Source: Deltaproteobacteria bacterium
GTDB taxonomy: Bacteria; Myxococcota_A; Polyangia; Fen-1088
NCBI GenBank assembly: GCA_033763315.1
Contig: JANRKS010000001.1
Span: 192,001 to 256,000, forward strand
Reading direction: 5' to 3'
DNA: 64,000 nucleotides
A program made the position numbers and the translations under genes. The notes under the pieces are model-generated. The model was not told the origin of the DNA. It was given only the letters and a program-made list of their open reading frames with translations, and did not search any database. How positions within the stretch are numbered: position 1 is the first letter of the stretch; every line of letters begins with the position of its first letter. Positions 1-64,000 of this stretch are shown in pieces.

Positions 1-1
1 C

Positions 2-310
2 ACTGGCGACTTCAACAGCCCTGCCACCGGGTTGGGTACGCGCAGCTATGGTTTCTTGCGAAGGATCTTCGCTGACAGCTATCAGCAACTCAACTTGGCT
101 GAGCCGGGCTTTTCATGCTGCATGGACATCTATGCACCGGGTCTTGCCGGCGTGGATGAGCGCATCGATCTTGTGCTCACGCGCGATGACATCACGGCCA
201 CGGCCGCCACGGTCGTGGGAGGCATCGAGCGCACGGCTTCGGGTATTTCCGCCTCTGATCACCGTGGTGTGGTGCTGACGTTGGGGTTGGTTCCCGACGC
301 GGCCCGGTGA
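2..310 (+). CDS. Endonuclease/exonuclease/phosphatase (EEP) family protein, 5'-truncated by window edge
   Basis: Frame 2 reads TGDFN...RIDLVL...SDHRGV, the C-terminal EEP catalytic motifs. Confidence 0.85.
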   Translation, partial: TGDFNSPATGLGTRSYGFLRRIFADSYQQLNLAEPGFSCCMDIYAPGLAGVDERIDLVLTRDDITATAATVVGGIERTASGISASDHRGVVLTLGLVPDAAR

Positions 311-319
311 AAGTTGTGC

Positions 320-1465
320 TTACAAGATCACTTGGCCAGGGCAGCCGAACTTGACTTGTGCTTCTTTGATGTCGCCCTTCTTGAGCTTGTCGCAATAGGC
401 ACCCTTCACAACGATCGAACGGTTGCCAGCGCCGTAAGCCCAGTCGTTGGAGCCCAAGCGCGAGCCATCAAGTTCAACGGCCACATCACCCGGTGAAACA
501 GGGGGCTGCGTGAGCACGAACGTGCAGTCCGCCGCTTGTTGGGCGATCGATCCAAGCGCTGTCGTCAACTCGGCTTGGTTGTTGGCTGAATAGAATTTGG
601 TGTCACCGTCGCGGGCGCGGCCACCCGCTTGCGCCATGTTATTCAAAACGGCGAAGGGATCCACGCCATCAACCTTGATGCCCGAGGCAGCGATGCCCAC
701 CACGAACGTGGCGAAGCCGGCGGCGTTGGCAGCGGCCACCGCGGCCACGGCGCCATCCACGTCACTGTTGCGATCGCTGCCGTCACGGCAATTCGGAATG
801 CCATCGGTGGCCAGCAACAGGAACTTCGGGTTCATCGATGTGCGCGCCTTCATCAGCGTCGTGGCTTCTTCCACCGCCTTGGCTGTGGGCGTGGCGCCGC
901 GATCACGCGTGGGCGTGTTCATGTTCACGGTCGACATGATCGACGTGTGTTGAGACAAGCCTGGATCCACGCCTGCGATGGGGCTGGTTGCACAGGCGCT
1001 GTCGCCTTCCTTTTTCCAGGCGGGGTACATTTTGAGGCCCCAATGAACGCCCATCTGGGTGTTGGCCAAGGTGGCATCAATGGCCGCTGTGGTTTGTGCC
1101 CACTTATCGGGGCTGCCCGTGCCGCCTTGGGCATCACGCCTCATCGAGCCTGAGCGATCCAACACCAACAAGATTTCAGGTGGCAGCCGGTTGAGCTGGA
1201 AGTTTTGTTGCGCGCAGAACTTGTCGTCGCCGCTGCCGCTGCCGCTGCCTGAGCCGGATTTGCCGCCCTTGCCACTCATCAGCTGGTCGGGAAAATAGCC
1301 GGCGCCGCCCGAGTTTATACCCGAGGTGCCTCCGCCTCCCGACGAGCCGTTCTTTGAGCCCGCACCAAAGGGATCGTTGCTATCGCTCCCCGTGCCTTGT
1401 GAAGCGCCACACCCCATCGCTGCAAAACCAATCAGTGCGGCCACTCGAACGCATGCCTTCGACAT
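320..1465 (-). CDS. VWA domain lipoprotein with Gly/Ser-rich linker
   Basis: Lipobox-like AMGC; MIDAS motifs DRSGS, GATPT, LATDG; Cys-containing C-terminal module. Confidence 0.85.
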   Translation of the reverse strand: MSKACVRVAALIGFAAMGCGASQGTGSDSNDPFGAGSKNGSSGGGGTSGINSGGAGYFPDQLMSGKGGKSGSGSGSGSGDDKFCAQQNFQLNRLPPEILLVLDRSGSMRRDAQGGTGSPDKWAQTTAAIDATLANTQMGVHWGLKMYPAWKKEGDSACATSPIAGVDPGLSQHTSIMSTVNMNTPTRDRGATPTAKAVEEATTLMKARTSMNPKFLLLATDGIPNCRDGSDRNSDVDGAVAAVAAANAAGFATFVVGIAASGIKVDGVDPFAVLNNMAQAGGRARDGDTKFYSANNQAELTTALGSIAQQAADCTFVLTQPPVSPGDVAVELDGSRLGSNDWAYGAGNRSIVVKGAYCDKLKKGDIKEAQVKFGCPGQVIL

Positions 1466-1620
1466 CTTTTTCCCCCGGCTGCGACGATTCTAAAGAAACG
1501 TCTGTGCCCAATAGTAGCACAACAGGTGTTAATGCACCTCGGCCCTGAAAGATCCCCGGGGTGTGGCGTGATCGGTAATTTGGATGGCCGCTGGGCGTGC
1601 CTCAGAGTGTGATGCGGAAG

Positions 1621-2985
1621 ATGTTCCGCAAGCGCGACGTAGCCATACATTTCGTAGGGATAGGGGGGATCGGCATGTCCGGGATTGCCGAAGTCCTTTT
1701 GAACTTGGGCTACCACGTCTCGGGCTCAGATCTGCACGAAACGGATGTGACGCGGCGTTTAACGACGCTTGGCGCCCGCATCGGCTTCGGCCACAAAGCG
1801 GAAAACGCCGCCGGTGCGGACGTTGTGGTGGTGTCGAGCGCCGTCAAAGCCGACAACCCGGAAGTTGCCGCCGCGCGCGCCAAAGACATCCCGGTCATTC
1901 CACGCGCCGAAATGCTGGGCGAATTGATGCGCGTCAAAGACGGCGTGGCCGTGGCCGGCTCACACGGCAAAACCAGCACCACAACCATGCTGGCCTCTGT
2001 CTTTGCCGCCGCTGGTATGGACCCAACCGTGGTCATCGGTGGCAAGGCTCAAGCGCTAGGCTCGAACGCGCGGCTTGGCCACGGCGACATCTTGGTGGCC
2101 GAAGCCGACGAGTCCGACGGCTCGTTTCGCCACTTGTTCCCGATGGTGGCGCTCATCACGAACCTTGATCGTGAACACCTCGATCACTACGGCGGTATGG
2201 AGCCGCTGCGCGAAGCGTTCGTCGATTTTGCCAATAAGGTGCCGTTTTATGGCCTGGTGGTTTTGTGCGCCGACAACGCCGAAGCCGCTGCGCTTTCGCC
2301 GCGCCTGTTGAAGCGCCACGTGACCTATGGCCTCACCGCCGGTGATTACCGCGGCACCTTGTTGCAAACAAGCGCCGCCGGCAGCCACATGCGCATTGAA
2401 CACAAGGGCAAAGTCTTAGGTGAAGTGCACGTGCGCATGCCCGGCGTTCACTACGCGCAAAACGCTCTCGGTGCGTTCGCCGTCGCTGATTTTCTCGGCG
2501 TCTCGTTCGCGGTGTACGCGGCGGCGCTGGCGGCTTTCGATGGCGTGGATCGCAGGTTTTCGATTCGAGGTGAAGCCGCGGGCGTGTTGGTTGTGGATGA
2601 TTACGGCCACCACCCCACGGAGATCGCGGCCACCATTGCGGGCGCGCGCTTGTTTGGCCGTCGCCTCGTGGTGGCGTTTCAGCCGCACAGGTATTCACGC
2701 ACCCGTGATCTGTTGGCTGATTTCGCGCCATCACTCTCGGGTGCCGACGTGCTGGTGCTAACCGACATCTACGCCGCTGGCGAGACGCCCCTGCCCGAGG
2801 GGTCTTTGCCCGCACTGCTGGGCACGTTCTCAAAGCCCCCAAAACACGTGGCGCGGCCCGCTTTGGTGTCCGCCCTGTGCGATGTGCTTGCGCCGGGCGA
2901 TCTGCTTTTGACTTTAGGTGCGGGCGACATCACCAAAGTGGGACCTGAGGTGTTGGCGCGGCTACGGGCGGGAGCGCCCGCATGA
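1621..2985 (+). CDS. murC: UDP-N-acetylmuramate--L-alanine ligase
   Basis: GIGGIGMSG, GSHGKTSTT, EADESD, DDYGHHPTEI, FQPHRYSRT; ATG 1621 preferred over ORF start 1597. Confidence 0.97.
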   Translation: MFRKRDVAIHFVGIGGIGMSGIAEVLLNLGYHVSGSDLHETDVTRRLTTLGARIGFGHKAENAAGADVVVVSSAVKADNPEVAAARAKDIPVIPRAEMLGELMRVKDGVAVAGSHGKTSTTTMLASVFAAAGMDPTVVIGGKAQALGSNARLGHGDILVAEADESDGSFRHLFPMVALITNLDREHLDHYGGMEPLREAFVDFANKVPFYGLVVLCADNAEAAALSPRLLKRHVTYGLTAGDYRGTLLQTSAAGSHMRIEHKGKVLGEVHVRMPGVHYAQNALGAFAVADFLGVSFAVYAAALAAFDGVDRRFSIRGEAAGVLVVDDYGHHPTEIAATIAGARLFGRRLVVAFQPHRYSRTRDLLADFAPSLSGADVLVLTDIYAAGETPLPEGSLPALLGTFSKPPKHVARPALVSALCDVLAPGDLLLTLGAGDITKVGPEVLARLRAGAPA

Positions 2986-3887
2986 ACGACACGCCCGTGT
3001 TGCAAGTTGAATTTCCCAAGCCCAAGCGCTTTCGCCGCCGCTCCAACAAACGCGTGGTGGTGCAACGCAAGCCGCTGTCTGTGTCTGTTGTTGACGGCGT
3101 CGCGGCGCTGGGGCGAGGCCTTGGCCTTGTGGTTCGCAAACTCGCGCGCCCCGTGTTGATGCTGGCCTTCTTTGCGGCGGTGATCGTCGGCGGCCGCTGG
3201 GGCCTGCTGCACGTGCTCAAGTCGCCGCGGTTTGCGTTGGCACAGATTCTTGTGGGCCCAACCCAGCACATCAGCCACGCCGAGGTCATCAACCTGGCGG
3301 GCGTTGAGCTTGGTGCGAAGCTGCTTTCGGTGGATCCCGATGAAGTGGCCGCACGTGTGGCGCAACACCCGTGGGTGTTCAGCGTGCACGTCGAACGCAA
3401 GCTGCCGGCGGCTCTGCAGATCGATATTGTTGAACGCAACGCCGCCGCCGTGGCGATGTTGGGTGGGCTTTACCTGGTGGATGAAGAAGGCCATGCGTTC
3501 AAGCGCGCCACCACGGCCGAAGCCGCGGGCTTGGTGATCTTTACGGGCATCGAACGCGAACAATACACCGAACGCCCCGATGCCGTGCGCGCCGCCTACA
3601 AAGACGCGTTGGGCTTGCTTGCCGAGTACAGCCGCAACCCCAAACGGCCAAAACTATCGGAGATTCGCATCGATCCTCGCTATGGCTACAGCCTCCACTT
3701 TCTGCAATCGGGCGCCGAAGTGCGGCTTGGAAATTCTTCTTATAGTGAAAAATTGGCGCGTCTTGATCAGATCCTAGATGCTCTACAGCACGCGGGCCTT
3801 GATGCCCCTGGCGTGCTGCGGATCGTTCACCTGGACGGCCCGGCAGACAGCCGGGTCTCGATGCGCCTGTCATTGGGCGACAGCTGA
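2982..3887 (+). CDS. ftsQ: Cell division protein FtsQ/DivIB
   Basis: Basic N-terminus, one TM segment, POTRA-like HPWV...VERKLP...IVER; lies directly before ftsA; ATGA overlap with murC. Confidence 0.9.
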   Translation: MNDTPVLQVEFPKPKRFRRRSNKRVVVQRKPLSVSVVDGVAALGRGLGLVVRKLARPVLMLAFFAAVIVGGRWGLLHVLKSPRFALAQILVGPTQHISHAEVINLAGVELGAKLLSVDPDEVAARVAQHPWVFSVHVERKLPAALQIDIVERNAAAVAMLGGLYLVDEEGHAFKRATTAEAAGLVIFTGIEREQYTERPDAVRAAYKDALGLLAEYSRNPKRPKLSEIRIDPRYGYSLHFLQSGAEVRLGNSSYSEKLARLDQILDALQHAGLDAPGVLRIVHLDGPADSRVSMRLSLGDS

Positions 3888-3911
3888 GGCATTCGAGAAA
3901 GACAAACACAC

Positions 3912-5138
3912 ATGGCACGACGAAGTTCCGACATCATCGTAGGGCTGGACATCGGGACAACCAAGATCGCCTGCGTCGTCGCTGAGCGCGGCGAAGATGG
4001 CCTGGACGTTATCGGTGTGGGCACGCAGCTGTCACGCGGCCTGAAAAAGGGCGTGATCGTCAACATCGATTCAACGGTGGCGGCCATCAAGCAAGCCGTG
4101 GCGGAAGCCGAGGGCATGTCGGGCTGCGAGATCTCTCAGGTCTATGTGGGCGTGGCAGGCGGGCACATCAAGGGTGTGAATTCCACCGGCACCGTGGCCA
4201 TCAAGGACAAAGAAGTGCGCCCCACGGATGTGGCGAAAGTTCTGGATCTGGCGCGCGCCATCGCGTTGCCCGCCGACCGACACATCGTTCACGTGTTGCC
4301 GCAGGAATACCAAATCGATGGCCAAGACGGCGTGCGCGAGCCTTTGGGCATGTGTGGCGTGCGTCTCGAAGCGCGCGTGCACATCGTGACCGCCGCCGCC
4401 GCCGCCGCACAAAACATCATCAAGTGCTGCAGCCGCGCGGATTTGGAAGTGCTGGACATCGTGCTTGAGCCCTTGGCCTCGGGCGAAGCGGTGCTCGAAG
4501 AAGACGAAAAGGGTTTGGGCGTGGCGTTGATCGACATCGGCGGCGGCACCACGGATATTGCCGTGTTTTGCGATGGCGCCGTGGCACATACGTCCGTGCT
4601 GCCGATCGGCGGCCACCAATTGACCAGCGACATCGCGTTTGGTCTGCGCACGCCGCCGCACGAAGCGGAACGCATTAAACATCACTTTGGTTGCGCCACG
4701 GCCAGCATGGTTCAAGAAGGCGAAACCATCGAAGTGCCTTCGGTGGGCGGGCGTGAACCGCGCGTGCTGTCGCGCCAGATGCTTTGCCGCGACATCATCC
4801 AACCGCGCGTGGAAGAGATCTTTGCGCTCGTCAAAGGCGAGATCGCGCGCCTTGGTTGCGAGGACATGCTGGCGTCGGGCGCGGTGATCACCGGCGGCGC
4901 CACGCAATTGCCGGGTATGGCTGAATTGGCCGAAGAGATCTTGGGCCTGCCTGTGCGCGTGGGCATGCCGAAGAGCGTGGGCGGCTTGGCAGACGCGGTG
5001 AAAACGCCTTCATTCGCCACCGGCGTGGGCTTGGTGCTTTACGGTGCGCAACAACAAGGCATGGACACGCACGCCGAAGGTCCACGGCGCCGCGGCTTCT
5101 TCGAGAAGTTCCGCCGCATGATTTCGAACACGTTCTAA
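3912..5138 (+). CDS. ftsA: Cell division protein FtsA
   Basis: GLDIGTTK, DIGGGTTD, ITGG actin-like motifs; C-terminal amphipathic helix GFFEKFRRMISNTF. Confidence 0.97.
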   Translation: MARRSSDIIVGLDIGTTKIACVVAERGEDGLDVIGVGTQLSRGLKKGVIVNIDSTVAAIKQAVAEAEGMSGCEISQVYVGVAGGHIKGVNSTGTVAIKDKEVRPTDVAKVLDLARAIALPADRHIVHVLPQEYQIDGQDGVREPLGMCGVRLEARVHIVTAAAAAAQNIIKCCSRADLEVLDIVLEPLASGEAVLEEDEKGLGVALIDIGGGTTDIAVFCDGAVAHTSVLPIGGHQLTSDIAFGLRTPPHEAERIKHHFGCATASMVQEGETIEVPSVGGREPRVLSRQMLCRDIIQPRVEEIFALVKGEIARLGCEDMLASGAVITGGATQLPGMAELAEEILGLPVRVGMPKSVGGLADAVKTPSFATGVGLVLYGAQQQGMDTHAEGPRRRGFFEKFRRMISNTF

Positions 5139-5270
5139 GCCGTTCCTTCTGCGTATCCCTTTGAAACCATTGAGGGGCAACGCATGTTCAGGTAGGCACG
5201 ATTTGTGATCGAAAATTTTGGTCGCAAGCGGTCACGTGAGATTCCTGGATATAAGGGAGATACATTTCGC

Positions 5271-6938
5271 ATGCTCGAATTCGACGACGTTTCGGGAACC
5301 GGCCAACCAGTGATCAAGGTGGTGGGCGTAGGTGGTGGTGGAGGTAATTCAATCAACACCATGATCGAGGCCGGCATTCAGGGCGTCGACTTCGTGGTGG
5401 CGAACACCGACTGCCAAGTGCTGAGCGCCAACCTTGCACCGACCAAAATTCAAATTGGGCGTGGCTTGACCAAAGGCTTGGGCGCCGGGGCGAACCCCGA
5501 CATCGGTGCGGCGGCGGCGTTGGAAGACGCACAACGCATGGCCGAGATCCTCACGGGCGCCGATATGGTGTTCGTGACGGCCGGCATGGGCGGCGGCACC
5601 GGCACTGGCGCGGCTCCTGTGATTGCGCAAGTGGCGCGCGACTTGGGTGCTTTGACGGTGGGCGTGGTGACCAAGCCCTTTGCGTTTGAAGGCATGCAAC
5701 GCAAAAAGCGCGCGTTGGCCGGCATCGCTGCCTTGGCCAAAGCCGTGGACGCCTTGATCGTGATCCCGAACGATCGATTGCTCGGCCTGGCTGGCACGAA
5801 GACGGCACTCAAAGACGCGTTCTCGATGGTCGACGCGGTTTGTTTGAACGCTGTGCGCGGCATCAGCGATTTGGTGATGGTCCCCGGCCTTATCAACGTC
5901 GACTTTGCCGACGTGCGAACGATCATGACCGGCATGGGCCGCGCTTTGATGGGCACGGGCCGCGCCACGGGTGAAAAGCGCGCGATCGAGTCTGCACGCA
6001 TGGCGATCAACTCGCCTTTGCTTGAGGACGTTTCAATCAATGGCGCCACGGGCATCTTGGTGAACATCACGGGTGGCCCTGATTTGACCTTGGCTGAAGT
6101 GCAAGAGGCTTGCTCCTTGGTGCACGAAGCGGCGGATCCCGAGTGCAACATCATCTTCGGCTCTGTGATCGATCCGAACTGCCGCGACGAAGTGCGCATC
6201 ACCGTGATCGCCACGGGTTTCCAAACGGCGCCCGCGGTTGACGTGAACGACGGACGCAACACGCAACGTCCACCCGCACGCCGTGAGCAAATGGCTTTAC
6301 CGATGCAAAACAGCGCGCCCCAAAACTACGCGCAACATCACGCCGTGCACGACGTGCGCACACAACAGTACGCACCCGTGCCACAGCAAGCGCGGCCTCA
6401 AGAGCGACTGCAGGATCGATCGCAAGATCCGTATGCCGAGCTCGAAGCGTCTGCCGCTTACGCAGAGCCCGCCGGTGAATCAACCGATCGATCACCTTAC
6501 GGGATGGGTTGGGACAACACGGCTCCGCAAGAGCCACAGACGCCGGCTCCCAATCCCCACGCGGTTACTTTGCGCTACGGCTCGAACCCGGCATTCACGC
6601 CGCCTGCACCTGATTATGCGCAGTACGAACGCACGCCCAACCCCGTGCCCGTGGGCTCGATGCACCAAGGGCATGCCGGGCAAGTGTCTGGCCCTGCACC
6701 GCAATGGGAAGCGGCGCCTGAATCACGCCCGGTGATCCACGCCCCGGCCCCCGTCGCACGATCGGCTAGCCCACAACCTGCCGCTGGCCGCTGGGCGCCC
6801 GATTACTCCACGCCCGCCTTCAGTGGCGAGATGGGTCACTTCGAGAGCGAACTTGATACGCCTGCGTTCTTGCGCCGTCGCATGACCAAGGAACAAGCCG
6901 CGGCTTGGACCCCACGTCACCCGATCGATCGGGAATAG
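5271..6938 (+). CDS. ftsZ: Cell division protein FtsZ with very long C-terminal linker
   Basis: [23 protein letters not shown]; conserved C-terminal peptide LDTPAFLRR; ATG 5271 follows GGGAG. Confidence 0.97.
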
Positions 6939-6959
6939 TCGTTCGAACCTGGTTGGCCC

Positions 6960-6998
6960 GAGCGGGCGCCTGTGAAAGCGGGCGCCTTTGCTCGTTTT
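6960..6998 (+). terminator. Putative intrinsic terminator after ftsZ
   Basis: GGGCGCCTGT-GAAA-GCGGGCGCCT hairpin (with G-U pairs) followed by short T runs. Confidence 0.5.
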
Positions 6999-7113
6999 GG
7001 GGAGGCTGTGTGGACGAACGCAGCGCCGCGCTCGTGGGCCCTCGCCGGCTTGCATTTTAATCTTTTGTTGCGACACCCGGTTCGGCACCCCCTCATGATC
7101 TGGGGCATTCCGA

Positions 7114-8538
7114 ATGGCGCAAACACGCTCGATAATCGCAGGACCATCAACCATCCTTTCTATCGTGGGCGTTTGGCTCGCCCTGACCCTCGGGGTCGCT
7201 TGCAAAAATGATGACGGAGCTTTGGAGGCCTGCGTGGCGCCTTCATCAGGTTGCCCGTGCACGGACGCGGGCACATGCGAAACAGGTCTGGTGTGCCTTG
7301 CGCAAACGTGCGTTTCCCTTGCAGGCAACGCCGCGGGCTCGGGTGGGCGTGGCGGCGGCAGCGGTGGAGCCGCCGCCGGTGGCGGAGGCTCAGGTCAGGG
7401 CGACGGAGGTGGCGGCGGCATCATCGGCAGCGGAGCCATCGCGGGACAAAGCGGCGGCACGGGTGGTGGGATCGCGGGACAAAGCGGCGGCACGGGTGGT
7501 GGGATCGCGGGGCAAAGCGGCGGCATGGGTGGCGCCATCGTGGTGAGACCGATGAACCGCGACGTCGACATTCTGTTCATGGTGGATAACTCGGGGTCGA
7601 TGAGGGAAGAGCAGGCCAAGCTACGCAAAAGCTTTCCAACGTTGATCGACGCTTTACGCGCGCTTCCGGGCGGTTTGCCCAACCTGCACATCGGCGTCAT
7701 CTCAAGTGACGTTGGCGCGGGCAATGTCTTCATTTCGGGCAACCCGGCCTGCAACCGGCCGGGAGGCGACAGAGGTCAACTGCAAGTGAAGAAGGGCTGC
7801 GGGCTTAACGCGCAGTCCAACTTCCTGATCTCGCTCAATGGCGACACACAGAAGAATTTCTCCGGAAAGCTGGAAGACGTCTTTGCCTGCATCGCCGATC
7901 TAGGTACGTCTGGATGCGGCTTTGAGCATCAATTGCAATCGATACGGGTCGCGCTGGCGGAAACTTTCACGCCTAGCAATGCCGGTTTTCTTCGCAAGGA
8001 TGCACTGTTGGTGATCATTATGGTCACCGACGAGGACGATTGCTCAGGTCCCTCGGTCTCCGATTTTTATACCGACCCTGCCTTCGGGGACGGCCAAACT
8101 GGATCCCTCCGCTGCAACATCGCAGGTCACCTGTGCAATGGTGCTCCACCTCCCAATAACCCATTCATGACGCCGCTGCAGAACTGTGTCGCGGCGCCAC
8201 GCGGTCGACTGATTGATGTGCAGGAACTCACCAGTTTTGTGCTGGGGCTTAAGCGCGCGCCAGAGCAGATCATCGTCTCGGCGATCACGGGCGTGCCCGG
8301 CGATCGGGCGAACGCCACCTATGCCTTCGTTTCATTGATGCAGCCCCAGGGATCGTCTTTGTTAGACGTTGAGCCGGTTTGCAATGCAGGCATCGACGGC
8401 ACAGCCGCGCCCAGCCTTCGCATCGGCGAATTCGTGCAAGCCTTCGGCGCAAACGGCAGCCTTGAAAGCATCTGCGACAAAGACTTCAGCAACGCGTTCA
8501 TCAAGGTGGCCGCGAAAATCGCGCAGCACATTCGGTAG
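7114..8538 (+). CDS. VWA-like domain lipoprotein with Cys-rich N-terminal module and Gly-rich linker
   Basis: LGVAC lipobox; DILFMVDNSGSM, GCGFE, VTDEDDCS, ESICD motifs typical of myxobacterial VWA proteins. Confidence 0.85.
   Translation: MAQTRSIIAGPSTILSIVGVWLALTLGVACKNDDGALEACVAPSSGCPCTDAGTCETGLVCLAQTCVSLAGNAAGSGGRGGGSGGAAAGGGGSGQGDGGGGGIIGSGAIAGQSGGTGGGIAGQSGGTGGGIAGQSGGMGGAIVVRPMNRDVDILFMVDNSGSMREEQAKLRKSFPTLIDALRALPGGLPNLHIGVISSDVGAGNVFISGNPACNRPGGDRGQLQVKKGCGLNAQSNFLISLNGDTQKNFSGKLEDVFACIADLGTSGCGFEHQLQSIRVALAETFTPSNAGFLRKDALLVIIMVTDEDDCSGPSVSDFYTDPAFGDGQTGSLRCNIAGHLCNGAPPPNNPFMTPLQNCVAAPRGRLIDVQELTSFVLGLKRAPEQIIVSAITGVPGDRANATYAFVSLMQPQGSSLLDVEPVCNAGIDGTAAPSLRIGEFVQAFGANGSLESICDKDFSNAFIKVAAKIAQHIR
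7438..7533 (+). repeat. 33-bp tandem repeat (about 3 copies) encoding IAGQSGGTGGG
   Basis: ATCGCGGGACAAAGCGGCGGCACGGGTGGTGGG exact at 7438 and 7471; degenerate copy at 7504. Confidence 0.9.
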
Positions 8539-8577
8539 GCCGGGCGAGTGGCGCACACCGTGGCGGCGTCAGTGCGT

Positions 8578-11500
8578 TTACGACGCTGGCGCGATTTCAT
8601 TCATATTGTCGCCCCGGGTGCATTCTGTTTCCATGGCGTTCAATAGCTCGAATAGCCGTTTGTGCGTCGGAAGGTTGAGAAACGCAGACTCCATTTCCGC
8701 ATCGCTCATTTCGCGTATCTTAACCTCCAGAGCCGCGGTGGCCCGTAGGAGCACACGGTGTGCGGCGTCTGTATCGCGCGCGGCAAGCAGGGCCTCTGCA
8801 AGCGCAAGCCGCACATACATTTCGCCTTCTTCCGGCAAGACGCTCAGATCGTCTATCAAGCGGCAGCCCTCATCTGCCAATGACAAGGCTTTGGTCACGT
8901 CATTTTCGAATAGCGCCATCTGTGAGGCCAGACCCAGCGCGTATGATCGGTATGGAGGCACAAGAGATGTGTTTTGAAGAAAGGGAGCGATAAATGGCGT
9001 TGCCGCTTCGGGCCGCTTTCTCATGATCGCGAGGTGCGCCCTGTAGAGCCCCACGCCCAGCTCGATCCACGCCAGCCCTTGGCCTTCAATGCAGCTTGCT
9101 GCTTGTTCCAATGCGCCATCGGCTTCACCAAGGCGACCATCGAAAAGCAGCGATTGGCCAATGTTGGCAAGCGTAATGCCCTCGAAAAACCTTGATCGAA
9201 TTTTGCGCGCGAACACAAGACTATGTTCGAGGTGCAACCGCGCTTGTTCGAGCATGCCGACTTCAAGAAGCAGAGCCGAAAGATTATTGCGGGAATTCGC
9301 CTCCAATAACGTGTTCTCCGCCTTAATGGCCTCGGCAAGCGCCGCTTCGTTGCTTTTTCGCGCCAGCCCCAGCTGCCCTTGTCGACGTTCCACCTTCGCT
9401 TGGGCATTAAGAATCTGGTTCTTCGTCTCATGGCGCAGCACGTTCGATCCCGCATTTTCAGCCTCGAACGCCAGCGCTCGCCCATCGTCGAGCATACCCG
9501 CATCAATGAAACAACCGGCGAGGTCGGCGAACGCAATACAGCGCTCGTTAAAGGCCTCGGCGTCCTGTGGGATGGCCCGTCGCGCTTTGTTTGCCAAAGC
9601 CCACACGTCGTTGTGGTGGATTCGTTCTCCAAGAATTCCTGCACTGCAATCAATCGCTTTGAACCAAGCCGCCGAGCCTTCAGGCAACAGCTTCATTGCC
9701 AACTGAGCTGGCTCCCAAGCCTGCTGCATTTTCCCCAGCCATCGGTAGCATGTGGCTTCCGTCAGTCTCGCCGTGCCCGCTTGTGCTGGCTCTGGATTGT
9801 ATGCGATGGCCTTCTGACAAAAGCAGATCGCACCCTCAAGATCGCCTGCGCTGTAGGCGTGGTCGGCCGCCTTTTGTGCCAAGACGCATGACTTTGGCCA
9901 ATCACAAGCGCGACTATAGTGCTCGAGCAGCACAGCAACGGGAGAAGTCCCTTGCTCCTCCAACCACTGCCCTGCCAGCTTGTGTCCCAAAACGCGATCG
10001 CCGTCTGTCAGGCTTTGGTACGTGGCTTCCCGAATCAGATCATGCTTGAAGACGATGGTGCCAGCGGCGCTGTCCCCCAGTATTTGCTCCTCTGCGAGAA
10101 GGGTGAGCCAATGCTCCAACGTATTCTGATCATCGCTGCCAAGCAAAGGCAGCAAGCCATCCCGATGGAATGTGCGCCCGAATATGCTGGCTGCGCGGAG
10201 CACGCGTCGGGCCGACGCCGGCAAATCATCGAGACGCGCTTGCACTGTCCCCAGCACAGCGTCAGGGATCTGGGTCTTTCCGCGCCGCTTTAGCGTTCGT
10301 GCCAGCTCCTCAATGAAAAAGGGGTTACCCTCGGCGCGCTCCGCTATCCAAGCCGCTGTCTCCGCTCGATCCGTTGCCAGCACCTGGCTTAGGAGCTGTT
10401 CTGACTCGACGCGGTTCAACGGTTCAAGGTTGCATTTATGGATTGACCGATCTTTCCAGATGTCAGGATGAATGTCATTGAGCTCAGCGCGTGCCAAACC
10501 GATGACGAAGCAGCTTTGCCTGCCTGCAGACTGGAACGCGCTGTTCAATAGCTTTACCGACGCATGGTCGGCCCAATGGATGTCGTCAAGGAGCACAACA
10601 ACACAATGATTCGTGCACGCGGCACGGATCATGTCCCCAAAAGCCAAGGCCATTTGTTCCGCCATGAACCTGGGATCACTACGCGCCGATTTTAAGGCGT
10701 TCTCGGAATCGCCGGTCGGCGTGGCTCCGATGAGGTCTGCCAAATACACGCGGCTGCCCTCGTGCTCGTCGCCCTGTTTCGTGAAAAATCTTTCCACCAG
10801 TTCGCGACGATTCTTCCTGGGTGTGTCCTCTTGAACTTGGAAGGCGCTCATGGCGAGCTGTCGAGCGAAACGCAGTGGCGATGCGGTCTGTAGTGCATCT
10901 CCTTGGGCTTGCCAAACCACGAACCGTTCCTTGCGTTGCCTCACAGTCGATAGGAACTCTGCGGCCATGCGGGACTTGCCCACGCCAGCCGGCCCTGTGT
11001 ACACGGCTATCTCAAGTTGATGTCGCTCTACGCTGCGTGCAAATTTCCGCAGCATCGCGGCCATCTCCTCGCGGCGCCCCACAAAACTTCGCTCTGCCTG
11101 CGTCGACACTGGCAGGGGGGTGGCGAATGCGTCGTCGACCAGAAGCCAAGCGTCGCGGTGGCTTCGAACCGCGAAGGTGCGGCTCATGAGTCCCGCCGTC
11201 TCTTCATCCGTGGAAATCTCCCCCGGTCCCGTCGATGAAAGCCGCTGGCTGGTTTCGTCCACCAGTTTGCCGAAAGGCAGCCCTTGCCGGACCACCGTTT
11301 TGCCCAATGAGATAGCAATCGAGGACTTAGGCCAGTGCCTCCTCAAGGTCAACGAGCAACGGGCGGCCTTCACCGCCAGCTCCGGTGCGGTTGCCTTGCC
11401 ACTGCAAGTTAGCAACAGCGTTCCATCGATCAGTTGATTCACCGCAAAACCAAACGCCGTCACACCCTCTTGAACGTGCTTTGGCAGCGAAGCGCTGGCG

Positions 11501-12546
11501 ACAGATGATGTTGGGTGCGCCGAACCTTGTTCTCGTCGGGACATTATGACGGCCACGACTCGTTGCTCATCAAGCGACAGTGAATCAGGGGCTTGGAGCT
11601 CGTTGGCGCGCGCCGTGGCATCGCGGAGTGAGGCCAACGCGGAAGTGGCGCTGGGTGATCGGTGTGCGCGGGCTTTGATGAGTAGCGAGCCAACCAAACG
11701 GCACAGGCTGGTGGAGGCGTGAGGGCAGATCTTCTCAAGTGGCGTTGGCTCGTCCACGCACACCTTGGCAAGGACCGCCATTGACGTTTCCCCGAAGAAG
11801 GGAGCGGTTCCAAACACAGCCTCGTACAGCACGGAACCCAGCGAGAATAGGTCGGAGCGTCCATCGATGTCGGGCAGCCCACGCGCCTGTTCGGGTGACA
11901 TATAGAGCGGGGTGCCGATGGCAAGGCGCTGTCCACCTGCAGGCGCATCGAACAGCCGTTTCACAACGCCAAAGTCTAGAACTTTGATTCGCTCGGGACT
12001 TCCGTCGCACAGAAATATGTTCGCCGGTTTGAGGTCGCGATGAACAATGCCGCGGCCGTGTGCCACGTGAAGCGCCGAGAGAACTTGGCTTGCAAGGCAG
12101 AGAGCTTGATCGCTTGTCAGCTGTTGCTTCAGCAAATAGCTTTGCAGGTCGCAGCCGGCAAGCCACTCCATCGCAAGATAGGGCTCACCCGTTTCAGCCA
12201 GCCCGTGATCAACATAGGCGACGATGTGAGGGTGGCGAAGCTCTCCTAGCGCTTCGATCTCGCGGAGAAACGAGGCGGTGGCCGAAGGGCTTTGAGTCTT
12301 GAGGAGCTTAACCGCCACAGTCTGTGACGTTTGCCGATCAAGCGCGCGCCACACCGTGCCCATGGCCCCTTGTCCGACCCTCTGACCGAGTTCGAACCGC
12401 CCCTTCAGGGTCTGCCCGCCCCGATCTTCCACATGGAGGTCCTCGGCAGTTCTTGACGAACCTTGAACGCCGCCAACGAACGGCCGAATCAGCTGTTGTG
12501 CGACCGTCGACATCTGTTGTCGGGTGCACAACACCTCAACAAACAC
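8578..12546 (-). CDS. Ser/Thr protein kinase with degenerate cyclase-like region, AAA ATPase and TPR-like repeats (start codon uncertain)
   Basis: GQGAMG, VAVK, HRDLKPAN, DFG, SPE kinase motifs; FVGR, GPAGVGKS Walker A, LLDDIHWAD, GNPFFIEE; helical C-terminus. Confidence 0.92.
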   Translation of the reverse strand: MFVEVLCTRQQMSTVAQQLIRPFVGGVQGSSRTAEDLHVEDRGGQTLKGRFELGQRVGQGAMGTVWRALDRQTSQTVAVKLLKTQSPSATASFLREIEALGELRHPHIVAYVDHGLAETGEPYLAMEWLAGCDLQSYLLKQQLTSDQALCLASQVLSALHVAHGRGIVHRDLKPANIFLCDGSPERIKVLDFGVVKRLFDAPAGGQRLAIGTPLYMSPEQARGLPDIDGRSDLFSLGSVLYEAVFGTAPFFGETSMAVLAKVCVDEPTPLEKICPHASTSLCRLVGSLLIKARAHRSPSATSALASLRDATARANELQAPDSLSLDEQRVVAVIMSRREQGSAHPTSSVASASLPKHVQEGVTAFGFAVNQLIDGTLLLTCSGKATAPELAVKAARCSLTLRRHWPKSSIAISLGKTVVRQGLPFGKLVDETSQRLSSTGPGEISTDEETAGLMSRTFAVRSHRDAWLLVDDAFATPLPVSTQAERSFVGRREEMAAMLRKFARSVERHQLEIAVYTGPAGVGKSRMAAEFLSTVRQRKERFVVWQAQGDALQTASPLRFARQLAMSAFQVQEDTPRKNRRELVERFFTKQGDEHEGSRVYLADLIGATPTGDSENALKSARSDPRFMAEQMALAFGDMIRAACTNHCVVVLLDDIHWADHASVKLLNSAFQSAGRQSCFVIGLARAELNDIHPDIWKDRSIHKCNLEPLNRVESEQLLSQVLATDRAETAAWIAERAEGNPFFIEELARTLKRRGKTQIPDAVLGTVQARLDDLPASARRVLRAASIFGRTFHRDGLLPLLGSDDQNTLEHWLTLLAEEQILGDSAAGTIVFKHDLIREATYQSLTDGDRVLGHKLAGQWLEEQGTSPVAVLLEHYSRACDWPKSCVLAQKAADHAYSAGDLEGAICFCQKAIAYNPEPAQAGTARLTEATCYRWLGKMQQAWEPAQLAMKLLPEGSAAWFKAIDCSAGILGERIHHNDVWALANKARRAIPQDAEAFNERCIAFADLAGCFIDAGMLDDGRALAFEAENAGSNVLRHETKNQILNAQAKVERRQGQLGLARKSNEAALAEAIKAENTLLEANSRNNLSALLLEVGMLEQARLHLEHSLVFARKIRSRFFEGITLANIGQSLLFDGRLGEADGALEQAASCIEGQGLAWIELGVGLYRAHLAIMRKRPEAATPFIAPFLQNTSLVPPYRSYALGLASQMALFENDVTKALSLADEGCRLIDDLSVLPEEGEMYVRLALAEALLAARDTDAAHRVLLRATAALEVKIREMSDAEMESAFLNLPTHKRLFELLNAMETECTRGDNMNEIAPAS

Positions 12547-12621
12547 AAAGCCTTGTAAGTGCGTGATTTGTGACGACCGAAGCTGTGGCGCGGTCCTTGC
12601 TGTATCACCAATGGCTGCAGG

Positions 12622-14001
12622 GTGCGGCCAAGGAGGACGGGCAAATTGCGCAATGTATGGGCTTTGGGATTCGGTTTGGCTGTTTGTGGGTCAGCATGCG
12701 GGGCGTCTGATGGTGTGATGTTGATGGGAGATCCAACAACACAAGGCATCAAGTCCACCAACGGCTTAGCAACCGTGAACGGCCTAACGGCCCTCAATGG
12801 TTTGGCAACGAGCAATGGATTGGCGACGTCAAATGGGCTAGCAACGTCGAACGGCCTTGCGACGTCGAACGGCCTCGCCACATCCAATGGCCTCATGACC
12901 ACCACCGGTGGGCGAGCCACTGTTGAGTACATTGCGAAGTGTGCTCTTTCGAGCGGCGACTACTTCGATAAGCAGGACAACTATGGCACTTGGTACCGCT
13001 ATTACGGAGGCTTGGGCATAGGCTCAGGATGGAAGGCGGGAGCTTGTGACACTGGCTGCCAACAGAGGGTCACGGCCTGTCTATTGTCTCACCTGAACAG
13101 CACCGGCAACCGTGTGCCGATTTTCGTCAACGCGGATCCAAATGTGATGCCGTCTGTAGGCATGAGCATGCCGTACGCGTCCGGCAGCGACGCTGCCATG
13201 CAAGAGGGTGTGTTCTTTGGCAACGTCATTGCGCAGAACCCGCCTTTGGCTTTTTACGTCAAGGGCAACGCGTTCAAGGCGAGCGTTCCTGGCAGGTTGG
13301 GCGCAAGCTCCAGCAATCCGTATAGGCCATTCGAAGGATACCGCCCGGACGAGTCTGGCTGGTACTCGGCGCGCGCGGACAAGCTCTGCCAAACCAAAGA
13401 CATAGGGGACGGCGAACACGTTGACTACAGTCAATGCCAAGCATCAGACGCGCCTTATGCTTATTGGACACGTTCGTGGTTGAATGTGATGACGACGTAC
13501 GTGAACAGCAACTACAACGGATCCGTCACGCAAAATTTTGCAGTGAATACCTTCAACTTCGATACCGATACGACGGGCTTTAAGACCTCGTCGCCAGGTG
13601 AAGTCTGGAGCAGGTCGGGCAGCTTCGACTTCTCAAACGGCGTTGCTTGGTCAACATCTGGCAGGCTCGAAGTCGTGGATAACCATGGTGGCCGCCGTCT
13701 TTGCCCTGGCGGCGACCGCGAGCACGTTGTGATCACGAAGAATGGTGGCGAACCCTTCTCATTGACGGCGTTACGCTTGAACCACCGCTTCGATACAGCC
13801 GCTTCGACTGCAACCATCACTGGATATGTGAAGGGATCAAGCATGCGAAAGCAAATGACGGTCACGATTCCGGCCACCACCAACAATGCCAGCACCGCAA
13901 ACGTAGCGCCTACATTCTCGGGTTGGGACAATCTCATCAAAGTGGAGATTCGCGAAGTGGGCAGTATGTTTTGCGTGGACGACATCGGTCTGAAGTCGTA
14001 A
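12622..14001 (+). CDS. Exported lipoprotein with xxxNGL hexapeptide repeats, Cys-rich domain and beta-rich C-terminal domain
   Basis: GSAC lipobox; 8 NGL repeats; KCAL...GLG...W...CDTGCQQRVTACLL...EGVFFGN. Confidence 0.8.
   Translation: MRPRRTGKLRNVWALGFGLAVCGSACGASDGVMLMGDPTTQGIKSTNGLATVNGLTALNGLATSNGLATSNGLATSNGLATSNGLATSNGLMTTTGGRATVEYIAKCALSSGDYFDKQDNYGTWYRYYGGLGIGSGWKAGACDTGCQQRVTACLLSHLNSTGNRVPIFVNADPNVMPSVGMSMPYASGSDAAMQEGVFFGNVIAQNPPLAFYVKGNAFKASVPGRLGASSSNPYRPFEGYRPDESGWYSARADKLCQTKDIGDGEHVDYSQCQASDAPYAYWTRSWLNVMTTYVNSNYNGSVTQNFAVNTFNFDTDTTGFKTSSPGEVWSRSGSFDFSNGVAWSTSGRLEVVDNHGGRRLCPGGDREHVVITKNGGEPFSLTALRLNHRFDTAASTATITGYVKGSSMRKQMTVTIPATTNNASTANVAPTFSGWDNLIKVEIREVGSMFCVDDIGLKS
12751..12894 (+). 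repeat. 8 x 18-bp degenerate coding repeat (xxxNGL; 5 x ATSNGL)
   Basis: Five units are identical in protein but differ at synonymous positions. Confidence 0.9.
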
Positions 14002-14026
14002 GCGAAGCGCAGCAACAACAGCAATG

Positions 14027-14051
14027 AGCCGGCCCTAAGGTCGGCTTTTTT
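14027..14051 (+). terminator. Rho-independent terminator
   Basis: AGCCGGCC-CTAA-GGTCGGCT stem-loop followed by a T tract, 25 nt after the stop codon. Confidence 0.85.
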
Positions 14052-14131
14052 GCGTGTTGTATCCCTAGGTGCAGCTTCGCAATAACAATGCGTGAAAACA
14101 CCAGCAGCTTCGGTGGCGTGATGGCAAAAGA

Positions 14132-14163
14132 ATAATCTTGAAGTTATATAACGTAAAGATTAT
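14132..14163. promoter_or_regulatory. 32-bp AT-rich palindrome, probable ArsR autoregulatory operator
   Basis: ATAATCTT-gaa-GTTATATAAC-gta-AAGATTAT, ending 9 nt before the ArsR start. Confidence 0.75.
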
Positions 14164-14172
14164 AGATTAACG

Positions 14173-14514
14173 GTGCAGGAAGCTCAAACGTTGGCGCGCA
14201 CTTTTACCGCGCTTGCAGATCCGACCCGCAGGGCAATCCTGGCGCGGCTGGCGCAGGGGGAGGCCACTGTGAACGAACTTGCGGAACCTTTCGCGATTTC
14301 GCAGCCGGCCATCTCGCGCCACATCCGTGTGCTGTTAGACGCAGGGCTCATCACTCAACGCACTGATGGAACCAAACGTCCGTGTCGCCTCGCGCCCGAA
14401 GCGCTGCTTGAGCTCGATCAATACCTGCAGATGCTGCGACGAGCGCTGCAAACCAACTATCGACGCCTGGACCAACTTTTAGCCACACAAACGAAAAAGG
14501 GAGAGAGGCCATGA
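14173..14514 (+). CDS. ArsR/SmtB family transcriptional regulator
   Basis: FTALADPTRRAIL...SQPAISRHIRVL..AGLI. Confidence 0.93.
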   Translation: MQEAQTLARTFTALADPTRRAILARLAQGEATVNELAEPFAISQPAISRHIRVLLDAGLITQRTDGTKRPCRLAPEALLELDQYLQMLRRALQTNYRRLDQLLATQTKKGERP

Positions 14515-14990
14515 GCGAATTGGTGCTGACGACTGAAGGCGAAACGCATGTGATCGTGAAGCGAAGGTTTGAAGCCTCGCCTGAGGCGGTGTACCGCGCG
14601 CACACGGATCCGAAGTTGATCCAGCAGTGGTGCCTTGGCCCTGATGGTTGGACGATGCCAGTGTGTGTGAACGAGAATAAACCTGGTGGCAAGATCCGCT
14701 ATGAGTGGACCAACGGCGAGGGCGCCAGCTTTTTCCTTACCGGCGAATTGCTTGAACTAGAGCCCCCGCATCGCATTGTGCACGTTGAACGAATGCACAT
14801 GCCGGATCCAACGCCCGACAACCATGTGACCACAACTTTCGTGGCCGATGGCTCAGGGACACTTATGACCATGCGCATGTCGCTGCCCGACGCTGAAACC
14901 CGCAAAGCAATGCTGGCCACCGGCATGGATCAAGGAATGGAAGCATCGTACCAGCGGCTTGAACGTGTTTCGGGATGGGTGAGGGCCTGA
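14511..14990 (+). CDS. SRPBCC (AHSA1-like) domain protein
   Basis: RRFEASPEAVYRAHTDP..IQQW, ELEPPHRIVHVE; ATGA overlap with ArsR gene. Confidence 0.9.
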   Translation: MSELVLTTEGETHVIVKRRFEASPEAVYRAHTDPKLIQQWCLGPDGWTMPVCVNENKPGGKIRYEWTNGEGASFFLTGELLELEPPHRIVHVERMHMPDPTPDNHVTTTFVADGSGTLMTMRMSLPDAETRKAMLATGMDQGMEASYQRLERVSGWVRA

Positions 14991-15406
14991 TGAGCAACGA
15001 GAACGTCCAGCCCACACCCAGGCCCAGTGTCCACGTCAGCATCGATGTGCCGGAGCTTGAGGCGGGTTTGCAGTTTTATGGCGAAGTCTTCGGCTTTGTG
15101 GAAACAGCGCGGCCATTTGCCACCATGGCCGTGCTCGATGCCAACAACGTAACCGTGTGCATGCATGAAAAGCAGGCAGGCAGCAAAAGCTCCGCAGGCG
15201 GCGTCGACCAGCGCCGCTACGAACGCCATTGGACCCCGGTGCACCTTGATCTGCACGTTCATGATTTCGACGACGTGCTGAACCGGGTGCGCTCGCTGGG
15301 CGGATCGATCGAAAATGAGTTTCGCACCCAAGGCCCCAGGCCGGTCGCGTTCTGCAGTGACCCCTTCGGCAATGGTTTCTGCGTGCTGGGTGAGCGAGTG
15401 GGCTAG
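14990..15406 (+). CDS. VOC/glyoxalase family protein
   Basis: IDVPELEAGLQFYGEVFG, VHLDLHV, DPFGNGFC. Confidence 0.88.
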   Translation: MSNENVQPTPRPSVHVSIDVPELEAGLQFYGEVFGFVETARPFATMAVLDANNVTVCMHEKQAGSKSSAGGVDQRRYERHWTPVHLDLHVHDFDDVLNRVRSLGGSIENEFRTQGPRPVAFCSDPFGNGFCVLGERVG

Positions 15407-15468
15407 CGTGTCGTGCGAGAGCCCTCACTCTCTTTCGCGAACGCGCCCGCCATCAACCAGGTGCGCTG

Positions 15469-16956
15469 CTAGCTCCACACGTTTGTCTCGAGAACGTCCA
15501 GCATGCGTAGCGCGACAGAGCCTGAGGGATAACCGGCGGCTTCATAGACTTCCGGTGCGTGTTGTGTGGCTGTTGCACGGCGCAGTTGTGCAATCAATTG
15601 GCTCCGATCCCTGTCGATGAGAGCGCGTTCGCCATCGCTCAACTGCGGCCCGGCCCATGTGGCGATGGCGTGAGAAAGCGCGGCGTGTTTCAGCTCATCC
15701 TCGGCGATGCGGGCGAACACGGCCTTGGCGCGCGGATCAGAAGCGGCCTGCGCTTGGTAGGCCGCGACGAACGCACCGAAGGTTTCGCGCACGCAACCTT
15801 CCACGGCGTTCTCATGCGCCATGTCGAAGAGCGATTTCGGCGCGCGCCTCGGCACACGCACGTCTTGTGACGTGCCCCCCGCTCGTGCGGCAAGCTCAAA
15901 CACAACCGCCGCATGCCGCGTTTCATCTTCAGCGCTGCTTAAGGCCTCCGCAATCAAGCCATGGGGCGCGTTGAGACGCCGCAAATCTTCGGCCAGCATG
16001 TGAAAGGCCGGTATGGATGCGGCTTCAAGCCCAGCGCACTCCGACCAAAACTCTGCCAACGATCCCCACCTCGCCTGCGGGGCGTTTTGTGTGTCGCAGC
16101 CATCTGGAATGCGGCCGATGGCACACCCACTGCGCTTGGTTTCGATCACTTCGGTTGTGGGCGCAGCGCCGCTGTGAGGCACCTTGATTTTCAACCATGA
16201 GTCCGTTCCGCTGCACACGGCCTGAAACGCGACGACCGTAAAAGCATCGCCGTCGCATGTCACACCGGACCGTTTGTCGCTGCATTCCAAACTCGAAGCG
16301 GAAAAATACTGCGCTACAGCTGACGCCTCCGCGACTGTGTCGATGGGTGCCAAGAATTGCGCCAGCGCCTCGGCCGTCTTCATGATGGTGATGCCCTGTT
16401 CACTCTTCGCCAATAAGAATGACTCGCCGGGATCGCAGCCACCAAATTCACAACCTCCGTCAGGGATTTGCGACGGCGGACGAACGAACTGGCTGATGGC
16501 GTCGTTGATTTCGCTTTGACACTCTTGCGGTTGAGCTTCGTTGGCGCACGACCGGCCGTGTTCAAGTTGAATCGTTCGGCCGCGGCCCGTCGCCCAATAG
16601 CTCACACTTTTGGTGGGACGAAAGCGGGCAAAATCGGGCATCACCTGTTGCGGGTCACAGCCGAGCAAGCCCTGCGCTTCTTGGCAGATGGTCGGCGCGA
16701 CGCCTTTGCCGCCTTGCCCGCCACCAGCTTGCCCGCCTTGGCCACCGCTGCCAGGAACACCGGCCGTGCCTCCCGTGGGCCCTGAAATAGGGTCGCTCCC
16801 GCAGGCCGCGACACCCACGCCAATGCCAAGCCCTACCCCTATTGCCATTGCCTCTTGCAACGCGCGTTTGAGCACCCCTCGCAGGCGAATGGCTTGCTGT
16901 TCCTGTAGGGGAAGATCAGACAGAGTCGTTTGGGTCTTGTTCGGCGGTGTTGGCAT
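15469..16956 (-). CDS. Ferritin-like (di-iron carboxylate) domain lipoprotein
   Basis: VAAC lipobox, Gly linker; LEAASIPAF, EDETRHA, ENAVEGCVRE, EDELKHA. Confidence 0.82.
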   Translation of the reverse strand: MPTPPNKTQTTLSDLPLQEQQAIRLRGVLKRALQEAMAIGVGLGIGVGVAACGSDPISGPTGGTAGVPGSGGQGGQAGGGQGGKGVAPTICQEAQGLLGCDPQQVMPDFARFRPTKSVSYWATGRGRTIQLEHGRSCANEAQPQECQSEINDAISQFVRPPSQIPDGGCEFGGCDPGESFLLAKSEQGITIMKTAEALAQFLAPIDTVAEASAVAQYFSASSLECSDKRSGVTCDGDAFTVVAFQAVCSGTDSWLKIKVPHSGAAPTTEVIETKRSGCAIGRIPDGCDTQNAPQARWGSLAEFWSECAGLEAASIPAFHMLAEDLRRLNAPHGLIAEALSSAEDETRHAAVVFELAARAGGTSQDVRVPRRAPKSLFDMAHENAVEGCVRETFGAFVAAYQAQAASDPRAKAVFARIAEDELKHAALSHAIATWAGPQLSDGERALIDRDRSQLIAQLRRATATQHAPEVYEAAGYPSGSVALRMLDVLETNVWS

Positions 16957-17174
16957 CCATTGGTATTGTGCAATGGGTGGGCCAAGATAAATGCGCAGTT
17001 TCTGGATGTATTTGCTGCCCACGCGCACCAAATCTCTCGAATTGCCAAATGGCACCTGACATGAATGTCGCGAAGCCGTCACGCCGCTGCAACGCTATGG
17101 CTTACAAAGACGGCGCCTGTTCACTTGGTGCCAGCGGGCGCCTAAGAATACGCGCCCGCTGTTGTGTTTACGCC

Positions 17175-19079
17175 TTACGCTCGCGCCATCAGCTCAGTCA
17201 CGAGCTTCGCGAACGCCGCCGGGTTCTCCAGGTGCCCGCCTTCTGCCAGCAACGCCTGCCCGTAAAGCAGCGTTGTTAGGTCCTTGAAGCCGCTGCTGTC
17301 TTTGTCGGATTTGCAGCGCTCTTGCAGCTTGAGCACAGCAGGGTGCGTGGGGTTGATCTCCAAAATGCGCTTGGTGCGCGGCACGTTTTGACCGGATAGG
17401 CGCATCAAGCGTTCCATTTGCGGCGTCATGTCGCCCTTGTCGGAGATAAGGCACGCCGCGGAGTTGGTGAGCCGATCGGAAAGGCGCACGTCTTTGACGT
17501 CGTCTTGCAAGGACGCGCGTACGGCGGAAAGCAAATCCGCGAACGTGGCTTTGTTCTCTTCCGTGGCCTTCTTGGCTTCTTCGCCTTCAGGCAGCTTCAC
17601 GTCGCTGCCGTCAGCGGCCACGAACTTCTTGCCGCCGAAGCCCTCGTGGTTGTCTTGCAGCCACATCTCATCAACCGGATCCGTGAAGATCAAAACGTCG
17701 ATGCCTTTGGCCTTAAACGCCTCGAGGTGCGGCGAATTCAAGGCCAAATCGGCCGTGGGGCTGGTGAGGTAATAGATCGCCTCTTGCTCGGGCTTGCACG
17801 CGTCAGCGTACTCCTGCAGCGAGATGAGCGAGCCGGTCTTCTGCACGGACGTGGCCAAAACCAAGTCCAAAACCTTCTCGTTGCGCTCGGGCGTGTGCAG
17901 CAGACCTTCCTTCAACACAGCACCGAATTCTTTCCACAGCGCTTCGTAACCCGCACGATCGTCGGTGAGCTTCTTGGCGAACCACTCCACCGTCTTCTTC
18001 ACCAGCTGCCGCTTGATAACGCGCACTTGCCCGTTGCTTTGCAGCACCTCGCGTGAAACGTTGAGCGGCAGATCTTCGGCGTCCACCACGCCCTTCACGA
18101 AGCGCAAGTAGTTGGGAAGCAGCTCCGTGCATTCGTCCAAGATGAAGATGCGTTTGACGTAAAGGTGCACGCCAGCGCGTGACATATCGGGGCGGAACAG
18201 ATCGCGAGGCGCCGTGGATGGCACAAACAGCAACGCGCGCGCCTCGATTGTGCCTTCGATCTTCGTCAGCACGCGGCCCGCGGGATCATGCCAATCATGC
18301 GTGAGGTGGCGGTAAAACTGCTGGTATTCCTCATCTGTCACTTCCTTTTCAGGACGCATCCAGATGGCCTTCATCGAGTTCAGCGTTTTGTCTTCAAACT
18401 CGATGGTCTTGTCGTCGCCGTCGCCGGTGGGCGCCTTGCGCTGTTGCGTGATGATGGGATACGCAACGAAGTCGGAATACTTTTGCACCAACTGGCGCAA
18501 CGTCCACGTGTTGGTGTAATCGCCGATGCCTTCGTCGTCGTTGGCAGGCTTTAACAACAAACTCACAGTGGTGCCCACGGGGGCGTCGTCCACAGTTTCG
18601 ATCGTATAGCTTCCGTCGCCCGTGGAAACCCACTTGTGCGCGAGCGTCGTGCCGGCCTTGCGCGACACCACGGTCACTTGATTGGCCACCAGGAAGCTCG
18701 AGTAAAAGCCCACGCCGAACTGACCGATCAAGTCAGGTCGCGATTGAGCGTCGCTCTTAGAAACTTGTTCCAAAAACTCTTTGGTGCCCGAGCGCGCGAT
18801 GGTGCCCAAGTTGTTGACCAAATCTTCCTTGGTCATGCCGATGCCATTGTCGCGGATGGAAAGCGTGCGCGTCGGCGTATCCACATCCAGACGAATATGC
18901 AGGTTGTCTTCGGCGATGGCCGGCTCGGTCAACGCGGCGAAGCGTCGCTTGTCTAAGGCATCCGACGCGTTCGAGATAAGCTCGCGCAGAAAGATGTCTT
19001 TGTTGGAATACAAGGAGTGGATCATCAGATCCAACAGCCGCTTCGTCTCGGCCTGGAAGTTGTGTGTTTCTTGCGACAT
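17175..19079 (-). CDS. htpG: Hsp90 chaperone HtpG
   Basis: FQAE, YSNKDIFLRELISNASDALDK, IGQFGVGFYS, LPLNVSRE; true start MSQETHNF. Confidence 0.97.
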   Translation of the reverse strand: MSQETHNFQAETKRLLDLMIHSLYSNKDIFLRELISNASDALDKRRFAALTEPAIAEDNLHIRLDVDTPTRTLSIRDNGIGMTKEDLVNNLGTIARSGTKEFLEQVSKSDAQSRPDLIGQFGVGFYSSFLVANQVTVVSRKAGTTLAHKWVSTGDGSYTIETVDDAPVGTTVSLLLKPANDDEGIGDYTNTWTLRQLVQKYSDFVAYPIITQQRKAPTGDGDDKTIEFEDKTLNSMKAIWMRPEKEVTDEEYQQFYRHLTHDWHDPAGRVLTKIEGTIEARALLFVPSTAPRDLFRPDMSRAGVHLYVKRIFILDECTELLPNYLRFVKGVVDAEDLPLNVSREVLQSNGQVRVIKRQLVKKTVEWFAKKLTDDRAGYEALWKEFGAVLKEGLLHTPERNEKVLDLVLATSVQKTGSLISLQEYADACKPEQEAIYYLTSPTADLALNSPHLEAFKAKGIDVLIFTDPVDEMWLQDNHEGFGGKKFVAADGSDVKLPEGEEAKKATEENKATFADLLSAVRASLQDDVKDVRLSDRLTNSAACLISDKGDMTPQMERLMRLSGQNVPRTKRILEINPTHPAVLKLQERCKSDKDSSGFKDLTTLLYGQALLAEGGHLENPAAFAKLVTELMARA

Positions 19080-19205
19080 GGTCCGAAAGGTTGTGCGGGT
19101 TATGACGCGTGGGCGTCGATGTGGCCTGCAGTGTAATGCAGGATTGTCCGTGGGCAAGGCCACGCCATGGGCAGCCCCGGCGAAGCCGCGTAGACTGTAG
19201 TCACC

Positions 19206-19757
19206 ATGAACGCGCCGTCTACTGGTCCTGTAAAAGAGCTTTGGTTGGTCCGGCATGGTCAAACCACCAGCAACCGCGATGGCCTTCTGGCCGGCTGGGA
19301 TGACGTGAGCCTCACAGAGGTGGGCGAAGCCCAAGCGCGCGCCTTGCGTGAACGTTTGGCGGGGGAGCTGTTCGATCAAGCCTGGTCGTCAGATTTGTTA
19401 AGGGCGGTGCGCACGGCGGAGCTGGGGTATGGGCCCGTGCCCGCGGACCGGCGGCTGCGTGAAATCGATTTTGGTGAGCTGGATCGTTTGCCGTGGACCA
19501 CCTTGGCCACAGAACACAAAGACGCGCTTTTGGCGTTCGATGGCTTCGTAGCACCGGGGGGCGAATCGCTAATGCAGCTTGAGGAGCGTGTGGTGGGCTT
19601 CATTGATGAATTGCCGCCTGGCCGTCATCTCTTGTTCACCCACGGCGGCGTCATCCGTTTGTTGTGTCACCGGTTGGGCCAGCCCGAATTCGTGCAGCCA
19701 GGTACGATCACGGTCATCGATTGGCATACCCGCACGTTACTTCGACGAAGCGCGTGA
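19206..19757 (+). CDS. Histidine phosphatase (phosphoglycerate mutase) family protein
   Basis: LVRHGQT, SSDLLRA, EIDFG, THGG. Confidence 0.92.
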   Translation: MNAPSTGPVKELWLVRHGQTTSNRDGLLAGWDDVSLTEVGEAQARALRERLAGELFDQAWSSDLLRAVRTAELGYGPVPADRRLREIDFGELDRLPWTTLATEHKDALLAFDGFVAPGGESLMQLEERVVGFIDELPPGRHLLFTHGGVIRLLCHRLGQPEFVQPGTITVIDWHTRTLLRRSA

Positions 19758-19791
19758 TTGACGCGCCTGCCAGGGTGCTTCCGTGGTACAC

Positions 19792-20535
19792 ATGCGAAGT
19801 TTTCAGGTTGGCCGCATCTTCGGTTTCCCGATCAAGGTGAACTTATCGTTCTTGATTTTGCTCGGCGCCGTGTGGCTGTGGTTTGGCGGCTTGCCAGGCG
19901 TGGCTTTGATGGCCGTGGCGTTCACCAGCGTGGTGGCGCACGAGTTGGGGCACGCCTTGGTGGCGCGGCAGCTTGGCGTTCGGACGAAGGAAATCGAACT
20001 TGGTTTTCTCGGCGGTGCGGCGAAGATCTTAGACCTGCCCCGCCGCCCTGGCGACGAGATCGCCATCGCCGCCGCTGGCCCCGCCGTATCGTTTGCTCTT
20101 GCAGGCCTAAGCTACGCCGTGGCTTCGTTGATTGATAGCTCCGCGCTCGCCTGGGTCGCGATCATCAACTTGGGCATCGCTCTCTTCAATTTGGTGCCCG
20201 CCTTGCCCATGGACGGGGGCCGCATCTTGCGCGCGCTGCTGTCGATGCGCATGGGTTATGGATCTGCCACCCGCGTGGCGGTGAAGGTAGCGCGCGGTTT
20301 GGCGTTGGTGTTGGGCGGCGTGGGCCTTGTGACCTTGCACCTGCAACTGGTGGCAGTAGCGTTCTTCGTGTGGCTCGCCAGTGGCGCCGAATTGCGCGCT
20401 GCGCGCTTTGTGAATCCGTATGCGGATCACGAAACGCCCGTGGCTGTGGAATACATTCCGCCGCAAGCGTGGCCACCCAAACCGCAGCCGCCGTTTGCGC
20501 GCGGCCCGGTGCGCGTGGTTGTGTTTCGCACTTAA
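19792..20535 (+). CDS. Site-2 protease (peptidase M50)
   Basis: HELGH, AGP, FNLVPALPMDGGR; multiple TM segments. Confidence 0.93.
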   Translation: MRSFQVGRIFGFPIKVNLSFLILLGAVWLWFGGLPGVALMAVAFTSVVAHELGHALVARQLGVRTKEIELGFLGGAAKILDLPRRPGDEIAIAAAGPAVSFALAGLSYAVASLIDSSALAWVAIINLGIALFNLVPALPMDGGRILRALLSMRMGYGSATRVAVKVARGLALVLGGVGLVTLHLQLVAVAFFVWLASGAELRAARFVNPYADHETPVAVEYIPPQAWPPKPQPPFARGPVRVVVFRT

Positions 20536-20625
20536 AGAACGGGCAACACACGACCAGCGCTCAAGTCGTCTTCCAGCTGAGCGCGTCCCGATGCGTTCTG
20601 CACTCCGCAAGTGGCGAACGCTGTT

Positions 20626-21024
20626 TCAGCGCAGCCGAACCGACCATTGCCCTTCGAAGAACAGCCACGATCCGGTTTCGTTGACCCACTGAGGTGCAAC
20701 CCAAACCACATTCTGCTCGGGCGGCATACTCCACATGCCTGAAACCCAAACGTGGCGATCATTGGTCCACGCCCAATACCCAGGCACCCAGATATGCCGT
20801 GGCGAAGGCGCCTCAGGCCGGCGCTCCACCACGGGCGCGGGCGGCGCCACCTCCACCTTGTACTTCGCTTTTCGCGCTTGCCCGGGGGGCGTACCTCCCT
20901 TAGGGCCGCCGCCTTTGTGAGGCTTCTGCTTGTGTTTGGGGCCGCCCGCAGAGACCCGGCTTACAGGCAATGCAATGAGCGCACAGGTTGAAACAAGGCT
21001 TTGCAAGACGCGGCGTCGGTCCAT
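20626..21024 (-). CDS. YXWGXW-repeat protein with twin-arginine-like signal
   Basis: DRRRVL signal; PPGQARK; WVPGYWAW, WVSGMW, WVAPQW, FFEGQW. Confidence 0.82.
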   Translation of the reverse strand: MDRRRVLQSLVSTCALIALPVSRVSAGGPKHKQKPHKGGGPKGGTPPGQARKAKYKVEVAPPAPVVERRPEAPSPRHIWVPGYWAWTNDRHVWVSGMWSMPPEQNVVWVAPQWVNETGSWLFFEGQWSVRLR

Positions 21025-21078
21025 GGCTCTACCGTATCGGCGGCGCACAAGCCGAGCTCAAGCTTGATCTGCACCTTG

Positions 21079-22578
21079 TTAAAGTTGGGGCGCAAGCAAG
21101 CGCGCAAAGGAGGCCACAAGACGCGGAACAAACGGCGATTTTGCTTCGTGACGTTTCTGCAAAGTAGCGTGCGCCAGGTCGGCCTCAAAAGCGCGAGCCA
21201 AATCAGTCACGCAGGATCCCCCGTAAAACGCCGCGATAACCTCGAAGTTCAACCTGAAGCTGCGGTTGTCGAGGTTGGCCGTGCCCACGATGGCCAAGGC
21301 GTTGTCGACGACAGCGGTCTTCGCATGTAACATTGCCGGCTCGTAAAGATAGATGCGCGCACCGGCATCCAAAAGCTGGTCGTGAAACGTGCGGCCGGCC
21401 GCGTCTACCAGTGCTGAATCGGTGCGCCGAGGCAGCAGCAACCTCACATCGACGCCACGTTCGGCCGCACTCGCAATGGCCGCCAAGATCGCTTCGCCAG
21501 GCACAAAGTATGGTGTGGTCAACCATAGGCGTTCGTGCGCACTTGTGATTGCGGCGAAGTAGAAAGCTTCGATGGCATACGTGTTTCCGTCAGGGCCCGA
21601 AGCCACGATCTGAGTTGTCTGCGTGGTTTTGGCTGACGTGTTGGTGGCCTCGTCTGTGTTCTGGGCAAACGCCGCGATGTCTGATAGTTCAGATCCGGGT
21701 GGGGTGGGCGGAAAGTACAACGCAAACTGATCAGCTTGCTTGCACCCGAGATCGTCGCCGGTGGTGAAGACCCAGTTTTCAAGAAACGTTGCCTGTAAGC
21801 CATGTACGGCGGGTCCAGCCATCTTGACGTGGGTGTCGCGCCAAGCCGCCTTGCCGCACGCGCGGAAGCTGTGGTGATCTGTGACATTCATGCCGCCGGT
21901 GAATCCGATGATGCCATCGATAACCACGATCTTGCGGTGCGTGCGAAAATTCATCAACCGCCGCCACAAGCGGAATATCCGCACACCATTAAAGATGCGA
22001 ACCTCAACGCCCGCTTCGCGCATCCGGCGCATGGCCGGCCGGCGCAAGCGAGCGCCGACAGAATCAACAAGAAGCCGAACGCGCAACCCTGCCTTGGCGC
22101 GTTCGACGAGGGCATTCACGATCCGTTGGCCCGTTTGGTCGTCACGAAAGATGAAATACTCAAGGTGCACATGGTGTCGTGCGCCCGAAATGGCTTCAAC
22201 CAAAGCGTCGTAACACGAGTCGCCGTCGAGAAAGAGTTTTACGTCGTGAGCCACTTCAGGCGGCAGGCTCGATAGGTGCGCGCCGACGCGCATCAGTTGA
22301 CCCTGCATCGATAGCAGATCTGCCTTGGCCTTCTTCCAGAGGCTCAAGATGCTGCCAATTCGCTTGCGCGCCAAACCAAGTCGAAACTTCTTACGCTCCA
22401 GCCGACGTGGCCCTACAAACAAGTAGATGGGCGCTCCCAAGAGCGGCAGCGCCCCCAGCAACACAATCCAGGCCAGCGTCGCTGTTGGCGAGCGCCGTTC
22501 AAGCACAACGTATACAGAGATCCCGATAACCCAAACGATTTCGGCAACCAGAAGTATCGGCGCCCACGGAACATTCAT
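21079..22578 (-). CDS. cls: Cardiolipin synthase (ClsA type)
   Basis: Two N-terminal TM helices; two HKD motifs (HRKIVVID, HAKTAVVD); RSFRLNFE. Confidence 0.95.
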   Translation of the reverse strand: MNVPWAPILLVAEIVWVIGISVYVVLERRSPTATLAWIVLLGALPLLGAPIYLFVGPRRLERKKFRLGLARKRIGSILSLWKKAKADLLSMQGQLMRVGAHLSSLPPEVAHDVKLFLDGDSCYDALVEAISGARHHVHLEYFIFRDDQTGQRIVNALVERAKAGLRVRLLVDSVGARLRRPAMRRMREAGVEVRIFNGVRIFRLWRRLMNFRTHRKIVVIDGIIGFTGGMNVTDHHSFRACGKAAWRDTHVKMAGPAVHGLQATFLENWVFTTGDDLGCKQADQFALYFPPTPPGSELSDIAAFAQNTDEATNTSAKTTQTTQIVASGPDGNTYAIEAFYFAAITSAHERLWLTTPYFVPGEAILAAIASAAERGVDVRLLLPRRTDSALVDAAGRTFHDQLLDAGARIYLYEPAMLHAKTAVVDNALAIVGTANLDNRSFRLNFEVIAAFYGGSCVTDLARAFEADLAHATLQKRHEAKSPFVPRLVASFARLLAPQL

Positions 22579-22605
22579 TGGGACGACTGTAACAATTTTT
22601 CACCT

Positions 22606-23271
22606 TCACCACGGCAGCGTTTGGCCGTTGGCGTGAAGAAATCTGCCAGTGGTGGCGAGTGTGGTTTCGTCGATGCGTGCCAATAAGCCCCGTGCCGAAT
22701 CGATGGGTTCAACTTGGCCGTGATCACCGGTCATGTCTGTTTTCACCATGCCCGGATGCAGGATCACCACGGCGACGTTTGCGGCTTTGAGATCCTCGGC
22801 CATCGATTTGCCAGCCATATTCAGCGCCGCCTTGCTCATGCGGTATCCATAGGCGCCACCCGATGTATTGTCGTCGATCGAGCCCATGCGGCTGGTGATC
22901 AACGCCACCTTGCTGCCGGGGTGCAGGTTCTTTCGCAACGCCGCCGTCACACGCAAAGGCCCAAGCGCATTGACTTGAAATTGGCGTTCAATGTCCTCGA
23001 ACTTAGGTGATTCAAGCGAATCGCCCCACACCAAGATCCCAGCGTTGTTGATCAAGAGATCCACGGGGCGATTGCCCACGGCGGATGCCAACGCGCTGAC
23101 CCCTGCAGCGGTGGCAACGTCGATGCCCTCAATCACCTCCACCTGCAATGCAGCAAGCGCGGCAGAAGGCTTGCGGCATGTGGCGATCACGTTATCACCG
23201 CGCTGCTTAAGCAGCGTTGCCAACGCCAACCCAATACCCCGATTTGCACCCGTTACCACCGTTGTTGTCAT
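22606..23271 (-). CDS. Short-chain dehydrogenase, CsgA/sniffer-like subfamily
   Basis: TGANRGIG, NNAG, ITSRMGSI, YRMSKAALNM, LHPGMVKTDM, C-terminal LPW. Confidence 0.9.
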   Translation of the reverse strand: MTTTVVTGANRGIGLALATLLKQRGDNVIATCRKPSAALAALQVEVIEGIDVATAAGVSALASAVGNRPVDLLINNAGILVWGDSLESPKFEDIERQFQVNALGPLRVTAALRKNLHPGSKVALITSRMGSIDDNTSGGAYGYRMSKAALNMAGKSMAEDLKAANVAVVILHPGMVKTDMTGDHGQVEPIDSARGLLARIDETTLATTGRFLHANGQTLPW

Positions 23272-23518
23272 GCGCGATAGGATGGCCAGGGTTTGAGGCG
23301 GGCGCAAGGCGAGGGGTTGTTCGCCGCCCAACACGTTGTTACTGTTCGACACTTTGATACATAAACGTTCTTTGTCTCGGGGATGCAGCCGTCAGAAGTA
23401 CGTCCAGAAGCACGTCTTGATGTCTCGTAGTAACACGGCGCGCTTACGGGGCTGCTGCTCTGCGCTCTTGGCAGCAGATTCGAATGCCGATGTTGGTTTT
23501 GATGAGGAAGGGCCACAA

Positions 23519-23550
23519 GTAGCAAGGTTGCTACGTAGCATGATTGCTAC
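23519..23550. promoter_or_regulatory. Two abutting 16-bp palindromes GTAGCA-N4-TGCTAC
   Basis: GTAGCAAGGTTGCTAC followed directly by GTAGCATGATTGCTAC in an intergenic region. Confidence 0.6.
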
Positions 23551-23577
23551 CTAGAGTTCTTAGGCGGCTGCTGTCGT

Positions 23578-24063
23578 CTATCTTTCAATCTCATCTCGGC
23601 CCACAAACTCAAGCGCCATCTCCTTGCCACAGGCCACAAAGCCTGCGCGCTCATAAACGGGGCGCGCCCGCGGCTCGGCGTGTAACGAGAGGCGGCAGCA
23701 AAGGGCAGCCTGCGCGGCAGTGATGACGGCATCAAGCAAACGCGCAGCGATGCCACACCCTCGCCACGCCGGCAGCGTGTACATGTTCATGATGTAACCT
23801 TCGCGGCCGTTGAAGTTCGAATACGAGGGCGGCTTCCGCAGAACCACGAGGCCGCTTGTTGCCACGACACGGTTCTCGTGGCGTGCAAGATGAGCGACGA
23901 ATTCTCCCGTTGGGACCGAGTGGCTAAAATAGGCGCGCAGTTCGCTTTGCAATGAGGCTGGCGCAGGGGCGCCGTTGACCTCTTCGAGAAACGCAAGTCG
24001 CATCGCGACCAAAGTCTCGATGTCATCAGGCGTGGCGGGAGAGAATGAGAGTGAGCCGAACAT
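23578..24063 (-). CDS. GNAT family N-acetyltransferase
   Basis: YIMNMYTLPAWRGCGIA acetyl-CoA motif; YERAGF. Confidence 0.9.
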   Translation of the reverse strand: MFGSLSFSPATPDDIETLVAMRLAFLEEVNGAPAPASLQSELRAYFSHSVPTGEFVAHLARHENRVVATSGLVVLRKPPSYSNFNGREGYIMNMYTLPAWRGCGIAARLLDAVITAAQAALCCRLSLHAEPRARPVYERAGFVACGKEMALEFVGRDEIER

Positions 24064-24386
24064 GTTGGTGGAGAGCACTATAGGCCGTCGTCACAGCAAT
24101 CCAACATCCAGCCACCTAGATCTTCCGGCGGGACAGACCTGAACAGGGACGCTTCGCTCAGAAATTACGGGCGAACCTCCGCAGCCATGCCCCATGCACG
24201 ATCAGCTGTTCGAGGGGGAGCTTCCGCGTATTCATAAATGTGACAACGTCACTGCCGACGTTTGTGTTGGCGAGAATAGCGCCAATGGGCATTTAAAGGC
24301 AGGTTGATGGCAGCCCTCAGGCCACCCTGGCAAAAGCACCGCCAGAACAATGACGCTCGAATATCTTGCGACGGCCCCCAAAAAAA

Positions 24387-24416
24387 TGAGCCCTGGAATG
24401 GACGGCGGGGCCCTTC
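24387..24416 (+). promoter_or_regulatory. Putative ECF promoter TGAGCC-N17-GCCCTT upstream of the sigma gene
   Basis: Same motif and spacing recur at 28616; preceded by an A tract. Confidence 0.55.
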
Positions 24417-24455
24417 AACAGAGGCCTCCGTGCGTTTGCACGCTTTGGGCCTACA

Positions 24456-25103
24456 ATGAACGCTCTGGTCATGTCCAACGCTCCCCCCCGAATGGCCCTG
24501 GTCCCCCCGGCCCGGGTCGATGATCTCGATCAGGATGCGGCGTTGGCGCAGGCCGCCCTGGCGGGGTTGCCGGGCGCTCACAGGGCTTTGTGGGAGCGGT
24601 TCGTTCCCATGGTACGGCGGATGATCAGGCGCCAGCTGGGCCCCACTTCCAACAGTGACGTCGACGATGTGATTCAGGATGTCTTTGCGCTGGTGTTCCG
24701 CGATCTGAGGAACTTGCGTGAGCCCCGTGCCCTCTGCGGCTTCGTCGCAACTTTGACCGTGCACGCTGTGCGGCATGAGCTTCGCCGCCGCAAGTTGCGT
24801 CGCTTGGTGAGCCTCACATCCACGGGGCATGCGCCCGATGTTGAATCCGCAGACGCAGATCCCGTGGCCCGCTTGGCCCTTCACCGTCTTTATTCGGCGC
24901 TTGAGCGCTTCAAGGTGGTTGATCGGATGATCTTCGTCCTTCGTTATGTGGAGGGGCATGATGTGCTTGAGGTAGCCGCCGCCTTGGATCTTTCGCCGGC
25001 CACCGTGAAAAGACGAGCGGCGCACGTGTCAGAACGCCTATCCAAAGTGGTTGCCAACGATCGGTTCTTGATCGATTACCTGCAGCAGGACGGCGGGCAA
25101 TGA
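24456..25103 (+). CDS. ECF RNA polymerase sigma factor
   Basis: Region 2 DVDDVIQDVF...FV; region 4 FVLRYVEG..VLEVAAALDLSPATVKRR. Confidence 0.92.
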   Translation: MNALVMSNAPPRMALVPPARVDDLDQDAALAQAALAGLPGAHRALWERFVPMVRRMIRRQLGPTSNSDVDDVIQDVFALVFRDLRNLREPRALCGFVATLTVHAVRHELRRRKLRRLVSLTSTGHAPDVESADADPVARLALHRLYSALERFKVVDRMIFVLRYVEGHDVLEVAAALDLSPATVKRRAAHVSERLSKVVANDRFLIDYLQQDGGQ

Positions 25104-26365
25104 CACAACAAAAGGGAGCAGACGCCGAACGAGTTGCGGCCAAGGTTGCCTCCTTGATCCAAAGCCAGTATCCAAGCGAAGGTTCATCACCTGTAAAGCT
25201 TGTGTCGTTGGATGCTGTGACACACCACCGCGTGCGCGCGTGGAAATGGGCGTTGCTGTTGCCGGTGCCAGCGCTGGCGGCCGCTGCCCTGCTGTTCTAC
25301 ATCGACACGAAGCCACTGACATTCGCATTGTCTGGCGGTCACTTGTCGCCCAACCAAGAAGTTGTGGCGGATGGTGAACACGACTCCGCGTTGCGCTTCT
25401 CTGACGGCACACAGGTAGCCTTGTCTTCTCGAAGCGAGGCAAAGATTCAAGCGATCACCGCGCATGGTGCAAGTGTGAGGCTAGGTCGTGGCCGTGCGAC
25501 CGCGGCTGTGGTGCATCGGCCGCGCGCTCGTTGGTATTTTTTGGCTGGTCCATTTCAAATCGAAGTGGTGGGCACAAACTTCAGCGTCGACTGGCAACCA
25601 CAGGACGAGCGACTTGAGTTGACCATGCACAACGGCAAAGTCCGCGTCACGGGGCCGCTTGTGCCCGACGAAACCTTCTTGACGCAAGGCCAGCGTTTGC
25701 TCGTCAGCAAAGCGGACCTGCGCATTACAAACATAATGGATGATGTGGCACAACCGACCCTGGCTGAGGCGCCGGCGCCCGCAGCTGTGGCGCCTCCTTC
25801 TGGGGCCGCGCGTGTAGAGCCACCGGGTACGCAAGCAACAAACGGTGAGCGTCTTTCAAAGGCGTCCCGCGGCACACGAGGCAAGTCGCCAATCATTGTG
25901 GATGTCGCGCAATTGGTCGCGAAAGGCTCTTACGCCCAGGCGCTTGCCCACGTGCAGGCCAACGGCTTGAGCACGTTCTTGGAACGGGCGCCTTCGCACG
26001 ATCTTGCCGCGCTGGCGGAAGCCGCCCGCTATGAGCAAAATGTGGATGTTGCGCGCGCCTCGCTTCAGGCTCAACGCCAGCGCTTTGCTCGCACGCGCGC
26101 TGGATCAGAAGCGGCCTTTCACCTGGGGCGCCTGGCCGAAGACGTGGACAACATGCCTGCGCGCGCGGCAGAGTGGTTTGGCCTTTATCTGAGGGAACAA
26201 CCGACGGGCCGCTTTGCCTCTGAGGGTTTGGGGCGCCAGATGGTGGCCACGAGCCGCATGGGGGACCGCGCTGCGGCTCGAGCCTTGGCGCAAGAGTATG
26301 TGAGTCGTTTTCCGCAAGGCACTTACGCCACGGTTGCGCGCCAACTTGCGGCGCCCAAGCTCTAG
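25100..26365 (+). CDS. FecR-domain anti-sigma-like membrane protein with C-terminal TPR-like domain
   Basis: One TM segment; FSDGT.V.L, VVGTNFSV, GKVRV FecR motifs; YLREQPTGRFA and YVSRFPQG TPR-like tail; ATGA overlap with sigma. Confidence 0.88.
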   Translation: MTQQKGADAERVAAKVASLIQSQYPSEGSSPVKLVSLDAVTHHRVRAWKWALLLPVPALAAAALLFYIDTKPLTFALSGGHLSPNQEVVADGEHDSALRFSDGTQVALSSRSEAKIQAITAHGASVRLGRGRATAAVVHRPRARWYFLAGPFQIEVVGTNFSVDWQPQDERLELTMHNGKVRVTGPLVPDETFLTQGQRLLVSKADLRITNIMDDVAQPTLAEAPAPAAVAPPSGAARVEPPGTQATNGERLSKASRGTRGKSPIIVDVAQLVAKGSYAQALAHVQANGLSTFLERAPSHDLAALAEAARYEQNVDVARASLQAQRQRFARTRAGSEAAFHLGRLAEDVDNMPARAAEWFGLYLREQPTGRFASEGLGRQMVATSRMGDRAAARALAQEYVSRFPQGTYATVARQLAAPKL

Positions 26366-26368
26366 CGA

Positions 26369-27373
26369 ATGTTCAATCGGGCCGTTGCGCTGGTGCCTCT
26401 TCTGATGGTGTTGTCGTTCAACGCTCGTGCGTCTGCACGTGTTGTGATTCTGCAGCCTGTTGGGCAAAAGACGGCGGCCCTTGAAGGCGCTTTGCAGCGG
26501 ATTGCGGCTGAACTGCGGCTTGAGAGCTATGCACCAAGGGTTCAACCGTGGGTGGTAACTGCGCCTTCTGTGGAACAGTTGGAAGCGGCCGCCACGCAGC
26601 AACTTGCTTTTGGCGCTTTGGTGCTGCTGAACCTTCCCGAAGCAGGGTCAGTGCAGGTGCTTTCGTTCGACGGCACACGGAAGACGTGGGTGCTACGCAC
26701 GGTCGCGCTTGAGCAAGAAGGTGACGCGGCTTCGGTGTTGAGTATTCGCGCGGTTGAGATCATGCGCGCACATTTTCTCGAACGTAGATACAACCCTGAA
26801 GTCGTCGCTCCTGCGCGGATAGCTGTGCCGACGTCGCAAACTCTGTGGCCACATAGGTGGATGTTGGGCGTGCGCGCAGCGCGGGTGGTTGCATCGCAGG
26901 CAGATGGCGTTCGGTCTTTGCGGTTGGATGCCGCATTATCGCTGCACCAATGGGCGATCAAAGCCACGGTTGTTCCCGTAAGCACTTCAATCGAAAACCA
27001 AGCCCCTGCCGGTGCCGCCACGATGTCACAGCAATCCGCTTGGCTCAGTGGTGCCTACCTTCTGCGGATGCGAACGCGCGCGGTGATACCTTACGTTGCC
27101 GCTCACGCGGGGGCCGCGAGGCTGCAAGCGCATGGCAGCGCCACGCTGCCGTATCAGTCAACGAATGCGGCTTATGTGACGACGTTGTTTGGCGCGGGCG
27201 CGGGCAGCGTGTGGTGGGTCAACGACCAGTGGGGCCTGTCGTTAAACGCGGATGTGCTGTGGTTTGCATCCGGCGCTTCATTGCAGATCGATGGCGTTGA
27301 GCAACGCCGTTTGGGGCAGCCGCAGTTGCTTGCGTCGTTGGGCGCGATCTTCTCGTGGGGGCAAGGACGTTGA
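26369..27373 (+). CDS. Exported hypothetical protein with beta-strand-rich (possibly outer-membrane barrel) C-terminus
   Basis: Signal peptide ending ASA; alternating amphipathic strands such as PYVAAHAG, FGAGAG, WGLSLNADV. Confidence 0.7.
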   Translation: MFNRAVALVPLLMVLSFNARASARVVILQPVGQKTAALEGALQRIAAELRLESYAPRVQPWVVTAPSVEQLEAAATQQLAFGALVLLNLPEAGSVQVLSFDGTRKTWVLRTVALEQEGDAASVLSIRAVEIMRAHFLERRYNPEVVAPARIAVPTSQTLWPHRWMLGVRAARVVASQADGVRSLRLDAALSLHQWAIKATVVPVSTSIENQAPAGAATMSQQSAWLSGAYLLRMRTRAVIPYVAAHAGAARLQAHGSATLPYQSTNAAYVTTLFGAGAGSVWWVNDQWGLSLNADVLWFASGASLQIDGVEQRRLGQPQLLASLGAIFSWGQGR

Positions 27374-28599
27374 AGCGGCTAGTTTGTCTCGTTGCGTGTT
27401 TCGTCGCCTGTGACGCCACGCCCTTGAACGTCGTGCAAAAAAGCGGGTGTCCGCAAGTGGAGGGTGCGCGTCAGGCCGCAAGCACAAGTGCCTTCTTTGA
27501 TACGTTGGGCTTCAACGTGGCTGTCAGTGAGTTGGAGAACAAACGCGCTGATGGCTTAACGCCGTTGGCACACCTGCAGGCGCTTGGGGTGAAGCATCTG
27601 CGCGGCAACGCGAGTGTGCCGTTGGGCTTGAGTGGCGCCTTGGCCACCACGCTGTTGAACGCTGGCATGCGCTACACGTTTGCGCTTTCGCTCAAGACCG
27701 ATCTGGATGCCTTTTTGCCCATGACCTTGGGCGTGACGGAAGCCGTGCAGGTGGCAAGCCCGGCCAACGATTGGATCGGCCCCTATTCAGTGACTGAACT
27801 TCCGGCCGCGGCCGAACGATGGCGGGCGCAATTGAATGCATTGGACAGCGCAAAGCGGCCAGCGTTGATCGGGCCCATCATCTTTCAAACCATGGATGCA
27901 ATGGATCTGGGGAGCGTTGGCCCTTGGATCGACTTTGGCGGCTTTCGCTACACCATCGGTCTTGTGGCGCCTAGTCGTTCTTTTGGTGGCGATTGGGAAC
28001 AGATGGCTTTGAGCGTCTCAGGTGGAAAACCACTTGTTGCATCGAAAGCTTCATACGCTACCAGCCGGCCCGGTTTGCCGGAGCCACAGCTTTCAGAAGA
28101 TCTGCAGGCGAAGTACGTTGTGCGGCTATTTCTTGAGGGCTTCAACCACGCGGTGATACGAACGCACTACGATAAGCTCTATGACGACGACTGCAGTGAA
28201 AGCGGATGCACGAGCGGCCTCATACGCGTGGATGGCACATCCAAGCCTTCGTACCTTGCGTGGGCCGCGTTGGTCAAAGCTTTGGGCGCGCCTTCACAGC
28301 CGCCCACGCCGCGGGCGCTGCCGCTGACCATCGAGGCGCCCACAAACGTTCATTCTCTGCTGCTCAGCAACAGCGAAGGGGCCTTCTTTCTTCTGTTGTG
28401 GCTTGAAGTCAATGGCAAGCCTGGCGAGGATCAACAAGCCCCAGCCGTTGTGCAAGTGGGTGTGCCGCTGGCCTCAGCCCAAATGCTTGATCTCCGCCAA
28501 CCCGGGCAAGCGCCCAGCGACTTGGGGAAGATGGGGCGTTTCTCGCTGGCGGTCTCTGACGCACCTATGCTCATCACGCTCACGCCCGCGTGTTTTTGA
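27370..28599 (+). CDS. Clan GH-A glycoside hydrolase-like lipoprotein with apparently substituted catalytic residues
   Basis: FVAC lipobox; FFDTLGFN, LGVKHLR, QAKYVVRLFLE, GLIRVDGTSKP; TTGA overlap with upstream gene. Confidence 0.7.
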   Translation: MKRLVCLVACFVACDATPLNVVQKSGCPQVEGARQAASTSAFFDTLGFNVAVSELENKRADGLTPLAHLQALGVKHLRGNASVPLGLSGALATTLLNAGMRYTFALSLKTDLDAFLPMTLGVTEAVQVASPANDWIGPYSVTELPAAAERWRAQLNALDSAKRPALIGPIIFQTMDAMDLGSVGPWIDFGGFRYTIGLVAPSRSFGGDWEQMALSVSGGKPLVASKASYATSRPGLPEPQLSEDLQAKYVVRLFLEGFNHAVIRTHYDKLYDDDCSESGCTSGLIRVDGTSKPSYLAWAALVKALGAPSQPPTPRALPLTIEAPTNVHSLLLSNSEGAFFLLLWLEVNGKPGEDQQAPAVVQVGVPLASAQMLDLRQPGQAPSDLGKMGRFSLAVSDAPMLITLTPACF

Positions 28600-28615
28600 T
28601 CACCGACGAAATATT

Positions 28616-28645
28616 TGAGCCGCGTTCGCTGAGTCACAGCCCCTT
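28616..28645 (+). promoter_or_regulatory. Putative ECF promoter TGAGCC-N17-GCCCCTT upstream of DUF1592/DUF1552
   Basis: Matches the motif at 24387 in sequence and spacing. Confidence 0.55.
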
Positions 28646-28688
28646 GTTTATTAGCCAGCCGCTTTGGGTGGCCAAGGGAGTTCCTCGG

Positions 28689-30416
28689 ATGAATCGGATA
28701 AGCAGTTCACGTTCAAGCCGGTCAAACACGCCCCGTGCCAGGGCCGTTGTGGTGGCGCCCTTCCTCGTTGCTTGGTTCGTGTCAGCGCCGGGGTGTTCGG
28801 GCCATGTGGCTGAGCCCGCTGGCGGCGGCGACACGCAAGATCCTGGCGGTGCCAGCCCAGATGGTGCCGATGTCACGGGTGGCAACACCCTCAAGGCAGA
28901 AAGCGCCGGCCCCAAACCCTTACGACGCCTGACGCGCGACGAATACAACAACACTGTTCGTGACCTGTTGGGCGACAGCACGGCACCCGCTGCGGCCTTT
29001 GCCGACGACGTGCGAGGCGAGGGTGGGTTCTATTCACCCAACCGCGTGTCCGGCGTGGAAACCAGCGCTTACAGAGACGCGGCAGAAACGCTGGCCAGTG
29101 CGGCTGTGCAACGAACGCCGGCGTTGGCCAACTGTTCGGGCGCAGAGCCCATTTGTGCTGACGCCTTCATCGAAAGCTTCGGCCGCAAAGCCTTTCGCCG
29201 CCCGTTGAGCGCGGTAGAAAATCAGTCGCTTAAAGCTCTTTATACTAAGGTGCGCGCCGAACCCCTCAAGGCGCCTCACAAAGAAGCCATTCAGATCCTC
29301 ATCGCGGCCATGCTGCAAGCGCCTCAGTTTTTGTACCATTGGGAAGCGACCAGCTCTGCGCGTGAGCGTGATGGCAGTCTGGTGAAACTGGATGGCTTCG
29401 AGATCGCTTCGCGGTTGTCGTACTTCCTGTGGTCATCAATGCCCGACGATGAACTTTTGTCGGCGGCCGCCGCGGGTGAGCTTGATTCACAATCCAAGGT
29501 GGCCGAACACGCGGAGCGCTTGCTTGCTGATAAACGCGCTTCAAGCACAGTTTCGAGCTTCTTCGCACAGCTGCTCGACCTTGAGCGAGTGCCTGGCCTT
29601 GTCAAAGACCAAAGCGCCTACCCGGCGTTCAACAAAGATCTGGCCAAAGCGATGGTGGCCGAAGCAGACGCTTTCGTTAAATACGCGGTGCTCGACGACG
29701 GCAAGTATGAAACGCTGCTCACGTCACCCGTATCATTCATCAACGCCGACCTGGCGATGCTGTATGGCAAAGCGGGGGTGTCAGGCGCCGAACTTCGTAA
29801 AACCGAACTCAACCGGGATCAACGCTTTGGACTATTAACCCAAGGCGCGTTCTTGGCGGGCCAGGCGAACACATATGAAACGTCGCCGGTGCTGCGAGGT
29901 AAGTTGGTGCTCACGCGCTTGTTGTGCGAAACCGTTCCGCCGCCGCCGCCTGATGTGGACACGAGTTTGGGCACGCCCCAACCAGGCCAGCAAACACGAG
30001 AACGCTATGAGTCGCATTCAACGAATGCGTCCTGCGCCGGTTGTCACAAGACGCTTGATCCGTTTGGCTTCGCCTTCGAGAGCTATGATGGCATTGGGCG
30101 GTATCGAACCATGGACGCGGGGCGCCCCGTGCGCACAGATGGCAAGGTCAGTTTGCCCTCCGGTGACATCAGCTTCTCGAACGCCAAAGAGCTTGTGAGC
30201 CTCATTGCCAAGAGCCCCGAAGGCTTGGGCTGCATGGCGACCCAGTGGCTGCGGTTTGGTTTGGGACGGGCGGACGACGCTGCTGATGAAGGCTCACGTG
30301 AGCGCGCCTTGGCTGCGTTTAAGCAAGCGGGCGGAAATTTCCGCGAGCTGCTTTTGTCGATCGTGAAGTCCAAAACGTTCCGATATCGGGCTTTGTCCGA
30401 AGGCGAGGTGCTTTGA
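28689..30416 (+). CDS. DUF1592 family protein (DUF1587/1595/1592/1588/1585 architecture), lipoprotein with heme c motif
   Basis: LRRLTRDEYNNTVRDLLG, AFRRPL, ASRLSYFLWSSMPD, TSPVLRG, CAGCH, DPFGFAFESYDGIG. Confidence 0.92.
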   Translation: MNRISSSRSSRSNTPRARAVVVAPFLVAWFVSAPGCSGHVAEPAGGGDTQDPGGASPDGADVTGGNTLKAESAGPKPLRRLTRDEYNNTVRDLLGDSTAPAAAFADDVRGEGGFYSPNRVSGVETSAYRDAAETLASAAVQRTPALANCSGAEPICADAFIESFGRKAFRRPLSAVENQSLKALYTKVRAEPLKAPHKEAIQILIAAMLQAPQFLYHWEATSSARERDGSLVKLDGFEIASRLSYFLWSSMPDDELLSAAAAGELDSQSKVAEHAERLLADKRASSTVSSFFAQLLDLERVPGLVKDQSAYPAFNKDLAKAMVAEADAFVKYAVLDDGKYETLLTSPVSFINADLAMLYGKAGVSGAELRKTELNRDQRFGLLTQGAFLAGQANTYETSPVLRGKLVLTRLLCETVPPPPPDVDTSLGTPQPGQQTRERYESHSTNASCAGCHKTLDPFGFAFESYDGIGRYRTMDAGRPVRTDGKVSLPSGDISFSNAKELVSLIAKSPEGLGCMATQWLRFGLGRADDAADEGSRERALAAFKQAGGNFRELLLSIVKSKTFRYRALSEGEVL

Positions 30417-31924
30417 TGTTTCCATCACGTCGAGGGTTTCTAAAGGCAGCTGGCCTCAGTGGTGCGATGTTGCCGTTGCTCAACGCCGATCTCGCTCGTG
30501 CCGCGGCGCCACCCAAACGTTTGGTGGTGTTCTGTTGGAGCAACGGCATTCGTCGCAATGACTTCTGGCCGGAAGTGGGACCGACCAAAAGCGCCACGGA
30601 CTGGATATTGCCTGTGCCCGGCACAGCGCCACCGCAACAAACACCTGTGGCTTTGCCGATGCTTGAGCCATTGGTCAAAGAATTCCGCAACGACATGATC
30701 ATCGCTGGCGGCTTCGACGTAAGCGCCCTCTATGAAGCCCGCAAACCGAATTACCAGGCCACGCCTTCCCGTGGCGCCGGCCACAACACAATGTGTTGCT
30801 TGCTCACGGGTGCCTATCCAGCGCAATACCGCGATGGCTTTCAATCATCGGGCGGCCCCTCGGTGGATCAAGTGATCGGCCGCGAACTGGCCAAACGCCA
30901 CGGGTTGGCCTTCCCGTCTTTGGTGATCGGCGGCCGCGCCAACGCAGGCTTTCAAGGCACCATCTCTTACGCAGGTGTTGACGATCCGGGCATCACGCCC
31001 GAAAACGATCCCAGCAATCTATTCAAGACCCTGTTTGCGGGGCGCAATCTTCCGAAGGGCACCTTCGATCGCGTGGCTGCCACCCGGCAGAGCATCCTTG
31101 ATTACGTCGCTCCTGAACTCGTGCGGTTCGGCGGCAGATTTGGCGGCGAAGACAAGCAGAAGATCAGCGCGCATCTGCAAACCATTCGCGATCTCGAAAA
31201 CCAGCTCAAAGGTGGCGCCAACCCGGTTGAATGCACGGCGCCCACGACGCCCACGGCGGACTACAAACCCAACGACATGCTTCCTGCGTTGCTGAAGATG
31301 CAATCAGATCTTCTGGCCACAGCCTTCAAATGTGATCTGACCCGCGTCGCCACTTTCAATTTCGAGAACACGGGCGGCAACAACATTGCGTTCAGTTGGC
31401 TTGGCCAAGAGTTCGTCGGCAAGGGCGACGAATACCCCACGCGTCAGCACCACGACATCGCGCACAATTTCTTTCGCAGTGACATAGGGGCACTTCGTCA
31501 CAGCCGGGTGAACCAGTGGTTCTTCGAGCAGGTGGCGTATTTCGTGCGCCTGTTGAAGAACACACCCGAAGGTGCGGGCACCATGCTTGATAACACCGCG
31601 GTCGTGGTGTTGAACTCGATGGGCCAAAACCACGCCTCGGCAGGTTTGCCTTGTGTGATCCTGGGAAGCTGCGGCGGATACTTTAAAACGGGTGGCCGCT
31701 TGGTGCGCATGAACGAGTTCGCCACACAAAACAAGTATCCGTTTTACTGGGGCCCCGGCGAGCTGGGCATGCGCGATGGCAAACTGATGGAGTGGAACGC
31801 CTATGCTGTGGCTGGTGCGCCCATCAACCGCTTGCTGGTGTCGTTGGCCAACGCTATGGACGTTCCCACAGCCACGTTTGGTGAGCCGCAATATGGCGGC
31901 GAGATTACGGAGCTGCGCGGGTAA
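30416..31924 (+). CDS. DUF1552 family protein, Tat-exported
   Basis: SRRGFLK Tat signal; SVDQVI, H...IRDLE, AFKCDLTRVAT, HHDIAH, TMLDNT. Confidence 0.92.
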   Translation: MFPSRRGFLKAAGLSGAMLPLLNADLARAAAPPKRLVVFCWSNGIRRNDFWPEVGPTKSATDWILPVPGTAPPQQTPVALPMLEPLVKEFRNDMIIAGGFDVSALYEARKPNYQATPSRGAGHNTMCCLLTGAYPAQYRDGFQSSGGPSVDQVIGRELAKRHGLAFPSLVIGGRANAGFQGTISYAGVDDPGITPENDPSNLFKTLFAGRNLPKGTFDRVAATRQSILDYVAPELVRFGGRFGGEDKQKISAHLQTIRDLENQLKGGANPVECTAPTTPTADYKPNDMLPALLKMQSDLLATAFKCDLTRVATFNFENTGGNNIAFSWLGQEFVGKGDEYPTRQHHDIAHNFFRSDIGALRHSRVNQWFFEQVAYFVRLLKNTPEGAGTMLDNTAVVVLNSMGQNHASAGLPCVILGSCGGYFKTGGRLVRMNEFATQNKYPFYWGPGELGMRDGKLMEWNAYAVAGAPINRLLVSLANAMDVPTATFGEPQYGGEITELRG

Positions 31925-31992
31925 GCAGCCTGCGCCGGCGCGTGCGCTCGCTCGGCTTGTCTCATGAGATGTGCTTGATGGACGCGCCCGTC

Positions 31993-32240
31993 ATGCACCC
32001 CGAGAGGGTCATGTTCCGTGACTACGGCATCACCAAGGGCGAGCTGTGTGCGCACGATCAGTCCGTGGCCCCCACCCGGTGATGATCCCAAATCGTTACG
32101 TGCGGCGCCTTTGGCGGTGCGGGATCTGGCTTGACGAATTGAAGTTGCCTTCACATCGCCCTCGCTGTGGACGACGATACGGATTTTGAAACCACTGGGC
32201 TGTTCGCTCGTGGCGCGAGACGCGGTGCTGGTCAACCCGC
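31993..32240 (+). pseudogene. Remnant of LigD primase-polymerase domain
   Basis: Collinear fragments HPERVMFRDYGITKGEL..SVAP / DDPKSLRAAPLAVRDL-LDELKLPS / HIALAVDDDTDFE, broken by a stop codon, frameshifts and deletions. Confidence 0.65.
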
Positions 32241-32346
32241 CGTCCCGTGTCGCGTAAAGCGAAACGCAAGCCTTAAAGCGCGGGCGCGCCGGTCGGGTTT
32301 GCAGCGCAGGCGCCGATGAGTTTAAATTGGCGGTGGTGGAAGGGTG

Positions 32347-34134
32347 ATGGGATCAACGGATTTCAAGCTCCTGTTCGAATCCTGCCCCGGTCTTTACCTA
32401 GTTTTAGACCGGGAACTTTGCATTGTGGCCGCCAGCAACGCGTACCTGCAGGCGAGCATGACCCGGCGTGACGACATCCTTGGACGAAACATCTTCGAAG
32501 TGTTTCCGGATAACCCCGACGACCCGCAAGCCACTGGTGTTTCGAATCTACGGATGTCTCTTGAACGGGTGCTCGCCACGTCCGAACCGGACACCATGGC
32601 GGTGCAAAAGTACGACGTACGCCGGCCTGACACAGGGTTGTTTGAGGAAAGATTTTGGAGCCCGTTTAACACGCCCGTTCGCAGCGAGTCGGGGGAGCTG
32701 CTCTACATCATTCATCGTGTTGAAGATGTCACCGAGTTTATCAAGATGCGCCAAGCGGGCAGTGAACAATCCCGGATCAACGACGAGCTTCGCCAGCGCG
32801 CTGGACGCATGGAGGCCGAGATCTATCGCCGCGCGCAGGAAATTCAGGAGGCGAACCATCGCCTCTTGCAAACAACCGCCACACTTGAACGGCACGTGGC
32901 TGCGGGCGCAAGTGACTTGCAGCAATCAGCCGAGGCACTGGCGCTCGAAAGCCGTGAACGGCTCAAGACGCAAGCCGCGCTTCGGCAAAGCGAAGAGCAG
33001 CTGCGCCAGGCTCAAAAGATGGAGGCGGTCGGTCGCATGGCAGGCGGCGTGGCACATGACTTCAACAACATGTTGTCGGTGGTTCTAAGTTATGCGTCCG
33101 AGCTCGTTGAAAGCGGTACATTAAGTGAATCGAACCTGCTGGCGGCACAGCAAATCGAACGCGCGGGCGCTCGGGCCGCAGACTTGACCAAGCGACTGTT
33201 GACGTTTAGTCGCCAACAAGTCACCGATCTGCGGCCGATCGACTTGAACGAGGTTTTGGCTGGTACGTTCAAGATGTTGCAACGCGTGTGCAAGGAGAAC
33301 ATCGCCTTAAGCATGACGCAGGGGCATGAGCTTGGTCGCATCCGCGCCGATGCAGGTCAAATCGAGCAGGTGCTGATGAACTTGGTGGTCAACGCCCAAG
33401 ACGCCATGCCAGACGGAGGTCAGATCAACGTTTCAACGTTGAACGTGAATCTTGATGAGGCTTACACGCGCGAGCACCTTGGTGTGCTGCCGGGCCCTTA
33501 CGTGTTGCTTTCCGTGAGCGACACAGGTGTTGGCATGGACAAAGAAACGCAATCGCGTGTGTTCGAGCCGTTCTTTACCACCAAGCCCCGTGGCCGAGGT
33601 ACAGGCCTTGGTCTTTCCACAGTGTTTGGCATTGTGAAGCAAAGTGGCGGCAGCATTTGGCTTTACAGCGAGCCGGGCGTGGGCACGACGTTCAAACTCT
33701 ATTTTCCGCGCATCGACGCTGCACCTGTGGCTCCTGTGGTCACCGTCGCCTCAACTGCAGTGGGTGGAACAGAAACCATCTTAGTGGTTGAAGATGACAT
33801 GCAAATCCGTGAGGTCGTTTGCCGCGTCCTGCAGCGCAGTGGTTATCAAGTGATTGAAGCCAAGGGGCCGCTGGAATGTCTGGAGTTGATGACAGGCCAC
33901 ACATCTCGAATTGATTTGCTCTTAACAGACGTTGTCATGCCCCAGCTAAATGGTCCGGAGCTTGCGCGCAAGATCCAGGCGCTTCACCCCGAGATCAAGG
34001 TTCTGTTTATATCGGGATACACCGATGACGCCATCGTGCACCATGGGGTGCTTGCCCCTGGCGTGCAATTCCTGCAAAAGCCGCTTACGCCCCGGGCTTT
34101 GACCACACGCGTTCGCGAAGTGCTCGACCAATAG
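32347..34134 (+). CDS. PAS-domain hybrid sensor histidine kinase/response regulator
   Basis: PAS (GRNIFEVFPDNP); H-box AHDFNN; NLVVNAQDAM, FFTTK..GTGLGL; receiver LLTDVVMP. Confidence 0.95.
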   Translation: MGSTDFKLLFESCPGLYLVLDRELCIVAASNAYLQASMTRRDDILGRNIFEVFPDNPDDPQATGVSNLRMSLERVLATSEPDTMAVQKYDVRRPDTGLFEERFWSPFNTPVRSESGELLYIIHRVEDVTEFIKMRQAGSEQSRINDELRQRAGRMEAEIYRRAQEIQEANHRLLQTTATLERHVAAGASDLQQSAEALALESRERLKTQAALRQSEEQLRQAQKMEAVGRMAGGVAHDFNNMLSVVLSYASELVESGTLSESNLLAAQQIERAGARAADLTKRLLTFSRQQVTDLRPIDLNEVLAGTFKMLQRVCKENIALSMTQGHELGRIRADAGQIEQVLMNLVVNAQDAMPDGGQINVSTLNVNLDEAYTREHLGVLPGPYVLLSVSDTGVGMDKETQSRVFEPFFTTKPRGRGTGLGLSTVFGIVKQSGGSIWLYSEPGVGTTFKLYFPRIDAAPVAPVVTVASTAVGGTETILVVEDDMQIREVVCRVLQRSGYQVIEAKGPLECLELMTGHTSRIDLLLTDVVMPQLNGPELARKIQALHPEIKVLFISGYTDDAIVHHGVLAPGVQFLQKPLTPRALTTRVREVLDQ

Positions 34135-34171
34135 CCAAGTTGCCGCCGATAGATGTGCTACGTCTACCGGC

Positions 34172-35548
34172 GTGTCAGCTTTCGCCGCGCTTAACCTCCC
34201 CGTCTCGATGACCCGTGCCTTGGAGGTGCTGGGCTTTGCTGAGATGACGCCGGTTCAAGCGCACGCGTTGCCACCGTTGCTCGCAGGAAAAGATGTGATT
34301 GCGCAAGCGCGCACGGGAAGCGGCAAGACGGTGGCATTCGGCCTGGCGCTGCTCGCGCGCTTGGACATGGAAAATCGCCACACGCAATGCCTGGTCCTTT
34401 GCCCCACGCGGGAGTTGGCGGATCAGGTCAGCGCTGAGCTGCGGCGCCTGGGGCGCTTCATTGCCAACTTGCGCGTTGTGACCTTGTGCGGTGGGGTGCC
34501 CGTCCGCGAGCAGGCCCCCTCGCTGCAGCAGGCACCACAAGTCATTGTGGGAACGCCGGGACGTCTGCTTGATCACATTGAACGCGGCACCATTGATCTC
34601 AAGCATCTTGCGGTGCTGGTCTTGGACGAAGCCGATCGCATGCTGGATATGGGTTTCTTTGAAGCGATTTCCGCGGTGGTTTCAGAAACACCCGCCACGC
34701 GTCAAACGATGTTGTTCTCCGCAACGTTTCCGGACGCCATTCGCAAGTTGAGCCGGCAACTGCAGAAGACACCGGTCGAGATCACCGTAGACACTGCGGC
34801 GCCAGAGGCCGAAATCACACAGTTCTTCTTCAAGGTGCAGGCGCAGGAAAAGCCCAACGCTTTGGTGGCGCTGTTGCAAGAGCACAAACCGGAAACGGCG
34901 CTTGTGTTTTGCCACACCCGCAACGACACACGTGATGTGACCTCAGCGCTTGTAAGGCGTGGATACGACGCGCTCGCGTTGCATGGTGAGCTAGAACAGC
35001 GGGAGCGGGATGAGGTGCTTCTGCGTTTTACGCACGGATCGTGCCGCGTGCTCGTTGCAACCGATGTGGCAGCCCGTGGCCTTGACATCAAAGGTCTTGC
35101 GCTGGTGATCTGTTATGAACTTCCTGTGCAGACGGAAGTGCACGTGCACCGCATTGGCCGCACGGGCCGCGCTGGCCGTTCTGGCCTTGCGTTGAGCTTG
35201 TGCGCCCCCAATGAACAAGATCGCGCCGCAGCCCTTGAACAGGCGCAAGGCTCGCCCCTGCACTGGGCGCCGTTGCCTGCGCTTGCCGAGGACGCACACC
35301 CCACGCCTGCGCCCGTCGTTACCTTTGCGATAGACGGTGGCCGCCAGGACAAGCTTCGGCCCGGCGACCTGCTCGGGGCACTCACGAACGCGGCGGCGCT
35401 CCCGGGTGAATCCGTGGGCAAGATCGACGTGCTCGCAAAACGCAGTTACGTATCTGTCAACCGCACGCACGCCCAGACGCTGGATAAGCTTGGAAAACTG
35501 CGCGTGAAAACCCGCAGTTTTCGCATTTCACGTTTGGGCGGACGCTAA
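34172..35548 (+). CDS. dbpA: ATP-dependent RNA helicase DbpA
   Basis: TGSGKT, PTRELA, DEAD, SAT, HRIGRTGR; DbpA RNA-binding tail KLRPGDLLGAL. Confidence 0.93.
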   Translation: MSAFAALNLPVSMTRALEVLGFAEMTPVQAHALPPLLAGKDVIAQARTGSGKTVAFGLALLARLDMENRHTQCLVLCPTRELADQVSAELRRLGRFIANLRVVTLCGGVPVREQAPSLQQAPQVIVGTPGRLLDHIERGTIDLKHLAVLVLDEADRMLDMGFFEAISAVVSETPATRQTMLFSATFPDAIRKLSRQLQKTPVEITVDTAAPEAEITQFFFKVQAQEKPNALVALLQEHKPETALVFCHTRNDTRDVTSALVRRGYDALALHGELEQRERDEVLLRFTHGSCRVLVATDVAARGLDIKGLALVICYELPVQTEVHVHRIGRTGRAGRSGLALSLCAPNEQDRAAALEQAQGSPLHWAPLPALAEDAHPTPAPVVTFAIDGGRQDKLRPGDLLGALTNAAALPGESVGKIDVLAKRSYVSVNRTHAQTLDKLGKLRVKTRSFRISRLGGR

Positions 35549-35611
35549 GCCGGGTCTCCTGAGGGTGGGGCACGTTGATTGCAGCGCTACTGCAAGAAAG
35601 GCATCAGCGGA

Positions 35612-35638
35612 TGTCGAAGGCCGACCGGTTCGTTCGTC
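35612..35638 (+). promoter_or_regulatory. ECF42-type promoter TGTCGA-N16-TCGTC
   Basis: Motif ends 56 nt upstream of the SRPBCC start; near-identical motif at 52269. Confidence 0.6.
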
Positions 35639-35694
35639 GTCCAGATGGGGCCGCGCAGGTCCCTCATTGACAGCAAGACAACAGGAGAAAAATC

Positions 35695-36138
35695 ATGCCA
35701 AGTACCGTGCGTCTACATCGCGTGTTTGCAACAAAGCCGGAAAAGATTTTTAGGGCCTTCGTTGAACCAGACGCCATAGCCAGTTGGTTGCCGCCGTATG
35801 GCTTCCTTTGCACCGTTCATTCGATGGATGCCAAAGTGGGTGGTGGCTACAAAATGTCATTTAGAAACTTCACGACTGGGAAGGAGGACTCGTTCGGAGG
35901 AAAGTATCTTGAGATTTCCCCAGGGCAACGTCTTGTTTATACGGATGCCTTCGACGATCCCAATTTACCCGGTGAAATGCGGACCACCGTTACCTTTAAG
36001 GCGGTTTCGGTTGGCACGGAAGTGAACATTGAACAACAGGGAATACCCGACGCGATCCCCGCCGAGGGCTGCTACCTAGGGTGGCAAGATTCGCTGAAGA
36101 AGCTGGAAAATCTGGTTCTGCCTGAGATCAATGAGTGA
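35695..36138 (+). CDS. SRPBCC (AHSA1-like) family protein
   Basis: LHRVF...PEKIFRAF..PDA..SWLPP; CYLGWQDSL; AGGAG RBS. Confidence 0.9.
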   Translation: MPSTVRLHRVFATKPEKIFRAFVEPDAIASWLPPYGFLCTVHSMDAKVGGGYKMSFRNFTTGKEDSFGGKYLEISPGQRLVYTDAFDDPNLPGEMRTTVTFKAVSVGTEVNIEQQGIPDAIPAEGCYLGWQDSLKKLENLVLPEINE

Positions 36139-36284
36139 CATCAGGCGCCTCGCGCACCACGTCCCGCGCTTCCCTATCGAAGTGCGGGGCGAGCACGCGA
36201 GGGTGACGAAGCTGTCCGTGCCGTGAGCGCGACACTCCCTCTGCACGTCACCGGTGCTATAGTCGGCCGCGCAGGAGCCCACCC

Positions 36285-37916
36285 ATGTCGACGTTTCAAG
36301 AAATTCTTCCGTTAGGCCCCGATACCACCCCTTACGAAAAGATCTCGGGGGATTACGTTTCTACGTTCGAGGCCGCTGGCCAAACCTTTTTGAAGGTCGA
36401 GCCGCAAGCGCTCACGATGTTGGCGAAGCACGTGATGCGAGACATTTCGCATCTGTTGCGTCCGGGGCACCTGCAACAATTGGCGAACATCCTCAAAGAT
36501 CCCGAAGCCTCGGCGAACGATCGGTTCGTGGCTTTGGATCTGCTGAAGAACGCCAACATCGCCGCGGGTGGCGTGCTGCCGATGTGCCAAGACACAGGCA
36601 CGGCCATTGTGATGGGCAAAAAGGGCCAACGTGTGTTTACAGGTTTCAACGATGAAGCTGCGCTTGCCGAAGGGATCTTGCAAACGTACGCCGAAACGAA
36701 CCTACGTTACTCGCAGCTGGCGCCGTTGGATCTGTTTCGCGAGGTGAATACGAAGACGAACTTGCCCGCGCAGATCGAGCTTTTTGCCACTGAAGGCGAC
36801 GCCTATAAATTCCTATTCATGGCCAAAGGCGGCGGTTCGGCCAATAAGAGTTATCTTTATCAAGAAACCAAGGCGTTGCTGAACCCCGAGAGCTTGGTGA
36901 AGTTTCTCGACGCGAAGCTGCGCACGTTGGGAACGTCGGCATGCCCGCCTTACCACTTGGCCGTGGTGATCGGTGGCCCCTCGGCTGAGTTCACGTTGAA
37001 GACGGCAAAGCTCGCGTCCGCACGTTATTTGGATTCGCTTCCATCCACCGGGAATGAGCTGGGCCGCGGCTTTCGCGATGTGGAGTGGGAACAAAAAGTG
37101 CTGGAAATTGCGCAGAAAACCGCGATTGGTGCGCAGTTTGGTGGCAAATACTTTTGCCACGACGTGCGCGTGATTCGCTTGCCGCGCCACGGGGCTTCAT
37201 GCCCGGTGGGCATCGCCGTTTCGTGCGCGGCCGATCGCCAGGCTTTGGCCAAGATCACGCGCGAAGGCTTGTTCGTGGAGCACCTTGAACACGATCCAGC
37301 GAAGTATTTGCCCGCGCCCACGCATGAAGATCTCGGTGGCGATGTGGTGGCCATCGATTTGAATCAGGGCATGGCGCAAGTACGCCAACAGTTGTCGCAG
37401 CACCCGATCAAAACGCGTTTAGCGCTCTCGGGTACGATGGTTGTGGCCCGCGACATCGCTCACGCCAAGATCAAGGAACGTTTGGATCAAGGCCTTGGTA
37501 TGCCTGAGTACCTGCGCAACCACCCCGTGTATTACGCAGGGCCGGCGAAGACGCCCGCCGGATACGCTTCGGGTTCATTTGGCCCCACCACGGCGGGCCG
37601 CATGGACGCTTACGTGGATCAATTCCAAAGCGAAGGCGGCAGTTTGATCATGCTGGCCAAGGGCAACCGTTCGCAGCAAGTTACCGACGCCTGCAAAAAG
37701 TATGGCGGCTTTTATCTTGGCTCCATCGGCGGCCCCGCCGCGCGTCTGGCACAAGACTGCATCAAGAAGGTGGAAGTCTTGGAGTATCCCGAACTCGGCA
37801 TGGAAGCTGTGTGGCGAATCGAAGTGCAGGATTTCCCTGCATTCATCGTCGTGGACGACAAAGGCAACGACTTTTTCGCAGAGTTAACCGGCAGCAAGCT
37901 GAAGGTGGTTTCTTGA
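36285..37916 (+). CDS. fumA: Fumarate hydratase class I (Fe-S)
   Basis: [47 protein letters not shown]. Confidence 0.96.
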
Positions 37917-37956
37917 CCGGGCGTTAGGCAATGCGCCTAGAAGAGAGAGACGCTTC

Positions 37957-38289
37957 ATGGCGATGATTTGGAGATCTCATCAGGTGTGCGAAAGCTGTGG
38001 ATGGGCGGGTACGACAAGAGCGCATCAGTTGAACATCGTGAGTGGATTGCTTTACGTAACGGCATCGATTGTGCTCGTGTTATTGGACGCGATTAAAGTT
38101 GTTGACCTCAAAAGGATCGTTACTCTGCCCATGGTGGTGTTCGCTCTTTTCTGGTTCTACGGTGTGCCGCGCATCCTTTGGCAAATGAACACCTGCGGGG
38201 CGTGCAGGCAACGCATGCCAGTAAAGTTGTTGTCGGGCCGCGCCACCCACCCCGCGGCTGCAGGCGACCAAGATTCGCCCCGAAGCTGA
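37957..38289 (+). CDS. Small two-TM membrane protein flanked by CxxC motifs
   Basis: CESC ... two hydrophobic segments ... CGAC; purine-rich RBS. Confidence 0.55.
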   Translation: MAMIWRSHQVCESCGWAGTTRAHQLNIVSGLLYVTASIVLVLLDAIKVVDLKRIVTLPMVVFALFWFYGVPRILWQMNTCGACRQRMPVKLLSGRATHPAAAGDQDSPRS

Positions 38290-38350
38290 ATCCAGCTAGC
38301 ATCGCTCGCAGTGCTGAGGTGCAAGTGAGCAGCGGTGGACCGGAAACAAC

Positions 38351-39382
38351 TCACCGAAACGGATTCTTAGGGTCGTCGGCGTTGTAGCGCATGCGGCAAA
38401 GCACTTTGTTCTTCGTATTCTTCAGCGCTGAGAGCACGCCTTGCCCGGCCACGCTTGGCAAGTTGTGAAACGCTTCGCACATGACGTCGGCCGCATAAGC
38501 GCGGCAAGCAGACATATCACGCGAAGCGGCTGCTTCCGCTTGTGGGGCATACGCCAAAACATGCTGCCACGCGCGCCGTTGCAGTTCATGCGCAAGTGGC
38601 AGTGCGATCTCGGGTGGCGGCGCAATGCCCTCTGCGCTCTCGCCGAACAACGTGCTGTAGTGAATCGCTGCCAAGAAGTAGGTGCCAATCGGCGTCAGAT
38701 GCACGTCATCGCGAAACACCGCACCGATGCGTTCGTCCGGCGTCGCGCCCACGATGCCCAGCACACGGTCGGCCATGAGATCCTGCACCAGATCGGCGAG
38801 CGCCGTGGCTCCGGGCAACACCAACACGCGTCCTGGGGTTCCCTGTGCTGCGTTCATGCGGTTGACCTGGCTGGCCACACACTCCCACAGCGGCAGTGCG
38901 CGGCGTTCGTAATCGACGAAGGCCTGCGGCGAGGTTCGCGCGCCGCTCATCCACACGTGATAAAACCATGTGCGCCCCGCGGGGTTCTGCTTCACGTGGC
39001 GCGCGTGCAGTTGCGATAAATGTTTGACCGTCTGTTCGTGATAGGCGGCGTAAGGCAGATCATGTCGTTCGGTTGCCACCAGAGCATCGAACGTCTGTTC
39101 GTCGGGCCACGCCGCCCGCTCGCGCAAAAGCGAACCTGGCGCGCTTCGAATCACGTGCGACCAGCTTTTGCCACGCGCGGCCGCCAAGCCGGCGATCACC
39201 TCAGGGATGCCATCCGACAGGCTGTGGCCCGAGTAAAACGCGCGCAACGCGGCGGGCGCACTTGCATCAACCGTGGAGCCATTCTGTGTGGTGGTCATCG
39301 TGGGGATACCCGAAGGCTTTTGACAGGCACCCAACACCCACCACGCAGCGATCGTTGCGAGCGCGAGCTGACGTTGGGCCAT
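38351..39382 (-). CDS. Hypothetical lipoprotein, SGNH-hydrolase-like
   Basis: LGAC lipobox; YSGHSL and DDVHL motifs. Confidence 0.65.
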   Translation of the reverse strand: MAQRQLALATIAAWWVLGACQKPSGIPTMTTTQNGSTVDASAPAALRAFYSGHSLSDGIPEVIAGLAAARGKSWSHVIRSAPGSLLRERAAWPDEQTFDALVATERHDLPYAAYHEQTVKHLSQLHARHVKQNPAGRTWFYHVWMSGARTSPQAFVDYERRALPLWECVASQVNRMNAAQGTPGRVLVLPGATALADLVQDLMADRVLGIVGATPDERIGAVFRDDVHLTPIGTYFLAAIHYSTLFGESAEGIAPPPEIALPLAHELQRRAWQHVLAYAPQAEAAASRDMSACRAYAADVMCEAFHNLPSVAGQGVLSALKNTKNKVLCRMRYNADDPKNPFR

Positions 39383-39557
39383 GCGCCGTCACTTTAATAC
39401 GGATTTCCCAAGGCTTTGCACCACTTAACGTACGCCTTTGCAAATCGACTTGACGCTGGCGAGGGCGCGCTTCAGGTTTGAGTTATGCGTGAGGCATGGT
39501 GCCCACGTGTCACAAAGCCCGCGGGGTGCGATTGCCCCTGCGAGAAAGCGATCGAAA

Positions 39558-40088
39558 ATGCATAGAGGAATGATGGTCCACCCTGCGTGGTGGGCACAGC
39601 ACGGCTACGGATACGGACACCACGGTTATGGTCACCCCGGTCACGGGCATCTCAGCGAGTATTCCTGCAGCCCCGGTGGTGGCGGCAGTTGCTCTCCCGG
39701 GGGCGGTGGTGGCGGCGGTGGCCAATCGGACGACGATGGCAGCGGTTGGAATTTTGGCGTGCGGCGTCCTCTGCGGTTTCTGGCTCATAAACTTGAGCTC
39801 GACGAACCACAGGTGGCGGCCCTTGCGAAGATTCTCGATGAACTTAAAACCGAACGCGCCCAAGCCGAAGTGGATCGCCGCCGCACAGTGGCTGCGTTTG
39901 CAGACGCCTTAGGTGGCAGCACTTTTGATGAAGCACGCGCCAAAGAAGGTGGTGTGCTGCGTGTGCAAAGCGCAGAACATTTGCGCGACGCTGTGGTGGG
40001 AGCGTTGGGGAAAATCCACGCCCTGCTCGATGACGATCAACGTGGGCGTTTGGCCTATTTGATTCGCACGGGCACCTTGAGCTTGTAA
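39558..40088 (+). CDS. Spy/CpxP-like (heavy-metal sensor type) helical protein with His/Gly-rich N-terminus
   Basis: KLELDEPQ and LLDDDQR LTxxQ-like motifs; HGYGYGHHGYGHPGHGH. Confidence 0.72.
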   Translation: MHRGMMVHPAWWAQHGYGYGHHGYGHPGHGHLSEYSCSPGGGGSCSPGGGGGGGGQSDDDGSGWNFGVRRPLRFLAHKLELDEPQVAALAKILDELKTERAQAEVDRRRTVAAFADALGGSTFDEARAKEGGVLRVQSAEHLRDAVVGALGKIHALLDDDQRGRLAYLIRTGTLSL

Positions 40089-40093
40089 CAAAA

Positions 40094-40131
40094 AGAAAGC
40101 GGTCGCCTGCTTGTGGTGGGCGACCGTCTTC
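40094..40131. terminator. Stem-loop between Spy-like gene and HtrA gene
   Basis: GCGGTCGCCTGC-TTGTG-GTGGGCGACCGT, with A-rich upstream and pyrimidine-rich downstream flanks. Confidence 0.55.
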
Positions 40132-40173
40132 TCTGTTCGTGGCCTCGCCGCAGGCTTGGCGAAGGAGCACCAT

Positions 40174-41220
40174 ATGCAATTTTGGGAATCATTAGAGGCA
40201 GACGTCACGTTAGATCCTTCTCCCGGTGCGAAACTGCAGCCGGCGGCCCGCGTGCCCACCGAAGGCGAAGCGCTTGATGCCTATTCTCGTGTGGTGGTGG
40301 ATGTGGCCGAGCGCGTGAGCCCGTCCGTTGTGAAACTTGAGATCGAGCGCATTCCCACGCCCGGATCGCAACGTCGGCGTGGCGCAGCGGAGGACGCTCC
40401 CGGCAGCGGATCGGGCTTTGCGTTCACACCTGACGGATACATTTTAACCAACAGCCACGTCGTAACAGGCGGCAACAAGATCACCGTGATCAGCCGTGAT
40501 GGCACGCGCCACGTGGCCAACGTTGTGGGCAACGATCCGCACACTGATTTGGCCGTGGTGCACGTCACCGGTGCCGACATTCCGCCCGTGGCGTTGGCTG
40601 ATGATAAGTTACGCGTGGGCCAATTGGTGGTGGCCATCGGCAACCCTTATGGCTTCGAGTGCACAGTGACAGCGGGGGTGGTGAGCGCGCTCGGCCGATC
40701 CATGCGCACAGGGACGGGCCGTTTGGTGGAAGACGTCATTCAAACAGACGCTGCGCTGAATCCCGGAAATTCGGGTGGCCCGCTCGTCAATGCACGGGGT
40801 GAGGTTGTGGGCGTAAACACAGCCATGATCCGTCCCGCCCAAGGTATCTGCTTTGCCATCGGCATGAATACCGCGCGCTTTGTGGCTTTGCAGTTGTTGC
40901 GCGAGGGTCACGTTCGCCGCAGCTTCGTGGGCGTCGCCGCGCAAACGGTTCCGCTGTTGCGCAAGGTTGTGCGCTATTTCGATCTTGGCACCGATAGCGC
41001 CGCATTGGTGACGGATGTCGACGCACGCGGCCCCGCAGGGCGCGCTGGTTTGCAGCCCGGGGATCTCATCGTGCGCTTTGGTTCGGAATGGATCACAGGC
41101 GTCGACGATCTGCATCGACGCTTGCTGCCTGAATTGGCGGGACGCTGGGTGCCGATGCAGGTGGTGCGCGGCAAGAGCCTTGAATCGCTTGGCATCGTGC
41201 CTGCGGCCGCCGCGCCGTAA
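40174..41220 (+). CDS. HtrA/DegP-like trypsin protease with one PDZ domain, no evident signal peptide
   Basis: GSGSGF, TNSHVV, TDLAV, GNSGGPL; PDZ GPAGRAGLQPGD; AAGGAG RBS. Confidence 0.93.
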   Translation: MQFWESLEADVTLDPSPGAKLQPAARVPTEGEALDAYSRVVVDVAERVSPSVVKLEIERIPTPGSQRRRGAAEDAPGSGSGFAFTPDGYILTNSHVVTGGNKITVISRDGTRHVANVVGNDPHTDLAVVHVTGADIPPVALADDKLRVGQLVVAIGNPYGFECTVTAGVVSALGRSMRTGTGRLVEDVIQTDAALNPGNSGGPLVNARGEVVGVNTAMIRPAQGICFAIGMNTARFVALQLLREGHVRRSFVGVAAQTVPLLRKVVRYFDLGTDSAALVTDVDARGPAGRAGLQPGDLIVRFGSEWITGVDDLHRRLLPELAGRWVPMQVVRGKSLESLGIVPAAAAP

Positions 41221-41225
41221 AACCG

Positions 41226-43028
41226 CTAACGCACGTCCGGTAGCGGGGCTTGCAAGACGTTTTCACGCTTGCCTGCGAGGCTGTCGAACGTGCCCACCAA
41301 CGCGGCAGCACGATCGAGCCAAGTCATGTTCCACGCGGGCGCTTGCGAGACGGCGTCGCTGTTGTCGCCTTCATCATCCAGAATCTGCGCGAGCAACGAT
41401 TGCTTCTCGGGATAAGTCACGAGTTTCACCTGTGCGCTGGACGAAAGCTTCGCGGCCTCTTTGGCCAGAGCCACGGCTGTTTCCATGCCACCTAACGCAT
41501 CCACCAAGCCCAGCTCTTTGGCTTTGCGGCCGGGCCACACGCGCCCTTGCGCCACTTGCTCCACCACCTCGGCCGATAGCTTGCGCCCTTGCGCCACCTT
41601 GCCCGTGAAATCGTCGTAAACGAAATCAAGCCAGTGGTTGAGTCGCCCGCGATCTTCCGGCGAGAAATCTGTGAGTGACGACCAAAACTGGGCGTTCGGC
41701 GATGTTGTAACGGTGCCAAACGTGACGCCAAGTTTCGCCCACAGATCGCGTGTCACCAACTTGAACGCATAAACGCCGATCGATCCCGTGAGTGTGCCGG
41801 GTTCGGCCACGATTTTGTCGGCGTTCATGGCAATGAAATAACCACCCGAAGCGGCCACGTTCCCCATCGATACGATCAGGGGTTTGCCCGCCGTTTTCAG
41901 CTCAATCGTTTCGCGCCAGATGGTGTCGGAAGCAACGTAAGAGCCGCCAGGTGAATCCACGCGCAAGATCACCGCTTTGACGTCCTTGTCGCGCGCAGCG
42001 GCTCGCAAGGCGGCCGCCACAGCGTCGGCGCCCAATGACGTTGACCCAGACAAGGGATCAAGCGATCCGGAGCCTGGCATGATTGTGCCCACGCCATACA
42101 CCACGGCAATCTTCTCGCCTGGCAGGGCCGAAGGGTCAGATGTGCCTGAGCGTTCAAGATATGCCGAGGCATATAGCAAATCAGCCGTGCCACCCGCGCG
42201 GCCCTTCACAGCCGAGATCAACTGATCACGGTAACCGATGTGATCAACCAACTTTTCCGTGAGCGCGTCCTGCGCCAGGTAGGGCCCCCGCGCGAAAACG
42301 TCTTTTGCCTTTTCAGCGTCCAGCTTACGGGCGGCCGCAATGTCCGTTGTGAGCTGATCCAGGGTGTCGGCCAAGAGCGCTTCGGTGGCGGCCTTGTGGG
42401 CCTCCGTGAAGGCGTTCTGTGTGAACATGTTAAAGGCATTCTTATAAGCCTTGCGCTGTTCGCCAACCGCGTGAACGCCGATGTTGTTCAGCACATCTTT
42501 TACGAACGGCGATTCGGCGCGCAAGCCGGTGATGCCCACAGAACCCGACGGCTGCATCCAGATCTCATCGCACGCCGTGGCTAGATAATACGGCCCGGAG
42601 CCGCCAACCATTTCGCCAAACGAAGGCGCAAAAGCATAAGCAAATTTGCCGGCTTTGCGAAAGCGCGCAATCGCGTCACGCAACTCTTGAATGGTGGCCA
42701 CACCGTGTTCGCCACCCACATAAACGATGGCACCTTTGACCTTCGTGTCTTTGGCGCCTTGATCAAGCGCAAAGATGGTTTGCGCCAAGGTGGGCTTTCC
42801 CGGCTTTATCGCGTCGATGAACGTTTCAGACCCGGGCCCGGATTCAAGCTTTCGATCCAGCCTAAGTTCCAGCACCGTGGAGGCGGGAACGGGCTTTGTT
42901 TTGGTGGCGAAGTAGATGACGAGGCCTACGGCAAGCGCGCCCACAACGAAGGTGAAAACGCCGAGCCACATGAACAGGCGCCCCAGCTTGCGCGCAAAAC
43001 CACCCGATGCCCCTGCTGTTTGAACCAT
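41226..43028 (-). CDS. sppA: Signal peptide peptidase SppA (67K type)
   Basis: N-terminal TM; YYLA..CDEIW; RVDSPGGS, SMGNVAASGGY, TGSIGV, QGRVW. Confidence 0.95.
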   Translation of the reverse strand: MVQTAGASGGFARKLGRLFMWLGVFTFVVGALAVGLVIYFATKTKPVPASTVLELRLDRKLESGPGSETFIDAIKPGKPTLAQTIFALDQGAKDTKVKGAIVYVGGEHGVATIQELRDAIARFRKAGKFAYAFAPSFGEMVGGSGPYYLATACDEIWMQPSGSVGITGLRAESPFVKDVLNNIGVHAVGEQRKAYKNAFNMFTQNAFTEAHKAATEALLADTLDQLTTDIAAARKLDAEKAKDVFARGPYLAQDALTEKLVDHIGYRDQLISAVKGRAGGTADLLYASAYLERSGTSDPSALPGEKIAVVYGVGTIMPGSGSLDPLSGSTSLGADAVAAALRAAARDKDVKAVILRVDSPGGSYVASDTIWRETIELKTAGKPLIVSMGNVAASGGYFIAMNADKIVAEPGTLTGSIGVYAFKLVTRDLWAKLGVTFGTVTTSPNAQFWSSLTDFSPEDRGRLNHWLDFVYDDFTGKVAQGRKLSAEVVEQVAQGRVWPGRKAKELGLVDALGGMETAVALAKEAAKLSSSAQVKLVTYPEKQSLLAQILDDEGDNSDAVSQAPAWNMTWLDRAAALVGTFDSLAGKRENVLQAPLPDVR

Positions 43029-43103
43029 GCACGGATCTTGCCTTGTGAACGGCGCGGGCGAAAGGGGTGTGCACCTTCGCCCGCCACTTTCTTTGTCTCC
43101 GAG

Positions 43104-45005
43104 CTATCGCAGTTCGTTCGTCCACACGCAACGGAACGGCTGCGGCGTGGGGCCAAGATCAAGCCACGTCATATTTGCTGGGTATTGATCCGCAAACGCC
43201 GGTTCCATCATGTTCCACTTCACAGCCGCCGCGCGCAAACCTGCGCTGCCGCCGCCACCATAGCCAAGGTCTGATGTCTGCAGCAGTTGCATCGAGCCGT
43301 TGGGCAAACCCGCGCGGATGGCTTCGGTCAGATCGCGTTCGGTTGCCAAACTTGCGCCGCGCTTGCGGCAAAGGGCGATGGCGTTCTCCCAGCTGGCAGG
43401 CGCTCGGTCGCTGCTGTCGAACCACATCACGCCCAAGCCTTGCGGGGCTGCCACTTTGAAGCAGCCGCCGGCGCAGTCACTCGGGGCCGGCTCTTTGTAA
43501 GCGGCATTGATGGGGTAATACACGCAGCGAAACTCTTTCATCGGCTCGCTCTTATAGGCCCACGTGATGCCGGACACGGCGTTGGTGAGAAAGTGAGGAA
43601 AGTCGAGCGCCACGCCGGCCCACGCAATCACCGACGTTAGAAACTGCGGGTTGCTGTAGCCGGTGCTATCCGCCGTCCACAACCACTTGCTTGATCCTCC
43701 CGGCAAGCCCTGCATGATGAGTTCCGAAAGCGCGGCTGGCGTGGCCAAGTGCCCGCCGCGCGCAAAGCACGTTGCCTGCGCTTGCACCCAAGGGGCCGCG
43801 GGCGAATCCATGGTTTCGCTCTTAAGGTTGCTGCGGGCGCCCACGAACTCATTGGCAATAGTGGCGGGGTATGGGTTGGTTCGTGACTTGGCGCCAATAC
43901 ACCGGAACGGCCGCAACTCATTGAAGTTGCCGATGCTGAGGCGGTCCGAAAGGTTCCAAACAGGCTGTTTCCCGGTCCAACGCAGCACTACGTTGGCCGA
44001 AGGCGAGACGCTATCCGTTGTGTGGACCCACGTTGGAAATTGGCCGTTGGGCAGCTCCGCAAAAATAGCCTCCACCATGGTGCGCGAATCGGGAAGGTGA
44101 GCGCGCGCTTGCGTGCATTCCCAGATCGCCGAGCCCACCGTCTGTGCCGGACGATCTTGAATGTCGGCATTGTGTTCGTTGTCAACGGCGAAGCAGGCAG
44201 CGTTGGGCGGGCCGTAGCATGCATTCCCTGTAAAGCTGGGCGGCGCAGGTGGCGGGCACACGCAACGAAACGGTCGCTTGATCGTCGCGGGGCCATCAGT
44301 GAGCGCTGAATCGCTGAGACGTACAGCGCTGCGGCTGTTGGGGCCTCGCGGGTTGGCCGCCCAAATGAAGTTAGTGTGAATCGTTTGGCCCACGCCCGCC
44401 GCTTGTGTGGCCCCCACCCGGTAAAGTTCGCTGATGGTCGGCAAGCGGCCACCAAACTGCGCGCAAGTCGCTTCGGCCACCGGTTGCGTGTCGGGCGCGC
44501 GCTCGGTGCGATCCCATTTGATCTTCCAGTCGTCATCTTGCGCTTCACGCAGGCTCAAGCGGCACGCCGCCCGGCAGGTGCCTGCAGCGCACTCTTCGTT
44601 GGCGCCACACGCGTTGCCGCAACGTCCACAGTTCTGTGCGTCGTTTTGAAGATCAACGCACGTAACGTCGCACAGCGCTGCTCCCTCGGTGCAAATGGGC
44701 ACGCAACGACCCGCCGAGCACACTTGTGTCTCAGTGCAAGCCACACCCACAACGCCGCAGTTCTTGTTGTCGGTTTGCGTGTCGATGCATCCGCCGTCGG
44801 CACCCACGGGGCCACCGTCGCATGCGTCCGAGGTGTCAGCCACGGCGTCGGGCATCGACATCGGCAGCGCGTCCACACACCCCGCATCGCCTGCGCAAGG
44901 ATCTCCCGCCACGGGCTTGGCCGTCACGTGAATTTCGCCACAGCCAGCCACCGCCAGCAAAGCGAGCAAGTACGTTCGATGAAACCGTAGGATAGGGGCC
45001 GTCAT
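43104..45005 (-). CDS. Lipoprotein with Cys-rich STIG1-like repeats and four tandem C-type-lectin-like domains
   Basis: VAGC lipobox; CIDTQTDNKNCG and CVDLQNDAQNCGRCGNAC; 4 x [A...C...(G).L.(T)...W/H...FRC]. Confidence 0.75.
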   Translation of the reverse strand: MTAPILRFHRTYLLALLAVAGCGEIHVTAKPVAGDPCAGDAGCVDALPMSMPDAVADTSDACDGGPVGADGGCIDTQTDNKNCGVVGVACTETQVCSAGRCVPICTEGAALCDVTCVDLQNDAQNCGRCGNACGANEECAAGTCRAACRLSLREAQDDDWKIKWDRTERAPDTQPVAEATCAQFGGRLPTISELYRVGATQAAGVGQTIHTNFIWAANPRGPNSRSAVRLSDSALTDGPATIKRPFRCVCPPPAPPSFTGNACYGPPNAACFAVDNEHNADIQDRPAQTVGSAIWECTQARAHLPDSRTMVEAIFAELPNGQFPTWVHTTDSVSPSANVVLRWTGKQPVWNLSDRLSIGNFNELRPFRCIGAKSRTNPYPATIANEFVGARSNLKSETMDSPAAPWVQAQATCFARGGHLATPAALSELIMQGLPGGSSKWLWTADSTGYSNPQFLTSVIAWAGVALDFPHFLTNAVSGITWAYKSEPMKEFRCVYYPINAAYKEPAPSDCAGGCFKVAAPQGLGVMWFDSSDRAPASWENAIALCRKRGASLATERDLTEAIRAGLPNGSMQLLQTSDLGYGGGGSAGLRAAAVKWNMMEPAFADQYPANMTWLDLGPTPQPFRCVWTNELR

Positions 45006-45228
45006 GACGCGCCCAAGATACTCCGCCTGCGCCGCCTGCCAAGCCGGCAAATGTCGTTTCATAGCCCCTCGGGGTGCGATTTTGGCGCGGGCGGCATTCA
45101 CGGGAGGGTGCCTCGACTCGGACGAAAAGAGCTGGATACAAGCGCCGGGTGCGATTTGGCGGCTTACTTAACCGCTTTGCGGGCCTTGGTGGCGCGTGGC
45201 TTGGGGGCGGCCTTCTTTGGTTCCCCTG

Positions 45229-46941
45229 CTAGGGGCCGCTGGCTGAAAGCGACAAATCCAACTCTAAAAGGTCGCCCGTATTTATAAGTTCGCCACCCAT
45301 GCGTGAAATTTGCGATGTGGCCAATGAGATGGCGTCACGCGTGTCCACATCCGCTGATTCGGCCTGCTGGCTCAACAAACGTTTGATGTTGACGTGCAAG
45401 GCGCCCAGCGCCGCACGATTGCTGAACACCGCCGGCCGGCGCTTTTCGCTGTAATACCACCCTAAACCGTTATCTTCATTCGATAGAGCCAAGCCGATGC
45501 GGTTGCCCGGCAAGCTCTCAACGCCCGCCGCTTTTGTTTCGCCCGCCTTTGAAAAAGACCACAGGCGCGGCGTGCGTTGCCCGAACGCCGCGGCTTCAGC
45601 GGGCGCATCCGCGCGGCTTGAGAGCCACGCGGCCACGGCATCTGATTTTTGTGCGTCAAGCGACGCCATCCACAACACCGAGGTCGTTTGATCGGCTTGC
45701 ACAGGGGCACGCACCGCCACGGCCACATTGCGCACGTTTTTTCCCAGATCAGGCGACGCCAATCCATCAAGCGTTTGTGCAAACGTTCCCAGCATGAGAT
45801 GCGGCCAAAACCGTGTGAGTGTGATCGCCATGGATGCAAAGCCACACGCTTGCCATTGGGTCTGCGTGTCTTGCCATGTTTTGCCCAACACGGTGGGGCG
45901 CGGCACGTTCATCCAGGCTGAGGCGTCATCCAGATACAAAGCCGCGGCACCAAGACCGGCGTCAGCCAACGATCGCGTATCCACCAAGCCATCGTGGCTG
46001 CCACCTTTGCGCAGCAGCGCTTGCATGCCGAGCGCGGGTGCAAACGACAGGCGTACCTTCCAATCAAACGGATTGAGCCGCGCCACCAAAGCGGCGTCAC
46101 TAAAGAACGCGCCTGCATTGCTGCTGAATTTGGCGCGACAAGCGGCTGGCAACACAGCCACCAAGTGATTGGGTTGCACCACCACAGCCAACGACGCGCG
46201 TGCCCCCAACAAAGCGCGCGTGCCCTGCGACCACACCGATGCCAACGTTGTGATGTTGGTTTGCGAAAGCACCGCTTGCATGCTGCTTGTGAAGATCCCG
46301 CTTGCCTTCTTGCCGGGAGGCTTGGGCAGATCGGGAGTGAACACATCAATCAGGGCCACGACGGCGTCTTCCACCGTCACAAAGCGAACCGAGGTGCCTT
46401 GCGCTGTGCTGGCATCAAACGCCCACAGCTCCACCGCTTGCTTTTTTGCGAGGCTGGCCAACGGTTTGGCCCACGCCGTGGCTTTGGCGCTGGAAAGCGA
46501 CGTAGAGAACTTCGCGCGCTTGAGCACGCCTTCAGCGAACGTCAGGAACTTTGCTTTGTCGTTCACAGGCACAACCAACCTGTGCGCGAACCCGAGCACC
46601 GCACGTGGCAGCTTCGGTGGCACCCGAAACAACGCCAAAAAGGCTGGTTTTTCCGCTTGAACGCCTCGATCCAACAATTCGGATTCTGAAAACGCGGGCA
46701 AAGCCAGCGGCGCGCGCAGCGCTGTTAACGCTTGAGCCACCTGAGGGTAAAGGCCTGTCAGTAGATCCGCGAACGCGAAGCCATCTTCCGCCTCTGGCAA
46801 ACGCAAAGCCACCAGCAGCGCGGCGTCGGCAGGCACGTGTTCCGCAACGGCGGGGGCAGCGGCTTCTTGGGCGCGCGCCGGGGCGCTTGCGATTGCCACG
46901 ATCGCCGCACCCCAGGCAGCTGCTTTGAGCCAAGCGTTCAC
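45229..46941 (-). CDS. Exported hypothetical protein
   Basis: 570-aa ORF with signal peptide ending ARA; fills the gap between neighbours. Confidence 0.7.
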   Translation of the reverse strand: MNAWLKAAAWGAAIVAIASAPARAQEAAAPAVAEHVPADAALLVALRLPEAEDGFAFADLLTGLYPQVAQALTALRAPLALPAFSESELLDRGVQAEKPAFLALFRVPPKLPRAVLGFAHRLVVPVNDKAKFLTFAEGVLKRAKFSTSLSSAKATAWAKPLASLAKKQAVELWAFDASTAQGTSVRFVTVEDAVVALIDVFTPDLPKPPGKKASGIFTSSMQAVLSQTNITTLASVWSQGTRALLGARASLAVVVQPNHLVAVLPAACRAKFSSNAGAFFSDAALVARLNPFDWKVRLSFAPALGMQALLRKGGSHDGLVDTRSLADAGLGAAALYLDDASAWMNVPRPTVLGKTWQDTQTQWQACGFASMAITLTRFWPHLMLGTFAQTLDGLASPDLGKNVRNVAVAVRAPVQADQTTSVLWMASLDAQKSDAVAAWLSSRADAPAEAAAFGQRTPRLWSFSKAGETKAAGVESLPGNRIGLALSNEDNGLGWYYSEKRRPAVFSNRAALGALHVNIKRLLSQQAESADVDTRDAISLATSQISRMGGELINTGDLLELDLSLSASGP

Positions 46942-46987
46942 GAGTGCGCGAATCTTAGCCCAGCTTACGCTGCGTCTTACAGAAAGT

Positions 46988-48076
46988 TTAAGAAGGCGGC
47001 CGGCCGGGTGGGGCCATGATCATCTCATTAATGATGGCCTCCACGGTGGCAACGGGCGCGGCGGGTACCAAGTAAGCCTGGTCTTTCACGGGGCTCGGAA
47101 CCCAGGTGTTTTGAGATTTTTCGTGATGGCTGCCGGGCCACACCTTGCCCAGCATCTCGTAATGGTTGGATCCGCCTTGCACCAAACCAAAGTATGTGAC
47201 GCCTCCAAACGCGGCGCCTCGCACCCCGTAAAGCACGGAAAGCTCATCCCAGCTTTCGCGCTTCTGGCCGCCGTTGAAATGCAGCCATGACAGGGCCACG
47301 GGGTTGCGGCTGGCATTGGGCAGCTGCTGCAGCTCGCCTCCCACAAAATACTGGCGCCCGAGCTCGTAGCCCCCGAACACGGCGCGGCCCGGCCAATTGT
47401 TGATCACGCGTTCTGCGGCGTTGCCGTAATGGTCGAGGTTAAATTCTCCATCTTCACCCGACGTTGGATAGCCACCACCCATGCATGACCACAGCTTCAC
47501 TTTGCGCTCCACAAGTTCGCGGCCGGTCAGTGGCGAAAGCTCATCGGCAGGCGATTGCAGCAGACCATCAAGGTTCGTGAGATAACCAACGCTGATGATG
47601 GTGACGCTGGCGTCAGGTTGTGCCGCCAACAAGCGCCGGTAAAGCTGAACGCCATCTTCTGCATCGGCGCCGGTCTTCAGATCGTGCGGCAAACCGGCCT
47701 TCACCACTTTCTCAGCGTATGGACCCACGCGACCGATGTTTTGGTGTGGCCCCTTAAATACACCGATCGGAATGTTGGGCCGGCCGTAATAAGTGTTCAC
47801 CACATCGACGAGTGGCGGCGTCCAGATGCCATCATAATTTTGCAAACTCTCGCTGACCACGACGCCCAGCACTTCACATTCACCGGCGTCCTGCATCTTG
47901 TGCAACATGGCCAATCCGCCGACGTCATCCACATCAAGCGCCATATCCGTGTCGTAGATCACCTTGACGGGCGCCTGCGCGGCCGGCGCAGGTGCGGCTG
48001 CCTTGTGAGCACAGGCCGCGAGCAGCGGTGCGGCGATCAGCAGCGCGGTCATCCATGCCGATGTAATCGTTTTCAT
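46988..48076 (-). CDS. Nucleoside hydrolase-like lipoprotein
   Basis: LAAC lipobox; VIYDTDMALDVDDVG, SVGYLTNL, MGG, EFN, SWD. Confidence 0.87.
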   Translation of the reverse strand: MKTITSAWMTALLIAAPLLAACAHKAAAPAPAAQAPVKVIYDTDMALDVDDVGGLAMLHKMQDAGECEVLGVVVSESLQNYDGIWTPPLVDVVNTYYGRPNIPIGVFKGPHQNIGRVGPYAEKVVKAGLPHDLKTGADAEDGVQLYRRLLAAQPDASVTIISVGYLTNLDGLLQSPADELSPLTGRELVERKVKLWSCMGGGYPTSGEDGEFNLDHYGNAAERVINNWPGRAVFGGYELGRQYFVGGELQQLPNASRNPVALSWLHFNGGQKRESWDELSVLYGVRGAAFGGVTYFGLVQGGSNHYEMLGKVWPGSHHEKSQNTWVPSPVKDQAYLVPAAPVATVEAIINEMIMAPPGRPPS

Positions 48077-48161
48077 GCGCGCAATATAGGCCTTTGGACG
48101 TCGGCGGGCAACCTGGCAATTCTGCGGAGGGGGTGGGGCAGGCCGGGGTTTTGCAAGCGGC

Positions 48162-49067
48162 CTAGATGTCTTCAAGCGACTTGAGCAGAGGCCCCAGCAT
48201 TGTGGCCGGTATCTCAAGCAGCGATTCTTGCTTCGAAGCAACCGCCCCTTGCACCAGCATAACGTTCGCCGCCGTGAGCTCGCCTTCAACGAAGTCCTCG
48301 TCGAATTCGAACACGCGCGCAGGTGGCACATCCGCAGATGGTGTTTGTGCCTGCGCGTTCGCGGGCAGCGCGGGCTTTCGTGGTTGATCAGCCGCCACAG
48401 AGATGACGCGCGGCCGAGACGTGACATGCATCATCGCAGGCGCCGCCGCAGGCTGTGTGTCGGGGTTTTGCGCGATCCGCAGCGGCTTCGTTGGCAGTGC
48501 GACGTGAGCGAAGAGCGCAGCGCCCATGGTGGCCGTGGCCATCGGTGCATAGATGGGAAGAAAGATCGCGCGCAGGGGTGCAAGCGTCAGGCGAAGCCGT
48601 GCGATGCCCCGATGAACATGCACGCGTGCGGTGCTTAGAGGCTTGACTTGCTTGTCGCCATCGCTGAAGAAGCGTTCGCGTACGGCCTGGTTTAAGGGCG
48701 CTGGCAGCGATTGCAGCGCTATAGACAAGGCGCGCCGTTCTTCACACGTCACCACCGTGTCTTCAGGTGAAGGCGCAGGGGGGCAAGGCATCAACGCGAG
48801 CCCGGCGTGAGCGCGGGAGGCGCGCGAGATCCCACGCAACCGATCCAACGCCACGTTGCTGAAAATTCGGTTCACCCAAGCGCCCCAATGCCCATCCGGA
48901 GGCGGCGAGGTGAAGGCCCGCAATAGTGACTCCGAAACGATGTCGTCGCGCTCAGGCTGCAAAGGCAACGGCAGGTGACGGCGCCTTAGCTGCTGGGCAA
49001 GCGATTGCCACAGCGCCTCGGGGCAGGACGAAGACACAACGCAAGAAGACTCAGGTACGTGCGGCAT
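48162..49067 (-). CDS. ECF sigma factor fused via hydrophobic segment to a CglF/GltF-like C-terminal domain
   Basis: DDIVSESLLRA, WVNRIFSNVALDRLR, STARVHVHRGIARLR; tail FEFDEDFVEGEL...SLLEI...LLKSLEDI. Confidence 0.75.
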   Translation of the reverse strand: MPHVPESSCVVSSSCPEALWQSLAQQLRRRHLPLPLQPERDDIVSESLLRAFTSPPPDGHWGAWVNRIFSNVALDRLRGISRASRAHAGLALMPCPPAPSPEDTVVTCEERRALSIALQSLPAPLNQAVRERFFSDGDKQVKPLSTARVHVHRGIARLRLTLAPLRAIFLPIYAPMATATMGAALFAHVALPTKPLRIAQNPDTQPAAAPAMMHVTSRPRVISVAADQPRKPALPANAQAQTPSADVPPARVFEFDEDFVEGELTAANVMLVQGAVASKQESLLEIPATMLGPLLKSLEDI

Positions 49068-49087
49068 GAAACGTTCTCCTGCTCCTT

Positions 49088-49114
49088 TAACGATACAGCC
49101 GGCCGATCGTTTCA
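49088..49114 (-). promoter_or_regulatory. ECF-type promoter TGAAAC-N16-CGTTA upstream of the sigma fusion gene
   Basis: Canonical AAC/CGT elements followed by two AGGAG and the ATG at 49067. Confidence 0.6.
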
Positions 49115-49172
49115 GGCCAAGTGTTTTTTGAGGCAAGCCGCGCGTCATACCCGCGAGTCAGAGGACTCACGC

Positions 49173-49716
49173 TGCGTCACGGCCGATGGGCCGGGGCAAT
49201 ACACGGCGCATTTCGGATACTCGAACTCTGTCGCTGACTCGGTGCGCGCCCGTGGGGACGAACAACAAGTTCACGCCTTCGCCGCTCGATCGGGGGCAAC
49301 CTGTGCTGTTTGCGCCGGGGCGACACGTGGATGTGTTCACGGGTGGCCTTCAACGGCTCGAACCTTGTGTGGAAGCTTGGGCCGCGGACGTCAACGGCGT
49401 CGGCCAACTCCACACGCTGCCAGGTGCCCGCCGCGGGCGCTCCCGATGCAGCGATTCCAGACGCCGCCCCTGTCGACCTCTGCGCACCGGTGCTGAGTTT
49501 CAGGTTAAACTTTACGACAATCTGCAGAGGTTTGGGATCGTGAAGCCCATGTCGATTTACCCTGCCACTTTTTATAGCGGCTACATACATCATTGGGGAC
49601 TTCAGGGGGCAGAAGGTTTTCCCAGCCGCGAGGTTGCTATTTCGGTTTGGAAGCTTGAGGATCAGCCAGTCTGTCCGATTGGTTTTAGTCGCGACGACCA
49701 AAGTTTTGCACACTGA
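49173..49716 (+). pseudogene. Frameshifted remnant of an exported multidomain protein
   Basis: CVTADGPGQYTAHFGYSN / PVGTNNKFTPSPLDRGQPVLFAPGR / VAFNGSNLVWKLGPRTSTASANSTRC read as one domain across three frames, followed by a PDAA linker. Confidence 0.6.
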
Positions 49717-49741
49717 AACACGATCGGAAGATAACCACGAG

Positions 49742-50017
49742 ATGGTTGTTGTGTTGACGACAGTTCTGTCTTGGTTTGTGTTCCTCGTTTCAGCATTCAT
49801 CGTGGACGGCTGGATGCTCAGCGCACTGTGGTGTGTCGGTTTAGTCTTTGCGGCTTTGCGAAGGCGAACTAACAGGCGGACCACGGGCCAGGCCATGGTC
49901 TTCGCTGGGTCAACTACCCTCGCGGCAACCATCGCCGTTTTGATACTGAACCATTACATTGCCGCGGCTCATGCCAGAACGATAGTCGAGGCCTGCGAGC
50001 GTTCGGGCGCGTTCTAA
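49742..50017 (+). CDS. Small hydrophobic hypothetical membrane protein
   Basis: About three hydrophobic segments from MVVVLTT; start uncertain. Confidence 0.35.
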   Translation: MVVVLTTVLSWFVFLVSAFIVDGWMLSALWCVGLVFAALRRRTNRRTTGQAMVFAGSTTLAATIAVLILNHYIAAAHARTIVEACERSGAF

Positions 50018-50030
50018 ACGAGTTGCTCTC

Positions 50031-50531
50031 ATGAAAGTTCATGTTTCTTTCGCAGTTGTTGTCTTTGCCGTCGCATGCACTCGAAATGTTAGGCACGACT
50101 CTGCCGAATATCCAACAGACCTAAACATGGCCACGCAGCGTATTCAGGAGCTGGCTTGTGTCTCAGAGCGTCTCCACCACACTGGAAGGGCTTACGAGCG
50201 CGCAGAACTACTGCGTCTTCTCGGTCTTCCGAAGAATGTTAGAGGCCGTTACTCGGAACTAAATTTTCTAAAAGGCGAGACGTTCCGCCTTTCGCCCAAG
50301 TACTACCTGAGCTTTACTCTTGCCGGTGATTGCCGGGATAAGTTGGTGCTTGAAGAAATGACAGACAAGCGGGGTAGGTCGCAGGAACGCCGAGAGGAAA
50401 TACTGTATGCAGAACAGTGCACGTTCGATGGGCCTGTGGTCGTTGAGTCTACATTTGCGATAGTCAAGAGCCCAACCGAATCCTGTGAGACTTGCCTAGG
50501 GTGTGCTGAAAAGCGAACGACTAGCGATTGA
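50031..50531 (+). CDS. Hypothetical lipoprotein (lower GC)
   Basis: MKVHVSFAVVVFAVAC lipobox; 166 aa. Confidence 0.6.
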   Translation: MKVHVSFAVVVFAVACTRNVRHDSAEYPTDLNMATQRIQELACVSERLHHTGRAYERAELLRLLGLPKNVRGRYSELNFLKGETFRLSPKYYLSFTLAGDCRDKLVLEEMTDKRGRSQERREEILYAEQCTFDGPVVVESTFAIVKSPTESCETCLGCAEKRTTSD

Positions 50532-50916
50532 TAGCTGTTGATGGCCGAATTGAGTGCGCCGGGATAAAGTCGGCGTTCAATTGTACGTGTTAGGGGCCGA
50601 TGCAGGCGCGGCGGTAATTGAAATACGATGTGCTTGGGCGGATGGCGTAGTTCAGATCTTGTTCTTGGCGCCAGTGGTGCTGCAACAGCACGCGGTTCGC
50701 CTGCTGATAAGAGCGTTTTTGCCTGTTCCGCAGCGTGAATTGAATCGCGCCTCAACGAGAGTCATGGCCCATGCCTCCGCCCTCTAGGGCATGCGCCATG
50801 GTCGTTCGATTGTCGCGCGGCCAATGGAGGGTTTGGTGACCTCTCTGCCGCGGATAGCTCAAGTAGCTAACGTTGTCTAGCCTGCTGAAAAAATCTGGAC
50901 GCCTGCGTAAGGCGCG

Positions 50917-51459
50917 TTGTACTTCACGTTCATGCTTCCGAGATTTATCAACGGACTCGCAATGAGCTCTGCCTTGGTCGTTCTGATTGCCGGCAACGCG
51001 ATGGCGGATGGCGAAGCACCGAACACTGAGGGAACGGCGCCAACCATTTCCGTGCCAAGTCCAAAATTGACGCCCGTTGTAGGTGAACCGCCCGCTCCTG
51101 CGCCAAACGTGCCGCAATTCTTTGTGACCCTAGATCAGCTCGCGCAGCTGACTTACAAGGATCCATTGGTAGCGGAGCAGTTGTCGCGACTTATCGCTGA
51201 ACGGCAGAACGCGCGATCATGGCTCATCACCGGTTTGATCGCCGGCGGCGGCGCACTGGGGACGGGGCTGCTTCTTCGCCATTCGTGCGGTGATGATCCA
51301 GATTGCGACAGCGGTTCAAGGATGGTGCCGCTCGGCATCGGCCTGGTGGTGTTGGGCATTTTGGGTTCGTACATCATGTCGCCAACGCGGGCCCAGGTTG
51401 TTGACGTGGTCAACACGTGGAACGGGCGCCACCCAACGCAGCCGATCTATCCGCATTGA
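50917..51459 (+). CDS. Hypothetical exported/membrane protein with C-terminal helical hairpin
   Basis: Signal peptide ending AMA, Pro-rich linker, two Gly-rich TM segments around a CxxxxxC loop; start uncertain. Confidence 0.6.
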   Translation: MYFTFMLPRFINGLAMSSALVVLIAGNAMADGEAPNTEGTAPTISVPSPKLTPVVGEPPAPAPNVPQFFVTLDQLAQLTYKDPLVAEQLSRLIAERQNARSWLITGLIAGGGALGTGLLLRHSCGDDPDCDSGSRMVPLGIGLVVLGILGSYIMSPTRAQVVDVVNTWNGRHPTQPIYPH

Positions 51460-51535
51460 GCGATGCGTGTCTCGGGCAGACACCGGCGTTTTAAGCTAAG
51501 CCCTGTCGCCACTGGTCCATGCTATTCCTTGCCGC

Positions 51536-52225
51536 ATGGACGACGTGAATGCACTCAAGCTTGCAATCGATCGTGACGCCGGCTTGCGCGCTTTGCTGCA
51601 AGAGGTGGCGCCGAGGCTGGATGACGATCCCGGGCACGATCTGCAGCATTGTTTGCGTGTGGCGCTTTGGGCCGTGCGAATTGGGGGCGTCACTGTTGTG
51701 GCACGCAACGCCATCGCCGCAGCGCTGCTTCACGATGTGATCAATTTGCCCAAAAACGCACCCAACCGAGCGCAAGCCAGCCAGATGTCCGCGGACGAAG
51801 CGCGACGTCTGCTACCAGCGCTTGGTTTTTCACAGGCCGATGTGGAGCAGATCGCCGACGCCGTTCGCGACCACAGCTTTAGCCGGGGCGCTATCCCCGC
51901 CACGCCGCTCGGTAAGGCTTTGCAAGACGCCGATCGTCTTGAGGCGCTTGGAGCGCTGGGGCTGTGTCGCACGATCTCCACCGGCACGCGCATGGGCGCG
52001 CGGTACTTCCATGCCGACGATCCATGGGCGCGACAGCGTGCTCTCGATGATCGCGCCTTCTCCGTGGATCACTTCTTCACGAAGCTCTTTGGTCTACCCC
52101 AAACAATGCAGACCGAGATGGGAAAGAAGGAAGCGCAACGTCGCGTAGCTTTCTTGCGCGCGTTTTTGGATCAGTTGGCTGACGAGCTCGGCGTGCCGCT
52201 GGCCGCTCAAACGGAGCCAGCATGA
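51536..52225 (+). CDS. HD-domain phosphohydrolase (YedJ-like)
   Basis: GHDLQH..RV, LLHD, HSFS, QDADRLEALG, DHFFTKL. Confidence 0.92.
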   Translation: MDDVNALKLAIDRDAGLRALLQEVAPRLDDDPGHDLQHCLRVALWAVRIGGVTVVARNAIAAALLHDVINLPKNAPNRAQASQMSADEARRLLPALGFSQADVEQIADAVRDHSFSRGAIPATPLGKALQDADRLEALGALGLCRTISTGTRMGARYFHADDPWARQRALDDRAFSVDHFFTKLFGLPQTMQTEMGKKEAQRRVAFLRAFLDQLADELGVPLAAQTEPA

Positions 52226-52268
52226 AGACCCCAATAATTTCAACGGTTTGAAAATTTATCGTCCGTCC

Positions 52269-52295
52269 TGTCGATTGTCACAGGCCCCGATCGTG
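52269..52295 (+). promoter_or_regulatory. ECF42-type promoter TGTCGA-N16-TCGTG
   Basis: Upstream of a DGPF-family gene; matches the motif at 35612. Confidence 0.55.
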
Positions 52296-52350
52296 GTTCT
52301 CACAGGATGGCATGTCGCTGTTCCTGCTTTTCAACGTCTTCGAGGAGTCA

Positions 52351-53091
52351 ATGATGCGCTTTTTAGTGATGCACAAAAATGATGCGAACACCGAAGCTGG
52401 GAACCCGCCGCCCAAGGACGTGCTTGAGGCGATGCCCGCGTTCATCGGTGAATACGCGGCGTCGGGGCGGCTCATTGATGGGGCGGGGCTTGGTGGCAGC
52501 AAGACGCGCACGCGGTTGGTGTTTCGCGACGGGAAGTGCACTGTTAAGGCGGGGCCCTATAAGGGCGAGCACGAGTTGCCTGCGGCCGTGCTGAAGTTGA
52601 AGGTGCGCACCCGCGAAGAAGCCATCGGATGGGCGGAGCGCTATGGAAAGATCTTGGGCGACGGTGAGATTGAGTTGGGCAAGATCAATGAACCTTGGGA
52701 CCTCGGCTTGATGCCTGAGCCAGAGAACGCGCCGTTGCAGATGCTGCTTATCGATAAGGCCGATGCCGCTTCTGAAGGTGGCGGCCGCAGTGCTGAACAG
52801 AAGGCAGCCATCTCGCGGCTAAAAACAGAGATGACGAAGGTCGGTGTTCTGGTCAATTCGATCAGTTTGCAACCCAGCGCCAAGGCCAAGCGACTGCACT
52901 TCACGAACAATGAGCTGCGCGTGGTTGATGGCCCCTTCATGGAGTCGAAGGAGCTCATCGGTGGTTTTGTGGTTATCGACTTATCCGGGATGGATGAAGT
53001 GATTTCGATGTGCAAAGCCTACGCGAAGATCTTGGGCGGAACGTTGCAGATCGACGTCAGGCTGTTGGAGGTAAGCGAACCGACAAGCTAG
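52351..53091 (+). CDS. YciI/DGPF family protein with two tandem domains
   Basis: VVDGPFMESKELIGGF plus a degenerate first copy (VKAGPY..EHEL); GAGGAG RBS. Confidence 0.88.
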   Translation: MMRFLVMHKNDANTEAGNPPPKDVLEAMPAFIGEYAASGRLIDGAGLGGSKTRTRLVFRDGKCTVKAGPYKGEHELPAAVLKLKVRTREEAIGWAERYGKILGDGEIELGKINEPWDLGLMPEPENAPLQMLLIDKADAASEGGGRSAEQKAAISRLKTEMTKVGVLVNSISLQPSAKAKRLHFTNNELRVVDGPFMESKELIGGFVVIDLSGMDEVISMCKAYAKILGGTLQIDVRLLEVSEPTS

Positions 53092-53113
53092 CGCAAGGCC
53101 ACACATTTCAGCG

Positions 53114-54331
53114 CTAAAGACCCGCGCCCTTGCGCACCCGCAATCCCGCATGAACAGCAACGTTGTCGAACATCACGTGCGCCACGTCGCGCGGCACCCA
53201 CGTGATGTCGAGCTTTGGATCCGCTGGCTGGCAATACATCGGATCGGCGGGATGCATCTGGCAAAACAGCCGCTTTTCCTCGTTGCCGCCGAAGAACGTG
53301 CTGAAGAAGATATGGCGAATCAGTGACGCCTTCGTGGTGGTGGCGCGAAAGCGCATGCCGGTGATGCTTTGAGCCAGCTTGCCATCGAAGTAAACTTGCG
53401 CGATGCCGTCCTTGGCCGTGGCTGAGCTGTTCAACTTTACGTAGACGGTGACACCGCGCCATTGGCCCGTCACGAAGGGCATTTTCGTGCGCAGGCGCGC
53501 CCCACACAAGCCTGGCGTGCGGCTTTGTTCATAGACGTAGAGTTCGGCGGCGCCGTCTTCTCGCCACATCACACGCACGCTCCAGCGCGCTGCCCCTGGG
53601 TCTGTTCTCAAGCCATCGCCAACAATGCTGCAGCCGCTGTCCCATTCCTTCGCTGAGAGGCCCGGCAATTTGCCGCCGCGGCTCCAGTCATAACCAGGCT
53701 CGAAATAGATGTCGTAGCTGAGCGAATATTCCGCTGCATACGGCAGCTCGACCACGTCTTGCAGGACGTCGGTGGCCGTGTTCGTGTAGTAAGGAAAACA
53801 CTGGCCCGTGGAGCCTGGTGGGTAAGGTGGCCTATCGTTTTCCGGCGGCAAAGGAAACAGGGGCGGCTCTTTGGTGAAGGGATCATGCTTGACGTGCAAA
53901 CACGGGGTGGACTTCAAGCCGCACGTCGCTTCAACGCGTACGTGCTTCTTCCATTTACAGGCGTTAAGCCAAGTGTCACCTGCGCGCAAGCCGTCGAAGT
54001 TTTGGCTGTACACGAGCTTCGCGTTGGGCGTTTCAATGAGCACCGGATCGTCGATGTCATCGATGATCCGCTGCACGGGTTCATCGACGTCCGTCGGATC
54101 CATAGACGGGTCATGGGCGCCTGTGCCACCGCTGTCTGGCGCGCCGCCCGCGCCTTGGGGCTGATTGCCACCAGATCCGCGCTGCGTTTGACCTCCGTTG
54201 CCACCGCCACTGTTTGCGTTGTTGTCCGCACTTTGATCACTTTGGCAGGCGAACAACACCATGGCGAAGCACAGCAACACACGGCAACCTTGAATGATCC
54301 TGTGAGGGCGAGACATGCTCGCCGATCTCAT
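53114..54331 (-). CDS. Polysaccharide lyase (PL14-like) lipoprotein
   Basis: LFAC lipobox; YDIYFEPGYDW.RGGKLPGL, WSVRVMWR, FSTFFGG. Confidence 0.82.
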   Translation of the reverse strand: MRSASMSRPHRIIQGCRVLLCFAMVLFACQSDQSADNNANSGGGNGGQTQRGSGGNQPQGAGGAPDSGGTGAHDPSMDPTDVDEPVQRIIDDIDDPVLIETPNAKLVYSQNFDGLRAGDTWLNACKWKKHVRVEATCGLKSTPCLHVKHDPFTKEPPLFPLPPENDRPPYPPGSTGQCFPYYTNTATDVLQDVVELPYAAEYSLSYDIYFEPGYDWSRGGKLPGLSAKEWDSGCSIVGDGLRTDPGAARWSVRVMWREDGAAELYVYEQSRTPGLCGARLRTKMPFVTGQWRGVTVYVKLNSSATAKDGIAQVYFDGKLAQSITGMRFRATTTKASLIRHIFFSTFFGGNEEKRLFCQMHPADPMYCQPADPKLDITWVPRDVAHVMFDNVAVHAGLRVRKGAGL

Positions 54332-54458
54332 CGCAAGGCGTGTGCCTGCTCAAAGCGTGAACGAGGCGAAGCGCTTCAACGGTGTGCGCACACGCCTTGT
54401 GGCGAAGCTGCGCAACGTTGTCCCTTTCTTGCACAACGCGGTTCGTGCGAACACGCGC

Positions 54459-55151
54459 TTAGATTCCGTCTTTAGACGCCTTCTTCTGCCCCTTGTTCTG
54501 CGCTTGGGATCGCTGCTCTTTCTCTGACATGCCCGCCAAGGGGTCGTCATTCAACTTCATCTTGGGCGGCAGTTTGGGCACGGTGGCGGAAGCGGGCACC
54601 GCCTTGTTTTGTTTTGCGGCGCTTGCGGTGGCCGCCGCCAAGGCCTTCGCTGTGACTTCAGACGTCACACGATCGGGCGCCACAACTTCGGCCTTCTCCA
54701 CCGGAGGCGCAGCGGCCTTCTCCTTCTCGCCAGGAAACTGCATCCGCTCCTTCGTGGCGGCGGGCGCCTTCGTCGGTTCGGCCCGCGTGTTGTGGTTCAA
54801 CAGCCCATCCAGCGAATCTTTCGGCGCGGCGGCGACGTCCTTTCTTCGTGCCGGCGGGGCCTTGGCTGCACCGGTGCCAAGCTGCATTTCATCCAGGGTC
54901 ACGAGCTCTAGATCTGCAGATTTGGGGGCAGGCGCTTTGGCGGGAGCGGCCGCTTCCGAGCGCTTCGTGGCGCTTGGTTTAGGGGCGGCCTGGCAGGGGT
55001 GCGTTGTGACGACGGCCATCGACGCGAGCGCGGCCACACCTAAGCAGAGGTTGCGCGGCAGGAACCCTTTGGGCGACTTTGGCGGTGACAGGCGTGTCGT
55101 CAGCGCTTGCAGGTATGGCATTGTCCTTTTTGAACACGTAAGCCCGAACAA
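54459..55151 (-). CDS. Ala/Pro/Lys-rich low-complexity exported protein
   Basis: Signal-like hydrophobic segment followed by a disordered tail; start uncertain. Confidence 0.6.
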   Translation of the reverse strand: MFGLTCSKRTMPYLQALTTRLSPPKSPKGFLPRNLCLGVAALASMAVVTTHPCQAAPKPSATKRSEAAAPAKAPAPKSADLELVTLDEMQLGTGAAKAPPARRKDVAAAPKDSLDGLLNHNTRAEPTKAPAATKERMQFPGEKEKAAAPPVEKAEVVAPDRVTSEVTAKALAAATASAAKQNKAVPASATVPKLPPKMKLNDDPLAGMSEKEQRSQAQNKGQKKASKDGI

Positions 55152-55222
55152 ATGGGAAGACCCGCCTCACATGTTTAGGGGGGCCTGATGCGCTCTGCCC
55201 TAAATCGGCATAGACTAAACGT

Positions 55223-55417
55223 ATGTGGTTCCCCGTCGACGAGCCCTGGCAATACCGAGTCCTGGATCAACTTGCGCCGGGGATCGATTCTGAGCAGCTG
55301 ATCCAGGCGCGTGCGGCGACGCCGACCGAACGGGTCGAGGCCATGTGCCGCTTGGTAGAGCTTGCAGAGCAGATCGGGCGCTCCCTGGCTCGCCAGCGCA
55401 CGGACGAGCGATCGTGA
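55223..55417 (+). CDS. Small hypothetical protein of the type found upstream of nucleotidyltransferases
   Basis: GIDSEQL......TPTERV motif; GTGA overlap with a truncated next ORF. Confidence 0.55.
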   Translation: MWFPVDEPWQYRVLDQLAPGIDSEQLIQARAATPTERVEAMCRLVELAEQIGRSLARQRTDERS

Positions 55418-55466
55418 CCAACTTTGCCGAGCTGTTCGGCCATCTCGCCTTAGGGAGCTCGCGGGA

Positions 55467-57677
55467 TCAGACGCGCGCGTTGTCCACCAAAAGGCATTCG
55501 ATGTCGTCCACCTGCAACGTTGGCCCCACCGGCCCCGGCCGATCGAGGGCGGTGGCTCGCCGACCGGCCAAAGCGGACTTGAGGTTCACGGTTTTGCGCT
55601 CACCGCCTTGATTGAACAAGAACCAGGCTTCGCGCTGCTCAAGCACAAGTCGCCGCCTTGGGACGCCATCAAGGTGGTCTGCTTCGATGCCCAACGTTGC
55701 GAACAGCCGCTTGATGAACGCCGCGTTTGCCGTATCTGCATTTAGTTGTCGCGCGATGCCGGGGTGCGTTCCCAGCAGCGTCAACGTGCCGGAGGCCTCG
55801 GCGCCTACTTTGGTGGCGGGCACGTGAACGCCAACGATTGTGTTTTGATCTAACAGCACGGGTCGGGCCGCCGAATTGGGCCGCAGCTTGAATTCCTGCA
55901 GAACGTGGCCGGGCGCGATTTGGGTGTCCTTGCACGTCGACGATCCAGTGCACATGTGAAATGGCAGTTGGTCGATAGTTGCGTTGCTACCTGAAGCGGC
56001 GATCGGTTGCAGCGCCTGGCCATCCACACCCAACCAATCTTGCAACACGGGGTTAAGGAAGGCCGTGGCGGCCACGCCATGCTCATTGAGGTGGCCTGCA
56101 CCGGCTTCAAGGATCACATGACCGCCGCCACGGACGTGCGCGATCAACGCTTGCGCCGTGGCGTTCGACATCGCGATGCCAAAAGGCCACCACAAAAGCT
56201 TCGGCAGCTTCTCCGTTGTTCCAAGCGAACCCACGTCAACAAACGTTGCGGGCACAGCGGCGTCCCATGCCAAGCGGTAGGCCCCGCGGTAAGCGGCTTT
56301 GAACGCACGCAGAACCTCTGCGCCTGTGGCTTGCGCGATGTGCTCTGCGTCTTGCGACACGATGAGGCCAAGTGGAGCGGGTGCAGGAGACGCTTCCGAA
56401 AAGAAGTCTGCGTGCGCCGCCAACGCACGCCCCATGTCGCCCGCCGCTTGGGCCCTGGGCCCAACGCTGCCGTCTGCCTCTAAGAGCCCAAACCCATGCG
56501 CTTCATTCCACAACAGTTCAGGTCGGTGGTTCCAAAAGCAAATGCCCCGCGCGCCGATTGCCAAACTGCACATCATCCAGCGCCGCACATCGCGCGCAGA
56601 CGGCGTGCGCTTTAGCCCCAGCCCTTCGCCGATGGGCCCACCCTGCAGTTCTGCCGCCCAAAACGGCTTGCCGGCCGCGGCCGCGCGCGTTTGCTCCAGG
56701 GCCATCAGCGGCGATTCCCATTCGCCTGTGGCCCAATCCGGATAAACGGAAGAGCCAAATACATCAACGGAGCGAGCCAAAGCGAAGTCCGACGACGAGC
56801 CCAACGTGGGAGCTGAGACGTGTGTCATCACCGGGCGCCGCAGTGGATCGCCTTTCGCGAAAAAACGCGCCTTCCACGCCAACGCATCCTCAAAATAATG
56901 CGCGTCCATGAACGCACGCCAATCGGTGGTGGAAGGAACCATGTGAAACACCCGCGGCGGTTGCACATCCGAGAACGCGACGTAGGGCGTAAGCCACGCC
57001 TCGTTGAGGCGCTCAATCGATCCGTATTTTTCCCGTAACCAACGCCGAAAGGCAGTCAGCGTGTGAGGGCAATAACAAAGCTTGCCGTGACCCGCACGCA
57101 GGGCCCACGAATAAAAGCCCACCTCTTGCCACACATTCCACATGGCAATGTTGCTGTGTTTGGCCAGCCGCTTGACCACGGTTGACATGAATCGCCCCGC
57201 GGCCGCGCGCACGCCTGGATGATGCCAACACGGACCCGGTTTGCCATCGGCCGGCACCACGTAGGCGCCAGGATCAACGTTGGGCAACCCATCCTCGAAC
57301 ACCATCACGGCGTCCGGAAATTTCTGCCACAGCCACACGGGCGCGTGCTCCATCGTCACGCCGAAGAACACGCGCAAGTCGTTCTGCTTGGCGGCCGCAA
57401 TCACGCGCTCCACATTCGAAAGATCCACGTCGCCTTCGCGGCGTTCGTCATAAGCCCATGATTCTTGAATCTTGATCATTGAAAACCCGAGCTTCTTGAG
57501 CGCGGGCAGATCGGCCAGCAACTGCGGCAAGGGCAGGTGTGGCTCGCGATAGATGTGCGTGCCGAATGGAAACCAAGGCGGCTCGGCTGCGGCGCGTGCC
57601 ACAAACGGGGAGGAGAGGGCCGCCGCAGACGAGGCCAAGGCCGCTTGCATGCATTGACGGCGGGTTGCTTTCATCAT
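55467..57677 (-). CDS. GH42-like beta-galactosidase with twin-arginine-like signal
   Basis: TRRQCM signal; W..DERREG.VD.S, APVWL, CYCPHT..AFRRWLREKYGSI..LN.AW, ELQGG; trimerisation-like domain. Confidence 0.88.
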   Translation of the reverse strand: MMKATRRQCMQAALASSAAALSSPFVARAAAEPPWFPFGTHIYREPHLPLPQLLADLPALKKLGFSMIKIQESWAYDERREGDVDLSNVERVIAAAKQNDLRVFFGVTMEHAPVWLWQKFPDAVMVFEDGLPNVDPGAYVVPADGKPGPCWHHPGVRAAAGRFMSTVVKRLAKHSNIAMWNVWQEVGFYSWALRAGHGKLCYCPHTLTAFRRWLREKYGSIERLNEAWLTPYVAFSDVQPPRVFHMVPSTTDWRAFMDAHYFEDALAWKARFFAKGDPLRRPVMTHVSAPTLGSSSDFALARSVDVFGSSVYPDWATGEWESPLMALEQTRAAAAGKPFWAAELQGGPIGEGLGLKRTPSARDVRRWMMCSLAIGARGICFWNHRPELLWNEAHGFGLLEADGSVGPRAQAAGDMGRALAAHADFFSEASPAPAPLGLIVSQDAEHIAQATGAEVLRAFKAAYRGAYRLAWDAAVPATFVDVGSLGTTEKLPKLLWWPFGIAMSNATAQALIAHVRGGGHVILEAGAGHLNEHGVAATAFLNPVLQDWLGVDGQALQPIAASGSNATIDQLPFHMCTGSSTCKDTQIAPGHVLQEFKLRPNSAARPVLLDQNTIVGVHVPATKVGAEASGTLTLLGTHPGIARQLNADTANAAFIKRLFATLGIEADHLDGVPRRRLVLEQREAWFLFNQGGERKTVNLKSALAGRRATALDRPGPVGPTLQVDDIECLLVDNARV

Positions 57678-58843
57678 TGCACGGCGAAGCGCTGAAGAGC
57701 CTTCATGTCCAATTCGATTCCCAGGCCTGGCCGCGTGGGCGGATGAATCAAGCCATCTTTCATGGTCAGTTCAACCGAAAGCAAATCGCGGCGCAAAGGC
57801 GAATCAGACATATCCGCTGGCACATACTCCACGAATGGCACGTGAGGTTGGCTCAAGGCCATGTGCACCGAGGCCGCAATGCCAATGCCCGTTTTCCAAC
57901 AGTGCGGCACAACCAGGCGCCCGTGATCTTCGGCCATGTGGCACACGCGCAAAGCTTCCGTGAGGCCACCAACGCGGCCCACATCGGGCTGCACCACGGC
58001 GAGTTGCCCGCGATGAATGAGATCCGCAAACTCAAAGCGCGTGTTCTGCCACTCGCCCGCGGCGATGCGCATCGGAGCATGCGTGGCCAGATGCGCGTAT
58101 CCTGCCAAGTTATCGATTTGCAAAGGCGTCTCCACGAAGAACAAATCAAGATCGCCCCAGTCACGCAAAGTGCGCAAGCACGAATGCACATCCCACCAGC
58201 GGTATTGTACGTCCACCATCAAGGTGAAGTCCCGTCCGGCGGCTTTGCGGCACGCGGTGAGGATTTCGGTCATTTGTTCATCGGTGCCCGAAAGGCCCGC
58301 GTGCCGATACGGCCCCGCCAGCGTGCATTCGCATTTGGCCGCCCGGAAGCCCGCCGCCTTCACCCGTTCGATCCAATCGATCAACGAGTCGCCATATTCG
58401 CGCACGGTGTTGCCATAGGGCTGCAGCGACGCGTAGGGCGTGGCCCCAGGCCTGTGCGCGCCTCCCATCAGCTTGTAGGTGGGCAGCCCCGTGGCTTTGC
58501 CCTTGATGTCCCATAACGCCATGTCGATGGCGCCCATGGCGGCGATCACGGCGCCACGACGTCCGGTCATGCAGGTATACGTGTAAAGCTTTTGCCACAG
58601 CGCGGACGTGTCGAACGGATCGGCGCCGATCAGAAGCTCTTTCATGCCCAACGCCATTGTGTGCGTGCCTGGCGCCTCAATGGCCGCACGCGCGACGAAC
58701 GGCCCCGTGTCTGTCTCGCCAACGCCGGTGATGCCTTCGTCGGTGTGCACCAACACCACGATGTCGTCTTGTGCAGAGCTTGTGGCGTCTTTGCGGATCT
58801 GCGGCGACTGCAAGACGAAACATTCGATGTCACGGATCTTCAT
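57674..58843 (-). CDS. Mandelate racemase/muconate lactonizing enzyme family (sugar-acid dehydratase)
   Basis: HTDEGITGVGE, IDMALWDIKGK, LMVD, FVETP, AGE, QPD, PH; start MKIRDIE. Confidence 0.93.
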   Translation of the reverse strand: MKIRDIECFVLQSPQIRKDATSSAQDDIVVLVHTDEGITGVGETDTGPFVARAAIEAPGTHTMALGMKELLIGADPFDTSALWQKLYTYTCMTGRRGAVIAAMGAIDMALWDIKGKATGLPTYKLMGGAHRPGATPYASLQPYGNTVREYGDSLIDWIERVKAAGFRAAKCECTLAGPYRHAGLSGTDEQMTEILTACRKAAGRDFTLMVDVQYRWWDVHSCLRTLRDWGDLDLFFVETPLQIDNLAGYAHLATHAPMRIAAGEWQNTRFEFADLIHRGQLAVVQPDVGRVGGLTEALRVCHMAEDHGRLVVPHCWKTGIGIAASVHMALSQPHVPFVEYVPADMSDSPLRRDLLSVELTMKDGLIHPPTRPGLGIELDMKALQRFAVQ

Positions 58844-59766
58844 TTCACATTCCTTTGCGATGGACGATTCACGTAAATGCGGCACAGATGCGGCGCCAGG
58901 CCGCGCACCGGTGATCGCAAGTGAAACAACGCGCCGCCGGTCGGCTGCGCCGATGCACTTATGGGGGCCAAGCGGCTGGCCACACGCTCGGCGGCGGTGG
59001 TGATGAACACGTCGCACAGATCATCACCGCCAAAACACAACGACGTCACCTGACTTGCGGGAAGCGCCACGCGTTCGACGATGCAGCCGGCTGGGTCCAA
59101 TCGTAGAACACAGCCGCCCCAAAACATCGCGCACCACAAAAAGCCGTCTTCGTCTACGGCGAGTCCATCCGGAACGCCCGCGTCGATCCCGAAGGCGTGC
59201 AATGTGCGACGGTGCTGAACGCGACCTGTTTCCGCGTCGTATTGATAAGCAAATATCGAACGCCTTACGCTGTCGGTTGCATACAACACACGTCCGTCGG
59301 GAGACGTGGCGACCCCATTGGCCAAGTGGTACCCACGATCAAGGGCCGTGGCGGTGGCCGTGCGCCCTTCTTCACTGGCAAGGCTCCACAGCGATCCAGG
59401 CGCATAGTCGTGTTCTTCACGAAAATGCTCGGCGCCGCCAATCATACGTCCGCGGGCGTCCACGTAAACGTCATTGAGTGCAGGGCCAGCATGGCCATGC
59501 CCCTGCACCTCGATTGGATGCACCCCTTTATCTAAGTAACGCAGGCCTTCAGGGCCCGCCAGCACGAGCCCTCCGTCGACGTGCTCGCACACACACGCGG
59601 CTTGCCATTCATCGCATAAGGTTGCGGCGCTGGGCTGCGCACCGAGGTTTATCTGCAAAACCTTTTTGTCACTGCAGTCGGTGACGACGAGCCTGCGTTG
59701 GTGCGGAAGCCACACGGGCGATTCGGCGCACTTCAAATTCAGATCTAGGATTGCAGAGATTTTCAT
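58840..59766 (-). CDS. SMP-30/gluconolactonase family protein
   Basis: ESPVW, LND, ANG, PDGLAVD.DG.LW, TSLCFGG. Confidence 0.93.
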   Translation of the reverse strand: MKISAILDLNLKCAESPVWLPHQRRLVVTDCSDKKVLQINLGAQPSAATLCDEWQAACVCEHVDGGLVLAGPEGLRYLDKGVHPIEVQGHGHAGPALNDVYVDARGRMIGGAEHFREEHDYAPGSLWSLASEEGRTATATALDRGYHLANGVATSPDGRVLYATDSVRRSIFAYQYDAETGRVQHRRTLHAFGIDAGVPDGLAVDEDGFLWCAMFWGGCVLRLDPAGCIVERVALPASQVTSLCFGGDDLCDVFITTAAERVASRLAPISASAQPTGGALFHLRSPVRGLAPHLCRIYVNRPSQRNVK

Positions 59767-60758
59767 GGTTCCGCCGCCCGAGCATCAAAACGCATTACGA
59801 GAAGGGCCCCGGCGAGCGTCAACAAAGCGCCCGGCACCACGGCCCATGTCAGCGGCTCGCGCAGGAACAGGGCGCTCAAGATCACGCCAAACGCTGGCAG
59901 CAAATACGTGGATAGCGACGCCACGGTGACATCGAGCCGCGCCAGCGCGCGGAACCACAGCAGCATCGCCAGCGCCCACGGAAACGCGGCCAACACGGCC
60001 ATAGCCACCCACCCGCGAACGGTGAGTGCGCGTAGGGCGTTTACGGCGCCGGGCTCGAACCAAGCCACGGCGATCAAGCCAGCGCCTGTGGCCACCAGAT
60101 AGCTGTAAGCGATCAATTCAACGCCTGACCAAACAGTGAGCACCCGCTTCGCAAGCGTGTTGTAGATCGCGCTTGATAAGCATGAACCCAGAACCAAAGC
60201 CAAACCCAGCGCCGCTTGTGTTGGCGCCTCACCCGACGAAAGCGCGGTGCCATCCCCCGGTTGGGCAAGTGAAAGCCACAGGCCGCCCGATAAAGACACA
60301 ACAAGGCCGATGAGACGCACCAGGGTCAAACGTTCGCCGAGCAGGGGCCACGCCACCAGCCCTGTGAGCACGGGCGTTGATAAACCAATCAGCGCCGCGC
60401 GTGAAGCACCAACCTTGCTTTCTCCCCAAGCCAGAAGGCCCACCGCGGGAATGAGGCCCAGCAAACTGGCGGCTGCAAACGCGGCCCAGAAGGCACCGGT
60501 TTGTGGCTGAGCGACTTGCCGCTGTCGCGTGCGGCGCACCGCCACGGGCAAAACCAAGAGGCAAGCGAGGCTGAGGCACACGACGGTGAGGGTGAGCGGC
60601 GGAAGCTGCGCAATCGCTACGCGGCTGGCGGGGTATTGCAACGCCCACAGCGCATTGACCAGCACCAAAAGACCCATGTTGCGAAGCGCAAGTCCGCGTC
60701 GCAAAGTGGTTAAACCACTTGTGGGAACAAAGCTGGGTGAAGTGTGCAACGCCGCCAT
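59763..60758 (-). CDS. EamA/DMT family transporter
   Basis: About 10 TM segments; LLGERL and FLREPL repeats. Confidence 0.9.
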   Translation of the reverse strand: MAALHTSPSFVPTSGLTTLRRGLALRNMGLLVLVNALWALQYPASRVAIAQLPPLTLTVVCLSLACLLVLPVAVRRTRQRQVAQPQTGAFWAAFAAASLLGLIPAVGLLAWGESKVGASRAALIGLSTPVLTGLVAWPLLGERLTLVRLIGLVVSLSGGLWLSLAQPGDGTALSSGEAPTQAALGLALVLGSCLSSAIYNTLAKRVLTVWSGVELIAYSYLVATGAGLIAVAWFEPGAVNALRALTVRGWVAMAVLAAFPWALAMLLWFRALARLDVTVASLSTYLLPAFGVILSALFLREPLTWAVVPGALLTLAGALLVMRFDARAAEP

Positions 60759-60769
60759 GGTCAGCAAGC

Positions 60770-61540
60770 TCAGAACGTGATGGTCAAGCCGCCATCGGCG
60801 ACCAACGTGTGGCCGGTGACATAGCTGCAATCATCAGAGGCCAAAAACAGCGCCACGGCTGCCACCTCGCTGGCGGTGCCCGGCCGCGCCAAAGGAATCT
60901 TCCGCTTACCTACGTACCATTGCGCGAAGTCTGCGGTGGTGGTCTCGTCGACGCCGTCGACGATCGATAGCGGTGTATGAATGCAACCGGGCGCGATGGC
61001 GTTCACCAAGATGCCGTCAGGCGCCAGATCAACCGCCAACGATCGCGTGAACGCATGCAGGGCGCCTTTTGACGCCGTATACGCACCCAATCTGCCTTCC
61101 GTCGCGATCGCCTGCGCCGAACCCACATTGATGATCCGGGCGTGGTTGCTTTGCCGCAAAGCTTCGAGGCTGGCTTTGCAGCCAAGTCGAACCGCCCCAA
61201 GGTTGACGTCCATCACCCGTTGCCAGGCCGCATCTGTATCGTGCGCGATGTGCGCGTACGGCGAAACGGCCGCATTGTTCACCAAAATGTCGACGCCGCC
61301 GAAGCGCGTGCGGGTTTGCTGCACACAGGCCTGCCACGCCTCGGCGTTCGTGATGTCAAACGGGAAGGCATGTGCACCCAAAGACGCACACGTTTCCTTG
61401 AGCTCCGTCTCTAAAACGTCAATGCCAATAACGTGTGCGCCTTGCTGAACAAAGGTGGCAACGATGCCAGCGCCTATGCCACGCGCCGCCCCTGTGACGA
61501 TGGCCACGCGCCCCGCAAGTCGATCTCTGCCAAGATTCAT
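60770..61540 (-). CDS. SDR family oxidoreductase
   Basis: TGAARGIG, NNAA, YTASK, NAIAPG, DGG. Confidence 0.93.
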   Translation of the reverse strand: MNLGRDRLAGRVAIVTGAARGIGAGIVATFVQQGAHVIGIDVLETELKETCASLGAHAFPFDITNAEAWQACVQQTRTRFGGVDILVNNAAVSPYAHIAHDTDAAWQRVMDVNLGAVRLGCKASLEALRQSNHARIINVGSAQAIATEGRLGAYTASKGALHAFTRSLAVDLAPDGILVNAIAPGCIHTPLSIVDGVDETTTADFAQWYVGKRKIPLARPGTASEVAAVALFLASDDCSYVTGHTLVADGGLTITF

Positions 61541-62295
61541 TGGCGCGCCTTCTGCAGATTGTGGAACTCGAGCGCCGCTTGCTGCAGATGCTTCGTCATG
61601 TGCCGGCTTGCGGCGGCGGCGTCCCGACGTTTCACGGCCTTCAGGATCTGCACATGCTGTTTGAGTGCCTGATCAAGGTCGTGGTGTTCAGAAATGTGCC
61701 GCGCTTCGCGCTCTTCAATGACGTCGAAAAGGACCTTGCACAAAGATGCCAAAACAACGTTCCCGGCAGCCTCAACAAGGGTGCGGTGAAACGCAACGTC
61801 AGCGCGCCAAAACGCTTCGGCGCGACGTTCCTTGCAAGCGGCCTCCATGGCCGTCACCGCCGCCGTAAGAGTGTCTATCTGGACAGGGCTCGCATGTGTC
61901 GCCGACAAAGCCGCGATCGGCGGCTCAAGAATAAGCCGCGTTTCATACATCGTTTGCAGTGGCACCTCGTGCAAGCCGGACAACATGGAGAGGCCTTCGC
62001 TCGGCAGGCGCGGGGGACCATCGACCACGAAGGTTCCCGAGCCATGGCGTGAATCGATCACGCCCAAGCCAAGAAGCGTGGAGAGCGCCGTACGAAGGCT
62101 GCCCCGCGATACGCCGAACTTTTGCGCCAGCGCACGCTCGGCGGGCAGCCGCGTTCCAGGACGCAACTCACGCCGATGGATCATCTGGCGGATGCGTGCC
62201 ACCACCATGTCTGACGTGGCGCCGCCGCTGGGTGCACGCTGCGCCTTTGCCTGCGTGGCGGTGCGGAGCGCGGGAGACAACGATCGCTGCGGCAT
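61537..62295 (-). CDS. GntR/FadR family transcriptional regulator
   Basis: LPAERALAQKFGVSR..LR.AL, HGSGTFV; FCD domain AD.AFH. Confidence 0.93.
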   Translation of the reverse strand: MPQRSLSPALRTATQAKAQRAPSGGATSDMVVARIRQMIHRRELRPGTRLPAERALAQKFGVSRGSLRTALSTLLGLGVIDSRHGSGTFVVDGPPRLPSEGLSMLSGLHEVPLQTMYETRLILEPPIAALSATHASPVQIDTLTAAVTAMEAACKERRAEAFWRADVAFHRTLVEAAGNVVLASLCKVLFDVIEEREARHISEHHDLDQALKQHVQILKAVKRRDAAAASRHMTKHLQQAALEFHNLQKARQ

Positions 62296-62312
62296 AAGTG
62301 GTTCGACCACTT
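62296..62312. promoter_or_regulatory. FadR-type operator AAGTGGT-TCG-ACCACTT
   Basis: Perfect 7-bp arms matching TGGT-N3-ACCA, abutting the regulator start codon. Confidence 0.75.
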
Positions 62313-62394
62313 TGGCGCGCGCCGGAGCCTGGATCAAGGCGAAATGCAACGCAACATTGGTTTGCCGACTTAGATCAGCGGTGCAAGATATGTC

Positions 62395-62886
62395 TCAAAC
62401 CACCTTGGAATAGAAGAGCGACCCGCCCGTTGCGTCGCCATAGACCGCTTGACCTAATCCGAAACGCTCGTAGGTGCGGCGCGCGCGATGGTTGTTCTCT
62501 TGCACTTCAAGCGTGATCTTCACGCAGCCGAGCGCCTGCGCTTTGGCCTGCACGGCACAAAGCAAAGCGTGCCCCACACCACGCCCACGATGCTCCGGCA
62601 ACACCGCCAGATCGTGAATGTTGATGAGCGGCCGCGCCGCAAACGTGGAGAACCCAAGAAAGCATGTGGCGATGCCGACCGCACTGCCCTGCACCAAAGC
62701 CAAGAAGACCATGGTGGTGGGATGCGCCCGCAGCGCTGGAATCAGCCTTTGCAGCACCTCGGGCGCCAAAGGCGCGCCGTTGCCCATTGCATCCATGGCG
62801 TAAGCGGAGGTGAGTGCGACGATTGACTGTTGATGCGAGGGGTTCGCCAAATCAGCTTCGATGATCTGAGGCAGGGATGTTGTCAT
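62395..62886 (-). CDS. GNAT family N-acetyltransferase
   Basis: NIHDLAVLPEHRGRGVG; TLEV...N..A...Y. Confidence 0.92.
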   Translation of the reverse strand: MTTSLPQIIEADLANPSHQQSIVALTSAYAMDAMGNGAPLAPEVLQRLIPALRAHPTTMVFLALVQGSAVGIATCFLGFSTFAARPLINIHDLAVLPEHRGRGVGHALLCAVQAKAQALGCVKITLEVQENNHRARRTYERFGLGQAVYGDATGGSLFYSKVV

Positions 62887-63009
62887 GTCGAAGTCTTCGG
62901 GGGTGGATTCCACAAGCGCTGGTTGCGGTCGTGGTCCGGTATTTTGAACTCGGCAACGCGGGGCTTGGATTTGCGTCCCTCACGCTGCGCTTGCTTTCAG
63001 CTGACAGTC

Positions 63010-63291
63010 CTACTTCACACAGCGCCTATAAACGACTTTGCCGCCGTGGCCGACCGCGAATGGCTCCCATCCTTCTGGTGCCGTATCAGTGTGCGGTTTG
63101 TCCATCTCTGGCAAGGGGGCATTGAGGTCGATCACCGGTGGCAGCGTTGCTGTTTGCCATTGTTTGCACACCGCAGGAGCACCTTCGTAGCCGGCTTTCG
63201 CGAAGGTCGCTTGAAAGGAAGCGGTTGCCAAGATTGTGGCCGCCGCCGTCCCCACGACCCATACCCACACTTTTAAATTGCCATTGCGCAT
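63010..63291 (-). CDS. Small exported hypothetical protein
   Basis: Signal peptide; two Cys flanking PEGWEPF motif. Confidence 0.55.
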   Translation of the reverse strand: MRNGNLKVWVWVVGTAAATILATASFQATFAKAGYEGAPAVCKQWQTATLPPVIDLNAPLPEMDKPHTDTAPEGWEPFAVGHGGKVVYRRCVK

Positions 63292-63363
63292 GGAGCCTAG
63301 TTTCCCCCCGACGTTTCACGTTGGCCAGCGGAACTTACTGTGCTCACCGTTGTGATACCATCG

Positions 63364-64000
63364 ATGACCATGGCGCAGACGACGGCCCTCGGATCGATCA
63401 CGGTTGTTTTGTTGATCACGTTGAGCTGCTCGTCAGGGGGCAACACCAGCGAAGATGCAGACGCCGCTGGTGCTGGTTCAGGCGGCGTGGGTGGCCGCGC
63501 TTTCAGTGATGGCGGCACAGCAGGCGATGGTGGCAAAGCGGCCACCACGGGGGCGGCCGGTGGCGGCGGCCAAGCAGGCGGCGGCGGGGTGGGTGCAGCT
63601 GCAGGTGCGATGGCCAGCGGTGGAACGGGGGGCGCAGGATCGGGCACGGGCGGCATGGGGGGTGCGAGCGCTGCAAAACCAAGCGCTGGTTGTGCGAAAG
63701 GCACCGGGCGCCCCGCAGGCGGCGTGGTCGCGGTGGCACAAAATTATTCGTTCACGTTTCCCGCCACGTACGACGGCAAAACGCCGTTCCCGGTGTTCAT
63801 TGGCTTTCATGGCTGTGGCGCGGGAAACCGCGGCACCGAAACAAGCAACACGGAATGGATTTCGCTTTCTAAGGGCACCGCGTTTGAAACCCAATATGTG
63901 CGCGCGGTGCCCGTCTCGTCGGACGCCGGTGGCTGTTGGAACTACGCGAACGACATTCCACGCGTCACCAAGATGTTTGACGAGTTGCTGGCAAATCATT
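63364..64000 (+). CDS. Lipoprotein, alpha/beta-hydrolase (PHB depolymerase / CE1 feruloyl-esterase-like), 3'-truncated by window edge
   Basis: Absent from the ORF track because it has no stop: TLSC lipobox, Gly-rich linker, PSAGC, YDGKTPFPVFIGFHGCG, MFDELLANH. Confidence 0.78.
   Translation, partial: MTMAQTTALGSITVVLLITLSCSSGGNTSEDADAAGAGSGGVGGRAFSDGGTAGDGGKAATTGAAGGGGQAGGGGVGAAAGAMASGGTGGAGSGTGGMGGASAAKPSAGCAKGTGRPAGGVVAVAQNYSFTFPATYDGKTPFPVFIGFHGCGAGNRGTETSNTEWISLSKGTAFETQYVRAVPVSSDAGGCWNYANDIPRVTKMFDELLANH

Follow-up and report, generated by a model that had tools for sequence, protein, structure and literature searches.

A candidate envelope-spanning ECF sigma/FecR-TPR module, lacking a TonB-dependent transporter, upstream of a DUF1592/DUF1552 gene pair in a myxobacterium

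Within the window, that is, the whole stretch of 64,000 nucleotides that was analyzed, four tightly coupled genes constitute one copy of a module that is common in Polyangia. On balance, it is probable that their products form a four-part signalling relay which spans the cell envelope without a TonB-dependent transporter, and whose operon runs on into a DUF1592/DUF1552 pair. The module appears to connect the outer membrane with gene expression, bypassing the usual nutrient transporter.

An earlier note on this DNA had described six co-oriented genes, the first four coupled by an ATGA overlap, a 3-nt gap and a TTGA overlap. All six open reading frames were found on the + strand by ORF reading along with Pfam and NCBIfam searches, and the coupling agrees with the sequence read directly. 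The stop codon of gene 1 overlaps the start of gene 2 (caATGAca at 25100), genes 2 and 3 are joined by TAG-cga-ATG (26363-26371) and genes 3 and 4 by TTGA at 27370, while the DUF1592 and DUF1552 genes meet in TTGATG at 30413. Position 24387, which had been given as the start of the cassette, is not in frame; in the sigma frame, no start precedes ATG 24456. The absence of a TonB-dependent receptor was borne out for the cassette: on this contig, PF00593 is matched no closer than approximately 190 kb away. No protein kinase adjoins the cassette. The host is an uncultured myxobacterium from soil or sediment.

Gene 1 (24456..25103, + strand) encodes an ECF sigma factor of 215 aa that matched the Pfam families Sigma70_r2 (27.7 bits), r4_2 (36.4 bits) and Sigma70_ECF as well as TIGR02937 of NCBIfam (53.9 bits, cut-off 42.9). 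The product of gene 2 (25100..26365, + strand; 421 aa) is a putative single-pass anti-sigma factor with a FecR domain (PF04773, aa 97-182, 32.6 bits, cut-off 24) and a C-terminal TPR domain. Its sequence reads as a short cytoplasmic N-terminus, a hydrophobic segment at about aa 48-68, the FecR domain, a Pro/Ala-rich linker and TPR repeats at about 268-421. The C-terminus gave a weak YbgF/TPR-like match (TIGR02795, E 6e-4, below its cut-off), and FecR-TPR paralogues in the host genome matched TPR_16 and YfiO with E values between 1e-5 and 1e-7, some of them below the Pfam cut-offs. Only some 47 aa precede the hydrophobic segment; this short N-terminus was counted against a relay in which the protein holds the sigma factor.

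Neither gene 3 nor gene 4 matched a Pfam or NCBIfam family. Gene 3 (26369..27373, + strand), whose 334-aa product had been called beta-rich, is now predicted to encode an outer-membrane protein combining a TolB-N-like periplasmic domain with an eight-stranded OmpA/OmpW-like barrel. The AlphaFold2 model (pLDDT 88.4) comprises, after a signal peptide, an alpha/beta domain (about 24-141), a disordered linker (146-158) and a small C-terminal beta-barrel (about 161-331). Structure comparison, alongside which Foldseek was run, matched the barrel to eight-stranded outer-membrane barrels at Z values of 17 to 18.7, among them OmpW (18.3), NspA (17.5) and the N-domain of OprF (17.0). Homologues of gene 3 end in F or W, resembling the beta-signal of outer-membrane proteins. 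For the N-terminal domain, the TolB N-domain was the top match (Z 10.4), not clearly apart from other alpha/beta folds at Z 9-10.

The gene 3 product had been proposed to signal through the TPR-extended FecR protein, and a complex prediction points to a contact between it and the TPR domain. Residues 70-421 of the FecR protein and 22-165 of the gene 3 protein scored 0.87, 0.87 and 0.88 in three runs, while the best of three controls scored 0.02; the score is a model confidence. Of 157 solved complexes, 116 reach the score mark, as do 2 of 215 mismatched pairs; these counts hold only roughly here, since the prediction used its own unpaired alignments. Contact overlap between the runs was at least 54%, with a partner pLDDT of at least 69. 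The predicted interface places the TPR domain (274-416) against the gene 3 helices 36-52 and 110-142. The best-conserved charged positions of the gene 3 family, E48 (100%), E130 (93%), E138 (91%) and R110 and R44 (both 89%), fall within this interface, which exceeds the rest of the domain in conservation (Mann-Whitney p = 0.014). On the FecR side, R310, R344, R379, E307 and E375 would take part; this face is not more conserved than the remaining TPR domain (p = 0.41).

A survey of related genomes supports the earlier reading of the first four genes as a unit that lacks a TonB-dependent transducer, and shows this unit to be conserved. Of the 89 genomes of the order, 79 carry homologues of gene 3, a single genome having as many as 11; in a sample of the class, the figure is 100 of 251 genomes. 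In 20 loci of the same family, fetched by their gene 3 matches, FecR lies upstream of gene 3 wherever the sequence reaches (locus L030 ends at the match) and the sigma gene is likewise present in nearly all. The order sigma-FecR-gene 3 was found in 18/18 loci having upstream sequence among 20 from other families of the class. Starting from 71 FecR-TPR loci in MAGs named Polyangia, Polyangiaceae, Nannocystales or Sorangium, a sigma gene accompanied FecR in 70, and gene 3 came next in 64 of the 67 whose sequence goes on for 1 kb or more downstream. Position 4, by contrast with this constant triad, is variable, as the note had suspected. It is occupied by Laminin_G_3 proteins (7 loci), FG-GAP/RGL11-like propellers (5), GH5 (2), GH29 with F5/8C (1) and a pectate lyase (1), nearly always with a lipobox at the start when read by eye.

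A sigma/FecR-TPR pair without a receptor has already been published as group ECF267 (Casas-Pastor et al. 2021, NAR, PMC7826278). According to this description, the FecR-like anti-sigma factor is fused to TPR and encoded at position +1 in the Polyangiaceae genera Sorangium and Chondromyces, explicitly without a FecA-like or other TonB-dependent receptor; it is the only conserved partner given, and control by nearby protein kinases was suggested. The window pair resembles ECF267 in the TPR-bearing FecR-like protein at position +1 and in the missing receptor, and a Sorangium sp. MAG locus contains the same sigma/FecR-TPR/barrel triad as the window. However, the ECF267 account includes neither a barrel protein nor a lipoprotein slot nor DUF1592/DUF1552 genes, all of which the window cassette has, and a literature search found no published account of the barrel partner or the slot. 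With FecI/FecR/FecA the module shares an ECF sigma factor and a single-pass FecR-domain anti-sigma factor whose C-terminal end is contacted, in the window by prediction, by the periplasmic N-terminal domain of an outer-membrane beta-barrel. Yet FecA-type partners are 22-strand TonB-dependent transporters with an STN domain, whereas the window partner is a small 8-strand barrel with a TolB-N-like domain, the anti-sigma factor ends in TPR repeats unlike FecR, and neither transport nor TonB dependence is implied. The Dma proteins (2024, PMC10927553) also join an anti-sigma function across the periplasm to an eight-stranded outer-membrane barrel. As described there, they are single polypeptides with a disordered tether, act on ECF21 sigma factors without FecR or TPR and are reported to be restricted to Bacteroidota, while the window has two proteins predicted to join non-covalently and a lipoprotein as a fourth component. 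Finally, the ECF46 anti-sigma factors, for which periplasmic carbohydrate sensing was proposed, are FecR-like proteins fused to Laminin_G_3, so that a carbohydrate-binding module replaces the transporter dock (PMC7826278). In the published outline this lectin domain is built into the anti-sigma factor; in modules of the window type, lectin- or enzyme-like lipoproteins are separate and a barrel protein is interposed.

In the proposed relay, the FecR-domain protein would cross the inner membrane and keep the sigma factor bound on the cytoplasmic side. On the periplasmic side, its TPR domain would clasp the TolB-N-like domain of the barrel protein, so that the two proteins bridge the periplasm, and the lipoprotein at position 4 would confer the specificity of the unit. 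A ligand at the outer membrane may then alter the barrel-TPR contact, upon which the anti-sigma factor would be inactivated, by analogy with the regulated proteolysis of FecR-type proteins. The freed sigma factor would transcribe its own operon, here continuing into the genes for a DUF1592 protein with a haem motif and a DUF1552 protein exported by Tat. The membrane topology, the direction of signalling, the proteolysis and glycan binding by gene 4 are putative traits, as is sigma control of the DUF pair.

Gene 4 (27370..28599, + strand; 409 aa from TTG 27370, alternative start GTG 27355) had been termed a pseudo-glycosidase, and this name suits it. Its model (pLDDT 90.5) has the TIM barrel plus beta-sandwich of PslG (GH39) of Pseudomonas aeruginosa, which provided the top Foldseek matches (4zn2/5bx9/9g17, E 1e-16) and the best match of the family profile (E 1.2e-11) despite an identity of only about 15%. 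In contrast to PslG, gene 4 encodes a lipoprotein (lipobox FVAC by sequence reading) within a sigma/anti-sigma operon and no longer has either catalytic glutamate. Members of the wider family (3241 representatives at E <= 1e-3) retain the NE and TE motifs, and many are fusions with CBM6/35, PA14, F5/8-C or LamG, whereas both Glu are absent from gene 4, its two paralogues and about 18 of its nearest relatives. Due to this loss, the protein most likely binds polysaccharide without cleaving it. Alternatively, it might still be an enzyme, with other catalytic residues or a non-glycan substrate, in an ECF-regulated degradative operon. The confidently modelled fold and the retention of family-wide residues such as R264 (invariant), Y249, D272, K292 and P293 would fit this idea. 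It is nevertheless improbable, because the two motif positions, occupied by Glu in PslG and the wider family, are non-acidic and differ between the three paralogues (AND/SKA, DDF/TQV, NNP/PQT), unlike what is expected of a relocated catalytic centre.

A less remote, though still unlikely, explanation is that the triad monitors the condition of the outer membrane itself (for example barrel assembly, intermembrane distance or vesiculation) and that the lipoprotein and the DUF pair are regulated products. Such a triad would be comparable to the RseA system or to Dma, whose anti-sigma factors span both membranes. It would account for a constant triad beside a changing position 4, some of whose occupants (GH5, GH29, pectate lyase) seem to be intact enzymes and fit an output as well as a sensor. 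Moreover, FecR and the barrel gene share one open frame in relative L062, and Dma1, an anti-sigma domain with an 8-strand outer-membrane barrel, is described as controlling vesiculation (PMC10927553). On the other hand, a dead glycosidase fold retained in three paralogous cassettes and an orthologous metagenome contig is hard to reconcile with an output that works as an enzyme. The gene at position 4 nearly always encodes a lipoprotein and is tightly coupled to the barrel gene, and the direct LamG-FecR fusion reported for ECF46 (PMC7826278) argues for a sensory role of this position.

The relay's extension into the DUF pair is supported in part. The DUF1592-type exported protein (28689..30416, + strand) has the domains PSD3-PSD5-PSD4(DUF1592)-PSCyt3-PSD2 (E 5e-40 to 6e-14), one CxxCH motif (CAGCH) and a lipobox-like signal (APGC). 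Its ORF opens at 28590, but ATG 28689, preceded by GGGAG, is the likelier start and leaves a gap of 89 nt to gene 4. The DUF1552 (HXXSHH) protein (30413..31924, + strand, from TTG 30413 or ATG 30416) matched PF07586 with 166 bits and the Tat signal TIGR01409 with 17.7 (cut-off 16.7). Control of the pair by the sigma factor, as had been suggested, may apply to this host but does not characterize the module family as a whole. In five of the eight strong FecR-TPR modules of the host genome, three of them full six-gene cassettes, a same-strand pair begins within 8 kb downstream, as it does for 6 of 13 FecR matches at E <= 1e-5; 5.2% is expected for random points (binomial 2e-5, overstated since the modules are related). 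By contrast, a co-directional downstream pair was seen in none of the 71 Polyangia loci (three have an opposite-strand pair), and the pair is absent from 12 further modules in four relatives, two of the same genus. In 7 of the first 20 family loci a pair lay within about 8 kb in mixed positions and orientations, which is not rare given about one pair per 64 kb. No shared promoter motif was seen by eye upstream of the sigma genes, and a consensus scan gave nothing above chance; no RNA run includes the region. It is quite conceivable, though not the likelier case, that the pair is transcribed independently and that its location reflects abundance and block duplication. The host genome contains 120 DUF1592 and 118 DUF1552 ORFs forming 102 co-directional DUF1592-DUF1552 pairs, of which only 8 are preceded within 8 kb by an ECF sigma gene of this type; the 89-nt gap is accompanied by a weak stem-loop plus T-run at the gene 4 end, and a single block has been duplicated to give the C1 and C31 cassettes. 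The closest paralogues of both window proteins are those of C31 (for DUF1552, 542 bits, the next of 118 reaching 188). Chance is opposed by the five of eight modules, by gaps of less than 100 nt at four loci and by terminator-like matches in the region that are below expectation (8 versus 11.7). Furthermore, the window pair has no close paralogues in the pairs of C5, C6 and C7b; hence the linkage is not a single duplication, and at least four associations arose or were kept separately. Adjacent pairs with the same domain set (PSCyt3/PSD of the DUF1592 group, and DUF1552) are reported from Planctomycetota and Verrucomicrobiota (He et al. 2017, PMC5615132). Unlike the pairs described there, those of the window and of four to five other host loci immediately follow an ECF sigma/FecR-TPR module.

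We are inclined to read genes 1-4 of the cassette as a trans-envelope signalling relay that works without a TonB-dependent receptor, a reading for which anatomy, folds, loss of catalytic residues, synteny and a predicted interface were computed. Six open reading frames on the plus strand occupy positions 24456-31924 of the window. The first (24456-25103) encodes an ECF sigma factor with Sigma70_r2 and r4_2 matches (Pfam, NCBIfam); its frame opens at ATG 24456, which corrects the start at 24387 given in the earlier note. An ATGA overlap joins it to gene 2 (25100-26365), which codes for a single-pass anti-sigma factor with a FecR domain (PF04773, 32.6 bits versus a cut-off of 24) and a weak YbgF/TPR-like match at the C-terminus (TIGR02795, E 6e-4, below cut-off). 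Gene 3 (26369-27373) follows after TAG-cga-ATG, a stop codon plus a 3-nt gap, and shares TTGA with gene 4 (27370-28599); Pfam and NCBIfam assigned neither of the two to a family. The likely start of the DUF1592 gene, ATG 28689, leaves a gap of 89 nt behind gene 4. Its product comprises PSD3-PSD5-PSD4(DUF1592)-PSCyt3-PSD2, all five over their cut-offs, with CAGCH (CxxCH) in the translation. The DUF1552 (HXXSHH) gene lies directly after it with a TTGATG overlap, and both PF07586 and a Tat signal (TIGR01409, 17.7 versus 16.7) exceeded the cut-offs. The two genes thereby carry the full domain set, CxxCH, HXXSHH and Tat signal of a DUF1592 (PSCyt3/PSD)/DUF1552 pair. Direct reading of the sequence confirmed the co-orientation of the six genes and the junctions described before.

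The flanks are unrelated to the cassette and consist of minus-strand GNAT, SDR and PLD-family genes upstream, and of a PAS histidine-kinase/receiver hybrid and a DbpA helicase gene downstream. Further upstream, at 19783-20535 (plus strand), a 250-aa Peptidase_M50 protein of the site-2-protease family is encoded, separated from the cassette by about 4 kb and by three unrelated genes on the minus strand. Members of this family free ECF sigma factors in other systems. Opposite the sigma gene and the region preceding it, an ORF of 258 codons (24249-25025, minus strand) was taken as spurious, since its high third-position G+C merely mirrors the coding strand.

For gene 3, an AlphaFold2 model was calculated from an alignment of 45 homologues (pLDDT 88.4, pTM 0.55), the low pTM fitting two domains joined by a flexible linker. 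According to the model, a signal peptide is followed by an alpha/beta domain (residues ~24-141), a disordered linker (146-158) and a beta-barrel (~161-331). The barrel is predicted to be closed and antiparallel, of the OmpA-TM/OmpW/NspA-like kind. Among solved 8-strand outer-membrane barrels it resembled OmpW (Z 18.3, 168 residues aligned, rmsd 3.3), NspA (17.5), the OprF N-domain (17.0) and OmpA (16.9), with Foldseek E values between 2e-8 and 6e-6. Thus, what had been described as a beta-rich protein is, by its predicted fold, an outer-membrane-type barrel of eight strands. The C-termini of the homologues mostly end in ..AWL or in a terminal W/F, resembling the OMP beta-signal, and F/W ends were also seen in homologues from other families; the window copy ends in ..FSWGQGR. 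Residues 21-140 best matched the TolB N-domain (7mx5_B, Z 10.4, 108 aligned, rmsd 2.9; next 1c5k, Z 9.1), and since unrelated alpha/beta domains also reached Z 9-10, this part of the protein is labelled TolB-N-like and no further. A word-based protein search yielded two relatives each for genes 3 and 4. In the databases, the nearest relatives of gene 3 (P0002, 58%) and gene 4 (P0006, 71%) both come from a contig listed at 19,629 nt, and their genes probably share one contig with an orthologous cassette.

A contact between the FecR-TPR protein and the product of the gene at 26369, which had been put forward as a check, was indeed predicted. Complex predictions with FecR residues 70-421 and gene-3 residues 22-165, each with its own alignment, scored 0.87, 0.87 and 0.88, compared to 0.02 for the best of three controls; these scores express the confidence of the model and are not measurements. 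The corresponding mark was passed by 116 of 157 solved complexes and by 2 of 215 mismatched pairs, counts that hold only roughly here due to the use of our own alignments. At least 54% of the contacts were common to the runs, and the pLDDT of the partner was at least 69. In the prediction, helices 36-52 and 110-142 of gene 3 contact the TPR domain (274-416). The interface includes those charged residues that are most conserved in the gene-3 family, E48 (100%), E130 (93%), E138 (91%), R110 and R44 (89% each). On the gene-3 side, the interface stood out in conservation from the remaining domain (Mann-Whitney p = 0.014). For FecR, where R310, R344, R379, E307 and E375 are involved, the interface was overall not more conserved than the remaining TPR domain (p = 0.41). 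It might be argued that the model merely reproduced a known structure; as we know of no solved complex that resembles this one, such an origin of the score seems unlikely. The predicted interface can be tested by mutation of the handful of conserved charged residues named here. At one relative's locus (L062:1501-4017, minus strand; G098:C25), FecR-TPR and the barrel gene form one open frame of 839 codons without a stop in between, the barrel signal peptide being kept inside. This may be a natural fusion, reminiscent of the single-chain Dma anti-sigma factors discussed below, or an assembly or sequencing error.

Signalling by ECF sigma factors and FecR proteins is understood mainly through TonB-dependent transducers. 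The cassette shares with the FecI/FecR/FecA system an ECF sigma factor and an adjoining single-pass anti-sigma factor with a FecR domain, but the TonB-dependent transducer with its N-terminal STN domain was not found at the locus: neither PF00593 nor PF07660 matched any of the six genes or the flanking genes. The source genome contains ten PF00593 (TonB-dependent-barrel) matches and, on another contig, one STN match. None of them is situated close to one of its eight modules, and on the window contig the distance to the nearest is approximately 190 kb, which agrees with the absence of a transducer noted earlier. A further comparison concerns ECF267, in which an anti-sigma factor resembling FecR and fused to TPR is likewise encoded at position +1 and a TonB-dependent receptor is lacking, as far as the accessible text of its description goes. 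This likeness refers to described features, the sigma factor itself having been scanned with general sigma-70/ECF models. As described there, ECF267 differs by one to three protein kinases in its context; none was detected when the six genes and ten flanking ORFs were scanned. Kinase control was suggested for ECF267 by Casas-Pastor et al. (2021, PMC7826278), who, in the accessible part of their paper, name no barrel partner. In the Dma proteins (anti-sigma factors that span both membranes), which according to the accessible text of Pardue et al. (2024, PMC10927553) are confined to Bacteroidota, an anti-sigma domain, an inner-membrane helix and a C-terminal 8-strand outer-membrane barrel are united in one polypeptide. 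By contrast, the cassette distributes these functions over two genes, the barrel protein having its own signal peptide, and may be regarded as a two-chain analogue with different domains, as far as that description reaches. The sigma/anti-sigma core is already catalogued, whereas the outer-membrane partner and the logic of an exchangeable lipoprotein are not; neither the barrel partner nor the lipoprotein slot was the subject of any paper retrieved by a literature search comprising few subscription journals. In the receptor-free relay that we favour, the FecR-TPR protein would cross the inner membrane and meet the barrel protein of the outer membrane, the gene-4 lipoprotein would bind a glycan, the signal would run from the surface inwards, the sigma factor may be released by proteolysis, and transcription may extend into the DUF pair. 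The earlier proposal of a receptor-free relay with a barrel protein and a dead glycosidase was thus right on the anatomy, and its regulatory part describes what such a relay would do.

The product of gene 4 was modelled (pLDDT 90.5) as a (beta/alpha)8 TIM barrel with a C-terminal beta-sandwich. The predicted fold is GH39/PslG-like (clan GH-A), its best solved matches being PslG 4zn2 (E 1.4e-16, TM 0.67), 5bx9 and 9g17 (E 1e-16), followed by GH30, GH39 and GH79 enzymes; at the sequence level, too, the family profile reached PslG (E 1.2e-11). An exhaustive search by profile yielded 3241 representatives (E <= 1e-3), and among 25 sampled members many possess CBM6/35, PA14, F5/8 type C, Laminin_G_3, Big or fn3 domains beside the Pfam-less domain. 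Comparison of motifs in a 61-sequence alignment revealed that the wider family has ..GPNE.. (NE motif) after strand 4 and ..ATETGY.. (TE motif) after strand 7, the latter aligning to STEWGW of PslG. The glutamates of these motifs are the catalytic pair (acid/base and nucleophile) of GH-A enzymes including PslG. Gene 4 of the window has neither of them (SPAND and ASKASY at the respective positions), and the same is true for its paralogues (PDDF/ATQVGY and NNP/APQTGY) and about 18 nearest relatives. The fold, the loss of both glutamates and a lipobox read from the N-terminal sequence (..CFVAC-D) together support the previous designation as a pseudo-glycosidase lipoprotein. A scan of genome contigs with the gene-4 alignment gave no relative. 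From metagenomes, one contig of 1.8 kb was obtained on which gene 3 (58% identity) is directly followed by gene 4 (77%) and which ends before any DUF1592 gene.

To what extent the module is conserved can be judged from its relatives. Within the order, the gene-3 profile matched 79 of 89 genomes, a single genome possessing as many as 11 copies and the source genome five, and in a class-wide sample it matched 100 of 251; a single gene-3 protein as query detected fewer (15 of 36 family genomes). Twenty family loci fetched on gene-3 matches have FecR wherever they reach upstream (L030 ends at the match) and the sigma gene in nearly all cases. Among 20 loci of other families in the class, sigma-FecR-gene 3 was found in all 18 with upstream sequence. 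A FecR-TPR pattern based on a smaller alignment retrieved 73 loci from GTDB species genomes whose titles name Polyangia, Polyangiaceae, Myxococcales, Nannocystales and, once, a Sorangium sp.; two loci without confirmed FecR were dropped. A sigma gene precedes FecR-TPR in 70 of the remaining 71, the exception being cut by a contig end, and gene 3 directly follows FecR in 64 of 67 loci with at least 1 kb of downstream sequence. These counts identify the triad of sigma factor, FecR-TPR and gene 3 as the constant core, so that the expected conservation of the architecture was borne out, as was the idea that position 4, the gene right after the barrel gene, is a variable slot. It is occupied by Laminin_G_3 proteins in seven family loci, GH5 in two and GH29 with F5/8C in one, by FG-GAP/RGL11-like propellers in five loci of other families, and further by pectate lyase and VWA proteins. 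Nearly all position-4 proteins start with a lipoprotein signal as read by eye; many have no Pfam match, for which reason the statement that this position always holds a glycan protein was dropped as too strong. The PslG-like domain occurs at position 4 only in cassettes of the source genome (0/20, 0/20 and 0/71 loci elsewhere), apart from the 1.8-kb metagenome contig.

Position 4 would accordingly be a candidate for the sensor. The retention of a dead enzyme, the constant lipoprotein nature and, from the accessible text on ECF46, a Laminin_G_3 domain fused to the FecR anti-sigma factor itself (PMC7826278) argue for this role, while apparently intact enzymes filling the slot in relatives argue against it. 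A wider and more tentative reading, to which we give rather less than even weight, is that Polyangia employ a TonB-independent, modular kind of sensing: a constant relay of 8-strand outer-membrane barrel with TolB-N-like foot, TPR-tipped FecR and ECF sigma factor would be combined with an exchangeable lipoprotein cartridge (dead glycosidase, lectin, propeller or live enzyme) setting ligand specificity, several units being wired to DUF pairs in the source genome. If so, glycan-triggered induction would be the first regulatory clue to the widespread haem-protein/phosphatase-fold pair DUF1592/DUF1552, and a small barrel with a swappable lipoprotein would represent a second general design for surface-to-transcription signalling beside Dma of Bacteroidota. 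Polyangia myxobacteria (Sorangium, Chondromyces and many uncultured soil and sediment lineages) are polysaccharide degraders and predators of microbes. Given this lifestyle and up to eleven units per genome, the units could cover much of the environmental sensing of these bacteria.

DUF1592/DUF1552 pairs are extremely expanded in the source genome, which contains ~120 DUF1592-type and 118 DUF1552-type ORFs and 102 adjacent co-directional pairs in 7.6 Mb (about one per 64-75 kb). A same-strand pair starts less than 8 kb downstream of five of the eight strong FecR-TPR modules and of 6 of 13 FecR matches at E <= 1e-5, compared to 5.2% of random points; the binomial probability of 2e-5 is overstated because the modules are kin. 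On contigs C1 (the window), C31 and C5, the order is sigma, FecR, gene 3, dead glycosidase, DUF1592 and DUF1552. At C7b, sigma and FecR are followed by a 225-aa lipoprotein and the pair, at C6 by gene 3, a 624-aa protein and, 2.7 kb further, the pair; C7a, C8 and C2 have none. The C5 barrel gene is divergent and lies in an apparent gap of 545 nt (L083:8577-9300, plus strand; G000:C5 ~268576-269300), where the gene-3 profile at E 1e-3 missed it and reading of the frame revealed it, making C5 the third complete six-gene cassette; its GH-like protein also lacks both glutamates. The DUF proteins of the window are nearest to those of C31 (485 versus 397 bits, and 542 versus 188 bits for DUF1552), and since the nearest ones do not include the pairs of C5, C6 and C7b, the linkage exceeds one duplication. 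Outside the source genome, it faded. A pair within ~8 kb was present in 7 of the first 20 family loci, at mixed positions and only in L044 with the same gene order, and in 1 of 20 other-family loci, there divergent. A co-directional downstream pair was absent from all 71 Polyangia loci (three have one on the opposite strand) and from 12 further modules of two same-genus and two same-family genomes, a result that rejects the assignment of the DUF pair to the module family. The claim that the cassette controls the pair is therefore upheld as far as linkage in the source genome is concerned, but overreached in generality: the link is real there and specific to this lineage, and the pair does not follow the module across the 71 Polyangia loci.

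Of the 102 pairs, no more than 8 are preceded by an ECF sigma gene of the module type. The accessible text of He et al. (2017, PMC5615132) states that nothing is known about the function of DUF1552 and DUF1592; a sequence search found no solved relatives of either, and the Atlas gave clusters only for DUF1552. With ~100 pairs of no known function in the source genome, the few that lie behind a defined sigma factor and a probable glycan cue provide an experimental handle. Inspection by eye of the 220 nt preceding seven sigma genes in the source genome gave no shared -35/-10 pattern. A consensus scan of 23900-32500 was uninformative, the one sigma-70-like site and eight terminator-like sites having to be compared with 1.4 and 11.7 expected. 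Sequencing-run searches matched three DNA runs (shares 0.08-0.10) and no RNA run. Approximately 8 kb before the window (G000:C1:178807-184211, plus strand), an ECF sigma gene and a gene with weaker likeness to FecR (E 1e-9 to that of the window) are followed 2 kb downstream by a co-directional DUF1592/DUF1552 pair. At C8 (L082:10484-12106, plus strand), the place of the DUF pair behind sigma, FecR, the barrel gene and a gene for a lipoprotein of 433 aa is taken by a Bac_transf/CoA_binding_3 sugar transferase gene, which belongs to the priming glycosyltransferase type of polysaccharide synthesis.
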